Source: Verrucomicrobiota bacterium (lineage in GTDB: Bacteria; Verrucomicrobiota; Verrucomicrobiia; Limisphaerales; CANJSG01). Taken from it: a DNA stretch of 54,899 nt. The stretch spans positions 1 to 54,899 of the forward strand of contig JBBQXJ010000026.1 of NCBI GenBank assembly GCA_038209745.1. Reading direction: 5' to 3'. This document shows, one piece after another, positions 1-54,899 of the stretch. A model generated the notes under the pieces. That model was given only the letters and a program-made list of their open reading frames with translations. It made no database searches and had not been told where the DNA came from. The translations under genes and the position numbers were made by a program. The number at the start of each line of letters is the position of its first letter. The first letter of the stretch is position 1.

Positions 1-520
1 CCTCAACCTGCCGGTCGTCATGACCGGCGTCGCCGTCAGAAACGCGGTTCCGACCGTCATGGTTAGCATCGTCGATGGCCAGAAGATCAAGGATCATCTG
101 GCGGACGCGGGTGGTGTCACCGTCAGCCTCGGTGCTGATACGGCCACCAGCCTCGGTCGCGCCAACTACGGCAAGGGTGCGAGCGACATCGTCTACGGAA
201 TCGTCGTTCCTCAGCCTGGTGTGTATCCCATGCGCGCTGTCTGGTTCCAAGGCGGCGGCGGCGGCAACGCCGAGTGGGCCAGCATCCAGCCCGACGGCAC
301 GAAGATCCTCGTCAACGACACGGCCACCCCGGGCTACGTCAAGGCCTTCCGGGCCCGCACTGCGGTGAATCGTCCGACCATCGCCATCGCTGGCGCGTCC
401 ATCACCTACAGCGGCACGCTGCAGTCCAGCGCCACGGTCAACGGCACCTTCACCGATGTGGCCGGCGCTTCCTCGCCCTACGCCGTGACCGCGACCGGGT
501 TCTACCGGACGCGCAACTGA
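1..520 (+). CDS. 3' part of a large secreted protein (PA14-like segment plus short C-terminal beta domain); 5'-truncated by window edge
   Basis: Frame is open from position 2. 'PQPGVYPMRAVWFQGGGGGNAEW' resembles PA14-like segments; ends 'GTLQSSATVNGTFTDVAGASSPY...FYRTRN', a tail typical of verrucomicrobial secreted proteins. Confidence 0.7.
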   Translation, partial: LNLPVVMTGVAVRNAVPTVMVSIVDGQKIKDHLADAGGVTVSLGADTATSLGRANYGKGASDIVYGIVVPQPGVYPMRAVWFQGGGGGNAEWASIQPDGTKILVNDTATPGYVKAFRARTAVNRPTIAIAGASITYSGTLQSSATVNGTFTDVAGASSPYAVTATGFYRTRN

Positions 521-545
521 TCCAGCAGTAGGATCCAACAGTCAC

Positions 546-578
546 AAAGACCGGGCTTCGGCCCGGTCTTTTTTGTTT
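546..578 (+). terminator. Rho-independent terminator
   Basis: AAAGACCGGGC-TTCG-GCCCGGTCTTT perfect stem followed by a T-tract, 25 nt after the stop codon. Confidence 0.9.
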
Positions 579-640
579 CCGGGTTGGCCCCGCAGCCCGA
601 TCTGAATCGCGAAACACTACGAGGCAGGTCAATGGTTTGA

Positions 641-1630
641 GGGGACTTCCAGAAACTCGATTTTCCAGAAAAGAAATAGCCGTTGAAATTGAGCAGGCGG
701 GGCGGGGTTTTCGTCCAGGAGCGCGTGTCTGAAACCATTCGTCCCGTTGAGCTTTCCTTCTTCTCCCGGACCGAGCGCCTGGACCGGATTTCCCGGCAGC
801 GCGATCCGTTGGAACGGCTCAACGCGGTGATCGACTGGCAGATTTTCCAACTCGTGCTGGATCGGGTCTTCCCGGCCTATCCGCGCCTGTTCCGGTGCAA
901 AATTCTGGTTCTCCAGCGGCTGTACCAACTCTCCGACGAGGCCACGCAGTTTCAGATTCTGGACCGTCTTTCCTTCCAGCGTTTCCTGGGCCTGAACCTG
1001 GCCGATCCCGTCCCCGACCGGAAAACGGTGCGCGAGTTCCGCGAGGCCCTGCAAAAGGCCCGGGCGTTTGCGTCCCTGTTCGAGGTTTTCAGCTCTTATC
1101 TGGCCGGCTAGGGACTCCTGCCCAAAGAAAGGGTGATGGTGGACGCGAGCTTCGTCGAAGTGCCCCGGCAACGGAACACGCGCGAGGAGAGCGCCCCGGT
1201 CAAGAGCGGCCAGACCCCGGCGGACTGGAGCGCCAAAAAGGCGTGCGCGGAAGGGCCCTCAACGAAGCGGAGAACCGCGAAATTTCCAGCACCCGGGCGC
1301 GGGTTGAACACCCCTTTGCGGTCATGAGCGGCCAGGCCGGGCGCATCTTCCTGCGCGACATCGGCCGGGCCCGCAACCCGGAGGCCATCCAGATGAAGAA
1401 CCTCTGCTACAACCTCAAACGCTATGAGACGATCCTGCGCCTCAAACTTCATCCGCTCGCCGCCTGAGGCGCGGCTGCCAAAACGCCTTCGCCAGGCCTC
1501 TGAAAGACCTTCCGGCCTTTCGCGGGACCCACCGCTGCATTCCACCGGGCCGCAGCCGGCCATCGCCTTTGCGTTCCAATTTCCATTTCCAACGGCCCGC
1601 TTCCAAAAAGCTCGGTTTTTGGAAGTCCCC
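641..1630 (+). mobile_element. Degenerate IS5-family insertion sequence (~990 bp)
   Basis: Terminal inverted repeats GGGGACTTCCAGAAAC (641) and GTTTTTGGAAGTCCCC (ends 1630) enclose transposase fragments. Confidence 0.85.
683..1467 (+). pseudogene. IS5-family transposase pseudogene
   Basis: Motifs 'LQRLYQLSDEATQFQILDRLSFQRFLGL..DPVPDRKT', 'MVDASFVEVPRQRNTREE' and 'RARVEHPF...NLCYNLKR' are split by an in-frame TAG (1109-1111) and a frameshift/internal deletion. Confidence 0.85.
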
Positions 1631-1825
1631 TTGGGTTTCCAGTGCCGTGAGTTTCGCACTGCTGCCGGGTTGCTTCATCCCAACTCGATTGGGTCCTCCG
1701 ACTGGATCTGGACATTCTCTTCTGCAACCGTCTCATTCTTCCTCACCCGGAATTAATCACACCCGCTTCGCTCCCGGCCCAAAATCCCCGCTCGCCAAAA
1801 CGGTCGGATCGGGCATCTTCGCGCC

Positions 1826-3775
1826 ATGAAGCCGGAGCTGGAGGTCATTCAAAGAGTCGTGGCGAGCGCGCGTCTGCGCCTGCGCCGGCAGCGGGGGCTC
1901 AATCTCCTCGGTCGAGTCCTTTTCTGCGGGACCCTGGCTTGGGCCGTTCTGCTCATCGCCTACAAACTCCTCCCAGTTCCCCCCGGGATCGTCGCGTGGT
2001 CCGGATTGGCCGTCTTGGTGGCCGCTGCGGTCGGCTGGTCGGTGGGATTCCTGCGCGGCTTGCCCGATGCCGTCGTGGCGCGGCAGGTCGATGCCATGGC
2101 GAAGTTGAAGGACCGCGTCTCCACCGCCATCGAAATCCGCGACACCTCCTCGGAATGGGCCCGGCTGCAGCTGGCCGACGCCGCCGCCAAGGTGAAGGAT
2201 CTCCATGGAGCCCGGCTCTTTCCTGTCCGGCTCCATCGGACTTTCAGCCGCAGTCTTCCCGCGTTGCTTGTGGCCGCGATTCTCACGTTCGTTCCCGAAT
2301 ACCGCACCGCCGCCCATCAGCAGGCGCGGACGGACAGGGCGGTGTTGAAGGATGTCGGCGCGAATCTCGCCCAAGTGCTCAAGCACGAGACCGAGAAGCC
2401 CGTCGAGAAGATGTCCGACACCGTCAACGGCATCGAAGGCGCCATCGATCTGGCCAAGGAAATCGAAAAGGCGAAGCTGACCCGCGCCGACGCCTTGAAA
2501 GAGCTCTCGAGCGTGCAGAAGAAGCTGGAAGACCAGGCCCGCGAGCTCGGCAAGACCCCCGGCCTGAAGCCGCTCCAACAGGCCGCCAAACAATCCCAAG
2601 GCAAGTCGCCGACCGGCGATTCAGAGATGCAGAAGAAGCTGGCGGAGGCCCAGAAGGCGATGGACAAGCAGGGCCAGTCGATGGAGGACGCGCTCGACCA
2701 GATGAAGAAGGAGATGGAGAAGGCCAAGGAAGCCGGAGCCGGCATGGCCAGCAACGAATCGGGCATGACACCGGAGGCGAAACAGCAGATGGCCCAGCAG
2801 CTCGCCGAAATGGCGAAGCAAGCCCAGGCGATGGGCGCGTCGCTGCCCGACCTCGAAGCCGCCATCCAGGCCCTAAAGAACAGCCAGCCCGACGCCTTTC
2901 TGCGCGACATGAATTCCGCGCTGAACGATCTGGAGAAGCTGCAGGAAATGGCCAAGGCCATTGCCGAAGCCGAGAAGATGTCCACCCAGGAACAGGCCAA
3001 GACCTTGGCCGAGCAGCTGCAGAAAGGGCAGTTCCAGGCGGCCCGTGAAACCCTCGACAAGATGTCCGAGCAGCTGAAAAAGGGGCAGATCAGCCAGGAC
3101 GAGATGGAGAAGATGCTGGCCGAGGTGGCCAAGGCCGCGAAACCCGGCGACAAGTTCGGCAAGGTTGGCGAGATGTTGAAAAAAGCCGCGTCCGAGATGA
3201 AGGCCGGCAACAAGGGCGAAGGCGGCAAACAGCTCGCCGCCGCGTCCGAGGAGCTCAAGCGCCTGCTTGACCAGATGGGCGACATGGACGCGTTGGAAGC
3301 CAGCCTCGATGCTTTGAGCCGGGCCCAGATGGCCCTCGCCACCGGCAAGAGTTGGGGCCAGTGCAACAACCCCGGAAAAGGACGCCCGAAGATGGGCAAA
3401 GGCGGAAAAGCCGGACCCGGAGTGGGAACCTGGGAACCCGAGGGCGGCTACCTCTACTATCCCGAAATGTCGGAGCTCTATGACTACAGCGACATGCAGC
3501 GCCCCGATATGGAAGGGAAGGGCCTGACCGATCGCGGTGGCGGCGAACTGGCCGCCGGCCTGAATCCCACCAAATTGAACGGCCAGATGAGTCCCGGTGG
3601 CCCGATGCCCAGCATCACGCTCAAGGGCGTCAGCATCAAAGGCACGAGCAAGTTGAAAGTGCAGGAAGCCGTGACCGCCGCCCAGAGCGAGGCCCGCGCC
3701 GCCATCAGCGACGAAAAGGTGCCCCGCGCTTATCGCGGTGCCGTCCGCGACTACTTCGACGATCTGAAGGAGTAG
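1826..3775 (+). CDS. Membrane-anchored coiled-coil protein (DUF4175-like)
   Basis: 649 aa; N-terminal TM helices, 'LKDRVSTAIE' motif, long Q/E/K/M-rich coiled coil, Gly-rich linker, C-terminal 'VPRAYRGAVRDYF'. Confidence 0.75.
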   Translation: MKPELEVIQRVVASARLRLRRQRGLNLLGRVLFCGTLAWAVLLIAYKLLPVPPGIVAWSGLAVLVAAAVGWSVGFLRGLPDAVVARQVDAMAKLKDRVSTAIEIRDTSSEWARLQLADAAAKVKDLHGARLFPVRLHRTFSRSLPALLVAAILTFVPEYRTAAHQQARTDRAVLKDVGANLAQVLKHETEKPVEKMSDTVNGIEGAIDLAKEIEKAKLTRADALKELSSVQKKLEDQARELGKTPGLKPLQQAAKQSQGKSPTGDSEMQKKLAEAQKAMDKQGQSMEDALDQMKKEMEKAKEAGAGMASNESGMTPEAKQQMAQQLAEMAKQAQAMGASLPDLEAAIQALKNSQPDAFLRDMNSALNDLEKLQEMAKAIAEAEKMSTQEQAKTLAEQLQKGQFQAARETLDKMSEQLKKGQISQDEMEKMLAEVAKAAKPGDKFGKVGEMLKKAASEMKAGNKGEGGKQLAAASEELKRLLDQMGDMDALEASLDALSRAQMALATGKSWGQCNNPGKGRPKMGKGGKAGPGVGTWEPEGGYLYYPEMSELYDYSDMQRPDMEGKGLTDRGGGELAAGLNPTKLNGQMSPGGPMPSITLKGVSIKGTSKLKVQEAVTAAQSEARAAISDEKVPRAYRGAVRDYFDDLKE

Positions 3776-3800
3776 ACGCGACGTCCATTGCTGACGAATC

Positions 3801-3830
3801 GAGCCCGCGATTGGCGCGGGCTCTTTTCTT
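3801..3830 (+). terminator. Rho-independent terminator
   Basis: GAGCCCGCG-ATTGG-CGCGGGCTC then TTTTCTT, between convergent genes. Confidence 0.8.
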
Positions 3831-3835
3831 GCGCT

Positions 3836-6800
3836 CTACTGCCGGAGCGCTTCGCCCGTCCGGCTCTTGGAGACGGACATGATTTCTTCCGGGGTTCCTT
3901 CCGCCACCACCCGGCCACCCTCATCGCCGGCGTCGGGGCCGAGATCGATCACCCAATCGGCGGAACGGATGACGTCGAGGTTGTGCTCGACGACCAGCAC
4001 CGAGTGGCCGGCGTCGACGATCCGCTGGAAAACACCGATCAGGATTCGCACGTCCTCGAAGTGCAGACCCGTCGTTGGTTCGTCGAAGAGGAACAAGGTC
4101 GGTTTGTCGGACTTGCTGGCACGGGACTCGAAGTCCGCGAGATGCCGGACGAGCTTGAGCCGTTGGCTTTCGCCGCCGGACAGGGTGTTGATCGGCTGAC
4201 CCAGGCGAAGGTAGCCGAGGCCGATGTCCTGGAGCAGGGCGAAACTCTTGCGGGCGCGGAGGACGGACTTCGCAGCCGGCAATCCGTCGAGGAAGCCGAT
4301 GGCGTTGTCCACGGTGGCGTCGAGCAGGTCGGCGATGGACCATTCGAGCGCGGAGGGATTCGCGATGCGGGATTCCTGATGCCCGATGGAGGACAGTTTC
4401 ACCTCCAGGATGTGGCCTCGATAACGGCGGCCGTCGCAGTCGGGGCAGCGGACGAAGACGTCGCTGAGGAACTGCATCTCGATCTTCTCGAAGCCCGCGC
4501 CGCGGCAGCGTTCGCACTGGCCCTGAGCCGAGTTGAAGCTGAAGGCGCTGGCGTTCAAGCCGCGCTGCTGGGCCAGATCCGTCTGGGCGAAGAGTTCGCG
4601 TAGGTCTTCGAAGGCACCGATGTAGACGGCGGGATTGGAGCGCGGGGTTCGGCCGAGAGCCGTTTGATCGACGAGAACGACACGACCCAGTGCTTCGTGG
4701 CCGCTCAAAGTCGCGCTGGTAACGAGAGAGTCCTTTTCCCCATCGGAGTCTTTTTCTTTGTCGTCGTCCGAGGTGGAAGCCGGGGCGTCTTCCTCGCGGC
4801 CGAGCCGTTCCTCCAACAGAGGCATCAGAATGTCGCGGATCAACGTGCTCTTGCCCGAGCCGCTGACGCCGCTGACGCAGACGAAGCTCTGGAGCGGAAT
4901 CTCGACGGTGACATCGTGAAGGTTGTGGCGAGTCGCGTGCGCCAAAGTCAGGCGCGGAACACCGGGCTTGCCGCTGATGGGGCGGTGCTTCGGCTGGGCG
5001 GCGGATTTGCGGCCGGAAAGGTAGTCGGCGGTGAGGGAGGCCGTAGGCCGGGCATCCGTGTCCGGCGAGTTGCCGTTTCCGACTTTGCGGGACTTGCCGG
5101 GCAGGGATGCCCGGCCTACGGGGCGCAACATTTCATCCAGCGTTCCTTGGAAGACCAGGTCGCCACCGGATTCGCCGTGGCCGGGTCCGAGATCGATGAT
5201 CTGGTCGGCCGCGCGCATGACGTTCGACTCGTGTTCCACGACGACGACGGTGTTGCCCTGATCGCGCAGGCGATGAAGGACCTTTACCAATCGATCCGTG
5301 TCGCGGGGATGGAGGCCGACGCTGGGTTCGTCGAGGACGAAGAGCGTATTGACCAAGCGGGAACCGAGACAGGAAGTGAGGTTCACGCGCGCCGTTTCGC
5401 CGCCGGACAAGGTGCGCGTGGCTCGATCAAGCGTGAGGTAGCCGAGCCCGACCTCGTCAAGATAGCCAAGGCGCGCGCTGACTTCCTGAAGGGCGAGGGC
5501 GAGCGGGTCGTTGGCGGAAGCGCGGTGCTGAGCGGCCAGTGCATCGACGAGACCCAGCGCGTCGCGGACGGGCAGCAGATAAAAGTCGGACAGCGTGATC
5601 TGCGATTTCTGATTTCTGATTTCTGATTTTCGAGCTGTCGTCTCCGGGGCTGCGTCACCCTGGGCAAGGGAGTCCGTTCGAATGTTTCCGCCAAACCCCT
5701 CACCGTGCCCTCTCCCCGTCCGACTGGGAGAGGGTGGCCGTAGGCCGGGTGAGGGCTTTTCAATCGGAATTCCAAAATCGGCAATCGGCAATCGGAACAA
5801 CAGTGCTTCCGGCTGGAACCGTTGGCCGTCGCAGGTCGGGCATTTCGTGTAGGCGCGATAACGGGAGAGGAGCACGCGAACGTGCATTTTGTAGGCCTTT
5901 GATTCGAGCCAGCGGAAGTAGCCCTTCACGCCATACCACGCGTTGGGCCATTCGTGTTCCTTGTCCTTGCCGTAGCCGGGATCGCCGTCGACGACCCAGC
6001 GCTGCCATTTCTCGGGCAGGTCTCGGAAGGGGACGTTCAGCGGACACTTGTTTCGACCCGCCTCGTTCAGCATGTCGTTCTGGCACTGTTTACCGGTCTC
6101 GGTCTGCCATGGTTTGACCGCGCCCTCGGCCAGCGTCTTGGAGCGGTCGGGAATGGCGAGGTCGTAGTCGATCGTGATGATCCGGCCAAAGCCCTTGCAC
6201 TCGGGGCAGGCTCCGACGGGATGGTTGAAGCTGAAGAGCGCGGCGGTGGGTTCGCGGTAGTCGAGGTCGCAAAGGGCGCAGTGGAACCGATTGCTGAAGA
6301 GGAGCGGCTTTTCCTTGTTTGCACCCATGAAACGCACGGACACTTTGCCGTGGCCGAAGTGGAAGGCCTGTTCGCAGGCTTCGGTGAAACGGGCGCGGCT
6401 GGAAGCGGCGAGCTTGATTCGGTCCTGGATGACATCGATGCCGCTGGAGTGATCCCGGATGCCGGATGCCGGATGCTCGACAAGGGCGGCGGCGTCCTCG
6501 ATGCGAACGGGTTGGCCGTCGATCAGCAGTCGTTGGAAACCCTGCTTGGCCACGAGGGCTAGCTGTTCGGCGACGGAAAGTTTTTCCGAGAGGGTGAGAT
6601 GGAAGGTGAGGAGCGCTTCACGGAGGCCGGAGGCCGGAGGCCGGATACCCGATCCCTGATCCCCGATCCCTGATGCCGGATCTCTCAGAGAGCTCGGCTG
6701 ATCCCGGAGCTCCATCGCCGCGTAGCGGCTGCTGCCTTCATCCGGCATCGGGTATCCGGCATCGGGTGTCGTTTTGGTCAGCTTCTCCCAGATCGTCTGC

Positions 6801-7213
6801 GGCGAATCCTTCCGCACCGGCTGTCCGCACTTCCGGCAATACAGCGTGCTGACGTGCGGCCACAGCACCTTCATGTAGTCGCAGATCTCCGTCATCGTGC
6901 CGACGGTGGAGCGGGTGGAGCGGACGGCGTTGCGCTGCTCGATGGCGATGGCCGGAGGGATGCCCTCGATGCTGTCCACGGCCGGCTTGTCCATCCGGTC
7001 GAAAAACTGGCGGGCATACGGCGAAAAGGTCTCCACATAGCGGCGCTGGCCCTCGGCGAAGAGCGTGTCGAAGGCGAGGGAGCTCTTGCCGGAACCGCTC
7101 AATCCCGTGACCACGATCAGCTTCCGGAAGGGAAGATCGAGGTCGAGATTCTTGAGGTTGTTCTGGCGGGCGCCGCGGATGCGGATGCACGCCGGCGCGG
7201 CCGGTTTCGACAT
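3836..7213 (-). CDS. uvrA: Excinuclease ABC subunit A (UvrA family) with repeat-derived in-frame insertions
   Basis: 'GARQNNLKN', two Walker A motifs (GLSGSGKSS, GVSGSGKST), two LSGGE signatures, CxxC zinc fingers, 'DEPTTGLH', 'DWVIDLGP..GDEGG'. Confidence 0.95.
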   Translation of the reverse strand: MSKPAAPACIRIRGARQNNLKNLDLDLPFRKLIVVTGLSGSGKSSLAFDTLFAEGQRRYVETFSPYARQFFDRMDKPAVDSIEGIPPAIAIEQRNAVRSTRSTVGTMTEICDYMKVLWPHVSTLYCRKCGQPVRKDSPQTIWEKLTKTTPDAGYPMPDEGSSRYAAMELRDQPSSLRDPASGIGDQGSGIRPPASGLREALLTFHLTLSEKLSVAEQLALVAKQGFQRLLIDGQPVRIEDAAALVEHPASGIRDHSSGIDVIQDRIKLAASSRARFTEACEQAFHFGHGKVSVRFMGANKEKPLLFSNRFHCALCDLDYREPTAALFSFNHPVGACPECKGFGRIITIDYDLAIPDRSKTLAEGAVKPWQTETGKQCQNDMLNEAGRNKCPLNVPFRDLPEKWQRWVVDGDPGYGKDKEHEWPNAWYGVKGYFRWLESKAYKMHVRVLLSRYRAYTKCPTCDGQRFQPEALLFRLPIADFGIPIEKPSPGLRPPSPSRTGRGHGEGFGGNIRTDSLAQGDAAPETTARKSEIRNQKSQITLSDFYLLPVRDALGLVDALAAQHRASANDPLALALQEVSARLGYLDEVGLGYLTLDRATRTLSGGETARVNLTSCLGSRLVNTLFVLDEPSVGLHPRDTDRLVKVLHRLRDQGNTVVVVEHESNVMRAADQIIDLGPGHGESGGDLVFQGTLDEMLRPVGRASLPGKSRKVGNGNSPDTDARPTASLTADYLSGRKSAAQPKHRPISGKPGVPRLTLAHATRHNLHDVTVEIPLQSFVCVSGVSGSGKSTLIRDILMPLLEERLGREEDAPASTSDDDKEKDSDGEKDSLVTSATLSGHEALGRVVLVDQTALGRTPRSNPAVYIGAFEDLRELFAQTDLAQQRGLNASAFSFNSAQGQCERCRGAGFEKIEMQFLSDVFVRCPDCDGRRYRGHILEVKLSSIGHQESRIANPSALEWSIADLLDATVDNAIGFLDGLPAAKSVLRARKSFALLQDIGLGYLRLGQPINTLSGGESQRLKLVRHLADFESRASKSDKPTLFLFDEPTTGLHFEDVRILIGVFQRIVDAGHSVLVVEHNLDVIRSADWVIDLGPDAGDEGGRVVAEGTPEEIMSVSKSRTGEALRQ
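5043..5119. repeat. GTAG-type REP doublet (REPIN-like) inside uvrA
   Basis: GTAGGCCGGGCATCCGTGTCCGGC (5043-5066) and an inverted copy (5096-5119, 2 mismatches); each is GTAG plus a hairpin. Confidence 0.8.
5598..5795. repeat. Composite repeat insert in uvrA: opposed heptamer arrays around a CCCTCACC...GGTGAGGG hairpin
   Basis: (TCTGATT)n at ~5598-5630, hairpin at 5696-5755, (CAATCGG)n at 5761-5795. Confidence 0.75.
6621..6769. repeat. Opposed heptamer tandem arrays inside uvrA
   Basis: Nine CGGAGGC/CCGATCC-like units (6621-6683) and four oppositely oriented CCGGCAT/CGGGTAT units (6742-6769); shorter arrays at 6449-6476 and 4355-4389. Confidence 0.75.
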
Positions 7214-7553
7214 TGGGGGCGAAAGCTAGGGGGCGATGCCGGGAGCGTCAACCGGCCGGTCTCCTGTAACGGATCGGGCGTATTCGGCGTTGTTAGTCGG
7301 AAGCGGTGACGTCGTTTTCCGATTGGAAACACGTCGGTTTGCATTCGCCGGTGAGTGCGGCCAATGTTCGGCGCTCCAAGCAGTTGAAACGTCGGGAAAT
7401 CACCATTGAAACGCACTTGTTCAGCCGAGTCGGGCAGAGGGTTCCAAGGTTCCAACGGGACCCGCACCATCCTCTTTCGCCGATTGAGTGGAATAAGCCA
7501 CCGGTCTGATCCGTCTCTCCAACCTCAGAGAATCTCCGCAACCAAAAGCTCCA

Positions 7554-8093
7554 ATGAAAACCCTCAGTTCCTTCCTCGCCGTCGCCGCCACCCTGCTCCT
7601 CGCCGCCTCGCCGCTCCAAGCCCAGCAGCAGCGCAAGAGCCCGCATGAAACCGTCAGCCAGGTCGTGGACGGCGGCCGCGTCACCATCACCTACGGCAGC
7701 CCCTACATGAAGGGCCGAAAGATCTGGGGCGGTCTCGTGCCCTACGGCAAGGCCTGGCGCATGGGAGCCGATGAGGCGACTTCGCTGATCACCCAGAAGC
7801 CCCTCCTGTTCGGCGATACGACCATTCCGGCTGGCGCCTACACCCTCTATTTTGTCCCGAACGAAGACGGATCGGCCAAGCTCGCCTTCTGCAGCGTGCT
7901 CGGCGCCTGGGGCGTGCCCGTCGATGAGAAGAACGACGTGGCCCGCGTGGACGCCAAGAAGAGCGATTCCAACGGTGCGGCCGCGACCGAGCAGTTCACC
8001 GTGGCCATCGACAAGGGTTCGTCCGGCGGGGGAGTGATCAAGTTGATGTGGGAGAAGACCACCTACAGCATTCCGTTCACCGTGAAGAAGTGA
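7554..8093 (+). CDS. DUF2911 domain secreted protein
   Basis: Signal peptide; 'ITYGSPYMKGRKIWGGLVPYGKAWRMGADEAT', 'IPAGAYTLY'. Confidence 0.9.
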   Translation: MKTLSSFLAVAATLLLAASPLQAQQQRKSPHETVSQVVDGGRVTITYGSPYMKGRKIWGGLVPYGKAWRMGADEATSLITQKPLLFGDTTIPAGAYTLYFVPNEDGSAKLAFCSVLGAWGVPVDEKNDVARVDAKKSDSNGAAATEQFTVAIDKGSSGGGVIKLMWEKTTYSIPFTVKK

Positions 8094-8099
8094 GGTCCA

Positions 8100-8162
8100 C
8101 CCCTCACCCGGCCTGACGACCACCCAATCCCCATTGGGCGGGGGTTGGGCCGGGGCGAGGGG
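8100..8162. repeat. CCCTCACCCGG...GAGGGG palindromic repeat, intergenic copy
   Basis: CCCCTCACCCGGCCTGACGACCACCC...GGGGCGAGGGG; similar to the reverse complement of 5696-5755 and to 50572-50632. Confidence 0.65.
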
Positions 8163-8237
8163 CTCCCGCAGCGCGTCCATCGTTTGTCCAGAGTTGAATG
8201 ATTCGTTCCGAAACCGTCTCCCCTACCTTCTCCCAAC

Positions 8238-9116
8238 ATGATTCCGAGATACCTTGGGGCCCGCTTGGCCCTTGCCTGTGGTTTGATCGCGGCCCTCGCC
8301 GGAACCGCCATTGCGGCCGACCTTGAATTTCCCTCGCCCAGCCCCGCCGCCACCGTGAAGCAAAAGGTCGGGCTGACCGACGTCGAGGTCGTCTATTCGC
8401 GACCCGGCGTGAAAGGGCGGAAGATCTTCGGCTCGATGATTCCCTACGGCGAGGTTTGGCGAACCGGCGCCAACGCCGCGACCCGCGTTTCCTTCAGCGC
8501 CGACGTGACGCTCGGCGGAGCCAAGCTGGCGGCCGGTTCCTACGAACTGTTCACCATCCCCGGCAAAACCGAGTGGACGATCGTCGTGCAAAAACTCCCT
8601 GAGAAGGCGTCGTGGGGCGCCTATGCCTACAAGCCCGAGAACGACACGGCTCGCTTCAAGTCCAAGCCGATGAAGACCGGTGCGCCGGTCGAGAGCTTCA
8701 CCATCGGATTCGGCGACCTGCACGATACCGGCGCCACGCTGTTCATAGAATGGGAACGGACCCGAGTGCCCGTGAAGCTGGAAGTCGACACCGTCGGGAT
8801 GCTGACTCCGAAGGTCAAGGAAGCCATCGCCTCGGGCGCACCGCAGACGTGGAACTTCTACTACGGCGCGGCATCCCTGCTCTTCAACAACGGGGGCGAT
8901 TCCCAACAGGCCCTGGCGTGGGTGGATGAATCGATCAAACTGCGCGCAGGCTATCCCGGTACCCTTTTGCTGAAGACCCGGCTTCTGGTGAAGCTCGGTC
9001 GCAAGGACGAGGCCAGGGCGGTCGCGGCCCAGACGGTCGAGAGCGGACTCAAGCTGGAAGGTCCCGACAGCGTGATGGCCCGGCAGGCCAAGGAAATTGC
9101 GAAATCGCTCAAGTGA
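8238..9116 (+). CDS. DUF2911 domain protein with C-terminal TPR-like helices
   Basis: Signal peptide; 'YSRPGVKGRKIFGSMIPYGEVWRTGANAAT'; 'ALAWVDESI...LLVKLGRKDEA'. Confidence 0.9.
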   Translation: MIPRYLGARLALACGLIAALAGTAIAADLEFPSPSPAATVKQKVGLTDVEVVYSRPGVKGRKIFGSMIPYGEVWRTGANAATRVSFSADVTLGGAKLAAGSYELFTIPGKTEWTIVVQKLPEKASWGAYAYKPENDTARFKSKPMKTGAPVESFTIGFGDLHDTGATLFIEWERTRVPVKLEVDTVGMLTPKVKEAIASGAPQTWNFYYGAASLLFNNGGDSQQALAWVDESIKLRAGYPGTLLLKTRLLVKLGRKDEARAVAAQTVESGLKLEGPDSVMARQAKEIAKSLK

Positions 9117-11590
9117 TGCAATTGCTCCGCTCGATGTTCCGCCCGGTCGTCGCGGCCACGGTGGCGACGGTCGTGTTTGCCGGATTCGGCATCACGGCGG
9201 CCGAGCCGTCGCCGGTTGCGATCCGGGAGGAACTGCGGAGCTTCGGCACCTACGCGACGGTGCTCCACATCGCCGCCCATCCCGACGACGAGAACACCCA
9301 GTTGATCGCCTATCTCGCCGGCGGTCGGGGCTATCGCATGGGCTATCTCTCGGTCACTCGTGGCGATGGCGGCCAAAACGAGATCGGTCCGGAATTTGGT
9401 GAACGGCTGGGATTGGCCCGGACGCAGGAGCTCCTGGCCGCGCGTCGGATCGATGGAGGCCGGCAGTTTTTCACGAGAGCCCTGGACTTCGGCTACTCGA
9501 AGAGCGTCGACGAAACCCTCGCCATCTGGGACCGGAAACAGGTGGTGGCCGATGTTGTCCGTGTGATCCGCGAGTTCCGCCCGGACGTGATCGTGACCCG
9601 CTTTTCGCCCGAACCCAGCGGGACCCACGGCCACCACACCGCGTCGGCCGTCGTGGCGCTGGAAGCCTTCAAACTGGCCGGTGATCCGACGGCGTTTCCA
9701 GAACAGCTCGCGGAAGGCCTCACGCCGTGGCAGCCCGTCCGCATCCTGCACAACGGCTGGCGTGGCGAAGACGGCGGGGCGATCACGCTCAAAGCCGGAG
9801 GCAAGGACGCCGTCACGGGCGAGAGCTTCCAGGCCATCGCGATGCGCAGCCGCGCGCAGCACAAGACGCAGGGCTTCGGAATGCGTCCGGCGGGTGATGG
9901 TGAATGGACGGAGACCTTCCGGCTCCTGGGTGGTTCCGCGGCGACCAACGACATCATGGACGGCATCGACACGACGTGGGCCCGCGTGCCCGGGGGTGCC
10001 GAGGTGGCTCGTCTGACCGAAGAGGCGTTGGCGAAGTTCGACGAGAAAGATCCGGCGGCGAGCGTCCCGGCCTTGCTGGAACTCCGGAAGCGGGTTGCCG
10101 CGCTCCCGACCGATCCAGTGGTCGCGGACAAGCGGCGCCAGTTGGACCATGTGCTGCAAGGCTGCCTCGGCTTGACGGTCGAGAGCGTCCCGGCGGTGGC
10201 CGAAGTGGCGCCGGGCGAGACCCTGGCGATCCGCGCTCAAACGAGGGTGCGCTCCAGCGTGCCCGTTCGGTGGGTCGCCGTTAGTGTGCCGGGATTGGCA
10301 GACGTCAAACGGCCGGCCTCGCTCCAGCCGGGCGAAGCCGTCGCCCGGGATCTGTCTTTCATTGTGCCCAAGGCCACGCCGTTGACGCAGCCGTATTGGC
10401 TCAGAGAAGAGCCAACGACCGGAATGTTCCGCGTGGCCGAGACCAAACTGATCGGCCGGCCGGAGAATCCGCCCGCGTTCACGGTCGACTACGAATTCGA
10501 AGTCGGCGGCCAGACGCTGGTCGTGGCGGACGACCTGATGGCGCCGGCCGACGGCGGGAAGCCCGCGCGCCCTATTGCGGTGATCTCGCCGGTGTCGATG
10601 CGGTTCGAATCCGGCGTGGCACTGTTCATTCCGGGCGCGGCGAAGTTGATCCAGGTGGATGTGACCGCTGCGCGAGCGGATGCCTTTGGAATCCTGCATC
10701 TGGAAGCCCCGGGCGGCTGGACCGTTTCTCCTGTCAGCCAGGCCTTCAAGATTGCCCGGGCCGGCGAGAGCACGAAGGCGACCTTCACCGTGAAGGCACC
10801 CGCTTCAGCGGCGTCCGGGGCGCTGCTGGCTGTTGCGGAGATCGACGGAGCAAGGTTCAGCAATTCGCGCGTCGTGATCGATTATCCCCACATTCCGCTC
10901 CAGCTCCTCCAGCCGCAGGCCCGGCTCAAGGTGGCGGCGTTCGATGTCGCCACGCGGGGCAAGGCGGTCGGCTATCTTCCAGGCGCGGGCGACGACACCG
11001 CCGAAGCCCTGGAACAGCTCGGCTACAAGGTGACCATGGTCACGGGAGCGGACCTAACACCGGAGAAGCTCGCGGGTCTCGATGCGGTCGTGATCGGCGT
11101 GCGGGCGTTCAACGAGCGCAAGGATCTCGCCGCAAACCTCCCTGGCCTGTTCGCCTACGTCGAAGCCGGTGGCACGGTCGTCGCCCAATACAACCGTCCC
11201 AACGGGCTCCGCGCCCAACCCCTCGGGCCCTACGAAATCTCCATCGCCGGTCCCGCTCCCAAGCAGCGCGTGACGGACGAGACCGCCCCCGTTTCTTTCC
11301 TCGCTCCGGGCCATCCCGCGCTGACGACACCCAACAAGATCGGGCCGGCGGATTTCAACGGCTGGGTGCAGGAGCGGGGCGCGTATTTCCCGAGTTCCTG
11401 GGACGCGCACTACACACCGGTGTTGGCGATGAACGATCCCGGCGAAGAGCCGTTGAAGAGCAGCGTGCTCATCGCCCGTCACGGCAAGGGCTACTTCGTC
11501 TACACGGGCCTGGCGTTCTTCCGGCAACTTCCGGCCGGGGTGCCCGGCGCTTATCGCCTCTTCGCCAACCTGGTTTCCCTCGGAAAATGA
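9113..11590 (+). CDS. Secreted PIG-L/LmbE-family deacetylase with NEW3-like and class I GATase-like C-terminal domains
   Basis: Signal peptide; 'AAHPDDE', 'TRGDGGQN', 'HGHHTASA'; C-terminal 'GWVQERGAYF' and 'FFRQLPAGVPGAYRLFANL'. Overlaps upstream stop (GTG 9113 or ATG 9116). Confidence 0.9.
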   Translation: MMQLLRSMFRPVVAATVATVVFAGFGITAAEPSPVAIREELRSFGTYATVLHIAAHPDDENTQLIAYLAGGRGYRMGYLSVTRGDGGQNEIGPEFGERLGLARTQELLAARRIDGGRQFFTRALDFGYSKSVDETLAIWDRKQVVADVVRVIREFRPDVIVTRFSPEPSGTHGHHTASAVVALEAFKLAGDPTAFPEQLAEGLTPWQPVRILHNGWRGEDGGAITLKAGGKDAVTGESFQAIAMRSRAQHKTQGFGMRPAGDGEWTETFRLLGGSAATNDIMDGIDTTWARVPGGAEVARLTEEALAKFDEKDPAASVPALLELRKRVAALPTDPVVADKRRQLDHVLQGCLGLTVESVPAVAEVAPGETLAIRAQTRVRSSVPVRWVAVSVPGLADVKRPASLQPGEAVARDLSFIVPKATPLTQPYWLREEPTTGMFRVAETKLIGRPENPPAFTVDYEFEVGGQTLVVADDLMAPADGGKPARPIAVISPVSMRFESGVALFIPGAAKLIQVDVTAARADAFGILHLEAPGGWTVSPVSQAFKIARAGESTKATFTVKAPASAASGALLAVAEIDGARFSNSRVVIDYPHIPLQLLQPQARLKVAAFDVATRGKAVGYLPGAGDDTAEALEQLGYKVTMVTGADLTPEKLAGLDAVVIGVRAFNERKDLAANLPGLFAYVEAGGTVVAQYNRPNGLRAQPLGPYEISIAGPAPKQRVTDETAPVSFLAPGHPALTTPNKIGPADFNGWVQERGAYFPSSWDAHYTPVLAMNDPGEEPLKSSVLIARHGKGYFVYTGLAFFRQLPAGVPGAYRLFANLVSLGK

Positions 11591-11733
11591 AGCGCGTTCC
11601 CGATCCCTCCACCCAGGAAGAACCGCCGGGAGTGCCGGGATTCCGCACTTGGCGCGGCGTCTACGGCTTCGTCTTCGGATTCTTCGTGGTCTGTGTCCTG
11701 CTGCTCGCGCTCTTCACGCGCGTGTTCGCATGA
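11587..11733 (+). CDS. 48-aa single-pass membrane peptide (probable symporter accessory subunit)
   Basis: MKRVPDPSTQEEPPGVPGFRTWRGVYGFVFGFFVVCVLLLALFTRVFA; ATGA overlaps with both neighbours. Confidence 0.8.
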   Translation: MKRVPDPSTQEEPPGVPGFRTWRGVYGFVFGFFVVCVLLLALFTRVFA

Positions 11734-13433
11734 ACCTGATCGATTGGCTGGTGCTGCTCGGCACCATCGTGGGAATCGCCGCCTATGGAGCCTGGCATAC
11801 GCGCGGCACCCGCAGCCTGAACACCTATTTCAAGGGCAGCAGCACCAATGGCTGGGGCACCATCGGCCTGTCGGTCATGGCCACGCAGGCCAGCGCGATC
11901 ACCTTCCTTTCCATCCCGGGCCAGGCCTACGAAAGCGGCATCGGATTTGTGCAGAACTACTTCGGCCTGCCGCTGGCATTGATCATCGTCTGCGTGGTCT
12001 TCCTGCCCATCTATCGCCGGCTCGGGGTCTACACCGCCTATGAGTATTTGGGCCGGCGCTTCGACACCAAGACCCGCGTCCTGGGCGCGGTCCTCTTCCT
12101 CGTGCAGCGCGGGTTTTCGGCCGGGGTCACCATCTATGCGCCCGCGATCATCCTCTCGACCGTGCTCGGTTGGAGGGTCGATCTCACCATCGCGCTCACC
12201 GGATTGCTGGTCATCGTCTACACCGTGACGGGTGGCAGCGAAGCCGTGAGCCTGACGCAGAAGTGGCAGATGGCGGTCATCTTCGGCGGCATGGTCACTG
12301 CGTTCATCGTCCTGCTGATGCGGTTGCCGGAAGGGCTGGGCTTCAGCGGCGCGGCGCACATCGCCGGAGCGATGGGCAAGCTCGAAGCAGTCGATGTGTC
12401 GTTCGATCCCAGCAGGCGCTACACGCTCTGGACCGGTCTGCTGGGAGGGCTCTTCCTGTCGCTTTCCTACTTCGGCACCGACCAGTCGCAGGTCCAACGC
12501 TATATCGGGGGCGCGTCTCTGAGGGAAGGGCGCCTGGGGCTGATGTTCAACGGACTGCTGAAGATCCCGATGCAGTTCTGCATCCTGCTGCTCGGTGCGT
12601 TCGTCTTCGTCTTCTACCAGTTCGACAAACCGCCCGTGTTCTTCAACCAGGTGACCTGGGAACGCCATGCCGTGGGAACGAACGCCCCAATCTTCCGCGA
12701 CATCGAGCAGCGCCACGCCGCCGCCCATCAGGAGGCGAAGGACGACGTGACGAAGTGGCTGGCGATGCGCGGGGCGGGGGATGCAAAGGCGGAAGTGGCC
12801 ACCCGTATGGCCATGGTCGATGCGCAGGGCCGCGTCGACGCCATCCGGAAGGAAGCCAAGGCGGCGTTGAAGGCGGCGGACCCGGACGCGAAGACCAGGG
12901 ACTCGGACTACGTCTTCATCACCTTCATTCTTGCCCAGCTGCCCCACGGCGCGATCGGCCTGCTCATCGCTGTCATGGTGGCCGCCGCGCTGTCGTCGAC
13001 CGCCAGCGAGCTGAACGCGCTGGCCACCACCACGACCATCGATCTCTGGCGGCGGGTGCGGCCGTTGGCGGCGGCGGACGAGGCGCGGAACGTGCGCGTC
13101 GCGAAATGGCTGACTGGCTTCTGGGGCGTGTTCGCCATCGCCTTCGCGCTGTTCGTGGGCATGGCGGAGAATTTGATCGAGGCGATCAACATCCTTGGCT
13201 CGATCTTCTACGGCGTGGTCCTGGGGATCTTCCTCGTGGCGTTCTTCTTCAAATGGATCCGGGGGCCGGCGGTCTTCTGGGGCGCGGTCGCGTCCCAGTT
13301 GTTCGTCTTCCTCCTCTATTTCAGCCTCACCATCGGCTACCTTTGGTTCAACCTCATCGGCTGCGCCGCCTGCGTGCTGTTCAGCGTTTTGTTCCAGGCG
13401 CTTCTCGGCCGCAGCCAGACGGAGTCGGTATGA
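11730..13433 (+). CDS. Sodium:solute symporter (SSS family)
   Basis: Multiple TM helices; 'SVMATQASAITFLSIPGQAY', 'YFGTDQSQVQRY', 'AAALSSTASELNALATTT'. Start set at the ATGA overlap. Confidence 0.95.
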   Translation: MNLIDWLVLLGTIVGIAAYGAWHTRGTRSLNTYFKGSSTNGWGTIGLSVMATQASAITFLSIPGQAYESGIGFVQNYFGLPLALIIVCVVFLPIYRRLGVYTAYEYLGRRFDTKTRVLGAVLFLVQRGFSAGVTIYAPAIILSTVLGWRVDLTIALTGLLVIVYTVTGGSEAVSLTQKWQMAVIFGGMVTAFIVLLMRLPEGLGFSGAAHIAGAMGKLEAVDVSFDPSRRYTLWTGLLGGLFLSLSYFGTDQSQVQRYIGGASLREGRLGLMFNGLLKIPMQFCILLLGAFVFVFYQFDKPPVFFNQVTWERHAVGTNAPIFRDIEQRHAAAHQEAKDDVTKWLAMRGAGDAKAEVATRMAMVDAQGRVDAIRKEAKAALKAADPDAKTRDSDYVFITFILAQLPHGAIGLLIAVMVAAALSSTASELNALATTTTIDLWRRVRPLAAADEARNVRVAKWLTGFWGVFAIAFALFVGMAENLIEAINILGSIFYGVVLGIFLVAFFFKWIRGPAVFWGAVASQLFVFLLYFSLTIGYLWFNLIGCAACVLFSVLFQALLGRSQTESV

Positions 13434-13447
13434 CAAACGGAAGGGAA

Positions 13448-13811
13448 AACCACAGATGGACACAGATGGACACAGATGGGGTGTCCTCCGATGAAAGGCT
13501 GCGCCTCAGCCGGAACGATGTCTTGGAACGGGGCGCGGACGGTCACGTCCGCGAGTCAGGCTCCAATCTCCGAAGCCGCCATGTGAACCGGCGTGGCCAT
13601 CGTCCTCCCGTGTGGAATGCTGCCATCCCGGCCGTGGCTCCTTTCGCCGTGGGACGCGGCCTTGCGGACGTGACCGTCCGCGCTCCTCTTGCGTGGTTCT
13701 GCTTCAGTGATTCCCATGTCGTCTCCATTCCGTTCGGGCGGAGCAATGCTCCGCGCTCCCTGGCCCGCCAGATGGTTTTAGATCTCTGTCCATCTGTGTT
13801 CATCTGTGGTT
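13448..13811. repeat. Cassette bounded by inverted 3x10-bp arrays (AACCACAGATGGACACAGAT...), with a nested GGAG-type REP doublet
   Basis: Left arm 13448-13477, right arm 13782-13811; inner inverted pair at 13530-13552 and 13664-13686. Confidence 0.8.
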
Positions 13812-13872
13812 CGCCTCGGCAGTCTGTCTTGCGACTTTTGTGCCTTTTTGAGGCCTTCACTCTACGTCCGGT

Positions 13873-14649
13873 ATGAGCGCATCGCCCGTCATCTGTTTCG
13901 GCCAGCAACCCTGCGGCTTCTTTCCGCGGAGGTTCCTCTACGCCAAGTTCGTGACGGCCCGCCGGCTCCAGTCGGAGATCGGCGGCGAGATCGTCTTCTT
14001 CTACCACGACAGCGACCACGATCCGCGCGAGACCCGGACCACCTTGCGCCACCGCAAGACCGGCGAACCGATCGAGCTGAACTTCGCCTTCGACAACCCG
14101 GTTCAGCGAAAGTTTTCGCCGCTGTATCTGAAGCGCGTCCGCGCCGATTGGCACGCGAAGACCGCGCTGCAGTTGCCCGCCTATGTGGACCCTCGTTGGG
14201 TGGATGCGTTGCGTGGAAACGCGGCGTCGACCGTGGGCGAATTCTGCCTGGAGATGTATCGGCGAATGGGCTTGCTGGAAGGCGTCCGGGTCGCGAGATC
14301 GAGCGAAGCCGCGTTTCGACGGGCGGCTTGCGACGTGGCGGACTTCTTCGTCGACGTGCCCTTTGAAGACGAGATCGTCCGGGCCCGTTGGATGGAGGGC
14401 GCGTTGAAACTGCACAAGGGCGGCGACCACTTCGTCACGCTCCCTGCCGTGGACTTTGCCAAGGATCAGATCAGCCCGTCCCGCGACAGTCGGCTGCGCT
14501 GGATGCAGTCGGTCCTGCACTGCACCCACTACATTGCCGGCGCCGGCGAGGCCGCCTACTTGAACCACGAAGACGCTCCTGAAATCACTTTCGTAAACCG
14601 CGACACCATCGACCGATCCGATGAAGCCTACACCGACCTCCCAGCCTGA
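13873..14649 (+). CDS. Short BshC-like protein (putative cysteine-adding enzyme, Rossmann core only)
   Basis: 'FGQQP', 'VFFYHDSDHD', 'ISP...LRWMQSVL...YIAGAGEAAY' parallel BshC motifs GQQ, FW..EDHD, SP..LRP..Q and GPGE..Y; sits immediately upstream of bshB1 and bshA. Confidence 0.7.
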   Translation: MSASPVICFGQQPCGFFPRRFLYAKFVTARRLQSEIGGEIVFFYHDSDHDPRETRTTLRHRKTGEPIELNFAFDNPVQRKFSPLYLKRVRADWHAKTALQLPAYVDPRWVDALRGNAASTVGEFCLEMYRRMGLLEGVRVARSSEAAFRRAACDVADFFVDVPFEDEIVRARWMEGALKLHKGGDHFVTLPAVDFAKDQISPSRDSRLRWMQSVLHCTHYIAGAGEAAYLNHEDAPEITFVNRDTIDRSDEAYTDLPA

Positions 14650-15352
14650 CCTCGCGCCGTTGTTGGTCTTTGGCGCGCACCCCGACGACATCGAGTTTGG
14701 TTGCGGTGGTGTCGTGGCCAAGGAAGCCCAGACCGGACGCGCCGTGCACCTGGTGGTCTGCTCGCGCGGTGAAGCCGGTTCACGAGGGACGCCGGAAGAG
14801 CGGATGGCAGAATCGAAGACTTCGGCGGCGGTGCTCGGAGCGACCATCGAGTTCGTCCACCTCGACGGCGACGCCCACTTGGAGATCCGAGCCGCCCACG
14901 CGATCGGTTTGGCGGGCTTGATTCGGCGGGTGAAGCCGGCGGTCGTACTGGCGCCGAGCCTGGTGCAGAACCAACACCCGGACCATTGGCGGCTGGGCAC
15001 GCTGGTGCGGGACGCGGCCCGGTTGGCCCGCTATGGCGGATTGGCCGAACTGCGCGAATTCGCACCACACGCCATCAATTTGCTGCTGTTTTATGCAGTG
15101 ACGCCCGACGCCGAGCCTTCGGATCTATCGCCAGTGTTGGTGGATGTGTCCTCCGTGGTTCCAAAGTGGACTGCCGCGATGGAGGCGCATGTGACCCAGG
15201 TGACGTCCCGCAGCTATGTGGAGCTGCAATTGTCGCGGGCCCGATCCCGGGGACTGCAAGCCGGCGTCGAGTATGCCACGGCGCTCTTCCCGAACGATCC
15301 GCCGTTGATCGATTCACTGCGGCAATTGGGTTCGGGAGCCCGGAGTTTTTAG
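14621..15352 (+). CDS. bshB1: GlcNAc-malate deacetylase, BshB1-like (PIG-L family)
   Basis: 'FGAHPDDIEFGCGG', 'SRGEAGSRGTPEER', 'QHPDH', 'ARLARYGGL'; context with bshA. Confidence 0.8.
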   Translation: MKPTPTSQPDLAPLLVFGAHPDDIEFGCGGVVAKEAQTGRAVHLVVCSRGEAGSRGTPEERMAESKTSAAVLGATIEFVHLDGDAHLEIRAAHAIGLAGLIRRVKPAVVLAPSLVQNQHPDHWRLGTLVRDAARLARYGGLAELREFAPHAINLLLFYAVTPDAEPSDLSPVLVDVSSVVPKWTAAMEAHVTQVTSRSYVELQLSRARSRGLQAGVEYATALFPNDPPLIDSLRQLGSGARSF

Positions 15353-15366
15353 GGCGGATCTTTCGC

Positions 15367-15745
15367 AACCACAGATGGCCACAGACCAACACAGATAGCT
15401 GTCGCCCGATGGCCCACCTTTTCACAGCCGAAGATGTGTTTCAGATCGAAGGATGCGGGTGCGTGCCAGGTCCGGGCATTCTAACCGGGCCGGATTCGCC
15501 GACTGTGTCTATTGGAGAGAGAATCAGATTGAGAACGCCAGCCGTTCTGGAAATTGACTCGGTCGTCAGAGCGGTTGAGATGATTTCTTATCGAAAGAGA
15601 CCTGAGAAAATCTTTGTTCCGATTTTGCTCCCGATAGACATCTCCAAGGACATGGTTCCTGTCGGGACAGAAGCGCACCTGTTGAGGGAAATATAAGAAT
15701 GGCGGATCGTTTCGTATCTGTGTCCATCTGTGTTTATCTGTGGTT
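15367..15745. repeat. Second cassette bounded by the same inverted decamer arrays
   Basis: AACCACAGATGGCCACAGACCAACACAGAT (15367-15396) and ATCTGTGTCCATCTGTGTTTATCTGTGGTT (15716-15745). Confidence 0.8.
15409..15696 (+). CDS. 95-aa hypothetical cargo protein, EF-Tu domain II-like beta barrel
   Basis: 'AEDVFQIEGCGCV..PGI...IGERIRLRTP...IDSVVRAVEMI...ISKDMVPVGTE'; visibly more AT-rich than its neighbours. Confidence 0.6.
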   Translation: MAHLFTAEDVFQIEGCGCVPGPGILTGPDSPTVSIGERIRLRTPAVLEIDSVVRAVEMISYRKRPEKIFVPILLPIDISKDMVPVGTEAHLLREI

Positions 15746-15769
15746 TCCCTTTTCAAGGTTCCATCACCG

Positions 15770-16918
15770 ATGACCACCCTCGCACCTTTGAAAATTGGGA
15801 TCACCTGCTACCCGTCGGTGGGTGGCAGCGGCGTGTTGGCGTCGGCGCTGGGCGAGGAGCTGGCGAAGCGAGGGCATGAGATCCACTTCATCAGCTACGA
15901 GCGGCCCTTCCGTCTGCAGACCGATGCGCCCAGGCTGCAGTTCCATCCGGTGGTCATCAACGACTACGACCTCTTCAAGTATCCCGACTACACGCTGCCG
16001 TTGTCGGTGAAGATGGCCGAGGTCAGTCGTGATCACGGGCTCGACGTCCTGCATGTCCACTACGCGGTGCCGCACGCCACGGCCGCGATTCTCGCGCGGT
16101 CGATGTTGCCGGTCGGGCAGGCTCCAAAGGTCGTCACCACGCTCCACGGCACCGACACGACGCTGCTCGGACGGGACCCGGGCTACGGCCCCGCCATTCG
16201 GCACGCCCTGGACTGCTCGGATGCCGTGACCGCCGTTTCGGCCTTCTTGAAAGGGGAGAGCCAGCGGCTGCTCGGCTTCGGCGGTGAGGTCGACGTGATC
16301 CACAACTTCTTCGATCCGCATCCGCCGCAGCGTTCCCGGGAGGAAGTGCGACGGGAACTGGGCGTCGGGCCGGATGATTTGCTGCTGTTCCATTCGTCCA
16401 ACCTGCGACCGTTGAAACGCGTCGATCTCGTGCTCGAAGCGGTGGCGCGGCTCAAGACTGCGCGCTCCGTGAAGTTGCTCGTGCTGGCGGGCGGAAGCTT
16501 CGCTCCGTTCGGGGAATTGGTGCGCCGGCTGGGTCTGGAAGACCGTGTCGTCGTCCGCGAAAACGTCGCCACGATCGAAGACTATTTGCAGGCGGCGGAT
16601 CTCGGGGTGTTCGCATCGGAGACGGAAAGCTTCTGCCTCAGCATCCTGGAGGCGATGTGTTTCGACTGTCCGAGCGTTTCGACGCGGGTCGGTGGGATCC
16701 CGGAGCTGATCGGCGGCGAAGCGACCGGAATCATGGTTCCCCACGGCGACGCGGAGGGGCTTTCTCGCGGTTTGAGCGACTTGATCAACGACCCGGATCG
16801 GCGTCGGGCGATGGGCCGGGCGGCCAGGGAGCGAGCCCGCGGATTGTTCTCCTCCGCGGTGATCGTTCCCCAATACGAGGCGCTCTATCGCCGCGTGTGC
16901 TCGATGGAGCCGCGTTGA
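15770..16918 (+). CDS. bshA: N-acetyl-alpha-D-glucosaminyl L-malate synthase (GT4)
   Basis: 'KIGITCYPSVGGSGVLA', 'LDVLHVHYAVPHA', 'VTTLHGTD', 'SNLRPLKR', 'SETESF..LEAM'. Confidence 0.93.
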   Translation: MTTLAPLKIGITCYPSVGGSGVLASALGEELAKRGHEIHFISYERPFRLQTDAPRLQFHPVVINDYDLFKYPDYTLPLSVKMAEVSRDHGLDVLHVHYAVPHATAAILARSMLPVGQAPKVVTTLHGTDTTLLGRDPGYGPAIRHALDCSDAVTAVSAFLKGESQRLLGFGGEVDVIHNFFDPHPPQRSREEVRRELGVGPDDLLLFHSSNLRPLKRVDLVLEAVARLKTARSVKLLVLAGGSFAPFGELVRRLGLEDRVVVRENVATIEDYLQAADLGVFASETESFCLSILEAMCFDCPSVSTRVGGIPELIGGEATGIMVPHGDAEGLSRGLSDLINDPDRRRAMGRAARERARGLFSSAVIVPQYEALYRRVCSMEPR

Positions 16919-17069
16919 CTCCGTGAGGCTCCGTCGGAAGGCGGGACTACAGGCCGCGATGGTTGGCCGCGCGACGGAAATTTGTGTCAACCTGTGGCTC
17001 AAGCCGGGTCCGGTGGCCCGGCTGGTTGGCGGCTTGTATTTGGGAAGTCGCGCGCTAGAACTTTGATCC

Positions 17070-18419
17070 ATGAACCGCCGACAATTCCTCCAGTCCAGTG
17101 GTGCTCTCCTCGCCTTGTCCGCCCTTCCTGGTTACGCCGCCGATTTCGGCGACGTCAAAAAACGCGTGGGACTGATCGGGACTGGTTGGTATGGGAAGAT
17201 CGATCTCCTGCGGTTGATCCAGGTGGCGCCCGTCGAGGTGGTTGCCTTGTGCGACGTGGATACGCGAATGCTCGGCGAAGCGGCCGACATCGTGGCCTCG
17301 CGGCAGAAGTCCGGCAAGAAACCGCGCACCTACACGGATTACCGGGAGATGCTCAAGGAGAAGGACCTCGATGTCGTGCTCATCGGCACCCCGGACCATT
17401 GGCACGCATTGACCATGATCGCGGCCTGTGAGGCGGGGGCCGATCTCTACTGTCAAAAGCCGATCAGCTTGGACGTCGTCGAGGGGCAGGCGATGTTGGC
17501 CGCGGCCCGGAAACACAAGCGTGTTGTCCAGATCGGAACCCAACGCCGGAGCACGCCGCATCTGATCGAAGCCCGGGACCGGGTGATCAAGGAGGGGCTG
17601 CTGGGCAAGATCGGGCACGTGGAGATATGTTGCTACTACCACATGCGCGCGTCCGGCAATCCGCCGGACACGGCTCCGCCCGCAGAGCTGGACTACGAGA
17701 TGTGGACCGGCCCCGCACCGATGCGCCCCTACTGCAAATGGACCCACCCGCGCGGTTGGCGCGCCTTCACGGAATATGGCAACGGGATCGTCGGAGACAT
17801 GTGCGTGCACATGCTCGACATGGTTCGCTGGATGATGGATCTGGGCTGGCCGACCCGCGTCGATTCCTTGGGCGGCATCTACGTGGACAAGGCGAGCAAG
17901 GCCAATATCTCCGACACCCAGACCGCGACATTCTCCTTTCCGGAGCTGGACGTGGTCTGGACCCATCGTTCCTGGGGAGACGCGCCCGATCCGAAGTATC
18001 CGTGGGCGGCCATCTTCTACGGAGAGAAGGGAACGCTCAAAGCCGGAGTCAACGGCTACGACTTCTACCCGTTGGGCAAGAGCGAATCCACGCTGAAAGG
18101 CGAGCCGCTCTTCGAGTATGACAAGTTTCCCGAAGACAAGACCGAGAAGGACCTGGAGCGCCACGTCGCCTCGGCGGTCCGTTGGCACATGAAGGATCTG
18201 TTGGCGAACATCGCCACGCGGGGCAAGCCGGTGGCGGACATCGAGCAGGGCTACATCTCCACGACGTCCTGCATCCTCGCCAACCTCTCGATGAAGCTGG
18301 GCCGGAGCCTGGCCTGGGATGCGGCAAACGGTCGGATCGCGGGCGACGACGAAGCCAACCAGCTTCTTCGCCGGCCGTATCGCGCACCTTGGCAACATCC
18401 CGGAGCCGACCGCGTCTGA
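17070..18419 (+). CDS. Tat-exported Gfo/Idh/MocA oxidoreductase
   Basis: 'MNRRQFL' Tat signal, 'GLIGTGWYG', 'TPDHWH', 'YCQKP', 'GDMCVHMLD'. Confidence 0.93.
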   Translation: MNRRQFLQSSGALLALSALPGYAADFGDVKKRVGLIGTGWYGKIDLLRLIQVAPVEVVALCDVDTRMLGEAADIVASRQKSGKKPRTYTDYREMLKEKDLDVVLIGTPDHWHALTMIAACEAGADLYCQKPISLDVVEGQAMLAAARKHKRVVQIGTQRRSTPHLIEARDRVIKEGLLGKIGHVEICCYYHMRASGNPPDTAPPAELDYEMWTGPAPMRPYCKWTHPRGWRAFTEYGNGIVGDMCVHMLDMVRWMMDLGWPTRVDSLGGIYVDKASKANISDTQTATFSFPELDVVWTHRSWGDAPDPKYPWAAIFYGEKGTLKAGVNGYDFYPLGKSESTLKGEPLFEYDKFPEDKTEKDLERHVASAVRWHMKDLLANIATRGKPVADIEQGYISTTSCILANLSMKLGRSLAWDAANGRIAGDDEANQLLRRPYRAPWQHPGADRV

Positions 18420-18590
18420 GCTTGCGGGGACAAAAGGGAGGGAGAGTCGAACGAGCCAGGGAGCCTCTTCGGACACGGTTTCACCGGGATGCCGCTTTTC
18501 TTCTCCGCACAGTGGATGGAGGGGGACTCTTGAGCGCAGGCAGAAGTTCAGCGTCCGATGGTCTGAACTATTTGATCGATCCGGCTCCGG

Positions 18591-19169
18591 TCAGGACACG
18601 AGCCAGTCGTTCAAACGGGCCCGAGCCATCAACGTGGCCGGTTCGGCGGTGCCGGGGTCGATCCAGGCCGACCAAAGGTCGCGTGGGAGGACCAGCGGCA
18701 TCCGCGAAGCGAAAGCGGCCACGAGCGAGTCCGGTTCCCGGGTCAGCAAAGCGTAGCGGTGGTCCGCCGCCGAGGAAACATCTTCGGCCCACAGGCCGGC
18801 GATGCCCAGCAGTTCCCCGTCCCCGGGCTTGAACCGATGGAGGGTCTTGCGGCCGTGGTCCGTCTTCACCTCGACCCAGGCCGAGGCGAGGACGATGCAG
18901 CGCCGGGCCAAAAAGGCTGTCTGGAAGTTCGGGTTGTCCGCGACCGTCTCGCTCTTGGCCCCGATCACCGGCTGGGAGTTCCAGGAGTTCCTCCATCCCC
19001 AGCGGAGCACGGCCACCGTGGGACGTCCCCACCAGATGAAGACCGGGCCACGACCCATGGGACGGATCTCACCGGTCTCGATGTGCCCCGTGCTCCGCCC
19101 GCCGCACTCGGGCAAGAGGGGACGACGGTCCAATTCGTAGCGGGGGCCCTGGGGTGCGGGACTCTTCAT
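18591..19169 (-). pseudogene. Degenerate SOS response-associated peptidase (SRAP) homolog
   Basis: 'LRWG', 'GAKSETVADNPNFQTAF..RRCIV', 'GIAGLW', 'SRMPLVL...WID'; lacks the N-terminal MCGR and the His before RMP. Confidence 0.7.
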
Positions 19170-19434
19170 TTTCGAGGTTTCTTCATCTGGCCCACGTCGT
19201 GGTTCGAGCGTGCCCATTGTCCGTTCCGGTTCATCCGACGGGCCGGTACCGGTATCGGGTTGGTGAGGATCGGCAGTTTCTCTCAACTGGCAAGCTGGAA
19301 CGCGCCGGACGGCGAACGGCCCGCGCGTCATGGTCCGTAACTGCCGGCTTCCGGATCTCGGGCCTCGGTCGTAGCCGAGAGCATCCGGTCGCGGCGCAGG
19401 TCGGCGGAGTGCGGATTCTTTTCCGGCCATTGCA

Positions 19435-19632
19435 GCGGGATCCGCGTATGGGCCCGAGCAGCGAGTTTGGGACCCGCAGCAGAATATCCCTCCCGAACGA
19501 CGTGATCGCCTTCCACTCCTCCCCGTCCGGGTAAATCCGCGTGAAGGTCAGGTTGTGGCGCGAGCCGTCCTCCACGGAGTCGGCCCAGAGGCGGCCTTGA
19601 TCAATCCGATCCGCACCTCTTGCGCGGGCCGT
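19435..19632 (-). pseudogene. Frameshifted small hypothetical gene of a mobile-element-associated family
   Basis: Across two frameshifts reads RPAQEVRIGLIKAA/xWADSVEDGSRHNLTFTRIYPDGEEWKAITSFGRDILLRV/KLAARAHTRI. Confidence 0.55.
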
Positions 19633-20018
19633 TCACTTTAGTTTCGTTTTTTGGGGATTGTTCAGTCCTCCTGGAAACCCAATGTGGGTCGGATCGGATG
19701 CAGTGCGAAAGAGGACTTCTGCAGGTTTTCTTTTGAATCCCGAACCGTGCTATGACCGACGCTGGAGGATCGACGATGGAACCCGACCTCACCCTGCGGT
19801 TCCATCCATCGTCGACGAGCCCTTGGGCCGCATTTTGATAATCGTCGCGGCCAAGACCATTCCGCAGCAAGACGGCGGGTTGAGTGTGGTTGTAAATGGC
19901 GGACGAAATCTGGGGCGCGGGTTGGCCGACTTATGTCATGGGCCGCGCTGAACTGGAGAATCCACTGAAACCGGCCCCTTCGATCTGTCCATCCTGTTGC
20001 GGGGCAACGGTAAAAAAG

Positions 20019-20093
20019 TGGAGCCAGTTGTCGGGCTTGAACCGACGACCTGCTCATTACGAATGAGCTGCTCTACCACTGAGCTAAACTGGC
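20019..20093 (-). tRNA. tRNA-Thr(CGT)
   Basis: GCCAGTTTAGCTCAGTGGTAGAGCAGCTCA-TTCGTAA-TGAGCAGGTCGTCGGTTCAAGCCCGACAACTGGCTCCA: cloverleaf, CGT anticodon, encoded CCA. Confidence 0.97.
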
Positions 20094-20180
20094 TTTGCAC
20101 TTTATCGGCCCTCCGAGGCGGACGGCCGACCGAACAAGGTTTGTTTAAGGGAGACCCGGGGTTCAGGCAAGTCGTTTAAG

Positions 20181-20372
20181 CCGGAACGATGCAGGGGGAA
20201 TTGGGGAGCGCGCCCGCCGGGGGGCAGTGGACCACGCCCTCGCGGTCCACTGGAGGCGCAGGAAACGATTCACCGACTGGTGTGTCCGGACGCGTTCGGG
20301 TCCGGCGCGGGGCTCGCCGGACGGCAGTCGGGGCGGCTGCGATTTCCATTCTTTTCCACTGCATCGTTCCGA
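20181..20372. mobile_element. MITE-like element, copy A
   Basis: Terminal inverted repeats CCGGAACGATGCAG...CTGCATCGTTCCG; colinear with 33103-33238. Confidence 0.7.
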
Positions 20373-20828
20373 TTAGGTCGGGCTTTTCGTGGCGTGGCGT
20401 GGATTGGTGACGGGGATGGGATCCGGGCAGGTGGCTGAAGATGGTTCTTGGTGGATGAGGCCGGTTCGGCCATTTTAAAGGTGTTGTCGGTGGTCTCCAT
20501 CGGCAATTCCCACCTAGAAGCCCGCAGCGATTTCCTATCCCTCCCCTGCTGCGGGCTTCCCTTTGCCCACGAGTCCAACCGCGATTCCAAGGTTCGGTAT
20601 TCGACGGTCACCGAAGTTGCACGACTGCGGCCGCTCCAGTGATTCCCTGTTTCAGACAACCGATCCAAATCTCCAGGAAACTCCGGCTCGTTTCACCGGT
20701 CGCCGGTGGCGCTGGCTTCTCGCTCGTCGCGGCGGATCGGGCCGTCGTTCTGAAAACGGTCGGCAAGGCCGGTGACGGCAGGAAGACCGCCGATGCCATT
20801 GCCGCGCGATCCATGACCTCCGGGCGTG

Positions 20829-20852
20829 AAAAAGGCGGCCCGAAGGCCGCCT
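20829..20852 (-). terminator. Rho-independent terminator of the glutaredoxin-like gene
   Basis: Minus strand AGGCGGCC-TTCG-GGCCGCCT-TTTT. Confidence 0.8.
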
Positions 20853-20890
20853 GATGGTTGGAAAAACGAGACCGGGAAAGACCCTGAGAA

Positions 20891-21229
20891 TCAGCGCTTG
20901 AGGCCGATGCTGGCCGTTTCCGGCATTTCGTGCGCGCAGGGTTGGTTGATCGGCGCTTCCGGCGCGATGTCGTTGGGCTGGACCACGCGATTCTGGAGCA
21001 TCCACGACTCGACCTCTTCGCCGCTGATGTCGGGAAGCATGGTGCCGTTGATCTCAACGCAGGGGCTCAGCATCTGGCCGCTCTTTTCGATCATTTCCGC
21101 GCGCTGGGCGGAGTCGTTGATGATGTCGCGGTCTTCGAACGGCAGGTCATATTTCTTCATGACGGCGCGGATTCCCATGCTCCAGCCACACGACGGTTTC
21201 AAATAGGCGATGATCTTCGGTTTGGTCAT
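20891..21229 (-). CDS. Monothiol glutaredoxin-like protein (CGWS)
   Basis: 'YLKPSCGWS', 'FEDRDI...MIEKSGQMLSPCVEING'; 112 aa from ATG 21229. Confidence 0.85.
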   Translation of the reverse strand: MTKPKIIAYLKPSCGWSMGIRAVMKKYDLPFEDRDIINDSAQRAEMIEKSGQMLSPCVEINGTMLPDISGEEVESWMLQNRVVQPNDIAPEAPINQPCAHEMPETASIGLKR

Positions 21230-21426
21230 TGCCGCAAGATGGGATGAAACGGGCGCGCCGTCCAGAGGCGACCGACGCGGAAATCCCGTAGCACGACGCC
21301 CTAGACCCGGACCACCGATCCCGTGCCCCGACAAACCTTCTGATTTGGGCCTTCGATCTCCGGAATTCCCGTAGGAAACCGCTTTCCATCTTGCGGCGCG
21401 GGCGGGTTCCGGGCTGTTTTGCCCCA

Positions 21427-22542
21427 ATGCGAAAACGGGTTCTGATCGTCCCCGACAAGTTCAAGGGCACTTTGACCGCCGCTGCGGCCGCCCTGGCCAT
21501 CAGCCGCGGATGGAAGTCCGTGCGGCCGGACGACGAGCTGACCCTGCTGCCGATGAGCGACGGCGGCGACGGTTTTGGCCCGGTGCTCAGCCGGTTGCTG
21601 AACGGGCGCGAGCGTTGGCTGAAGACCTTCGACGCGGCACGCCAGCCGTGCGAGGCGATGTGGTGGTATGACCCGGAATCCAAGACGGCGATCATCGAGT
21701 CGGCCAAGGTGATCGGCCTCGCGATGTTGCCGCCCGGCAAATACCACCCCTTCGATCTGGACACGTATGGGTTGGGCGCGGTGCTGCGGGCCGCGCAGAA
21801 GTCCGGGGCGACCCGGTGCGTCGTGGGCGTCGGAGGCAGCGCGACGAACGACGGAGGCTTCGGACTGGCGCGGTCGTTGGGCTGGCGTTTTCTGAGCAAG
21901 AACGGCCAGGAGCTCGGCGCCTGGACCAGTTTGGCCAAGGCGACCGGAGTGGAAGCGCCCGCCGGCCGGAAACTCTTTCCGAAACTGGTCGTCGCCACCG
22001 ATGTGACCAATCCGTTGTTGGGCGCGCAGGGTTGTTCCCGCGTCTATGGTCCGCAGAAGGGGCTCCTTCCGGACGACATGGCCGCGGCCGAGGCGTCGTT
22101 GGAAGCGCTGGCCAAGGTGATGAAAGCAGTGGGCCCGGATCTGTCGAAGGAGCCCGGGGCCGGAGCCGCCGGCGGGCTCGGCTACGCGCTCATGGCGTTC
22201 TGTGGAGCGGAGCGCGAGTCCGGCTTCGAGATCTTTTCCAGGCTGGCCAAACTCTCGGGCCTGATCAGGGACTCGGATCTCGTGCTGACGGGCGAGGGAT
22301 CCATCGACGAGCAGACCGCGATGGGCAAGGGCACGGGCCAGGTGGCCGCCCTCTGCGCGAAGCTGAAGCGGCCGTGTATCGGATTGGCCGGCGTGGTGGA
22401 CATTCCCGAAAAGCTGGGCAAGAACGCCCTCTTCACGGCGACGGATTCCTTGGTGCGACTGGTTGCCCCGGAGGAGGCGATGGCGCGCCCCGCGATGCAC
22501 TTGGCGGCGTTGGCGGCGGAACAAGCCCGTGCGGTCGCCTGA
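21427..22542 (+). CDS. Glycerate kinase (GlxK/GarK family)
   Basis: 'PDKFKGTL', 'PMSDGGDG', 'GGSATNDGG', 'GAGAAGGLG', 'TGEGSIDEQTAMGK'. Confidence 0.93.
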   Translation: MRKRVLIVPDKFKGTLTAAAAALAISRGWKSVRPDDELTLLPMSDGGDGFGPVLSRLLNGRERWLKTFDAARQPCEAMWWYDPESKTAIIESAKVIGLAMLPPGKYHPFDLDTYGLGAVLRAAQKSGATRCVVGVGGSATNDGGFGLARSLGWRFLSKNGQELGAWTSLAKATGVEAPAGRKLFPKLVVATDVTNPLLGAQGCSRVYGPQKGLLPDDMAAAEASLEALAKVMKAVGPDLSKEPGAGAAGGLGYALMAFCGAERESGFEIFSRLAKLSGLIRDSDLVLTGEGSIDEQTAMGKGTGQVAALCAKLKRPCIGLAGVVDIPEKLGKNALFTATDSLVRLVAPEEAMARPAMHLAALAAEQARAVA

Positions 22543-22554
22543 CTTGGCCGGGAC

Positions 22555-25458
22555 CTACTTGGTCAGCACGGCATCGACGTTCAGCAGGGCGTTGGCCACG
22601 ACGGTGAGGGCGGCGAATTCCGGTCGGGTGGCGACGTGCCCCGACTTTTCAGCGTCGGCTTGGAACTTCGCCAACGACCGTTCGTAGAGTCCCAACAGGG
22701 GCTTGATCTGTCGGCTGCCCGCGCGACTGCCCGTGGCGAGTTCCCATCCTGCGGCAAGCTGGTCCGCCGGCTTGGTTGAATCGACGACCGCCATGCGGGC
22801 GGCGAGGGCCTGGGCGGCCTCGAAGTAGACCGGGTCGTTCATCGTGACCAGGGCTTGGAGCGGTGTGCTGGTGGGGATGCGGCGGGCGGTGCAGACGTCG
22901 CGGCTGGGAGCATCGAAGGTGACGAAGCTCGGGTAGGCGGCGGTGCGTTTCCAGTAGGTGTAGACGGCCCGGCGATGGCGATCCTCGCCGGCGGAGGTCT
23001 CCCATTTGGCGTTGCTGTAAACGGAACGCCAGATGCCTTCGGGCTGCAGCGGCATGACCGGAGCGCCATACATCTTCGAAGAGAGCAGGCCGGAGATCGC
23101 CAGGGCCTGGTCGCGGACCATTTCGGCGGAGAGCCGGTTGCGCGGACCGCGCGCGAGGAGGCGGTTTCGCGGATCGCGGTCGGCCAGTTCGGGTCGCATG
23201 GCGGCGTCCTGACGGTAGGTGCCGGAGAGGACGAGTTCCCGCAGCAGCTTCTTCCGGCTCCAGCCGAGGTCGTTCTGGAAACGGAGGGCCAGGTAGTCGA
23301 GCAGCTCGGGATGGGACGGCATGGTGCCGGAGCTGCCGAAGTCCTCCAGCGTCTCCACGATCCCGGTGCCGAAGAGCTCTTCCCATAGCCGGTTCACGGC
23401 CACGCGGGCGGTCAGGGGATTGTCCTTCGAGACGAGCCATTGCGCCATGGTGAGGCGGTTGGTCACTTCGGCTGGCGGCAGCGGGTTGAAGATCTTCGGC
23501 ACGGCGGGGGAAACGACGTCGCCCTTCTGCATCCAGTTGCCCCGGACGAAGACCGCCGTCTCGCGTCGGAGGTTGGCCGGTTGTTCGGACATCACGGGAA
23601 TGTCCACGGCCGGAATCTTCGAGCGGAGGCCGCGGGTCTCGGCGAGCTCCCGGCGGCGCTGGGTGAACGGCGCGGACTCGACCAGGCGCGTCCATTCCTC
23701 GGACCGGGTGACGGAGAAACGGCCTCGGGTCATCACCTGCGGCGTCTGATCGCCGGAGGCCGCGTCGAACGAAAGTGAAAACTGGAGCGAGCCGCCCGTC
23801 GGGATTTCGAGGGGATGCTTCAAGACGAAGACGGCATGGCGGGGCCGGTCGATGCGGGGGAAGGGGCCCCAGCCGCCGCGACCCTTGTCGATGCTTTGCT
23901 CGGGATCCGAGAAGGGCCGGTCGTCGTCGCCGAAGACATGGGCGAATTCTATCTCCGTGCCGGCGGGCAGGAGCTTCGCCTTGAACTGGGTCAGGACGAA
24001 GCCCGTCTCCGGGGTGAGCAGCGCGGCTTCGACATTCTTGGGCAAGGCGTCGATGCGGAGGGCGGTGATCTGCCGCAGGCCGTCGGGCAGGGGAATGGTG
24101 ACGGTCAAGCGGGTGTTGTCGGAGATGGTGCCGGAGGTGAGCAGTTCGGTGACTTTGCCGTCGGGTTTGATTTCCAACGTCGCCTTTCCGGTCGATTCGG
24201 CGGCGGCGGGATGCAGCGGTGCCCAATCGGTCTCCGTCTTGGTCTCGACCTCCGTGACCTGGCTGCGCTCGTCGGCGACGAGGGCGGTGGCGCGGGCGTC
24301 GAGCGCGCGCGCCCGGGCGTTGTCGTCGCGGTTCAGCGGCACGGACAGCAGGGGGGCGTCGCCGGGCTGGTCCCAGTCTCGGGACGTATTGTAGAAAGAG
24401 ACGAAGCGGTAGAAGTCCTCGTGGTCGATCGGGTCGTAGGGATGGGCATGGCACTGGATGCAGCGGAAGGTGACCCCTTGGAAGCTGGTCCAAAGCGTGT
24501 TCACCCGATCCAACACGGCGGCGATGCGGTATTCCTCGTCGTCGGTTCCGCCTTCGGCGTTCGTCGGAGTGAGGCGCTGCATCGTGGTGGCCACTTCGTC
24601 GTCGATGGTGGCGTCGGGCAGGAGATCGCCCGCGATCTGCTTCAAGGCGAACTGGTCGTAGGGCAGGTCGTCGTTGCAGGCGCGGATGAGCCAGTCGCGG
24701 TAGGGCCAGACGTTGCGGCCGGAATCCTTCTCGTATCCCTGGGTCTCCGCATAGCGGGCGAGATCCATCCAGAGGACGGCCCAGCGTTCGCCGAAGGCGG
24801 GAGAAGCCAGCAACCGGTCGACGACGTCTTCGTAGGAGTTCCGCCACCAGCCCTCGGTGAAGGCCGCCGTCTCCTCGCGCGTCGGCGGCAGGCCGGTCAG
24901 GTCGAACGTCGCGCGGCGGAGCCACTGGACGCGGTCCGCGTCTTTCGCGGGTTTCAGCTTCTCCGCGTCGAGCCTGGCCAGAACGAAGCGGTCCAACGGC
25001 TCGCGGCACCAGCCGGGGCGCGACACCTTGGGCAGAGGCTGCGGTTTCGGTGGCACGTAGGCCCAGTGCTCGGTCCACGGCGCGCCTTCTTGGATCCATC
25101 TTCGAAGCCGCTCGATGTCCTCCTTCGGCAGGGCCGGCCCGTGCTTGGGTGGCGGCATCCGGTCTTCTTCGTTCGTGGTGCCGACGCGATAGATGACCTC
25201 CGACTTGTCCGGATGGCCCGGGACGATGGGGATCTCGCCGGATTTGCCGGGCTCCAAGACGCGGTCCCGGACGATGAACGAGATGTCGCCGGCCCGCTTC
25301 ACGCCGCCGTGGCACATCACGCAGTTCTTGTTGAAGAGCGGGCGGATCTCGGCCGCGAAGTCCACGGGCTGCTCCTCCGTGCTGGCAAAGATCGGGAGCG
25401 ACCAAACGCCGAGGAGCACCAGGGTGGAGCGGATCCAAAATGGGCCGATGCGGAACAT
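22555..25458 (-). CDS. Planctomycete cytochrome c / PSD1 (DUF1549 + DUF1553) protein
   Basis: Signal peptide, 'CVMCHG', 'WLRRATFDLTGLPP', 'CIQCHAHPYDP', 'NPLTARVAVNRLW', 'HPELLDYLA'. Confidence 0.93.
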   Translation of the reverse strand: MFRIGPFWIRSTLVLLGVWSLPIFASTEEQPVDFAAEIRPLFNKNCVMCHGGVKRAGDISFIVRDRVLEPGKSGEIPIVPGHPDKSEVIYRVGTTNEEDRMPPPKHGPALPKEDIERLRRWIQEGAPWTEHWAYVPPKPQPLPKVSRPGWCREPLDRFVLARLDAEKLKPAKDADRVQWLRRATFDLTGLPPTREETAAFTEGWWRNSYEDVVDRLLASPAFGERWAVLWMDLARYAETQGYEKDSGRNVWPYRDWLIRACNDDLPYDQFALKQIAGDLLPDATIDDEVATTMQRLTPTNAEGGTDDEEYRIAAVLDRVNTLWTSFQGVTFRCIQCHAHPYDPIDHEDFYRFVSFYNTSRDWDQPGDAPLLSVPLNRDDNARARALDARATALVADERSQVTEVETKTETDWAPLHPAAAESTGKATLEIKPDGKVTELLTSGTISDNTRLTVTIPLPDGLRQITALRIDALPKNVEAALLTPETGFVLTQFKAKLLPAGTEIEFAHVFGDDDRPFSDPEQSIDKGRGGWGPFPRIDRPRHAVFVLKHPLEIPTGGSLQFSLSFDAASGDQTPQVMTRGRFSVTRSEEWTRLVESAPFTQRRRELAETRGLRSKIPAVDIPVMSEQPANLRRETAVFVRGNWMQKGDVVSPAVPKIFNPLPPAEVTNRLTMAQWLVSKDNPLTARVAVNRLWEELFGTGIVETLEDFGSSGTMPSHPELLDYLALRFQNDLGWSRKKLLRELVLSGTYRQDAAMRPELADRDPRNRLLARGPRNRLSAEMVRDQALAISGLLSSKMYGAPVMPLQPEGIWRSVYSNAKWETSAGEDRHRRAVYTYWKRTAAYPSFVTFDAPSRDVCTARRIPTSTPLQALVTMNDPVYFEAAQALAARMAVVDSTKPADQLAAGWELATGSRAGSRQIKPLLGLYERSLAKFQADAEKSGHVATRPEFAALTVVANALLNVDAVLTK

Positions 25459-25600
25459 GGTCGGAACCGTGCCGCAGCGAAGCGCCCATGCCAAGATCCT
25501 ACACGCGAGTCCAGCGGCGGGCGGACGGGCGGGCACTCCTTCACCCGTGATCCCCAGTCCAAGCTCTTCCATCTGGGCAATTGACCGCTGCTGATACTGA

Positions 25601-25649
25601 AAAGCAGAAAGCAGAAAGCAGAAATCAAAAAGCAGAAATCAGAAATGGG
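25601..25649. repeat. Heptamer tandem array (AAAGCAG/AAATCAG) x7
   Basis: Directly visible; same unit type as the (TCTGATT)n insert in uvrA. Confidence 0.85.
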
Positions 25650-25680
25650 AAAGGAGAACACAGGGGAGCAGCGTGCGCCC

Positions 25681-26091
25681 ATGGATTCGACCCACCCTGA
25701 AAGTCAGAAAGCAGAAACGGGAGAGCAGAGCCCATGGGTGCAGCGTTCGCCTGTGGAATTCACCCCTCATCAAGATGGAAGCAAGACCCTGCAACGGAGC
25801 CTTTGGGCCATGGTCGCCCTGCTGGGCGTCATCGCCCTCCAGCTCTTCCTCGCCTCTGGATCCCGTCCGCAGGACCGGTGGGAATACCGGGACCGCACGG
25901 CTGACCTGGTCGATGTGCCATCCACCCTGGCACTCTTCGGCCGATCTGGATGGGAGGTGATTACCGTCTCTGAGCAGACGGGGCTGGCCGGCACCAGCAG
26001 GCGCCTCTGGTTCAAACGCCGAATCCATAGGAGCAACAGTGCCCTCGACCAAGCTACCGGCATCGGCCCGTGGCTTGGATCGTCGCGATAG
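25681..26091 (+). CDS. Membrane-anchored DUF4177-like protein
   Basis: One TM helix, then 'WEYR...LALFGRSGWEVITV...LWFKRR'. Start uncertain (25645 or 25681). Confidence 0.6.
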   Translation: MDSTHPESQKAETGEQSPWVQRSPVEFTPHQDGSKTLQRSLWAMVALLGVIALQLFLASGSRPQDRWEYRDRTADLVDVPSTLALFGRSGWEVITVSEQTGLAGTSRRLWFKRRIHRSNSALDQATGIGPWLGSSR

Positions 26092-26211
26092 CTACCCCCT
26101 CCCCTGTTTCCTTCCGATTAAAAACCCTCTCCAACCAGCCGTGGGGTCGGATGGAGGGGGCGTTGCGCTTGGCGGGGTCGCCGCCGAAGCGGCGACCGTC
26201 TGCTCGATCCC

Positions 26212-26826
26212 CTACGTCGCCATGTGCGAGACCGGATTGCTCCAGCCGCTATAGCCGGTTCTGCCGCCGACCGCGCGGGCCTGCACGGAATAGGTCGATC
26301 CCGGCACCAGGTTCTTGATCACGATGCGTCGCGCCTTGGTGAAGACGCCGGCCATGGTCCAGCCGCCCGTGCCGTTCATCTTCTGCACCTCGTAGGCGCG
26401 GGCGTTCATGATCGGCGTCAGCGCCATCACCAGTTGCGTGCTCTGCTCGTTGTCGATGCGGACCACGCTCGGGGTCGGCAGAGGACTGCGCGCGCGGTTC
26501 GTGCTGGTGGCCTGGAAGCCGGTGGCCAGCAGGACGGAGAGGTCGTTGTTCATCATGCTCTGCACGTAGTAGGCCTCTTTGCGCAGCATGTCCCCCAACG
26601 TCGCGCGCACTATGTTCTTGGCGGCCGTGGTCTGGGGCCCGCCCGTCGCGGCGGCCGTGAGGGCCCGGGCGAAATCCGTCTTCGTCTCCGCCAGATCGGC
26701 CAAGGACACCGGTGGCGTGGGAAAAATCGGGTTGTCGGTGAGACCGGCCAGCACCGCGCCGGCGAAGTCGAGCAGATCCGTGTCGCGAAGTTGGGCGAAC
26801 GCGATGGAGACGTGATAAGTAGGCAT
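26212..26826 (-). CDS. Helical N-domain plus fibronectin type III domain protein, no signal peptide
   Basis: 204 aa; 'LTDNPIFPTPPVSLADL', 'ARAYEVQ...WT...IKNLVPGSTYSVQARAVGG..GYSGWSNP'. Confidence 0.8.
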   Translation of the reverse strand: MPTYHVSIAFAQLRDTDLLDFAGAVLAGLTDNPIFPTPPVSLADLAETKTDFARALTAAATGGPQTTAAKNIVRATLGDMLRKEAYYVQSMMNNDLSVLLATGFQATSTNRARSPLPTPSVVRIDNEQSTQLVMALTPIMNARAYEVQKMNGTGGWTMAGVFTKARRIVIKNLVPGSTYSVQARAVGGRTGYSGWSNPVSHMAT

Positions 26827-27109
26827 CAGGATGTTTCCTTGCTGTGTATTATGGTTTACTGGAGAGACCTCCCGTCCCTCCTCGGTGGACGGAACTGGGG
26901 AACGCCTCTTACGGAATCCGGTTTTAGCAGAGCCGATGCCAGCTCCGGTGCCCGCGCCCATCCGTTCCTGTAACAAACTGTAAAAGAACGGATTGGAAGA
27001 AACATAAAGAGTTCATGCCCTGCGGGAGATCCCGCCAAGGTCGGAAGAAACAGCCCGGCACCGGGCAAAAACTGCGACCCAGCGGCAAGAAATTCCCATT
27101 CCGAAGCCT

Positions 27110-27352
27110 TTCTCCATGACGGAGAAAGGTCGCTCTGAGACGAAGAAAGGTTTTCCCGAGACGGAGACAGGTTGCTCTGGGACAAAGAAAGGTTTTCCGA
27201 AGTCGGAAAAAGGTTCCTCTGAGACGGAGAAAGGTTTTCAGAAGGCGGAGAAAGGTTGCTCTGAGACGGCGAAAGGCTTCTCCAAGTCGGAGAAAGGTTT
27301 TTCCGAGACGGAGAAAGGTTTCTCCAAGTCGGAGAAAGGTTTTTCCGAGACG
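27110..27352. repeat. 21-bp tandem array, 11 full units plus a partial one
   Basis: Consensus approximately TTCTCCGAGACGGAGAAAGGT, contiguous, no spacers. Confidence 0.92.
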
Positions 27353-27609
27353 GGCTCAACCCCTGTTGAAGCCGAACCTAGCCTCTTGGGCTTGGACCCA
27401 GGCCAGTCCTTCAGCCAACCCGCCTCCCCGGCCACGCCCGGATCCGGACCCGGACCCTAGCGTCGAACGGGAGTTCGCCGGAAGCACGCCGGTTCGCGGC
27501 CACGAGGGCTTGCTCGGCCTCCATCTCCACCACGATCACTTGGTGCGTGGCGCCAGAGGAGACTAAATGCCCCCGCCGGAGGACGAGGGGCAAAGCTCCG
27601 CAGTCCTAT

Positions 27610-27772
27610 CAGCCTGGGGCAACGCCCCGGGTCAAAGACCACAAAACGGCCAAGGGCTGAAGGCCCGTCCCATCCGCACTAACGATGAGCCGGGCCTTCA
27701 GCCCTCCGGGGAATTGGGGGACCGTGAACCTGGGGCGTTGCCCCAGGCTGGTATGGAATGCGCCTTTGGCGC
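27610..27772. repeat. Nested inverted-repeat (REP-like) element
   Basis: CAGCCTGGGGCAACGCCCCGGG (27610-27631) pairs with CCTGGGGCGTTGCCCCAGGCTG (27729-27750); AGGGCTGAAGGCCCG pairs with CGGGCCTTCAGCCCT inside. Confidence 0.8.
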
Positions 27773-27846
27773 GTCGGACGCCGGGGCCAATGCCACCAGC
27801 GTCCGACGCGCCAGAGGATCTGGGCGCCGGGCGATGGGTGAAGCGA

Positions 27847-30800
27847 CTACTTCACCGACCGGAGGTAGGAGAAGAGGTCCGCCACTTGTTGATCGGGCAG
27901 GGATTCAAGGAGGCCTTCCGGCATGAGGGATCGCCGGAGGAACCTGGCGTCGCGGATGCCTTTCTTCTCGATCCGTTGTTCGCCCTGACCAGGCACGCGG
28001 AGAACCACGGCCGCGGCGTCTTCCCGGACGAACAGGCCGTCGAGCAGATCGCCGTCGGTCAGCTCCACGCGGTAGGTGCGGTAGCCGGCTTCCATGGCGG
28101 CGTTCGGGGTGAGGATGTTTCTCAGCAGGGCCTCGGTGCTGAGCGCGCCCACGCCGCTGAGGTCCGGGCCGATGTTGCCGCCGTCGCCTTTGACCAGATG
28201 GCAGGCAAGGCAGGTGGCGGCGACGGCTTTGCCCCGGGGGACGTCTCCGGGCTGTTGGGCGAGGGTGCGGAAGTGGGCGAACTTCGTGTCCATCTCGGCG
28301 GCCTGCGCGGCGGTGAGCAGCGGCGGATGGTCGAGTGATTTCACGAGCCGGGCTCCGGTGTGGAGCTTTCCCCAGGAACCGTCGCCGGTGGCGAGGAAGA
28401 CGAGTCCTTCAGGCTTGGTTTGGCCGGCGTAGCTGCGGTCGAAGCCGCTGCGGATCTCGTCGGTCGAGAGGGCGCGGTTCCACAGGCGGATCTCGCAGAA
28501 GGCGCCGGCGGTGCCGCCCTTCGGTCCGCTGGCGCCGATCAAGGGATTCTGCAACGGGCCGGGCGCGGGTTGGCTCGCCGTGGCGTCCAGTTCGCCGTTC
28601 AGATACAGCCGCCAGATGCCGGCGCCGTCGCGGGTGGCGGCGAGGTGGGTCCAGAGGTCCGGCGCAAACGGCTTGCGGCTGACGACGACATCGCCCGCGC
28701 CGCCGCCGGCCCAGACGCGGAAGTGGGCGTCGTAGAAGTTCAGGTCAAAGGGGGCGGAAGCCAGCAGCAGGCTGTCCTGGTTGTTGATGCCAGGATTGAG
28801 GCGGACCCAGGCTTCGATGGTGCAGGCGCCGTCGAGCGTGACGCCGGATTCAAGGGCGGCTTCGTCGGTGCCATCCAGCAGCACGACGGTGCGGAGCACG
28901 TCGCCGAGGCCCGCGATGAGGGCGTTCAAATCCCCATCGCCCGGCAGCACGGCCTGCAGTTTCTCCAAGGTGGCGCTGTCGAGATCCGCCGGAGGAATCG
29001 CGCCGGCGCGGAAGACGGAGACCAAGCCGCGGGCGGTGGCCGGTGAACCCGACAGTTGTTGGAGGGCGCTGCGGCGTTCCCCGGGGGAGAGCTTGGGCCA
29101 GAAGGGCGCCACCAGCGCGGCGGTGCGTTCCGATTTGGCGGCGGTCAAGGCCTTGAACGCCTCGGTCCGCGTGTCGGCGTCGGTGGATTCCCGGACGTAG
29201 CGGGCGAAGAGGTCGGCCTGGCCGCTGCCGATCTGGGCGAGGGCGTTCAGGACGGCCGGCGCGTCCGATGGGTTGGTGCCGAGGAGGGCGATCAAATCGG
29301 GCTCCAGAGCGGCGAGCTTGAAGCCGGCGGCCACCCGCAAGCCGAGCGGCCGCTGGTGATCGTCGGCCAGCAGCGCCTTCGCCGACTTGGTCAGCACGGC
29401 TTCGAGTTGACCGGCGTTGAAACGGGTCCGGATGGAGAGCAGCGCGTCGATGTTGCCGGGAATCTTGAGGAGGCGCAGGAGCGCGTCGGCGACCCCGGGT
29501 TGGTCGGGGAATTGAACGAGACGAAGGAGCTCCTCGGTGCCGGGAGGCCGGGAGATCTCGGGCAGCAAGCGGGCGACACGGGACGCGCTCGACGCCGGCT
29601 CCAAGGCCAACGCGGCGACCAGACGATTCTCGACCGGCAACGCGGCGGCCTCTTTGGAGTCAAGCCATGCGGCCAGTTCAGCCGGACGGGTTTCGAGGAA
29701 GAGGCGCACGAGATACCGCTCGAACTCGCGGTCGTAGGCTTCGCGGACTTTCTGCGGGCGTCCGTTCTGGGTGGAGGGCGCCGTGGGGCCGTCGAGCGAG
29801 GGGCGGGCCATGGAGACCAGCAGATGGAAGGCGGCCGGTGGGACTGAGGCCGCCTTGGGGAAACCGATGCCGTAGGGCTGGCCGATGGATCCGCCGACGG
29901 TGCGGATCACCTGGGCGCGGACTTCCGGATCCGGATCCTCCGCCAACGATGCGAGGGTGGCGACAAGGCCGGGCAACTTCGCTTCGCCCAAGGCGCGGAT
30001 GGCTTCACGGCGCAGGTTGCGATTCGAAGACTTGAGCGGCGGTTGCAGGGAAGCGGCGTCGACCGAGTGCAGGCCTTCGAGCGCCCAGAGGGAGGCGATG
30101 CGGCGGGCGGCGGCCTGGGTGTCGTCGGCGAGGACCGTCTTCAGCGCGGGGGCCAGCGTCGTCAATTGGCGATCGGTGATGGCCTGCCAGGCGAGATGGC
30201 TTTGGGCGAGAGATTGGCCGCCGAGTTTCGCGACCAATTCATCGGGCGGAAGCGTGGTGAAATCGGGGACCGCGAAGGGCTTCTGCGAGGAATGCTTCAC
30301 GCGCCAGATGCGGCCGCGGGTCTTGTCGCGGTCGGGGTGGTTCCGGGCCACTTCGTTGTGGGAGATGATCTTGTTATACCAGTCCACGATGTAGAGGCAG
30401 CCGTCGGGGCCGGTCGTCATGGCGACGGGCCGGAAGAACTCGTCGCTGGAGCGGATGAACGACGGCAATTTCGACAGTCGATACCCCGGGCCATCGCGTT
30501 CGACGCGGAGGGCCTGGACTTCGCGGATGATGGGATTGGCGACGTAGAGGGTGTCCGCATAGGGCGCGGGCCAGGCGCCTTGGGCATCGCTCAAGGCGAG
30601 GCCGCTGAGGCCGGTGCCGCCCATGCTGAAGTCGGGCGCGGTGCCGGGGAAGACCGGGGCGTAGCTCTTGAACTGGCCGTCCGTGCAGCCCGGGTAGTTC
30701 GCGTAATCATGGAACCGCATGGCGGGATAGCCGTAGTCGTTGGCTTCCTGGATCCAGGTCTCGCCCTCGGGCCCGATGACGAGTCCCCAGATGTTGCACG

Positions 30801-32121
30801 GGCCTTGCGAGGTGATGTCGAACTGCGAGCCGTCGACGCGGAACCGGGTCATGCGGGTCTGGTCGAAGCTCTCCGATTCGCCGTCCTTGGTGCGGACCTT
30901 GCCGTAGTTGAAGGCGCCCTGGGCCATCCAGAGCCAGTTGCCCGGGGCACGGGTGAACTGGTGGGGAAAGAGGTGTGAATCCTGGACGCCGAAGCCGCTG
31001 AGCACGGTCTCGCGCTTGTCCGCCTTGCCATCGCCGTCGGTGTCGTGGAGGAAGACGATCTCCGGCCCATGAAGCACGAGCGCACCATCGCCGTAGGGCA
31101 GGAGGCCGAGAGGAATGGCCAGTCCATCGGCGAAGACACGGGGATGCTGGAGGCCGGGAGCGAAGGGGGTGTCGTAGACGAGGACCTTGTCCTTGCCCGG
31201 CGATGCGTAGAGCGCCTCGGCGACGGCGGGGTTTTCGTTGCCGTCCACCGGGTATTCGAAAGCCGTCATGGTCCACATCCGGCCGCGTTGGTCGAAGTTC
31301 ACCGCGACGAACTTGCCGGCCAACCCCGGCTCCTCCGCTGCGACCAGCTCGATCTCGAACCCGGGCGGGAGGGTGAACGAGGCCTGTTCGTCACGGGGCA
31401 GGAGCGGCGATGGCTTGGAGGCTTTGCCCGGTTCGGGCGCGCCGATGAAGGCCGTACCCGGCGGGGTGGCTGGAAGCTCCTCGAGGGTCAGGTCCTTGAC
31501 CTGCACCAGGGCTTTGCCGCCGCCGTGGACCTGGATGCCCATCAGGCCGTGCTGGGGGATCGAGCCGTCGGGTTCGGTGTAGTCGATGCCTTGGACGCCA
31601 TTGAGCCAGGTGGTGATGCGGGGACCATCGGCGCGGATGACGAATTCGTTCCAGTCGTTGCGATGCAGGACGGGCTCGATCACCGCCATGTCGGCGGCGA
31701 CGAGATTGCGATTGCGGCGCGATTCGTCGTAGAGCCCGGCCCACCAGCTGGGATCGCCGTAGTCGCACTGGTAGCCGCTCATCTCGGAGTCGTTCGGCAC
31801 CCGCTGGGAGCGGATCTGGAAGCCGCTGTTGATGAAGCCCTCGGTGCCGGTGAGCTTGATCCGCATGCGGACGATGAAATTCGTATAGGGCCGGGTGGTG
31901 GCGAGGAATTCGTTGCGCTGGACCGCCTCCGTCAACGATCCGCCGGCGATCATGCCATCCTCCACGCGCCACAGCTTGGGATCCCCCTCCCAACCTTGGA
32001 GCGAATGCCCGTCGAACAGGGGAACGGTCTTGCCCGGGGCGGGCGGGGGCGCGGCCAGGCAGACGGTGGGCAGCAGGAGCAGCGCGAGGGACCAGCGGGC
32101 CAGGGAGTTCATCATGGACAT
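27847..32121 (-). CDS. PVC-type heme-binding CxxCH protein: DUF1080 + membrane-bound-dehydrogenase propeller + HEAT + LamG + cytochrome c
   Basis: 'LFDGHSLQGW', 'NSGFQIRS', 'FTLPPGFEIELVA', 'GPDGCLYIVDWYN', 'TIEAWVR..WTHLAAT..EIRLWNRAL', 'CLACH..GPDL', 'SLMPEGL'. Start uncertain by a few codons. Confidence 0.9.
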   Translation of the reverse strand: MSMMNSLARWSLALLLLPTVCLAAPPPAPGKTVPLFDGHSLQGWEGDPKLWRVEDGMIAGGSLTEAVQRNEFLATTRPYTNFIVRMRIKLTGTEGFINSGFQIRSQRVPNDSEMSGYQCDYGDPSWWAGLYDESRRNRNLVAADMAVIEPVLHRNDWNEFVIRADGPRITTWLNGVQGIDYTEPDGSIPQHGLMGIQVHGGGKALVQVKDLTLEELPATPPGTAFIGAPEPGKASKPSPLLPRDEQASFTLPPGFEIELVAAEEPGLAGKFVAVNFDQRGRMWTMTAFEYPVDGNENPAVAEALYASPGKDKVLVYDTPFAPGLQHPRVFADGLAIPLGLLPYGDGALVLHGPEIVFLHDTDGDGKADKRETVLSGFGVQDSHLFPHQFTRAPGNWLWMAQGAFNYGKVRTKDGESESFDQTRMTRFRVDGSQFDITSQGPCNIWGLVIGPEGETWIQEANDYGYPAMRFHDYANYPGCTDGQFKSYAPVFPGTAPDFSMGGTGLSGLALSDAQGAWPAPYADTLYVANPIIREVQALRVERDGPGYRLSKLPSFIRSSDEFFRPVAMTTGPDGCLYIVDWYNKIISHNEVARNHPDRDKTRGRIWRVKHSSQKPFAVPDFTTLPPDELVAKLGGQSLAQSHLAWQAITDRQLTTLAPALKTVLADDTQAAARRIASLWALEGLHSVDAASLQPPLKSSNRNLRREAIRALGEAKLPGLVATLASLAEDPDPEVRAQVIRTVGGSIGQPYGIGFPKAASVPPAAFHLLVSMARPSLDGPTAPSTQNGRPQKVREAYDREFERYLVRLFLETRPAELAAWLDSKEAAALPVENRLVAALALEPASSASRVARLLPEISRPPGTEELLRLVQFPDQPGVADALLRLLKIPGNIDALLSIRTRFNAGQLEAVLTKSAKALLADDHQRPLGLRVAAGFKLAALEPDLIALLGTNPSDAPAVLNALAQIGSGQADLFARYVRESTDADTRTEAFKALTAAKSERTAALVAPFWPKLSPGERRSALQQLSGSPATARGLVSVFRAGAIPPADLDSATLEKLQAVLPGDGDLNALIAGLGDVLRTVVLLDGTDEAALESGVTLDGACTIEAWVRLNPGINNQDSLLLASAPFDLNFYDAHFRVWAGGGAGDVVVSRKPFAPDLWTHLAATRDGAGIWRLYLNGELDATASQPAPGPLQNPLIGASGPKGGTAGAFCEIRLWNRALSTDEIRSGFDRSYAGQTKPEGLVFLATGDGSWGKLHTGARLVKSLDHPPLLTAAQAAEMDTKFAHFRTLAQQPGDVPRGKAVAATCLACHLVKGDGGNIGPDLSGVGALSTEALLRNILTPNAAMEAGYRTYRVELTDGDLLDGLFVREDAAAVVLRVPGQGEQRIEKKGIRDARFLRRSLMPEGLLESLPDQQVADLFSYLRSVK

Positions 32122-32451
32122 GGGCTTCAACATTGGACGATCGAAAGGCAGACGCCACGGGCACCGGGCTTCATTCGATCCTCGGACCACTTTCCCCGGG
32201 ATGGAGGCGTCGGCCGGTCCGAGGGCGATACAATGGGCGGTGCGGGTGAACGCTTGCAGCGTCGCAGCTGGAGTCGGCCAAGAGAAGAGGAAGGAAGCAC
32301 CAATTACCGACGATCCTGCGCCGGTCGGGGAGGGCTCCAATGGGGTTGACGGGGCGAGGGAGAGAGGACTCGACCTTGGCCGGGAGCGAAGGGCCGGGCG
32401 GTCGAGGGGTCTCCCCCGGTTCGAGACCAGGAGAGACCACGACGGACGGGA

Positions 32452-32577
32452 CTACTTCTTCTTCGCGACGCCCGCCTTGGTGGCTGCGTCCTGCTTTTTC
32501 TGCTGGTCGGCGGCGCCGGCCTTGGCCTGTTTCTGGCCGGTCTTCTTCTGGTTGTCTTTCGGGGATCGGTCGCCCAT
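32452..32577 (-). CDS. 41-aa Lys/Gln/Ala-rich basic peptide
   Basis: MGDRSPKDNQKKTGQKQAKAGAADQQKKQDAATKAGVAKKK with host-like GC3 codon use. Confidence 0.6.
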   Translation of the reverse strand: MGDRSPKDNQKKTGQKQAKAGAADQQKKQDAATKAGVAKKK

Positions 32578-33102
32578 AGAGGTTGATCTTTTTTGAGGTT
32601 TGCTGGCCTGCGGCATGATTGGTTTCTCCGGAGGCCCGCCTACCCTGCTGGGCGATTCGTTGATTGTAAACCGTGGAGGCGGACGATGTGTCGCGGGACT
32701 GGATCCGGCGGATCTACGGGAGGACGACGGTCCCATTCTGGTCCGTGAAGTTGGCGAGTCCCAACGACGAGGACTGGTTCGGCCCGAGGTATTCCGCGCG
32801 GCGGGTGGCGGGCCGATAGATCGCGGGGTAGAGCGTGCCATAGCCGTGCTAGAACCCCGCTTGGACAGAGGCGGACGGAGGCAATCCGCCTCGCAGACGT
32901 TGTGGTCCGTCGTGCGGTTGAACAGCATCTCGAACAGACGCCGTGCGCGTTCCCGGGTGCGGGTGGCCTTCGCGTGCAGGGGCCGCGCGACCCGGTCCTG
33001 GTGGTTGGTCGACGCCTCGGTGCGGCGAAGGAAACGTGGTGGTGTCCGGCGAAGGAAACGTGGTCGCGAAACTGCCCTGCTGGTCGAGCAGCAGGGTATT
33101 GT

Positions 33103-33238
33103 CCGGAACGATGCAGTGGCGATTGGAGAGCGCGTCCACGCGGTCCATAGGAGGCGCCGGAACACATCGCCCGAAGGTGTGTCCGGACGGCAGTCGGGGC
33201 GGCTGCTCTTCCCGTTCGTTTCCAGTGCATCGTTCCGG
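33103..33238. mobile_element. MITE-like element, copy B
   Basis: CCGGAACGATGCAGTGG...CCAGTGCATCGTTCCGG; matches copy A apart from two internal gaps. Confidence 0.7.
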
Positions 33239-33253
33239 TTGAGGCGGCGTGCT

Positions 33254-36200
33254 TCAGGGGGACGCGATGACTTCCAGGACCACGCCGGGGTTGGGTCCGG
33301 TGCTCACGTAGTTCACCTTGAAGGCTCTGCCGGCGGTGAAAGCGGCCCCGGTGATGTAGGTGAATTTTCGGTTCGACCAGCTCGTGCTGCGCAGGATCTG
33401 GAACGTGTCGCCGATGTTGGGCAGGTAACCGTTCAACAGGTGGATGTTCAGGGTCGCATCCAGGAAGTTCACGGTTCCGGCCACCACGATCTGGTCGTAG
33501 CCGGTGCCCGGAGCGGGGCCGGCGATGTCGATGTTCAACTGGGGAGGCGGCTGGTTCGCCGTTGTGGTGAAGCCGAGCGTGACCGGGCCGGCGTTGTTGC
33601 TGATCACGAGGGTGCCCATCGGCGAACCTGGAGACACGTCCGCCGAGCCGGTGACCAGGACCTTTCCACCCAGCAGTCCCGCCCCGGTCAGATGGCCGCC
33701 GCTGAAGGTGAACTGGCTGTTCCTCACGTTGTTGACCATGAGATCGCCGCCGGCCAGTCGGGTCTCTCCCGCCGTCTGTTGATAGGCTCCGGATTCGAGG
33801 GAAATCGTCCCGGCCCCGGCGATGAAAAGGCCCTCGTTGACCAGTTGCGGATAGCCAGTAAGCAGTAGGGTCGCTCCCGCGTTGGTCTTCGAGATCGTGC
33901 CTTGATTGACGAAGATGCCGCCCCCCCAAATGTCGATGGCATTGGTCGCCACCAAGTCGATCGAGCCGGTGGGTGAGACGATGAGGCTGTCGGAGGTGAC
34001 ATTGCCGGAATGCCAGGTTGTCGGGCCGTTGATCGTCACATGGGCGAGCGTGATATTGGTGCGGATGTCCATCGCTCCGTCCACGAAGATCTGCGCGGTA
34101 TCCGGACTGCCGAGGTTCAACCGGTTGGTCAGCGTCAGATCGCTCGTGATCCGGATACGGCCGGTGCCGCGTATCCAAGTGCCGCCGAAGTCTGGCTCGA
34201 CGGAGATCGGACTGGACAACACGGCCTCCGTGGGGCCGTTGAAGATGAGACTGCCGTTGCCCAGCGTGATCGGGCCGGTCAGTTCGGTGCTCAGGCCGGA
34301 GAAGGTGGCGATGCCATAGTCGAACCGCCACGGACCGGCCGCGTGGACCGGGCCGGTGAAGTTGACCGTGCCGGTGATGTGGGTCAGGCCGGCGAACCGG
34401 TAGTCGGACTGGACGGTGGCCCCTTTCACTTCCACCACGCCGTCGCCGACCACGCTCGCGGCCGGGCCGAAGACCGTGCTCGTCGGCGTCCCCCACACCT
34501 GAAGCGTGGCGGCGGAAGCGATCTGGCAAACGCCGTTGAAGGCGAGCGATTGCCCCAAAATATTGAAGTTCAACAGGCCCTCCTGCACGTTCACCGTGCC
34601 GTTGTTCTGGAACTGGATCGAATAGATCGAGGCCAGGCCGGGGCCGGTCTTCCGCAGCTCTCCGTCGTTGCGGAAGGTCGACCGATGGGAGGGCGGAAGG
34701 GGGACTCCGCCGGACTGGTCGACGTTGTTGATGTGGACCAACAGGTTGTTCGGGTCGATGGCGTGGATCTCCAGCACGCTGCCCGCCAGGGTGCGCAGTT
34801 CGCTCGGGGCGAGATATGGGGTGCCGGCCGGCGTGATGGAGTAGCCGTCGAGATAGTGGGGCGTGGCTGTGGGCGCCAGTTCCATCACATGGTTGTAGAG
34901 AGAGAGGGAGGCCGAGGAAACATGGAGCGGCCCGTGCAGGATCGAGCTTCCTCCGGTGAAGTTGGCGCTTGCGGACGGTTCCACCGTGACGGATCCGTTC
35001 AGCACCGCGAGATCCTCCAGATAGAGTGTTCCGCTATTGGTGAAGTCCAGGTTTTCGTTGGAGATCAGCGACCGGAGATGTTGTTCGCCGGTCACCTGCA
35101 CCACGGGGTTGGCCCCGGCCCGATCGATCACCACGAAATCGTTGGTGCCCGGAACGGTTCCGCCGCTCCAGTTGGCGCCGAGAGCCCAGGCACCGTTCAG
35201 ATCGGACAGCCAGAGCTTGAAACCAGTGACCGTGACGGCGTAGGAGACTGCGGCGGGCAGGGGAGCGCCGCCGCTGAGACTCGTGATGCCGGTTCCAAGC
35301 ACGAAGGTGTATTGGCCGACCGCGACGCCGTTCGGATACGAAAGGACGACATCGTTTCCACCGTTGGTGAGCGAGATTCCACCGCCCGGAACCGGCGTTC
35401 CTCCCGAGATGAGCTGGCACGAACCGGGAGTGACCGAGCCCGGTGTGAGCGGCTTCTGAAAGCGGGCGGTGATTTGAAATGGCATCCCCACGCCCAATGG
35501 TTGGCGCGGAGAGCTCGTGATCCCCAACAAGACGGGTGGAGCGAGGACGATGGGAACCGTCTGGTTGCCCGTCCAGGTCACGTTGCCGCCCGTGTCCGTG
35601 GCCTTGGCCCGCAGGACAAAATTGGTCTTGGTCGGACTCCAGTCCGGTGCTTTCAGATGGGTTTCAAAGGGGAACGTCCCGGAGGTGGCGGCGAGGGCAC
35701 CATCGATGTAGAACTCGACGGTTCGCACCTGCACGTCGTCGGACGTCTGCGTCGTGGCGAACAGATCGAACGGATCCTGCCGGCCGGTCGGGATCGATGG
35801 TTCGTAGGCCAGCGTGATGACGGGAGGATTGGTCCCCGTATCGGCCGGCTGATAGTTCACCGTCACCAGACCTTTGAAAGTGGCCAGCACCGCAAAGCCC
35901 CGTTGGAAAACCAACGCTGCCGGCGGGCTGGGGGTGGGCAAAGTCCCGAGATAGTTGGTCGTGGCCAGGAGGTTTTGGATATTGTAGAGCGACATTCCAC
36001 TGCCTTGGACGGAGGCAAGAAGGCCGCTGCCATTGACGGCGAGGTTGTGGGCGGCGATGCGCGGAATTGTGGTGGGCTGACCCAAGAGGGTCGGCTGCGA
36101 AGGATTACGGACATCAACGGTGTAAATTCCCTCGTCGGATCCTTCATAGGCATATCCCTGCGCCACAAACCATTTTTGGCCGCCGAATGAGGCGGCGGTA

Positions 36201-39073
36201 TCTACTTGGCCCAGGAGCCCGAGCATATCCGGGTGGGCGTCGTAGATCTTAAGGGTCGGATTGAACCCCGCGACGTAGAGGAGATGGTCGCGAAAGAGCA
36301 GTTGCGCAGAACCGTCCACCGCGAGCGTGCTCAAGACCTGCCCGGTCCGCGCGTCGAGGACGCTGATCATCGATCCGGTGCCGAGGTTCTTGGTGCCGAC
36401 GTAGATCCTGCCCGAGCCGGCCGCCAAGGTCTTCGCGTCCGGGACAAAGACCGTGTTGATGACTCTGGCGTTCGCGCCGTTGCCCAGATCCAACAAGCTG
36501 ACAAACTGCTGGTCCGACAGCATCGCCGCCGCGCTGTCGTCCGCCGCGACCGCGACCACGCTACCTCCGTCCGGGCTGGGAACTTGGCCCAATACCATGG
36601 GATGCAGCGGATCATGCACGTCGTAGAAGATCGCCCCGGCGTTCCCGGCGGCGGCCAACAAGAAATCCCCCGTGCCGGCGAGATCCCCCAGGGGGGAGGA
36701 GGAGGCGAGCGAGGCGACCGTGCCGGTGGCCGCTGGCCGGCCATCCAGCGGATCCGAGTCCACGGCCACTTCCACGCCGTCGGGGATGCCGTCCCCGTCG
36801 GAGTCGGCGAGATGCGGATCGGTGCCGACGATCCGTTCGACTAGATCCGGAAGTCCGTCGCCATCGGTATCCTTGAGGGAGATGCCGGTCTCGTCCACGG
36901 GCAGCACGCTGGGAATGGCGGTGAAAAGACCCGAGGCGGACGACACGAAGAAGCCGACGCCGCGCCGTTGATGCACCGGATCGTAGTAGCGCACGGCATA
37001 GTGTTCGTTCGGCGCGAGCACGAGGGGGTCGAAGCGCCCCTGCGAGTTGAGGCGTCCCCGCTGGACGAAGCCGGACTCCAGCGACTCGATCATGAACCAG
37101 TCGCCCGGCGAAGGCATGGGCACATAGGGGGTGGTGGCGTCCTGCTCGGTCGCGGTCAGTTGAATGGCCTGGTTGATGTGCGCGAGGAAGTCCGGGTCCA
37201 GGTCGGTCTGTTGACGGGGGGAGCGAGGTGTAGGGATCCAGGAATTTCCGGTGGCGTCCGCGCACGGGTCCGGGTTCGTGCTCCGGCATTGCAGGTAGTC
37301 CTGATAGAGCATGTCCACGATCTCCCCCATTTTCTTCGTGTTGGGGCTCGTGTTGCCCGTGCCGCCATTGGCGACATCGTGGTCCAGCCGGAACAACTCC
37401 AGATAGCCGATGCCCTCGGGATCGTATTGGGCGCAGGCGTCGCAGTAGTTGCCCGAGCCGCCGTTGGCGTGGCTGCCGTCCAGAGCCCAGAGGAACTGGG
37501 TGCGGGCGTGGGCGCACGGATCGGTCGCATCGCAATGGTGCTTGGGCTTGGGTTTAGGGTAAGTGTCCGGCCCGCATCCATAGGGACAGTCGGGACCCGT
37601 AGGCCCGCCGCCGCCCGATCCAGGATAGGGTAGATGCCAGCCCGGTTGGCGCACGCCGACGCCCGGATCGCTCACGATGAAGTTGTCGTCGGCCGTCACG
37701 GTCGCGGGGCCTTGGATCTCCCAGTGGCCGGTGTCGTGGTTGAAGCTCCACAGGGCGGACTTCGCGCCCGCGGGCAGTTTGATGCCCGTGATCGGGTCGG
37801 GCAGGTTCGGGAACTTGATCGGCACGGGCTGGTCGAAGTTCTGCGCGCCGTCCGTCTGGATGGTGATGACCAGAGGCGGGTGCAAGCCGGGCGGCAGCGG
37901 ACCGGGCAACCGGTCGGGCGGCACCGGCGCGATGCCCACCCGGCCGCCGCGAACGCCGCTCGCGCTGAACAGGGCGTTGGCCGGCACCTCGAGCTGCACG
38001 CCCGCCAGCGCGGGATTGGCCGCAAGGACGGATGCGGGGAAGGTGATGACGGTCATGGCCGTGGGGCTGACCGTTTGCAGCGAACCGACCGCGACCAACG
38101 GCAGGTAGATGGTGCCGGTGCCCCCGGCGAGATTGTTCGAGTAGCCGGCCTTCGCCTCCCATTGCTTGCCGACGAACGGATAGTAGGCGCCGTTGGGCCA
38201 GTGCGATTCCCCGGCCGTGCGACCATCGATGTGGACGAAGAAACTTCCCGACGGAGCGGGTGTCAGCATGAAGGAACCGGTCGCGTCCGTGACGACGCGC
38301 AACGTCTCCTCGGCCCCGTCCACCGTCACCGTCACGCCCGCCAGCGGATGGTCCGATCCGTCGCTGTTCGTGACGGACGCGAAGACATGGCCGATCACGG
38401 CGGTGTTGGGGAGGCCGGAGAGGCTGGCCGTCTGGAACGTGAGGGTTTCGACGCCGCCCGGTTGACCGTCGCCGTCGGCGTCCACCGCCTGGCCGGCGGC
38501 ATTGGCCACCGCGTCGCCGTCGAACGTGACCTGCACCTGCCCGCTGCCCGGGAGGTTCTCCAGGTAGAACAAGGTGGCGGTCTTGCGGTCGAGCGACAGC
38601 TCCGGTCGGGTCAAGATGCGGCGCCCGCCGAAAAGGGCGTAGAACGACGTGCCGCTCAAAACGGCGTCGGGCGCCAGCGGCTCGCTGAAACGCAGCACCG
38701 TTTCGCGGGTGACCGACACGCCGCTTTCCCCCGCTGAAGGCGACGTCTCGACGATGGTCGTCAGGACAACGCCGTTGCGGAGCCGGAAGAACCGGCTCGG
38801 GCCGCCCAGATCGAACTGGAGGCTGAACTGGATGGCATCGAGCTGCGGTTTGGCGGTGATCGGCTGCCACAACGGGGGCGCGGTGATGCCGTCGGTCGCG
38901 TCGAGCACGTAGCCGGTGGCGGTGTTCGTCCAGCTCAGCGTGATCTGGTTCGACGCCGTGGTCTGGATGGAAAGGCGGGGCGGAGTCGCGCTTTGGGCCG
39001 TGTCGATCGGCAGGGAAAAAAAGACACCCAGAAAGAAAACGAGAGAACCCAACCGCGAGAGTGATGCCTTCAT
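33254..39073 (-). CDS. 1939-aa secreted multidomain surface protein (Ig-like, Cys-rich insert, DxDxDG Ca-binding motifs, LVIVD-like propeller, beta-helix tail)
   Basis: Signal peptide; 'SPSAGESGVSVTRETVLRFSEPL', 'DTDGDGLPD..DSDGDGIPD', 'DVRNPSQPTLLG', 'SDDVQVRTVEFYIDG', 'GAWALGANWSGG', 'PGTGYDQIVV'. Confidence 0.85.
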   Translation of the reverse strand: MKASLSRLGSLVFFLGVFFSLPIDTAQSATPPRLSIQTTASNQITLSWTNTATGYVLDATDGITAPPLWQPITAKPQLDAIQFSLQFDLGGPSRFFRLRNGVVLTTIVETSPSAGESGVSVTRETVLRFSEPLAPDAVLSGTSFYALFGGRRILTRPELSLDRKTATLFYLENLPGSGQVQVTFDGDAVANAAGQAVDADGDGQPGGVETLTFQTASLSGLPNTAVIGHVFASVTNSDGSDHPLAGVTVTVDGAEETLRVVTDATGSFMLTPAPSGSFFVHIDGRTAGESHWPNGAYYPFVGKQWEAKAGYSNNLAGGTGTIYLPLVAVGSLQTVSPTAMTVITFPASVLAANPALAGVQLEVPANALFSASGVRGGRVGIAPVPPDRLPGPLPPGLHPPLVITIQTDGAQNFDQPVPIKFPNLPDPITGIKLPAGAKSALWSFNHDTGHWEIQGPATVTADDNFIVSDPGVGVRQPGWHLPYPGSGGGGPTGPDCPYGCGPDTYPKPKPKHHCDATDPCAHARTQFLWALDGSHANGGSGNYCDACAQYDPEGIGYLELFRLDHDVANGGTGNTSPNTKKMGEIVDMLYQDYLQCRSTNPDPCADATGNSWIPTPRSPRQQTDLDPDFLAHINQAIQLTATEQDATTPYVPMPSPGDWFMIESLESGFVQRGRLNSQGRFDPLVLAPNEHYAVRYYDPVHQRRGVGFFVSSASGLFTAIPSVLPVDETGISLKDTDGDGLPDLVERIVGTDPHLADSDGDGIPDGVEVAVDSDPLDGRPAATGTVASLASSSPLGDLAGTGDFLLAAAGNAGAIFYDVHDPLHPMVLGQVPSPDGGSVVAVAADDSAAAMLSDQQFVSLLDLGNGANARVINTVFVPDAKTLAAGSGRIYVGTKNLGTGSMISVLDARTGQVLSTLAVDGSAQLLFRDHLLYVAGFNPTLKIYDAHPDMLGLLGQVDTAASFGGQKWFVAQGYAYEGSDEGIYTVDVRNPSQPTLLGQPTTIPRIAAHNLAVNGSGLLASVQGSGMSLYNIQNLLATTNYLGTLPTPSPPAALVFQRGFAVLATFKGLVTVNYQPADTGTNPPVITLAYEPSIPTGRQDPFDLFATTQTSDDVQVRTVEFYIDGALAATSGTFPFETHLKAPDWSPTKTNFVLRAKATDTGGNVTWTGNQTVPIVLAPPVLLGITSSPRQPLGVGMPFQITARFQKPLTPGSVTPGSCQLISGGTPVPGGGISLTNGGNDVVLSYPNGVAVGQYTFVLGTGITSLSGGAPLPAAVSYAVTVTGFKLWLSDLNGAWALGANWSGGTVPGTNDFVVIDRAGANPVVQVTGEQHLRSLISNENLDFTNSGTLYLEDLAVLNGSVTVEPSASANFTGGSSILHGPLHVSSASLSLYNHVMELAPTATPHYLDGYSITPAGTPYLAPSELRTLAGSVLEIHAIDPNNLLVHINNVDQSGGVPLPPSHRSTFRNDGELRKTGPGLASIYSIQFQNNGTVNVQEGLLNFNILGQSLAFNGVCQIASAATLQVWGTPTSTVFGPAASVVGDGVVEVKGATVQSDYRFAGLTHITGTVNFTGPVHAAGPWRFDYGIATFSGLSTELTGPITLGNGSLIFNGPTEAVLSSPISVEPDFGGTWIRGTGRIRITSDLTLTNRLNLGSPDTAQIFVDGAMDIRTNITLAHVTINGPTTWHSGNVTSDSLIVSPTGSIDLVATNAIDIWGGGIFVNQGTISKTNAGATLLLTGYPQLVNEGLFIAGAGTISLESGAYQQTAGETRLAGGDLMVNNVRNSQFTFSGGHLTGAGLLGGKVLVTGSADVSPGSPMGTLVISNNAGPVTLGFTTTANQPPPQLNIDIAGPAPGTGYDQIVVAGTVNFLDATLNIHLLNGYLPNIGDTFQILRSTSWSNRKFTYITGAAFTAGRAFKVNYVSTGPNPGVVLEVIASP

Positions 39074-39237
39074 CGTTTTCGTCTATGCGCCTGCCCCGAT
39101 CCGTTGTCACGATCATCTTGGGAGGGGTGACGCTGCAAAAAAAGCGGGCCAATCGGGTCGGAGAGTCAGGGCGCTGGCTCCCGGCAAGCCGCTGCTGGAT
39201 CCGCTGCCGACGGGAGCCTTCTCCCTACCCTTGGTGC

Positions 39238-40701
39238 CTACTCTCGGACGCGATAGAAGCGCTGCATGGCGACCGGTGTCCGGTCCGTGACCAAGACGCC
39301 GCCACTGACGGCGGTGTTGGTCGACACGGGTTGCCAGATGGCAAAGTCCCCGGTGGCCTCCAAAATCTCCTTCGCACCCAGGTTTCCATGAACCCGGAGG
39401 ACCGGCATCCCGTGGGTGAATCCCTCCAGACGCACCTGTGGCAACCGGTCGTTGGGCAGCAGGAAATTGGAGGTGATGTAGGCGGCGACCTTCTTGCCGG
39501 TCTCCTGGCCGGCGCGGTTGTCGGATTGGAAATGGATGCCGCCGTAGATCCGGCTTCGACCCACTTCTTCCGCGCAGGCTCTGAGGCTGGTGAAACTCCG
39601 GGTCACGCCCGGCATCGAGTCGGACCATGCTGAAAACGAAACCGCGTCCGTGCCGAAGAAGGAGGAGAGGACTTCCGCGCTCGCCCGGCTGAACGTGCTG
39701 TGGCCGCTGGTGTAGGAAGGAAACGGCGGCGAAGCGAGATACTGGCCCCAAGCGGGATCAGCCGCAGTGTCCGCGTTGCCGTCTTCCTCGGCCCTTTGGA
39801 TCGCGGTGATCGGCCGCCAGAGGTTGTAACGGAACTTGGCCTCCCAACAAACGATGGCCGCATCCGCCTGGGCCACGCTGATCAGGGCGAACAACCGCGC
39901 CGTGTCCGCCAGAGCCAGTTGCCGATCCTGCGAAATCGCGGCGGCGATCTCGTGCCAATGTCCCGGGGGCATCGAGGTGTAGGAGAAGTCCGACCAGAAC
40001 ACGGCGATCTGGCTCTGTTCCGCCGTGCGGGTCGTGCTGTTCTTCGCGCCGAGCGCTTTCACTTCGTCGAAATCCTTCGCGTATTCGGGACTGCCCATCG
40101 AGGGCGGTGGGCCGGGCACGAAGGGCTCGATGTCTGGGAGGCAAAACGGCGTCACGTAGCGCCACTGTGGGGTGAGGGGCGGCAGGAAAAGAGGGGGAGT
40201 GCGGCGCCATTGCCCGGGGTCGCTGCTGGGCACATAGGGCACGTCGATCTGTGCGCCGTCGCCGCTGCGGGACTGGAGCGTCAGCAGCGCGATCTGCCGG
40301 CCGAGCGCCAGTCCGTTGGTGAGTTCGGTGGTCGCCAAAACTCCTCCAAGATAGGCCGCGTAAAGATCGTCGGCGCGGGCCTTGAGCGAGGGGTAGAGCG
40401 AAACCATCACTTCGTAGCCGGCCGAGACGGCCGCCGCTTCTGCTAAAGCGTCTCCTTGGGGAAGGACCTGGAAGCGGAACGGCTGATGCGTGCGTTCGAT
40501 CGAATTGATCGAGTCATAGATGGCGGTGTGGAGGATCGCGAGGTTTCGCGTGCTCAGGGTGGGACCGGTATCGTCCGCGCGAATGGCGTCGATCGCCATG
40601 GCGTTCCAGTCCAGCACGACGTTTGGTCGGGCGGTTTGCGGGGAAGCCAGAGCGACCCCCAAAAAGGCGACGGTGATCAAGAGGCGCAGCGGCTGGATCA
40701 C
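39238..40701 (-). CDS. Secreted vanadium-dependent haloperoxidase / PAP2-family protein
   Basis: 'KFRYNLWRP', 'PSYTSGHS', 'SRIYGGIHF'; GTG 40701 preceded by GAGGAG; C-terminal '...FYRV' domain. Confidence 0.85.
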   Translation of the reverse strand: MIQPLRLLITVAFLGVALASPQTARPNVVLDWNAMAIDAIRADDTGPTLSTRNLAILHTAIYDSINSIERTHQPFRFQVLPQGDALAEAAAVSAGYEVMVSLYPSLKARADDLYAAYLGGVLATTELTNGLALGRQIALLTLQSRSGDGAQIDVPYVPSSDPGQWRRTPPLFLPPLTPQWRYVTPFCLPDIEPFVPGPPPSMGSPEYAKDFDEVKALGAKNSTTRTAEQSQIAVFWSDFSYTSMPPGHWHEIAAAISQDRQLALADTARLFALISVAQADAAIVCWEAKFRYNLWRPITAIQRAEEDGNADTAADPAWGQYLASPPFPSYTSGHSTFSRASAEVLSSFFGTDAVSFSAWSDSMPGVTRSFTSLRACAEEVGRSRIYGGIHFQSDNRAGQETGKKVAAYITSNFLLPNDRLPQVRLEGFTHGMPVLRVHGNLGAKEILEATGDFAIWQPVSTNTAVSGGVLVTDRTPVAMQRFYRVRE

Positions 40702-40971
40702 AAAGACTCCTCGATGAGGTGCGAGTGGTGCCAGCAATGCGGCGCGGGGAGCCGCATTGTTTTCCGGGGGTCGACGCTCTTAGGCTGCGCACCGTGCTTC
40801 ACCTCGGAGCCAGTAGCACGCGCCGGTCGCCGAATGCAAGCCGCCGACGGAAGCCTGGCAGGATCTCGTCGAAGAAAAGTTCCGCCAGGTGAAGCGGAGG
40901 GTCACCGGCCCAGAGAGCGCCGTGGAGCGATTGCATGTCCGGGTGGAACCCGGCTTGGCGATGGAAACCGC

Positions 40972-42339
40972 TCACCGGACGCAGACCGTCTTGATGTTCA
41001 CGAATTCCTTGATGCCGTAGTGCGAGAGTTCGCGTCCGTAGCCGCTCTCCTTGATGCCGCCGAACGGCAGCCGTGGATCGGATTTGACGAAGTCGTTCAC
41101 CACGCAGCAGCCGGCGTGGAGCTCCTTGGTGGCGATGCGTTCGCCCCGGGCCCGGTCCTGGGTGAAGACGGCGGCGCCGAGACCGAAGACGGAATCGTTG
41201 GCCGCTTTGATCGCCTCTTTCTCATTCTTCACCGGGATGATCGAGGCGACGGGTCCGAACAGCTCTTCGTGATAGGCGACCATGCCCTTCTTCACTCCGG
41301 AAAGGACGGTGGGAGGGTAGAACGCGCCCGGTCCGGGCGGGATCTTTCCGCCGAGCAGACACCGCGCGCCTTTTGCGATGCTGGCCACGACCTGTCGATG
41401 CAGTTCGTCGCGCAGATCATGCCGGGCCTGCGGCCCCACCTCGGTGGCTTCGTCCATCGGGTCGCCCATTTTCGCGGCGCGCATCTGCTCGACGAACAGC
41501 CGCTCGAACTCCTCGGCGCGGGAGGCGACGACGATGAAGCGCTTGGCGGCGATGCAGCTTTGGCCGGCGTTGATCAGCCGGCTGGCGACACAGAGCTTCG
41601 CCGCGGTCTCCAGATCGGCGTCTTCCAGGATCAAGTAGGGATCGCTGCCGCCGAGTTCGAGCACCGACTTCTTCAGCAGCTTGCCCGCCTGTTGGCCGAT
41701 GGCGCGGCCGGCGCCGGTGCTGCCGGTGAGGGTCACGGCGCTGACAAGCTTGTGCTTCAAGACGGCCTTCGTCTGCGCGCTGCTGATGAGCAGCGACCGG
41801 AAAAGTCCGTCCGGAAAGCCTGCCTGTTGGAAGACCTCTTCGATGGCGAGCGCACAGCCCGGCACGTTGGAGGCGTGCTTCAGAAGACCGGCATTGCCGG
41901 CCATCAAGGCGGGAGCGGCGAACCGGAACACCTGCCAGAAGGGGAAGTTCCACGGCATGACCGCGAGCACGACGCCGATCGGTTCGAACGCGACGAAGTT
42001 GCGCGTGCCGTCGATGGGCACGTCTTCATGGCTGAGGAACGACTCGGCTTTCTCCGCGTAGAAGTCGCAGACCCTGGCGCACTTCTCGGCCTCGCCGCGA
42101 CCGGCCGCGACGGGTTTGCCCATTTCCTCGGCCATGATGCGGGCATGGCGGGGCGCGTTCTCGCGGAGCACCCGCCCTGCGGACTGCATCAAGGTGGCGC
42201 GCTTTTCGAACGGGACATTTTTCCAGGCCAGATGCGCATTGTGGGCCGCCACCACGGCCTTCCGGGCGTCGCTGTCTGCCATCTGCGGATACTCTCGGAC
42301 GGTCTCGCCGGTGGCTGGATTGATGGATTTCAGGGTCAT
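40972..42339 (-). CDS. NAD(P)-dependent aldehyde dehydrogenase, succinate-semialdehyde dehydrogenase (Sad-like)
   Basis: 'SINPATG', 'VMPWNFPFWQVFR', 'LELGGSD', 'NAGQSC', 'EELFGP', 'PFGGIKESGYGREL'. Confidence 0.92.
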   Translation of the reverse strand: MTLKSINPATGETVREYPQMADSDARKAVVAAHNAHLAWKNVPFEKRATLMQSAGRVLRENAPRHARIMAEEMGKPVAAGRGEAEKCARVCDFYAEKAESFLSHEDVPIDGTRNFVAFEPIGVVLAVMPWNFPFWQVFRFAAPALMAGNAGLLKHASNVPGCALAIEEVFQQAGFPDGLFRSLLISSAQTKAVLKHKLVSAVTLTGSTGAGRAIGQQAGKLLKKSVLELGGSDPYLILEDADLETAAKLCVASRLINAGQSCIAAKRFIVVASRAEEFERLFVEQMRAAKMGDPMDEATEVGPQARHDLRDELHRQVVASIAKGARCLLGGKIPPGPGAFYPPTVLSGVKKGMVAYHEELFGPVASIIPVKNEKEAIKAANDSVFGLGAAVFTQDRARGERIATKELHAGCCVVNDFVKSDPRLPFGGIKESGYGRELSHYGIKEFVNIKTVCVR

Positions 42340-42726
42340 AGGAAAAGTTGTGTTTCGCAGTCGACGCGGAGGCATCGGGCGAAGGTTTTCCTGCGTGATG
42401 CCCAACAACAAGGATGTCCGATCTGGTGCGGAACCTAGCCCATTCGAGCGTTTCCAACCAAGCCCAAAACCTGCGTGCAGGTCCGTCCGAACGCGGGGGA
42501 CATCGTCGTTCCGAGCGGCTGCGGTCGAGGGGTGGGAGGACCGATCAACGCCTCCGAACCGAGCGAAGCCGGCAAGCTTGAAGGAACAGGGAACCCAATG
42601 CCGAAGCGAAACGCCCGGACGACATCAGACCTGATGGGATGACCCGCGAGCGTGACACGAAGATCGGTTCTCCGGAGCTTGCGCTTTGAATGTGCCGGGC
42701 AAGGATTCCATCCAAACCGCCATACA

Positions 42727-43299
42727 ATGATAGACCCGAGAAGAGTCTCCGCCTTTGACCGCCCCGGCCGTTCGTCGGACTTCCTCCGGACGAAGATTCT
42801 TACGTTGTTCAGCGGGCTTCTCCTGCTTGGATCCGGATCGTTGTTGGGCGCCGAATCTCGACGCACGACCGTTTCGATCCGTGGTGACCAGTTCTTTATC
42901 ACCGGCCGGCCCACGTTTGCCGGTCGCGAGTGTCAGGGACACAAAGACGTGGGCTTGCTGGTTAACGCCCGGAAGGTCGAGTTGATCCGCTCGATCCGCC
43001 GCACCGAGGCCTATGCGCCGAAGCCGATCATCAACCACGAAGGCGACCAGGCCTGGCGCGACGTCCATCAGGGCTGGGGCAGGACCGGTCATAATTTTGT
43101 CGCCTGCGTGGCCAACGGCGTGTCGTGGGGATGCTTCGACTATCGTGAGCGCGGCGAAGGATTCGACGAAGGCTTCCAGAGCGTGCCGGTGAACTGGCGG
43201 CTCAGTTCGGACCGTAAGCGTGGTTTCTTGGGCCTTTTGGCCGAGACCACGGGAAGCCCGGCCGCCCGGTTCAAAGCCGCCGATATCAAGCACCCATGA
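42727..43299 (+). CDS. Hypothetical secreted protein, possibly internally deleted
   Basis: Hydrophobic leader, 'TVSIRGDQFFITGRPTF' joined to 'SWGCFDYR..GEGFDEGFQSVPVNW'; stop overlaps next ATG. Confidence 0.55.
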   Translation: MIDPRRVSAFDRPGRSSDFLRTKILTLFSGLLLLGSGSLLGAESRRTTVSIRGDQFFITGRPTFAGRECQGHKDVGLLVNARKVELIRSIRRTEAYAPKPIINHEGDQAWRDVHQGWGRTGHNFVACVANGVSWGCFDYRERGEGFDEGFQSVPVNWRLSSDRKRGFLGLLAETTGSPAARFKAADIKHP

Positions 43300-44297
43300 T
43301 AAAACCTTTCCGCAGGATGATGTATAACCAGTTCGCTCCGGTGGTCTTTGCGCTGGTGCTTCTTGCTCCTAGACTGTTCGCGGGCGAGCCGGTCCAGCGG
43401 ACGATGCGGGTCTACTACATCGGCAACAGCGTCACCGATACGATCCGCTACGGCCAGTTGGCGGAGCTCGCGGAGACGCGGAGCGTCAAGCTCGTCTGGG
43501 GCCGCCACATGATTCCCGGCGCTCCGTTGGAATGGCTCTATACCCATCCCGACGACGGCTTCCGCGAGGCGCCTTTCGGGGGTTGGAAGACGGCGCTCGG
43601 CGAGTTCGCATGGGATGCGGTGTCGTTGCAGCCGTTCGACCGGCACCTGCACGGGACGAACGAGGCCGGCGAAGACCTGGGGGATGTGGCGATCATCACC
43701 CGGTTGGCGCGGATGGCGGCCGCGAAGAATCGCGACGTGCAGGTCTATGTCTACGCCCGTTGGCCGCGCGTCACGATTGGCGGCAGGGGTGTGCCGTTCG
43801 ACAAGAATGACTACGATCCGGCGAGGCCCGGCAGCGGCAACGACCTTTCCAAGATCGACGACTTCACCGCGCGGTGGGAGACGAAGTACACGGGCGGCTG
43901 GGACAACTCGAACGAGACCCGCGACTACTTCGACACGCTGCTGAGCGAGGTGCGGCGGGCGACACCCGAGCTGAAGAACCCGGTGCTTCTCGTCCCGGTC
44001 GGCCACGTGCTGGCCGACCTGAACGCCCAGATGAAAGCCGGGAAGATCCCCGGATGGACGAGCGTGCACCAGTTCTTCCGGGACGGCATCCACCTGAACG
44101 AACCGGGCAGCTACGCGGTCGCATGCACCTACTTCGCGACTCTCTTGAAAAAATCGCCCGTGGATCTGCCCACGGCTTCCTACGGAACGATCGCACCTGA
44201 TCTGGCCCGCACGATCCAACAGACGGCTTGGCGGGTGGTCCGTTCGCGGTCGGATTCGGGCGTAGCCGCAGATCGACCACCACAAGCCTCGCCATGA
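43296..44297 (+). CDS. Secreted SGNH/GDSL-like hydrolase
   Basis: 'YYIGNSVT' (block I) and 'RDGIHLN' (DxxH); signal peptide; alternative start 43317. Confidence 0.7.
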   Translation: MIKPFRRMMYNQFAPVVFALVLLAPRLFAGEPVQRTMRVYYIGNSVTDTIRYGQLAELAETRSVKLVWGRHMIPGAPLEWLYTHPDDGFREAPFGGWKTALGEFAWDAVSLQPFDRHLHGTNEAGEDLGDVAIITRLARMAAAKNRDVQVYVYARWPRVTIGGRGVPFDKNDYDPARPGSGNDLSKIDDFTARWETKYTGGWDNSNETRDYFDTLLSEVRRATPELKNPVLLVPVGHVLADLNAQMKAGKIPGWTSVHQFFRDGIHLNEPGSYAVACTYFATLLKKSPVDLPTASYGTIAPDLARTIQQTAWRVVRSRSDSGVAADRPPQASP

Positions 44298-45283
44298 AAC
44301 CTCGTTCCATCCTTTCTGCCTGCTTCGGTCTCCTCCTCGCGTTCCCGGCGGCGGCCGTCGTCCCCGAGCACACCGTCGTGAACGGCGCGGTCCGACTGGG
44401 CGGCGTGGGTCCGGACAATCCGATCCTGTACGACAACGACTGGTGGTTCGATGTCTTCGACAACAACTACCTCTGGGCGCAGGCCAGCCTCGGCACGGCG
44501 AAGCTCCGGGGAAACATCGTCTCCCGGGACATGTGGGACTGGGAGAAGGGCTTCCTCTACAAGATGGAGGATTGCCTGAAGGACGGGGAGAAGGCGATCG
44601 CCTTGGCGCGTCGTGTCGGCTTGAAGAACATCCCGGATTTGACGCGCGGTTCCGACCGCGTGCTCCAGCGGCCCGCCAGCGGGCGGATCGAGGACACCCG
44701 GGCCCAACCCACCGACGGCAGTCGGCTGATCGTGGCCGAGGCCAAGAAGGCCTCGGCGGAGAAGCCGCTGCTGATCATCTCCGGCGGGCCGCTGTCCACC
44801 GTGGCGAACGCCCTCCTGACCAATCCGGAGATCGCGCCCAATCTCGTGGTTTTCAGCCTGACGGTGGCCGGCGGCTACAACGGGAACGACGCTTGGAGCC
44901 CCTATATCGTCGCGAAGAAGACGCGGCTCGTCGACTGGGCCACGGGAACGTTCTGGGACAAGAATTCCGTCTTCACGGCGAAGGACTTCGAGGTGCTGCC
45001 AAAGAATCCTTTCTGCGACGACATGCGCCGTCTCATCGCGTCGGATCTCGGCCAGGCGAACCAACTGGGCGACGGCGCGGCGCTGGTCTGGCTATGGCGG
45101 AACGACTGCTGGACCGGGGTGAAACGGCGGCGGGCGGAATGGAACGGCCATTCCGTCCAGTTCGTCGAAGCGAAGCCCGACGAGGCGGCCGACCTGTTGG
45201 ACATCCCCAAGGCGTCGACCCATCTCCGGGCTTGCCGCGACGAGTTTTTCCGCGTGCTGACCCAGCCGACGCTTTTCCCATGA
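44294..45283 (+). CDS. Secreted nucleoside-hydrolase-fold protein
   Basis: Signal peptide; 'ILYDNDW', 'LLIISGGPLSTVANALLTNPEI', 'YNGND'; ATGA overlap. Confidence 0.65.
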   Translation: MKPRSILSACFGLLLAFPAAAVVPEHTVVNGAVRLGGVGPDNPILYDNDWWFDVFDNNYLWAQASLGTAKLRGNIVSRDMWDWEKGFLYKMEDCLKDGEKAIALARRVGLKNIPDLTRGSDRVLQRPASGRIEDTRAQPTDGSRLIVAEAKKASAEKPLLIISGGPLSTVANALLTNPEIAPNLVVFSLTVAGGYNGNDAWSPYIVAKKTRLVDWATGTFWDKNSVFTAKDFEVLPKNPFCDDMRRLIASDLGQANQLGDGAALVWLWRNDCWTGVKRRRAEWNGHSVQFVEAKPDEAADLLDIPKASTHLRACRDEFFRVLTQPTLFP

Positions 45284-47016
45284 AGACACTTCGAACGGCC
45301 TTCGCGGCGATGCTGCTCGCGATTCCCAGCCTCCCGGCGGCGACCCCGCTCGACCCTTCCGTGACCTGGGTGGGGAATTCCTTTTCCGGTGCGAGCAACA
45401 AGTGGGTGCAGAACTTCTTCATCCATACCCGCGTTCAGCCCGACGGCACCGTGAACACGTGGAGCCATTGGGACGAGGGCGGGAAGAAGTTCGGCGTCTA
45501 CAAGGACGGCGACGTGATCGGGAACACGAACGTGAATCCGAACAGCTTGGAGACGCGGGACCGACTGGGCCGGCTCTGGAAGCTGGAGGTGGACTACACG
45601 GATCCGAAGCATCAGGAATGGGAGTTCGTCCCGAAGGGAATCACGTGCGACGGCCAGGCCGTGGCCTTTCCCGATCTCTTCCAGCCGATGGCGCTGGCGC
45701 TCGCGAACGACGGCCGATTGATGGTGGCGGATTCCGGCACGGGGCCGCGCCAACAGGTGCTCTTCTACGACATCGCCGATTCTGCGAAGCCCAAACTGAT
45801 CCGGGCGTTTGGCGAGCGCGGCGGAATCCGCTCGGGCACGCCGGGGCAGATCACGCCGACGAAGTTCTGGGGCATCCGCGGCCTCGGCATGGACGCCGCC
45901 GGCAATGTCTACGTCGCCATGAGCGAGATGGGCACCGTGCTCCGGTCGTTCACTCCCGACGGGAAACTGCGCTGGGAAGTCCACGGAGAATTCTTCTGCG
46001 ACGTGGCCGTGGCCGATCCGGCCGACGACGCGGCCACGGTCTGGGGCATCCAGGAACGCTACGCGATGGATTGGTCCCAGCCGGCCGGCAAGGATTCGAA
46101 GTGGGTCGGCTACACGCTCGACCGCCACCAGTATCCGAATGATCCACGCGGCCTGATGCACGTGAAGCAACAGGGCGAACATGGACTCACCTCGCCCCAG
46201 ATCGTCTACCTCGACGGTCGGCGGTTCCTGTTCGTGGGCGGCATGTTCGCCAGCAACTTCATCGACATCTTCCGCTTCGAGGGCGGCGTGGCGGTCCCCT
46301 CCGGTTTGATCCTTCAATGGGGCAACAACCTCTTCAACACGGACCTCAGGTGGCCGCCGAACAAACCGGCCGGTCCTGCGATCTGGCGCGACGCCAACGG
46401 GGACGGCGACTATCAGGCCGACGAGTTCGCGGCGAACACCGACCGGGTCCAACCGGGTCCGTTCTGGGTGGATAAGAAGGGCAACATCTGGATGGCCTAC
46501 GGCTTCTTCCGCTATGATTTCCAAGGTCTCGACTCCAAGGGAAATCCGGTCTATTCCGCCGAAAAAACCACCGTTCTGGACAAGCCCAAGGGCGTGAAAA
46601 AGGTCGCGCGGGTCTGCTATCTCGACGACAGCGACACGCTGATCGTGGCGGAGGAAGGCAGCGACATGAGGCACATCGGCCGGGTGTTCGTCTGCAAGAA
46701 CTACCTCGCGGGCAATCGCGAGACCGTTTCGTTCGGGCCCGGCGCCGGAGACAAGGCGAGCTGCGTGGCGGCGGTCGGCGACTACGCCTTCACGGGCGGC
46801 TGGCAGGAACGCGGCCGGATCTGGGTCAATCGCCTGAGCGACGGTGCGGAGGTCGGCGTCTTTGATCCCGGCCCCACCGTCGGCGGCGTGGAGAACACCG
46901 GCTGGATCGACCTGCTCACCGGCATCAACGCGTTCAAGCGCAGCACCGGCGAATACCTCGTCTTCGTGGAGGAGAACTACAAGGGCAAGAGCCTGGTCTA
47001 TCGTTGGAAGCCATGA
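45280..47016 (+). CDS. Secreted NHL-repeat/beta-propeller protein
   Basis: Signal peptide MKTLRTAFAAMLLAIPSLPA; 'PMALALANDGRLMVADSG', 'RGLGMDAAGNVYVA', 'WRDANGDGDY'; ATGA overlap. Confidence 0.75.
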   Translation: MKTLRTAFAAMLLAIPSLPAATPLDPSVTWVGNSFSGASNKWVQNFFIHTRVQPDGTVNTWSHWDEGGKKFGVYKDGDVIGNTNVNPNSLETRDRLGRLWKLEVDYTDPKHQEWEFVPKGITCDGQAVAFPDLFQPMALALANDGRLMVADSGTGPRQQVLFYDIADSAKPKLIRAFGERGGIRSGTPGQITPTKFWGIRGLGMDAAGNVYVAMSEMGTVLRSFTPDGKLRWEVHGEFFCDVAVADPADDAATVWGIQERYAMDWSQPAGKDSKWVGYTLDRHQYPNDPRGLMHVKQQGEHGLTSPQIVYLDGRRFLFVGGMFASNFIDIFRFEGGVAVPSGLILQWGNNLFNTDLRWPPNKPAGPAIWRDANGDGDYQADEFAANTDRVQPGPFWVDKKGNIWMAYGFFRYDFQGLDSKGNPVYSAEKTTVLDKPKGVKKVARVCYLDDSDTLIVAEEGSDMRHIGRVFVCKNYLAGNRETVSFGPGAGDKASCVAAVGDYAFTGGWQERGRIWVNRLSDGAEVGVFDPGPTVGGVENTGWIDLLTGINAFKRSTGEYLVFVEENYKGKSLVYRWKP

Positions 47017-49112
47017 AGCCGCTCCGACTCTTTCGACTTCTCGCGCTCTTCATCGTGGCCACGGGAGCCTCCCTTCCGGCGCGGGCGGCGGCCGGCGATC
47101 CCATCGTCTTTCGCCCAGCCTACGCACCGGGTCCGGCCGACAATCCGCTCAAGGGCTTCGTGCCCTATGCGGGGCAAGGCCGGGAGTTTCCGCATTCGAT
47201 GGAGTTCCAATACCTGCCGTTGGCGGCGGTCATGAGCGGCCCGACAAACTTCAACTGGTCCGCTCTCGAACTCCTGCTGGACGACGTCGCTTCGCGGGGT
47301 TGCCAGACCGTCTTCCGCTTCTATCTGGAATATCCGCGCCAGCCGAGCGGGGTGCCGGCGTATCTGGTTGAGGCCGGGCTGGAACTGCGGACGTGGACCA
47401 ACACCAACACCCAGCCGCTGCCGCCGGCGATCGACCATACGCCCAACTACGAGGATCCGCGGCTGCGGGCCGCGCTCACGCGTTTCATCGCCGCGCTGGG
47501 TGCCCGTTACGACGGCGATCCGCGCATCGCCTGCATCACCGCCGGCCTGTTGGGCACGTGGGGCGAGTGGCACTGCTATCCGCACACGGAATGGTTCGCC
47601 TCGAAGACGGTCCAGTCCGAGGTGATGGACGCCTACGAAGCCGCCTTCCAGCGGACGCCGGTGTTGCTCCGCTACCCGGCTGGAGAGGACGACCCTGCGC
47701 ACGCGCCGAACGGAGGGCGGAGGCAGGGCTACCACGACGATTCCTTCGGCTGGGCCACGCTCGATACCGGACGCAAACAGGACGACTGGTTCTATCTTTC
47801 CGCATTGAGGAAAGCAGGACCGGCCGCGATGAGCCGGTGGAAGACGAGTCCCATTGGCGGCGAGATCCGGCCGGAACTCTGGCCCTGCCTTTGGAAGACC
47901 GGAGGCTGCCAGAAAGGCCAGGACTTCGCGCAGTGCGTCCGCGAGACCCATGCCTCATGGCTCATGGACACGAGCACTTCAGGGCCGATGAAACCCGACG
48001 AACGGGAACGGGCGATCTCGGCCGCGCGCAGCCTCGGATACGAACTGCAGGTGCTGGAAGCCAGCGCAAAACGGATCGGCCACCGGATGGAGGTCTCGGT
48101 GGCGATCACCAACCGGGGTGTCGCGCCGTTCTCCGCGGATTGGCCGATCCAGGTCAGGATTGCCGGGAGCGGAGGCAGCGGGACGGACGGGGTGTTTCCG
48201 GTCGGATTGAAAACAATTCTGCCCGGTTCCTCCGTCACGACGTCCGTCCGCATTGATCTGCCAGATGGTTTGCGCGGCGACCTGCAACTGCGCGTCGGCG
48301 TCGTGAACCCGCTCAAGGGCGGCCGACCGTTCCGCTTCGCCAACGTCTCTTCGGAGCCGATCCATCCGGGCTGGCTGACCCTCGGGCAGATCTCCGGCTC
48401 CACAGTCGCGCCCGATCCGTCCGGAGCCTCCACCAAAGGCGGTCCCACCCGAACCACGGTCTTGTTCAACGGCACGGACCTGACCGGTTGGCGCGCGCCG
48501 CGGGGCGCATGGACGACCGCTGAAAAGGTCGCCCTGGATCCCGGCAAACCGGAAGCCTTCACGATCGCTCCCGGCCAAGGCGTGCTGGTCAACGGAGCGG
48601 CGGGACGGACCGGTGATCTGATGACGGAGGCCGAATTCGGGGACATCGATCTGCACGTCGAGTTCTGCATCCCCCGCCACTCGAACTCGGGCATCTACCT
48701 CCAGGGGCGCTACGAGATCCAGGTCTACGACAGCCACGGCGTGGCCAAGGCCGACTATCCCGGAATCGAATGCGGCGGGATCTATCCGCGCTGGGTCAAC
48801 GAACAGGGCATCGAGGGCCATTCCCCGCGCGTCAACGCCAGCAAGCCGCCCGGCGAATGGCAGACGTTCCGCATCCAGTTCCGAGCGCCGCGCTTCGACC
48901 CCGCTGGCCGCAAGACCGAGAACGCCCGGATGATCCGCGTCTGGCACAACGGGCAGCTCATCCACGAGAACGTCGAACTCAAGGGGCCGACCCGGAGCGC
49001 GCATTGGTCCGATGAAAAAGCCATCGGTCCGATCCTGCTCCAGGGCGACCACGGTCCGGTCGCGTTCCGTAACCTGAGAGTCCGACCGCTTGATCCGAAC
49101 GACGCTCTATGA
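47013..49112 (+). CDS. Secreted DUF4832-type glycoside-hydrolase-like domain fused to DUF1080
   Basis: 'DNPLKGF', 'YDGDPRI...GLLGTWGEWH', 'GYHDDSF', 'PIGGE'; then 'LFNGTDLTGW', 'NSGIYLQGRYEIQVYDS', 'LQGDHGPVAFRN'. Confidence 0.8.
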   Translation: MKPLRLFRLLALFIVATGASLPARAAAGDPIVFRPAYAPGPADNPLKGFVPYAGQGREFPHSMEFQYLPLAAVMSGPTNFNWSALELLLDDVASRGCQTVFRFYLEYPRQPSGVPAYLVEAGLELRTWTNTNTQPLPPAIDHTPNYEDPRLRAALTRFIAALGARYDGDPRIACITAGLLGTWGEWHCYPHTEWFASKTVQSEVMDAYEAAFQRTPVLLRYPAGEDDPAHAPNGGRRQGYHDDSFGWATLDTGRKQDDWFYLSALRKAGPAAMSRWKTSPIGGEIRPELWPCLWKTGGCQKGQDFAQCVRETHASWLMDTSTSGPMKPDERERAISAARSLGYELQVLEASAKRIGHRMEVSVAITNRGVAPFSADWPIQVRIAGSGGSGTDGVFPVGLKTILPGSSVTTSVRIDLPDGLRGDLQLRVGVVNPLKGGRPFRFANVSSEPIHPGWLTLGQISGSTVAPDPSGASTKGGPTRTTVLFNGTDLTGWRAPRGAWTTAEKVALDPGKPEAFTIAPGQGVLVNGAAGRTGDLMTEAEFGDIDLHVEFCIPRHSNSGIYLQGRYEIQVYDSHGVAKADYPGIECGGIYPRWVNEQGIEGHSPRVNASKPPGEWQTFRIQFRAPRFDPAGRKTENARMIRVWHNGQLIHENVELKGPTRSAHWSDEKAIGPILLQGDHGPVAFRNLRVRPLDPNDAL

Positions 49113-50533
49113 GGGGAATTCTCCCGTATTCGGAGTCCAAGATGAAGGCCGTCATCGCCCTGATCGCTGCCGTTGTCTTCGTCCATGCTGCCACCGCGCA
49201 GATCCTCGTGCCCACCGACGCACCGAAGCCGCAGACGCCGGAGCGGGGCGCCGCCGCGTTCAGCACCAACGCCGTCTTCGCCGTGAGCAGATCCGCCAAG
49301 GGGCCCGCCGAAACATTCGTCGCCACGGCCACCGAAGAGGGCTCCACCAGCGCCACGTCCATCGCCGGAGGAGAACAAGTGAGCGAGGAGACGTTCCGCA
49401 GATTCATCGCCGCGCTCTCGCGCCCGCGCGACTTGAAGCGCGGTCACGAAATCTATCTTCAGGCATGCGCGACATGTCACCGCATCGGCAAAGAAGGTTT
49501 CGACGTCGGCCCCGATCTGCCGGGGCAGGTCGGCATGGCGGAGGAGTCGCTGCTCAAGGATATCCTGATGCCGAACGAACGCATCCGCCCGGGCTACGAA
49601 ACCACCGTCGTCCAGACGGCGGATGGTGCGTCCGTGACCGGCATCTTGAAAGACGACGGCGCAACGAGCCTGGCCTTGGTTTTGCCCAATGGAGTGGAGC
49701 ACGTGCTGCTGCGCAAAGACGTGACCGAAGTGCGCCGTCTCTCGACCTCCCTCATGCCCACCTTCGCCCAAGGCTTGTCTCCGGCCGATCTGGCCAATGT
49801 TCTTGCCTGGCTGCGGAGCAATCTGGGAAGCGGAGGGGCCCGTCCGACGGCCGGATATTTCGAGCTGCGCATCTATGATGTCACCCGCCACCAGCTCGCC
49901 GCCGTTCTCGAACGTTTCCGCGAGACCGTCCAACCGGTGCGCGAGAAGCACGGCATAAGGACCGTTGGCTACTGGACGGCGCGGGGCGTCACGAACGATG
50001 GAACGTTCGCCTACCTGATGAGCGCCGGGAGCCGGGACGAGTTGCAGCGGCGGGAGAAAGAATTTGGTGCCGACCCGGAATTCAAAAAAGGCTACGCCGC
50101 CTCAAACAAGAAGCACGGGAAGACGGTGGACGGAATCGCGGCGTTTTCATTGTCCGTGGACGCCACTGCTCGGTTTGACTTCAACCCAAGCCAGCCGCCC
50201 CGCGTGTTCGATCTGCGAATCTACTCCGTTCTGCCGGGTAGGCTGGATGCTTTCCGCTCGCGCTGGCGCGACCATGCAGTGCCGACCTACGAGCGACATG
50301 GTCTGCACAGCATCGGCTGGTGGGTCGCGGGGCAGAAGGATGCAGAAGGGCATGACCAGTTCGTATGCCTGCTGGCCGCTGAAAGCGCAGACGCCGTCCA
50401 GAAGGCCATCGCCGCGTTTCACGCGGATCCCGAGTGGCAACGGGTGGAACAGTTGACCGAAGCCGGAGGCGCCCTGCGCTCGGGGGTGACCGTCTTGAAG
50501 CTGACACCCGCCGACTTTTCCGAGCTGGAATGA
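49109..50533 (+). CDS. Cytochrome c (PVC heme-binding type) fused to two NIPSNAP domains
   Basis: 'CATCH..GPDL...SLMP'; 'YFELRIYDV...RFRE..HGIRTVGYW' and 'VFDLRIYSVLPGRLDAF...HGLHSIGWW...FHADPEW'. Alternative start 49142. Confidence 0.8.
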   Translation: MRGILPYSESKMKAVIALIAAVVFVHAATAQILVPTDAPKPQTPERGAAAFSTNAVFAVSRSAKGPAETFVATATEEGSTSATSIAGGEQVSEETFRRFIAALSRPRDLKRGHEIYLQACATCHRIGKEGFDVGPDLPGQVGMAEESLLKDILMPNERIRPGYETTVVQTADGASVTGILKDDGATSLALVLPNGVEHVLLRKDVTEVRRLSTSLMPTFAQGLSPADLANVLAWLRSNLGSGGARPTAGYFELRIYDVTRHQLAAVLERFRETVQPVREKHGIRTVGYWTARGVTNDGTFAYLMSAGSRDELQRREKEFGADPEFKKGYAASNKKHGKTVDGIAAFSLSVDATARFDFNPSQPPRVFDLRIYSVLPGRLDAFRSRWRDHAVPTYERHGLHSIGWWVAGQKDAEGHDQFVCLLAAESADAVQKAIAAFHADPEWQRVEQLTEAGGALRSGVTVLKLTPADFSELE

Positions 50534-50571
50534 ATCGTCTTCGAAAACTGGCCGACGGTGGTTTCGATGGG

Positions 50572-50632
50572 CCTGACCCGGATTGGTGGCCACCTTCTCC
50601 CCATCCGATGGCAAGAAGGACGAGATGAGGGG
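50572..50632. repeat. Third copy of the CCCTCACCCGG...GAGGGG palindromic repeat (diverged)
   Basis: CCTGACCCGG..GGCCACCTTCTCCCC...GATGAGGGG. Confidence 0.55.
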
Positions 50633-50720
50633 TTACCTGCTGTTTTACCAGCCTTCTTCCGTAGTGGGTATGGGTCGGGACGGGGAGACAATGCAGCGGA
50701 CGAGGCGAGGCTCGTTTGGC

Positions 50721-50752
50721 AAAAGAAAGCGGCGGCCCGCTTGGCCGCCGCT
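50721..50752 (-). terminator. Rho-independent terminator
   Basis: AGCGGCGGCC/GGCCGCCGCT stem with an A-tract on the + strand, 30 nt past the oxidoreductase stop. Confidence 0.8.
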
Positions 50753-50781
50753 GCGTCGAGGTCTCCGGCTGGAACCGGGAC

Positions 50782-52173
50782 TCAGTATTCGCGGTTCTTC
50801 TTGATGCCGGGTTCCGGGATCGGATAGCGGCCGTGCGCGTCGGGCATGATCGGCGAATCGCTGGTGAGCGTCAGCTTGTCGGAATTGGGCGACAGCTCGA
50901 TCGGGTGGTTCAGGAAGTCCTCGAACGTGACCTCCTGACCGGTGTGCGCGGCGTAGCGGCCCAAGGAACTGGTCACGCTGGCATGAACCCCGCGCGCCAC
51001 CTCGTTGTAGGGCTTGTCGTTGCGGATCGCCTCGGTCAGGTCGTTCCATTCGTTGAGATAGGGGTCGCGCTCGTCCGGCTTCACGTCGGAGACCCAGACT
51101 TGGTTTCCGCGGTTCGGATTCTGGCTGGAGTGGATGCTGGAAGGGAGGCCGCAGTCGCCGTTCTTGGCCGCGATCGCCATGCCTTTGGTGCCCTGGACGT
51201 GGCTGAAATACATGTCGTTGCAGCCGTTCATGCAGCGTCCGTCCATATACATCTTGGAGCCGTCGGCGAAGGTGTATTCCACCGCGTAGGAATCGAAGTT
51301 CTGGTCGATGTAGTCCACGCCGTCGGGCCCCTTGCGGTAGTGCCGACCGCCAAGGGCCTGGGCTTTCACCGGCCAGGCGTTCTTCATCCAGCAAAGGTGG
51401 TCGACGTGGTGGATGTAGAAGTCGTTGAAGCAGCCGCCGCTCAGCCAGATGAAGCTGTGGAACCGGCTGATCTGGTACATCAGATCGGTCATGCCGCCGG
51501 GGTTCGGAACGGAAAAGGCCGAGGCGAGCGGACCCGCCATGCGGTAGCCGCGCATCAAAAGGACGTCGCCGATCTCGCCGTCCTCGATGCGCTTGTGCAG
51601 TTCCTGGAGGGCGCGGCTGTGGCGGGACATCAGGCCCACGCCGACCTTGAGGTTCTTGGCCGTGGCCTCTTCGGCGAGCTTGAGCATGCGCCGGGAGGTG
51701 GGGCCGTCCGCCGTCAGCGGCTTCTCCATGAACACGTTGATCCCCTTGGCGATGGCGTAGGTGAAGTGGACCCAGCGGAAGGCCAGCGGCGTGGTGAAGA
51801 TGGCGATGTCCCCGGGACGGAGGCAGTCCATGGCCTTCTTGTATCCGTCGAAGCCGATGAACTTGCGGTCGTCCGGAACGTCGACCCTTTCCCCGTGCCG
51901 CTTCTTGAGGCTGCTGTAGGCCCCGTCGAGCTTGTCTTTGAAGACGTCGGCCATGGCGACGAGCTGCATGGGACCGGTCTTGACGGACAAGGCGTTGTCG
52001 GCGGCACCACCGCCCCGGCCGCCGCACCCGATGAGCGCGACCTTGATGGTGTTGGTGCTCGCGGCGTGGACGTGGGGGATGAGGGTTCCGGCCAGAGCTG
52101 AGACGGCGGCGACCGTTCCAGTGGTTTTGATGAAGTCACGACGGGTCGTGAGAATGCGAGGCGTGGAGGTCAT
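50782..52173 (-). CDS. Tat-exported Gfo/Idh/MocA oxidoreductase
   Basis: 'TRRDFIK', 'ALIGCGGRGGGA', 'NVFMEKP', 'FYIHHVD'. Confidence 0.92.
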   Translation of the reverse strand: MTSTPRILTTRRDFIKTTGTVAAVSALAGTLIPHVHAASTNTIKVALIGCGGRGGGAADNALSVKTGPMQLVAMADVFKDKLDGAYSSLKKRHGERVDVPDDRKFIGFDGYKKAMDCLRPGDIAIFTTPLAFRWVHFTYAIAKGINVFMEKPLTADGPTSRRMLKLAEEATAKNLKVGVGLMSRHSRALQELHKRIEDGEIGDVLLMRGYRMAGPLASAFSVPNPGGMTDLMYQISRFHSFIWLSGGCFNDFYIHHVDHLCWMKNAWPVKAQALGGRHYRKGPDGVDYIDQNFDSYAVEYTFADGSKMYMDGRCMNGCNDMYFSHVQGTKGMAIAAKNGDCGLPSSIHSSQNPNRGNQVWVSDVKPDERDPYLNEWNDLTEAIRNDKPYNEVARGVHASVTSSLGRYAAHTGQEVTFEDFLNHPIELSPNSDKLTLTSDSPIMPDAHGRYPIPEPGIKKNREY

Positions 52174-52316
52174 TTGTTTAATTCCCGACGTTCCGCGGGC
52201 GAAGTCAATTCAAGAGACGGCTCCATCCGGATGTTTTTATTGGCGAGGGGTCGATCGAGGCGTGGGTTTTGGGTCGCGTTGACGGTCTTGGCCGCCACCC
52301 CTAGTTTCCGCGTCCG

Positions 52317-54353
52317 ATGTTCCAGCTTGTTTCGTCCTACCAACCCGCCGGCGACCAGCCCCAGGCCATTGCCCGGCTGACGAAAGGCGTCCTGGGCGGG
52401 GTGCGGGACCAGGTGCTGCTGGGCGTCACCGGTTCGGGCAAGACCTTCACCATGGCCAACGTCATCGCCACGGCGAACCGGCCGACGCTGGTCATTTCCC
52501 ACAACAAGACGCTGGCGGCGCAGCTCTACGCGGAGTTCAAGGGCTTCTTCCCCCACAACGCCGTCGAATACTTCGTCAGCTACTTCGACTTCTACCAGCC
52601 CGAGGCCTACATCCCGCGCACGGACACCTTCATCGAGAAGGATTCGAGCATCAACGAGGAGATCGAGCGGATGCGCCTTTCGACGATGGCGTCGCTCTTC
52701 ACCCGGCGCGACGTGATCGTCGTCGCCAGCGTGTCGTGCATCTACGGCATCGGCAGCAAGGAGGACTACGAACAGCTCATCGTCCCGGTGCATGTCGGCC
52801 AGGAGATCGGCCGCGACACGCTGTTGAGCCGCCTCGTCGATCTGCAATACGGCCGCAACGACATCGCTTTCGAGCGCGGCCAGTTCCGCGTGCGCGGCGA
52901 CACGGTGGAGCTGCGGCCGGCGGCGACGGAGGACGGCGTGCGGATCGAGTTCTTCGGCGAGGAGATCGAGCGCATCACCCGCTTCGAGCCCTTGACCGGC
53001 GAGAAGACCGAGGACTTGAAGAGCGTCCTCATCTTCCCGGCAAAACAGTTCGCCACCGTGGCCGACAAGATGAAGCGCGCCATCCTCTCCATCCGCGAGG
53101 AGCTGGGGACCCGCATCTTCGAGTTCGAGAGCCAGGGGAAACTGCTGGAGGCGCAGCGCATCAAGATGCGGACGGAATACGACCTGGAGATGATGGAGGA
53201 GCTCGGCTTCTGCTCCGGCATCGAGAACTACTCCCGCCACATCACCCAGCGGCCGCCGAACTCGAAGCCGAACACCTTGATGAACTTCTTCCCGCAGGAC
53301 TTCCTGCTGGTGATCGACGAATCGCACGCGACCCTGCCGCAGATTGGCGGGATGTTTGCCGGCGACCGTTCGCGCAAGACCACCTTGGTCGAGCACGGCT
53401 TCCGGCTGCCCAGCGCCTTGGACAACCGGCCGCTGAACTACGAGGAATTCACCAACCATATCCACCAGGCCGTCTACGTCAGCGCCACGCCCGCTCTGGA
53501 GGAGATGCAGAAGGCCGGCAAACACGTCGCCGAACAGATCGTCCGTCCCACCGGCCTCATCGATCCGGAGATCGTGATCAAGCCGCTCAAGGGCCAGGTG
53601 GACGATCTGCTGGAGGAAGTCCGCCAGCGCGTGGGCGACAAGCAACGCGTGCTCGTGACCGTGTTGACCAAGCGCACGGCGGAGGAATTGACCGACTACC
53701 TGCGCGACCTCGGCATCCTCGTCCGCTACCTCCACAGCGAGATCGACGCCATCGAGCGCGTGGAGATTCTGCGGGCCTTGCGCCGGGGCGAATTCGACGT
53801 GCTGGTCGGCATCAATCTCCTGCGCGAAGGCCTCGACCTGCCGGAGGTTTCCTTGGTCGCCATTCTCGACGCGGACAAGGAAGGCTATCTCCGCTCCGTC
53901 ACCAGCCTCGTCCAGACCGCCGGCCGCGCGGCGCGCCATTTGGACGGCAAGGTCATCCTCTACGCCGACACGATGACCCAGAGCATCCAGAAGTTTCTGG
54001 CCATCTCGAAGTATCGCCGGGAGAAGCAGGTCGCCTACAACACGGAGCACGGGATCACGCCCCGCAGCGTCAGCCGCGCGGTGGAGGCAAGCCTTTCCAG
54101 CCGGGCCCACGAGTTCGACAGCAAGGCGCGTCTGATGATGAAGGATTCCGGCCAGGACTTCGACCTGACCGAAACCGTCCGCGAGCTGGAGGAGGAGATG
54201 ATCGAAGCCTCGAACAAGCTGGAGTTCGAGAAAGCCGCCCTCCTCCGCGACCAGATCAAGGAACTGAAACGGCGCATGGGCGGGGACACGGGCGCGGCTC
54301 CGGCGAAGCCGGTGAGTTATGGGAAGAAGACGGGGAGACGGACGCGCGGTTGA
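52317..54353 (+). CDS. uvrB: Excinuclease ABC subunit B
   Basis: 'PAGDQPQAI', 'GVTGSGKTF', 'YQPEAY', 'IDESH', 'GINLLREGLD', C-terminal UVR 'FEKAALLRD'. Confidence 0.98.
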   Translation: MFQLVSSYQPAGDQPQAIARLTKGVLGGVRDQVLLGVTGSGKTFTMANVIATANRPTLVISHNKTLAAQLYAEFKGFFPHNAVEYFVSYFDFYQPEAYIPRTDTFIEKDSSINEEIERMRLSTMASLFTRRDVIVVASVSCIYGIGSKEDYEQLIVPVHVGQEIGRDTLLSRLVDLQYGRNDIAFERGQFRVRGDTVELRPAATEDGVRIEFFGEEIERITRFEPLTGEKTEDLKSVLIFPAKQFATVADKMKRAILSIREELGTRIFEFESQGKLLEAQRIKMRTEYDLEMMEELGFCSGIENYSRHITQRPPNSKPNTLMNFFPQDFLLVIDESHATLPQIGGMFAGDRSRKTTLVEHGFRLPSALDNRPLNYEEFTNHIHQAVYVSATPALEEMQKAGKHVAEQIVRPTGLIDPEIVIKPLKGQVDDLLEEVRQRVGDKQRVLVTVLTKRTAEELTDYLRDLGILVRYLHSEIDAIERVEILRALRRGEFDVLVGINLLREGLDLPEVSLVAILDADKEGYLRSVTSLVQTAGRAARHLDGKVILYADTMTQSIQKFLAISKYRREKQVAYNTEHGITPRSVSRAVEASLSSRAHEFDSKARLMMKDSGQDFDLTETVRELEEEMIEASNKLEFEKAALLRDQIKELKRRMGGDTGAAPAKPVSYGKKTGRRTRG

Positions 54354-54548
54354 AGTTGATTTGTCTGTGCGGTCAACCGTGAGATTCTTGATCTGGGAGA
54401 CTTTCATGGAGAAAAGATGTTCTCCGCTTTTCAACTTGTTTTTCTACAGCCGGTCCATTGAAATGATTCCACAAAAAGGGGTATATTTGCAGATGTTCTA
54501 GGATGCTTCTGCGCGCGGCTCACTTTCATAAATCAGCCATTCTATACT

Positions 54549-54839
54549 ATGACTCGCATTCGATTCGCTTTCGCGTTTCTGGGATTGATCGCATTTACCG
54601 GCACTTCGTTTCGAACGATATCCGCATCTCTCCCTGTTCCTGAATGGCACCTCGCCGAGAGACAGACATTAGCTTCCGACTTGAGCCCACCTGGTTCAGA
54701 CACCGACAATCCCGGTCGACCCTCCGTGGCTTTTGACGGGACGAACTACTTGGTTGTCAGTAAGCGTCCTGCCGAGCACCGGTTGAAGGCATAGATGTCG
54801 TAGCGATAGGCTATGACATCTATGCCGCGCTATGCCGCG
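54549..54839 (+). pseudogene. Disrupted secreted protein gene
   Basis: Signal peptide and 'PSVAFDGTNYLVV', stop at 54792-54794, with 'GYDIYAA' continuing in another frame. Confidence 0.55.
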
Positions 54840-54899
54840 ATTTTGTGGAGGGGCTGGCGGGATCTGGCCCAAGCGGCGGGGAGGATCTCGGGGAGCTGG

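Follow-up and report, generated by a model that had tools for sequence, protein, structure and literature searches.

Bacillithiol-type synthesis genes of a Verrucomicrobiota bacterium lie beside a putative envelope module for recovery of the thiol's sugar-malate core

Bca and Mca are cytoplasmic enzymes, and in the periplasm of E. coli glutathione is cleaved by gamma-glutamyltranspeptidase. Some sodium:solute symporters have small membrane partners, as in the pairs PanF/YhdT, ActP/YjcH and VC_2705/DUF4212. Bca and Mca are described as hydrolysing the amide bond that the 2-amino group forms in glucosamine, upon which GlcN-malate or GlcN-inositol returns to synthesis (PMC4101496; PMC5790435); for Bca, this recycling of GlcN-malate is placed in the cytoplasm by both sources (PMC5790435; PMC4101496). 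One of them, a review, refers to glutathione export to the E. coli periplasm (PMC5790435), and by its account import or export of bacillithiol (BSH) is not established (PMC5790435).

The cluster described here occupies positions 7554-16918 of a stretch of 54,899 nucleotides (the window; Verrucomicrobiota bacterium GCA_038209745.1, contig JBBQXJ010000026.1, positions 1-54,899). All its genes were found on the + strand at the positions that an initial annotation of the DNA had assigned to them (Table 1). An exported hydrolase and a sodium-driven importer encoded in it probably recover the thiol's sugar-malate core outside the cytoplasm.

Table 1. Genes and repeat cassettes of the cluster, in window coordinates
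Feature	Position	Strand	Evidence
DUF2911 protein, 179 aa	7554..8093	+	PF11138, 138 bits
DUF2911-TPR protein, 292 aa	8238..9116	+	PF11138, 173.8 bits; TPR matches weak, below cut-off
LmbE/PIG-L zinc hydrolase PIGL825, 825 aa	9113..11590	+	PF02585, 59 bits (cut-off 28.2)
48-aa single-helix membrane peptide	11587..11733	+	one hydrophobic helix, residues 21-48
SSS symporter (sodium:solute), 567 aa	11730..13433	+	TIGR00813, 217 bits (cut-off 184); PF00474, 133 bits
Repeat cassette 1	13448..13811	.	30-nt inverted ends around a nested palindromic repeat
Putative mini-BshC, 258-aa ORF	13873..14649	+	structural homology to BshC catalytic core
BshB1-like GlcNAc-malate deacetylase, 243 aa	14621..15352	+	PF02585, 78.1 bits; TIGR04001, 133 bits
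Repeat cassette 2	15367..15745	.	inverted ends of the cassette 1 type; inner part lower in G+C
BshA, N-acetylglucosaminyl-malate synthase (GT4)	15770..16918	+	TIGR03999, 388.8 bits (cut-off 273.7)

The chain of stop/start overlaps running from DUF2911-TPR through PIG-L and the peptide to SSS, as annotated initially, was confirmed by the letters at the junctions: GTGA (or TGATG) at 9113-9118, ATGA at 11587-11590 and ATGA at 11730-11733. Further downstream, the 258-aa ORF and bshB1 overlap by 29 nt. For BshA the most likely start codon is the ATG at 15770; an alternative GTG at 15740 falls inside repeat cassette 2, and the TIGR03999 alignment begins at residue 17 of the ORF starting there. Both DUF2911 proteins have signal-peptide-like N-termini (hydrophobic residues 3-22 in the 179-aa protein, 6-30 in the DUF2911-TPR protein). 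The gene of the shorter one has a counterpart upstream of the large PIG-L gene in only part of the relatives, and a DUF2911 gene was present in 47 of 72 loci across phyla.

The repeat cassettes reported along this run of genes are real. The 30-nt inverted ends of each consist of three 10-bp CACAGATGGA-type units, cassette 1 holds a second palindromic repeat nested within it (13530-13581 / 13635-13686), and cassette 2 holds a 95-aa ORF (15409-15696) with no family match. The cassettes are nested REP/MITE-like repeats, and both families are scattered over many contigs of the source genome. At the corresponding junctions in relatives these repeats were not present, the distances there being only about 10-160 bp for cassette 1 and 0-130 bp for cassette 2. 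The statement that no terminator separates the genes held in part: no strong site was found in 7000-18600, but this region contains 11 terminator-like sites on both strands (9.5 +/- 3.0 in shuffles), among them weak ones at 13678-13696, 15558-15579 and 15326-15344, the last lying at the stop of bshB1. Both cassettes contain long hairpins plus weak terminator-like sites, and could split transcription in the source genome. Among the listed sequencing runs that contain this DNA, none is recorded as RNA.

The 258-aa ORF matched no Pfam or NCBIfam family, TIGR03998 (BshC) included, and its comparison with BshC by hhalign gave an E of 0.037. Its AF2 model (pLDDT 93.2) found BshC (4wbd) as the top Foldseek match (E 2.7e-9), and VIA-align superposed it on 4wbd_A with a Z of 20.1 and an rmsd of 2.9 A over 242 residues, the next match being class I LysRS (Z 14.6). 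The initial label "bshC-like" thus stands on structural likeness but not on a family match by sequence. Canonical BshC was found neither in the source genome nor in any of three relatives checked that have the 258-aa ORF (0/3), and it was present in 2/2 BshA genomes without this ORF; the ORF occupies the position that canonical bshC has in genome G247. Judged by its modelled fold, the protein is a half-size relative of BshC, the last and cysteine-adding enzyme of bacillithiol synthesis, and it would stand in for canonical BshC. The label "bshB1" is likewise borne out in part: TIGR04001 is the best NCBIfam model of the deacetylase, but the score remains below the cut-off of 182.5. This deacetylase has no hydrophobic N-terminus and was called cytoplasmic. 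Since BshB1 falls below its equivalog cut-off and the mini-BshC lies outside its family by sequence, the thiol product of the cluster may differ from bacillithiol. A search of the source genome, which is 92% complete, for YpdA and YtxJ, the partners known from Firmicutes, recovered neither.

PIGL825 consists of an N-terminal catalytic domain, a beta-sandwich middle domain and an alpha/beta C-terminal domain. The latter resembles the ThuA and LBP_M domains of glycan-active enzymes with scores of 0.86-0.89, which is a lead only. More than 7999 relatives of the protein were present in the protein collection. In an alignment of 12 sequences with 39-68% identity to the window protein, H56-P-D58-D59 and H172/H174/H175 are invariant; the metal and catalytic motif is intact. 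LmbE proteins are defined by two His and one Asp as ligands and a spacer of 97-148 residues, a definition that the HxDD + H motif of PIGL825 fits (PMC4101496). The AF2 model (pLDDT 84.2) is closest in fold to MshB and other LmbE enzymes (top Foldseek match MshB 1q7t_A, E 2.0e-9), with diacetylchitobiose deacetylases among its structural neighbours. Among NCBIfam models Mca (TIGR03446) scored highest, with 48.7 bits, which is far under the cut-off of 277, and TIGR04000 gave 28.4 bits (cut-off 195). This similarity to thiol amidases is weak; any GlcNAc or N-acyl-GlcN compound could serve as substrate. The extracytoplasmic location proposed for the enzyme was upheld, as an N-terminal hydrophobic segment was called, by a crude window test, in 54 of the 63 PIG-L loci tested, and Bacteroidota sequences carry textbook signal peptides ending in AQA/AQ-type sites.

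The SSS gene follows the large PIG-L gene within 1.5 kb or less in 54 of the 61 loci having enough flank, and a small ORF similar to the 48-aa peptide gene lies directly upstream of it in Verrucomicrobiota, Bacteroidota, Acidobacteriota and other phyla. The peptide itself matched no Pfam or NCBIfam family. Among 17 sequences W22 is invariant and Y26 is conserved in at least 90%. Modelled with the symporter, the peptide reached an ipSAE of 0.77, while the best of three controls reached 0.00; of 157 solved complexes 116 attained that mark, as did 2 of 215 mismatched pairs, counts that apply only approximately here because the alignments were our own. At least 93% of contacts recur between the model runs, and the partner has a pLDDT of at least 72. 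Binding of the peptide to the symporter is a supported model, and the peptide is a probable small subunit of the transporter.

Of 301 genomes of the phylum, 21 contain PIGL825, and exactly these 21 also have the SSS ortholog; BshA scored above cut-off in 22, including all 21. PIG-L and bshA share one contig and strand in 18 of the 21, with PIG-L upstream and 3.3-4.2 kb between them, a count to be read with the kinship of these genomes, 16 of the 20 PIG-L-positive relatives in the phylum being one family and not independent. The gene order DUF2911, PIG-L, SSS, 258-aa ORF, BshB1, BshA was the same in all 13 linked relatives whose DNA was inspected, the small peptide was found by tblastn in 10 of these 13, and short junctions take the positions of the window's cassettes. 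Where the PIG-L gene is relocated (G180, G213), DUF2911-TPR, the peptide and SSS remain beside the bsh genes.

Other lineages show other arrangements. In an Aminicenantes record (L075) a single strand carries DUF2911, PIG-L, BshC, BshB1, BshA and SSS, with 500.6 bits for canonical BshC, 260.5 for BshB1 and 533.7 for BshA. In L086 canonical BshC (379.3 bits) and BshA are divergent from, and abut, PIG-L-SSS, and L059 has the same type of arrangement with frameshifts. All five distant genomes with PIG-L contain BshA (5/5). In the Bacteroidota sample 70 of 70 PIG-L genomes do as well, which says little because 240 of the 251 genomes carry BshA anyway. BshA was found in 4/4 Planctomycetota genomes with a full-length PIG-L match, at a base rate of 95/201 in that sample; one genome with a partial PIG-L match (G681) gave no BshA match. 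The survey of neighbourhoods proposed in the initial annotation accordingly divides: linkage to bsh genes occurs in three gene orders, but the block is not beside them in Bacteroidota and most Planctomycetota matches, and BshA was seen in 3 of the 28 loci that fall below 46% identity and have 6.5 kb or more of downstream sequence. The block did not prove to be common in genomes lacking bshA. Its tie to bsh is upheld by synteny, by three independent gene orders and by BshA in genomes with full-length PIG-L, and on this comparative evidence the link of the envelope module to the bacillithiol genes is conserved and not accidental.

We give an about even chance to the proposal, which we prefer over the others, that the cluster couples cytoplasmic bacillithiol-type synthesis to an envelope module recovering extracytoplasmic N-acyl-GlcN-malate compounds. 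The cytoplasmic part would comprise BshA, the BshB1-like deacetylase and the mini-BshC in place of canonical BshC, and the envelope module would consist of the exported LmbE hydrolase, the symporter with its 48-aa subunit and DUF2911 proteins, of which one or two would likewise be exported. N-acyl- or N-acetyl-glucosaminyl-malate compounds would be present outside the cytoplasm, candidates being the thiol, its disulfide, S-conjugates or GlcNAc-malate, whether shed by the cell itself or supplied by its surroundings; no thiol exporter was found in the cluster. The exported enzyme would cut these compounds at the sugar 2-amide, and the GlcN-malate core would be imported by the symporter and rejoin synthesis at the mini-BshC step. 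From the salvage and uptake idea of the initial annotation, the tie to bsh, the export and the BshC-like ORF were retained, while the bond cut and the solute carried are what we infer.

Nutritional scavenging or catabolism, to which we assign a rather low probability, would mean that bacillithiol-type or other N-acetylglucosaminides of neighbouring organisms are deacylated in the periplasm, imported and degraded for C, N or S, with the bsh linkage in some lineages reflecting shared intermediates and not a recycling loop. Some Bacteroidota and Planctomycetota contexts suggest this over recycling. In Flavobacteriaceae-type loci the SSS gene overlaps at its end with a gene for a Gfo/Idh/MocA oxidoreductase (seen in L052, with GFO matches, all weak, in L049, L052, L061, L085 and L088), a Pedobacter locus (L093) has SusC/SusD-like genes upstream and a DctA C4-dicarboxylate transporter (545.8 bits) replacing SSS, a TonB-dependent receptor adjoins the PIG-L gene in L043, and in the Bacteroidota sample the bsh genes lie apart from the module. 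A further such context is an M14 carboxypeptidase gene upstream in three Chitinophagales-type loci. However, the operon-like tight packing with biosynthetic genes is conserved in 18/21 genomes of the phylum, bshCBA is nested between PIG-L and SSS in L075, and among the phylum, distant and Bacteroidota genomes tested the module never occurred without BshA, which a pure consumer would not need.

Slightly less probable still is that the module acts on some amino sugar unrelated to the thiol, for example fragments of chitin or peptidoglycan or a different GlcNAc glycoside, the bsh neighbourhood being due to inherited order or shared GlcNAc pools. While junction of the module with bsh genes in three gene orders of unrelated lineages, a phyletic profile nested in that of BshA (base rates 22/301 and 95/201) and a symporter that stays beside the bsh genes where the cluster breaks speak against this, the linked genomes of the phylum are mostly kin, and by curated models the LmbE domain is no nearer to BshB or Bca than to other members. 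The diacetylchitobiose deacetylases among the structural neighbours, the C-terminal likeness to glycan-active enzymes (a lead only) and an M14 carboxypeptidase upstream in three Chitinophagales-type loci (L066, L083, L095) point the same way as the last two. We regard it as improbable that the hydrolase serves periplasmic thiol chemistry, freeing bacillithiol from S-thiolated envelope proteins or cleaving conjugates for disposal, with the symporter carrying another solute, e.g., cysteine or malate. This would agree with the export signals that the hydrolase and both DUF2911 proteins bear and with a conjugate amidase as the closest curated model, and a periplasmic role of bacillithiol, by analogy to E. 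coli glutathione export, is treated as an open question in the review (PMC5790435). Yet the shared phyletic profile of hydrolase and symporter (the same 21 genomes) and their adjacency in 54/61 loci fit a pair of enzyme and product importer, and no feature of the cluster suggests that proteins are its substrates.

Compared with the canonical pathway, the cluster has a BshA that passes the equivalog cut-off, a BshB1-like deacetylase and an order of BshC-like, BshB and BshA that equals the bshC-bshB-bshA order of G247 and G070 (same phylum) and of L075; in place of canonical BshC, whose model has 529 positions, stands the 258-aa protein, which has the same core fold but does not match BshC significantly by sequence. 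With Bca (BshB2) and Mca, PIGL825 shares the LmbE/PIG-L fold and the HxDD + H zinc site. These, however, are single-domain enzymes (NCBIfam models of 217 and 283 positions), while PIGL825 has 825 residues and two further domains, a signal-peptide-like N-terminus, a dedicated importer and scores far below both equivalog cut-offs. The proposed route would resemble periplasmic glutathione turnover in E. coli in that a thiol from the cytoplasm passes into the periplasm, where it undergoes hydrolysis, and its parts are re-imported, but differs in the thiol, the enzyme family (Ntn hydrolase there, LmbE here) and the transporter family. As in PanF-YhdT, ActP-YjcH and VC_2705-DUF4212, the gene of a small single-helix protein lies directly upstream of and overlaps the SSS gene, and the peptide is predicted to lie against the transporter. 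Unlike YhdT, YjcH and DUF4212, none of which it matches in Pfam or NCBIfam, the 48-aa peptide has a W-x3-Y motif and helix that are specific to its own symporter group.

Eight plus-strand genes lie between positions 7554 and 16918, from a DUF2911 protein to BshA. The chaining by stop/start overlaps described in the initial annotation was borne out by the junction letters, with GTGA/TGATG at 9113–9118 and ATGA at both 11587 and 11730; the 258-aa ORF and bshB1 overlap by 29 nt. N-terminal hydrophobic segments occur on both DUF2911 proteins and on the 825-aa PIG-L protein, and none on the three bsh-type proteins of the window. The DUF2911-TPR protein had no match among PDB sequences, and an Rfam scan of window positions 7000–17200 gave no match at E ≤ 0.1. 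The host genome comprises 4.58 Mb in 140 contigs (completeness 92%, G+C about 64%), and the named relatives of the window proteins belong to Verrucomicrobiota, chiefly Opitutaceae-like. Outside the cluster, UvrA probably carries insertions, since it matches shorter models in three separate stretches. The best NCBIfam model of the oxidoreductase 3' of bshA was glycoside 3-dehydrogenase (147.7 bits, cut-off 750), and none of the fetched relatives was found to have this gene next to its cluster.

Features of the gene cluster and its flanks
Feature	Position	Strand	Family model or remark
UvrA, 1125 aa	3836–7213	-	matches 924–943-position UvrA models in three stretches
DUF2911 protein	7554–8093	+	PF11138, 138 bits (gathering cut-off 27)
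DUF2911-TPR protein	8238–9116	+	PF11138, 173.8 bits (gathering cut-off 27)
PIG-L/LmbE protein, 825 aa	9113–11590	+	PF02585 on residues 51–185, 59 bits (gathering cut-off 28.2)
Peptide, 48 aa	11587–11733	+	without Pfam/NCBIfam family
SSS symporter	11730–13433	+	TIGR00813, 217 bits (superfamily cut-off 184)
Cassette 1	13448–13811		second palindromic repeat nested inside (13530–13581 / 13635–13686, GC-rich hairpin family)
258-aa ORF	13873–14649	+	without Pfam/NCBIfam family
BshB1-like deacetylase	14621–15352	+	TIGR04001, 133 bits, below equivalog cut-off (182.5) yet best model; PF02585, 78.1 bits
Cassette 2	15367–15745		holds the 95-aa ORF
95-aa ORF	15409–15696	+	
BshA	15770–16918	+	TIGR03999, 388.8 bits, over equivalog cut-off (273.7)
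Gfo/Idh/MocA oxidoreductase	17070–18419	+	weak TAT-signal match below Pfam cut-off

The junctions between the symporter gene and the 258-aa ORF and between bshB1 and bshA are occupied by repeat cassettes, both edged by 30-nt inverted ends that consist of three 10-bp CACAGATGGA-type units. The double-unit pattern of these ends recurs in 32 copies over 19 contigs of the host genome, with an inner part ranging from about 25 to 320 bp from site to site, and the inner palindromic repeat of cassette 1 is also dispersed on many host contigs. In metagenome contigs the cassette ends were covered about 20-fold deeper than the neighbouring genes, and many contigs stop exactly at 13448, 13810, or 15745. 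Because of the genome-wide copies, the deep end coverage, and these contig breaks, the cassettes are recognised as nested, dispersed REP/MITE-like repeats outside the gene set. The DNA contigs of four runs likewise contained the ends in multiple copies and included no contig bridging the genes over an empty cassette site; joints with different inner letters in those contigs probably come from other repeat copies. Runs X2, X5, and X14 also contain the cassettes at this locus. In all 13 fetched linked relatives the two junctions measured about 10–160 bp and 0–130 bp (by tblastn alignment ends), compared to 440 and 418 bp in the window, and against these relatives both repeat families occupy intergenic junctions of the cluster in the window's genome only. 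The initial remark that no terminator separates the genes holds in that the number of such sites was not above that of shuffled sequence; however, weak candidates are present in or beside the cassettes. No promoter-like site was found in the same scan of the cluster. The 95-aa ORF lies in a region of lower G+C (0.576 in 15001–16000 vs. about 0.64), and neither this ORF nor two small minus-strand ORFs in cassette 1 matched Pfam at E ≤ 1.

The distribution of the module was followed in searches covering about 2000 genomes overall. In a sample of 301 genomes of the window's phylum, searched for the 825-aa PIG-L protein, the symporter ortholog, and BshA, the PIG-L protein occurred in 21 genomes, the same 21 had the symporter ortholog, and BshA scored over the cut-off in 22, all 21 PIG-L genomes among them. 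In 18 of the 21 the PIG-L gene precedes bshA by 3.3–4.2 kb on the same strand. Two genomes (G180 and G213) have it elsewhere, with the genes for DUF2911-TPR, peptide, symporter, 258-aa ORF, BshB1, and BshA still joined; in a third (G247) PIG-L, peptide, and symporter remain joined and a canonical bshC-bshB-bshA set is located on a different contig. The proposal that the PIG-L/SSS block is wired to the bsh genes therefore gained support from both adjacency and the nesting within the BshA profile of the 301 genomes. As 16 of the 20 positive relatives belong to one family, the 21 genomes do not represent 21 independent events.

Scanning one genome per species gave over 735 matching stretches; the best 80 were retained and represent 72 distinct loci in Verrucomicrobiota, Bacteroidota, Planctomycetota, Acidobacteriota, Sumerlaeota, and others. 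Within this best-80 set, 61 loci have at least 2.5 kb of downstream sequence, and in 54 of these the symporter gene follows within 1.5 kb on the same strand; a DUF2911 gene is present in 47 of 72, and BshA in 21 of the 50 loci whose downstream sequence reaches 6.5 kb or more. At an identity of at least 46% to the window enzyme BshA was present in 18 of 22 loci of the same set, always in the window's gene order, and below 46% in 3 of 28, with a different order. One of these three (L075) reads DUF2911, PIG-L, canonical BshC (500.6 bits), BshB1 (260.5 bits), BshA (533.7 bits), symporter; in another (L086) BshA and a canonical BshC (379.3 bits) are divergent from and abut PIG-L-symporter, and the third (L059) resembles the latter, with frame breaks. 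The module and the bsh genes have thus come together in three different ways, the BshC being of either kind.

Some loci differ in their gene content. In six (L036, L044, L046, L048, L051, and L058) bshB1 is absent from the cluster and bshA comes immediately after the 258-aa ORF. That the large PIG-L protein serves as sole deacetylase there was rejected for four of the five genomes tested, which hold another PIG-L elsewhere; in the fifth, a MAG (G760), only the 825-aa type was seen. In Pedobacter gandavensis (L093:4845-13858) SusC-like and SusD-like genes lie 5' of the PIG-L gene and DctA (545.8 bits) replaces the symporter on its 3' side, a single case that fits a dicarboxylate-bearing substrate taken from outside. 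Three Chitinophagales-type loci (L066:26-2437, L083:7443-9950, and L095:7202-9721) encode a Peptidase_M14 protein of about 800–840 aa directly upstream of PIG-L on the same strand. In Flavobacteriaceae (L052:14251-15225) a gene for a Gfo/Idh/MocA oxidoreductase of about 324 aa overlaps the symporter stop, as in the like loci L049, L050, L061, L085, and L088; ahead of the PIG-L gene, loci of this type have a small MscS-like gene.

Outside the phylum, all five distant PIG-L genomes carried BshA. Among 251 Bacteroidota genomes PIG-L was found in 70 and BshA in 240, with PIG-L in none of the 11 BshA-negative genomes; at a BshA base rate of 96% this co-occurrence says little, and PIG-L and bsh genes lie far apart or on separate contigs. 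In 201 Planctomycetota genomes BshA was present in 95 (93 of them over the cut-off). Full-length PIG-L, searched for with a 612-residue part of L056 (a record with a frame break), occurred in four (G305, G559, G683, and G746), all with BshA; eight partial matches, counted separately, share only the C-terminal part of the query, and with these included 11 of the 12 matches had BshA. The initial annotation had named common presence of the block in bshA-less genomes as a refutation; among the genomes sampled, full-length PIG-L of this type was not found without BshA, and BshA without PIG-L was common. Its placement of the block beside the bsh genes was conserved in the window's phylum, but did not extend to Bacteroidota or to most Planctomycetota matches, where the block is unlinked. 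PIG-L and importer behave like a paired unit accessory to bacillithiol-type metabolism; we consider it likely that the module is functionally tied to that metabolism.

In the protein collection searched, the relatives of the 825-aa protein number more than 7999. Its HxDD + H motif (H56-P57-D58-D59 and H172/H174/H175) is invariant in 12 sequences with 39–68% identity to the window's protein, with a spacer of 113–116 residues, in agreement with the definition in the available text of a review of LmbE enzymes (HxDD + H, spacer 97–148 residues; PMC4101496). In an AF2 model (mean pLDDT 84.2) the LmbE domain is N-terminal and is followed by a helical linker and beta-sandwich domains, with an alpha/beta domain at the C-terminus. 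For the Rossmann-like LmbE fold Foldseek returned MshB 1q7t (E 2.0e-9), diacetylchitobiose deacetylases, LnmX, BshB BC1534, and TT1542. The best curated model was mycothiol conjugate amidase Mca (TIGR03446, 48.7 bits, cut-off 277.15), and Bca(BshB2) gave 28.4 bits (TIGR04000, cut-off 195.25). Since even the best model stayed this far below its cut-off, the protein is, judged by these profile scores, an LmbE superfamily member outside every characterised subfamily. Export, as first suggested, agrees with an N-terminal hydrophobic segment in 54 of 63 loci, and the N-termini of the Bacteroidota proteins resemble standard cleaved signal peptides. The C-terminal domain (residues 595–825) gave weak ESM Atlas leads to ThuA, LBP_M, and DUF2194 (scores 0.86–0.89) and no match in a PDB profile search.

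A small one-helix ORF directly 5' of the symporter gene was present across phyla in nearly all loci from the best 80 of the more than 735 stretches. The peptide has a conserved W-x3-Y ahead of the helix and often ends in F-S/A; W22 was invariant in 17 aligned sequences. Modelled as a complex, peptide and symporter scored 0.77, compared to 0.00 for the best of three controls. In a calibration that is rough, since own alignments were used, 116 of 157 solved complexes attained this mark, as did 2 of 215 mismatched pairs. The runs shared at least 93% of contacts, with a partner pLDDT of at least 72, and the model supports binding of the peptide to the symporter. No equivalog of known substrate was reached by the symporter (best PRK10484, 138 bits, cut-off 401).

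The initial annotation had called the ORF upstream of bshB1 bshC-like, which stands for its predicted fold and its genomic place, but not for sequence family models. No NCBIfam or Pfam model, BshC included, matched the 258-aa protein at E ≤ 0.01; PDB sequences gave chance-level matches only, and a profile of eight family members also found no BshC. Alignment with hhalign to four canonical BshC sequences gave E 0.037 and a probability of 1.4%, with the GQQ and DHD motif regions aligned in order. The AF2 model (pLDDT 93.2) found Bacillus subtilis BshC as its best Foldseek match (E 2.7e-9), and VIA-align superposed 242 of the 258 residues onto residues 81–518 of BshC 4wbd_A (Z 20.1, rmsd 2.9 Å), ahead of class I lysyl-tRNA synthetase (Z 14.6) and other nucleotidyl-transferase-fold enzymes (about 9). 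The first ~80 residues and a long C-terminal part of BshC are absent. The protein falls short of full BshC length, full-length family members having about 244–286 residues and the clean ones about 253–286; the available text of a 2018 review gives about 530 residues with an extended coiled-coil dimer domain for BshC (PMC5790435). An exhaustive HMMER search (E ≤ 0.001) gathered 244 family representatives, many of them fragments or frame-broken, and no canonical BshC was among them.

BshC was originally found by its co-occurrence and co-location with bshA and bshB. The 258-aa ORF lies directly 5' of bshB1-bshA in all 13 fetched linked relatives and in G180 and G213, and in the cross-phylum set (best 80 of more than 735 stretches) 20 of the 22 loci with 46% identity or more have it. 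TIGR03998 found no canonical BshC in the window's genome at E ≤ 10, and none of three relatives with the 258-aa ORF carried one; in both BshA genomes without this ORF a canonical BshC adjoins bshB-bshA. From modelled fold and gene order, the protein is best called a mini-BshC that would work in BshC's place, outside the BshC family by sequence.

In the available sections of the cited papers, all characterised LmbE enzymes cleave the 2-N-acyl or 2-N-acetyl bond of a glucosamine core (PMC4101496), and GlcN-malate is the substrate of the BshC step (PMC5790435). Cleavage of bacillithiol, of its disulfide or conjugates, or of GlcNAc-malate yields GlcN-malate in each case. Bond specificity and BshC-step substrate together make the simplest reading one of salvage, in which the exported LmbE enzyme would hydrolyse its substrate outside the cytoplasm, the symporter would take up GlcN-malate with sodium, and GlcN-malate would be re-ligated with cysteine; we hold the chances of this mechanism to be evenly balanced. 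Counted against it are the weak similarity of the 825-aa protein to thiol amidases, the lack of an exporter gene in the cluster, the absence of bshB1 from the cluster in six cross-phylum loci, and the failure to find YpdA (TIGR04018 over its cut-off) or YtxJ (TIGR04019) in the 92% complete host genome. YpdA and YtxJ are bacillithiol partners in Firmicutes, and from this search the Firmicute partners seem missing or replaced here.

Nutritional scavenging would suit the unlinked module of Bacteroidota and most Planctomycetota and its Gfo/Idh/MocA, M14 peptidase, and SusCD neighbours, which fit scavenging or catabolism; set beside the adjacency to bshA in the window's phylum, we regard it as unlikely. 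An unrelated amino-sugar route appears distinctly improbable, and thiol chemistry in the periplasm, the symporter carrying some other solute, has, in our estimation, only a slim chance. Extending the salvage reading, diderm makers of bacillithiol-type thiols might run an inner-membrane thiol cycle, in which the thiol, as such, oxidised, or conjugated, would enter the periplasm and be split by a dedicated exported LmbE amidase, GlcN-malate returned by a two-subunit sodium symporter, and cysteine re-attached by a minimal 258-residue BshC; as one joint claim this is conceivable but doubtful.

The available text of Hiras et al. (2018) lists Verrucomicrobia and Planctomycetes without a documented or predicted low-molecular-weight thiol (PMC6282198); the cluster predicts a bacillithiol-type thiol in these groups, the earlier miss being attributable to the replacement of canonical BshC by a protein that goes unrecognised in sequence searches. 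BshA exceeded its cut-off in 93 of 201 Planctomycetota genomes, compared to no predicted thiol there in the accessible part of that 2018 survey (PMC6282198). Antelmann, Helmann and co-authors (2018) describe, in the sections available, the import and export of bacillithiol or its disulfide as unclear and the BshC reaction as never reconstituted (PMC5790435). As a candidate for an extracytoplasmic branch of bacillithiol metabolism the module is concrete and open to test, and the 258-residue core version may ease BshC reconstitution. The exported PIG-L, the symporter–peptide pair, and the DUF2911 proteins occur widely and are unstudied: in the literature outside subscription journals no paper on a PIG-L/SSS/bsh module was found, and for DUF2911 a single passing mention in a metasecretome study. 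If the thiol cycle were true, a non-glutathione thiol would for the first time have a route of turnover and uptake outside the cytoplasm, and the redox thiol missing from Verrucomicrobia and some Planctomycetota would be accounted for. The nearest known systems are the amidases Bca and Mca, which are cytoplasmic, the canonical bshCBA genes, and the periplasmic turnover of glutathione in E. coli.

Follow-up and report, generated by a model that had tools for sequence, protein, structure and literature searches.

The closest described relative of the protein studied here is BshC (B. subtilis YllA; PDB 4WBD; TIGR03998; PF10079 and PF24850), a protein of about 540 aa that acts in the last step of bacillithiol synthesis. 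According to the accessible text of a 2018 review, the BshC reaction and its cysteine donor were still unknown and canonical BshC had not been reconstituted (PMC5790435). Hiras et al. (2018), as far as their text was available, describe Verrucomicrobia and Planctomycetes as being without a documented or predicted low-molecular-weight thiol (PMC6282198). In the parts of the text that were accessible, both this survey and another from 2025 (PMC12719100) required a length similar to that of canonical BshC, and therefore neither could count the short-form family described below. A literature search on BshC, bacillithiol in Verrucomicrobia and DUF2911, with most subscription papers outside its coverage, returned no paper on this family.

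A BshC homolog of 258 amino acids

We analysed a window of 54,899 nt from a Verrucomicrobiota contig (JBBQXJ010000026.1). An ORF on its forward strand (13873–14649) encodes a protein of 258 aa, and the original prediction of an intact frame located upstream of bshA and overlapping a deacetylase gene was borne out (29-nt overlap with 14621–15352). The GC3 of 0.82, compared with 0.76–0.89 in neighbouring genes, agrees with the host-like codon use and undecayed frame proposed at the time. The protein contains GQQ (residues 10–12), DSDHD (46–50), SP..RLRWMQ (201–212) and IAGAGEAAY (221–229). These motifs do follow the order of BshC, as had been claimed, with the small correction that in SP..LR..Q the Q is offset by a single position from Q339 of BshC. 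Sequence searches gave zero matches in Pfam and NCBIfam up to E 1 and zero in PDB, and the curated cut-offs of TIGR03998, PF10079 and PF24850 were not reached. Across the family, PF10079 touched two of 105 members (best E 0.013).

Alignment of the short-form profile with 85 canonical BshC sequences by hhalign yielded a probability of 94% (E 1.4e-7), whereas 30 column-shuffled control profiles reached at most 2.4% and a reversed profile 0.17%. The similarity between the short form and BshC is more than chance. The 258-aa protein alone gave a confident structure prediction, and the predicted fold is the Rossmann core of BshC with its connecting peptides, in line with the structural similarity that had been anticipated. 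The short form spans about residues 84–385 of BshC at ~15% identity, carries GQQ, K, DHD..E, S...R and G..E..Y in the same order and has the same place beside bshA/bshB. Unlike BshC, it is without about residues 1–83, about residues 244–283 and the C-terminal coiled coil (PF24850). For the internal loss of ~40 residues, hhalign places the gap at a beta-hairpin; we prefer a loss of the helix at about 244–283, since the HMMER alignments and model strands 158–189 retain the hairpin.

We compared 19 core columns that are invariant in canonical BshC (numbering of P0333). Eleven were identical in register (G91, Q92, Q93, K106, D137, E140, S329, R335, G351, E354 and Y357), and for P100, Q339 and R378 the same residue occurs in the short form, shifted by one or two positions. 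Invariant G99, W130, P344 and P352 are replaced by P18, F43, H216 and A224, near-invariant E134 is replaced by an invariant Ser47, and R294 is unaligned. The short-form family has invariants of its own where BshC differs (S47, F43, P18, W210 and H219), and its polar active-site residues are invariant throughout. Four further columns, P498, Q503, R505 and H535 of the C-terminal domain, are invariant in the 85 canonical sequences, suggesting that this domain matters in canonical BshC; all four are missing from the short form. The coiled coil was reported to be necessary for BshC dimerisation, according to the accessible part of that work (PMC4360819).

Two class I synthetase folds were also compared. 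The catalytic domain of class I lysyl-tRNA synthetase (PDB 1IRX, residues 18–295) differs from the short form, in whose 258-aa sequence and single-unit model we found no HIGH motif, KMSKS motif or anticodon-binding domain. HIGH and KMSKS are the ATP motifs of class I synthetases. MshC, the mycothiol cysteine ligase (PDB 3C8Z), has a class I synthetase fold and carries out an analogous last step. Cyclodipeptide synthases may serve as a precedent, being small class I catalytic domains without ATP motifs that form amides from aminoacyl-tRNA; none occurred among the 50 structural matches listed for the short form, and we do not claim homology.

Distribution of the short form

The relatives of the protein are not full-length: they measure 252–284 aa, with 257–258 aa in 110 of the best 120. 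Short-form matches made up about 6,700 of 7,256 candidate clusters (141–452 aa), and clustering at 50% gave 244 matching representatives with identities down to about 30%. In 79 of 80 genome loci no more than 11 codons separate the end of the match from a stop codon, and the remaining frame is open at the contig end. A search for longer forms revealed seven single-contig joins to the symporter or to BshA and no longer relative bearing a coiled coil. P0271 (826 aa, one contig) joins a whole symporter to a whole short BshC and represents either a real fusion or a lost stop.

Named carriers were mostly Verrucomicrobiota, with some Phycisphaerae and Obscuribacterales, one Acidiferrales and one Baltobacteraceae MAG; cultured carriers are represented by Oleiharenicola sp. 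Vm1 (L079). In a phylum sample of 301 genomes the short form was detected in 20, BshA in 22, PF10079 in two and none of these in 279. The two PF10079 genomes are exactly the BshA genomes without the short form, and all 20 short-form genomes encode a BshA above the curated cut-off. As 16 of these 20 belong to one family, they do not represent 20 independent events. A class sample contained 39 carriers among 281 genomes and added at least 10 further families. No full-length bshC was found elsewhere in the genome of the window, which is 92% complete. Canonical BshC was present in none of 54 short-form genomes, and the two forms never occurred together in one genome. A separately encoded PF24850 domain gave no match over cut-off in four of four short-form genomes, three of them single-contig.

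We conclude that the short form is a BshC homolog cut down to its catalytic core, and a real, widespread and unannotated BshC variant. The original prediction had offered two readings, a minimal catalytic-core clade of BshC or an enzyme loading a group other than Cys, and this pair is supported by the fold, the size of the relatives and the missing full-length bshC. As the family cut-offs failed and the coiled coil is missing, the short form, which resembles BshC by predicted fold and context, is best treated as a new BshC-like family.

Two genomes of the phylum carry canonical operons in the order methyltransferase-bshC-bshB1-bshA (L198:4814–9021 and L199:6036–10646), in which the methyltransferase may be NmbA. 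Another contig looks archaeal from its gatA, gatB, geranylgeranyl-reductase-like and RNase P-like ORFs, which were assessed by eye. In the interval that separates its gatA from gatB, genes for a divergent short BshC (43%) and a BshB-like deacetylase face each other head-on (L150:5001–6480).

Neighbouring genes and redox partners

The GlcNAc-malate synthase gene bshA (GT4; 15770–16918, +) scored 388.8 bits with TIGR03999 (cut-off 273.7), and its motifs are intact, as in solved BshA. Between it and the short bshC lies a gene for a BshB1-like Zn deacetylase of the PIG-L family (14621–15352, +; 243 aa), whose best NCBIfam match is BshB1 at 133 bits, below the cut-off of 182.5. It retains the metal motifs HPDD and HPDH as well as Arg53, and Arg109 is changed to Gln. 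Gln was found at this position in 76 of 76 short-form loci, compared with Arg in both canonical loci; the substitution R109K lowers BshB activity on GlcNAc-malate, according to the accessible text of PMC4101496. In three locus sets, bshA followed directly without bshB in 1/77, 54/71 and 3/29 loci. A bshB query found no small bshB in four of four tested genomes of this arrangement, and the sole PIG-L gene of one single-contig genome (G615) is that of the exported hydrolase described below. The small bshB is thus optional in the short-form family.

The spacers between symporter and bshC and between bshB and bshA are bracketed by two inverted CACAGAT-CACAGA pairs (13451, 13808, 15370 and 15732). 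This repeat has 33 matches in the genome, and most relatives have shorter spacers at these two places. The second pair encloses an ORF of 95 aa (15409–15696) with zero matches in Pfam and in the other fetched loci.

The operon is larger than bshC-bshB-bshA and includes genes for an exported hydrolase, a symporter and DUF2911 proteins, all on the forward strand. Upstream of the short bshC lie a DUF2911 gene (7554–8093) and a gene for a DUF2911 and TPR protein (8238–9116). These are followed by the gene for an LmbE/PIG-L hydrolase of 825 aa (9113–11590), which has a signal-peptide-like N-terminus and matches the mycothiol conjugate amidase Mca best in NCBIfam, far below cut-off. A membrane protein of 48 aa (11587–11733), with matches in 81 fetched loci, is encoded between the hydrolase and a sodium:solute symporter (PF00474; 11730–13433) that is conserved directly upstream of the short bshC. 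Where the flank sufficed, the symporter was upstream in 72/78, 62/65 and 28/29 loci of the three sets and the hydrolase in 58/63 and 25/27 loci. By a crude hydropathy test, 76 of 82 hydrolase copies have a hydrophobic leader. The hydrolase was present in 21 of 22 BshA genomes and in none of 279 others. One genome with canonical BshC and YpdA (G247) carries the hydrolase-symporter module on a separate contig; the module therefore accompanies BshA pathways of both kinds (one of two canonical genomes). No further recurring gene was found in the 6-kb flanks of 80 loci. The operon links an unstudied hydrolase-symporter-DUF2911 module to a bacillithiol-type pathway.

The usual bacillithiol disulfide reductase, YpdA (Bdr), exceeded its cut-off in none of 54 short-form genomes but in both canonical genomes, and neither of the bacilliredoxins BrxA/B and BrxC was found in five short-form genomes. 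The lack of YpdA and Brx would be equally expected if the product were something other than a redox thiol. A glutaredoxin with a single cysteine (CGWS; 20894–21205, −) occurs in 46 of 60 class genomes, including those where no bacillithiol-type operon was found.

A proposed pathway and its alternatives

The following scheme builds on homology, predicted fold, size, gene context and distribution, and its chemical steps are conditional. We consider it probable that the core-only BshC homolog joins an activated cysteine and glucosaminyl-malate into an amide, yielding bacillithiol or a close derivative. GlcNAc-malate would come from BshA and lose its acetyl group to the small BshB in those genomes that have one, and the short BshC would acylate the resulting GlcN-malate with cysteine that is already activated. 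As the ATP motifs HIGH and KMSKS are missing, the donor is probably pre-activated; Cys-tRNA would be our first guess and a thioester our second. A pre-activated donor is also assumed for BshC itself in the accessible text of the 2018 review (PMC5790435). Spent thiol, its conjugates or GlcNAc-malate may be cleaved outside the cytoplasm by the exported hydrolase, and the GlcN-malate so released may be imported by the symporter for re-loading. Such a loop of export, hydrolysis and reimport would account for the missing YpdA and the dispensable bshB together. More tentatively, the locus could encode a bacillithiol-derived system without a cytoplasmic reductase, in which the minimal BshC loads Cys or a new acyl group onto glucosaminyl-malate, the product is spent outside the cytoplasm, and the sugar-acid carrier is brought back by hydrolase and symporter. 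The boldest version, if true, would give Verrucomicrobiota that are abundant in soil and freshwater a metabolite not yet described.

Plain bacillithiol is cut against by the missing YpdA and Brx, the replaced BshC invariants, Gln109 of BshB, the optional bshB and the ~15% identity. The same scaffold might instead transfer a group different from cysteine, or act on another acceptor in place of GlcN-malate (or on GlcNAc-malate itself), and so produce a new glucosaminyl-acid metabolite, possibly not a thiol, which the cell would export and recover. YpdA missing in 54/54 and Brx in 5/5 genomes, the family's own invariants (S47, F43, P18, W210 and H219), Gln109 in 76/76 loci, bshB not found in 4/4 genomes and the archaeal-looking locus, where bshA does not lie within 5 kb of short form and deacetylase, would all fit. 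We nevertheless regard this alternative as rather unlikely, given BshA over cut-off with intact motifs in 20/20 phylum genomes, the retention of most active-core invariants of BshC and the occurrence of the hydrolase-symporter module beside a canonical pathway.

It is improbable that the short form is half of a cysteine ligase whose N-terminal helices and coiled coil are replaced by an unrelated partner protein. The four invariant columns of the canonical C-terminal domain and the reported role of the coiled coil in dimerisation would suit such a partner, but neither a separate PF24850 in the four genomes nor an additional conserved gene in the 6-kb flanks was found, and the model folds confidently by itself. 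A bshC that has decayed or was truncated in assembly, or a binding protein without catalytic function, would match the zero Pfam and NCBIfam hits and the rare contact with PF10079, and is the most improbable of these alternatives in view of about 6,700 similarly sized clusters, the stop position in 79/80 loci and the invariant polar active-site residues. Decay of a full bshC is refuted by family size and constant stop position.

Whether it loads cysteine, as we favour, or another group, a natural half-size BshC reveals which parts of the enzyme can be spared and provides a small protein for reconstitution. It makes two stated open questions testable. Elsewhere in the window, a UvrA-family ATPase (3836–7213, −) and a glycerate kinase (21391–22542, +) are ordinary.
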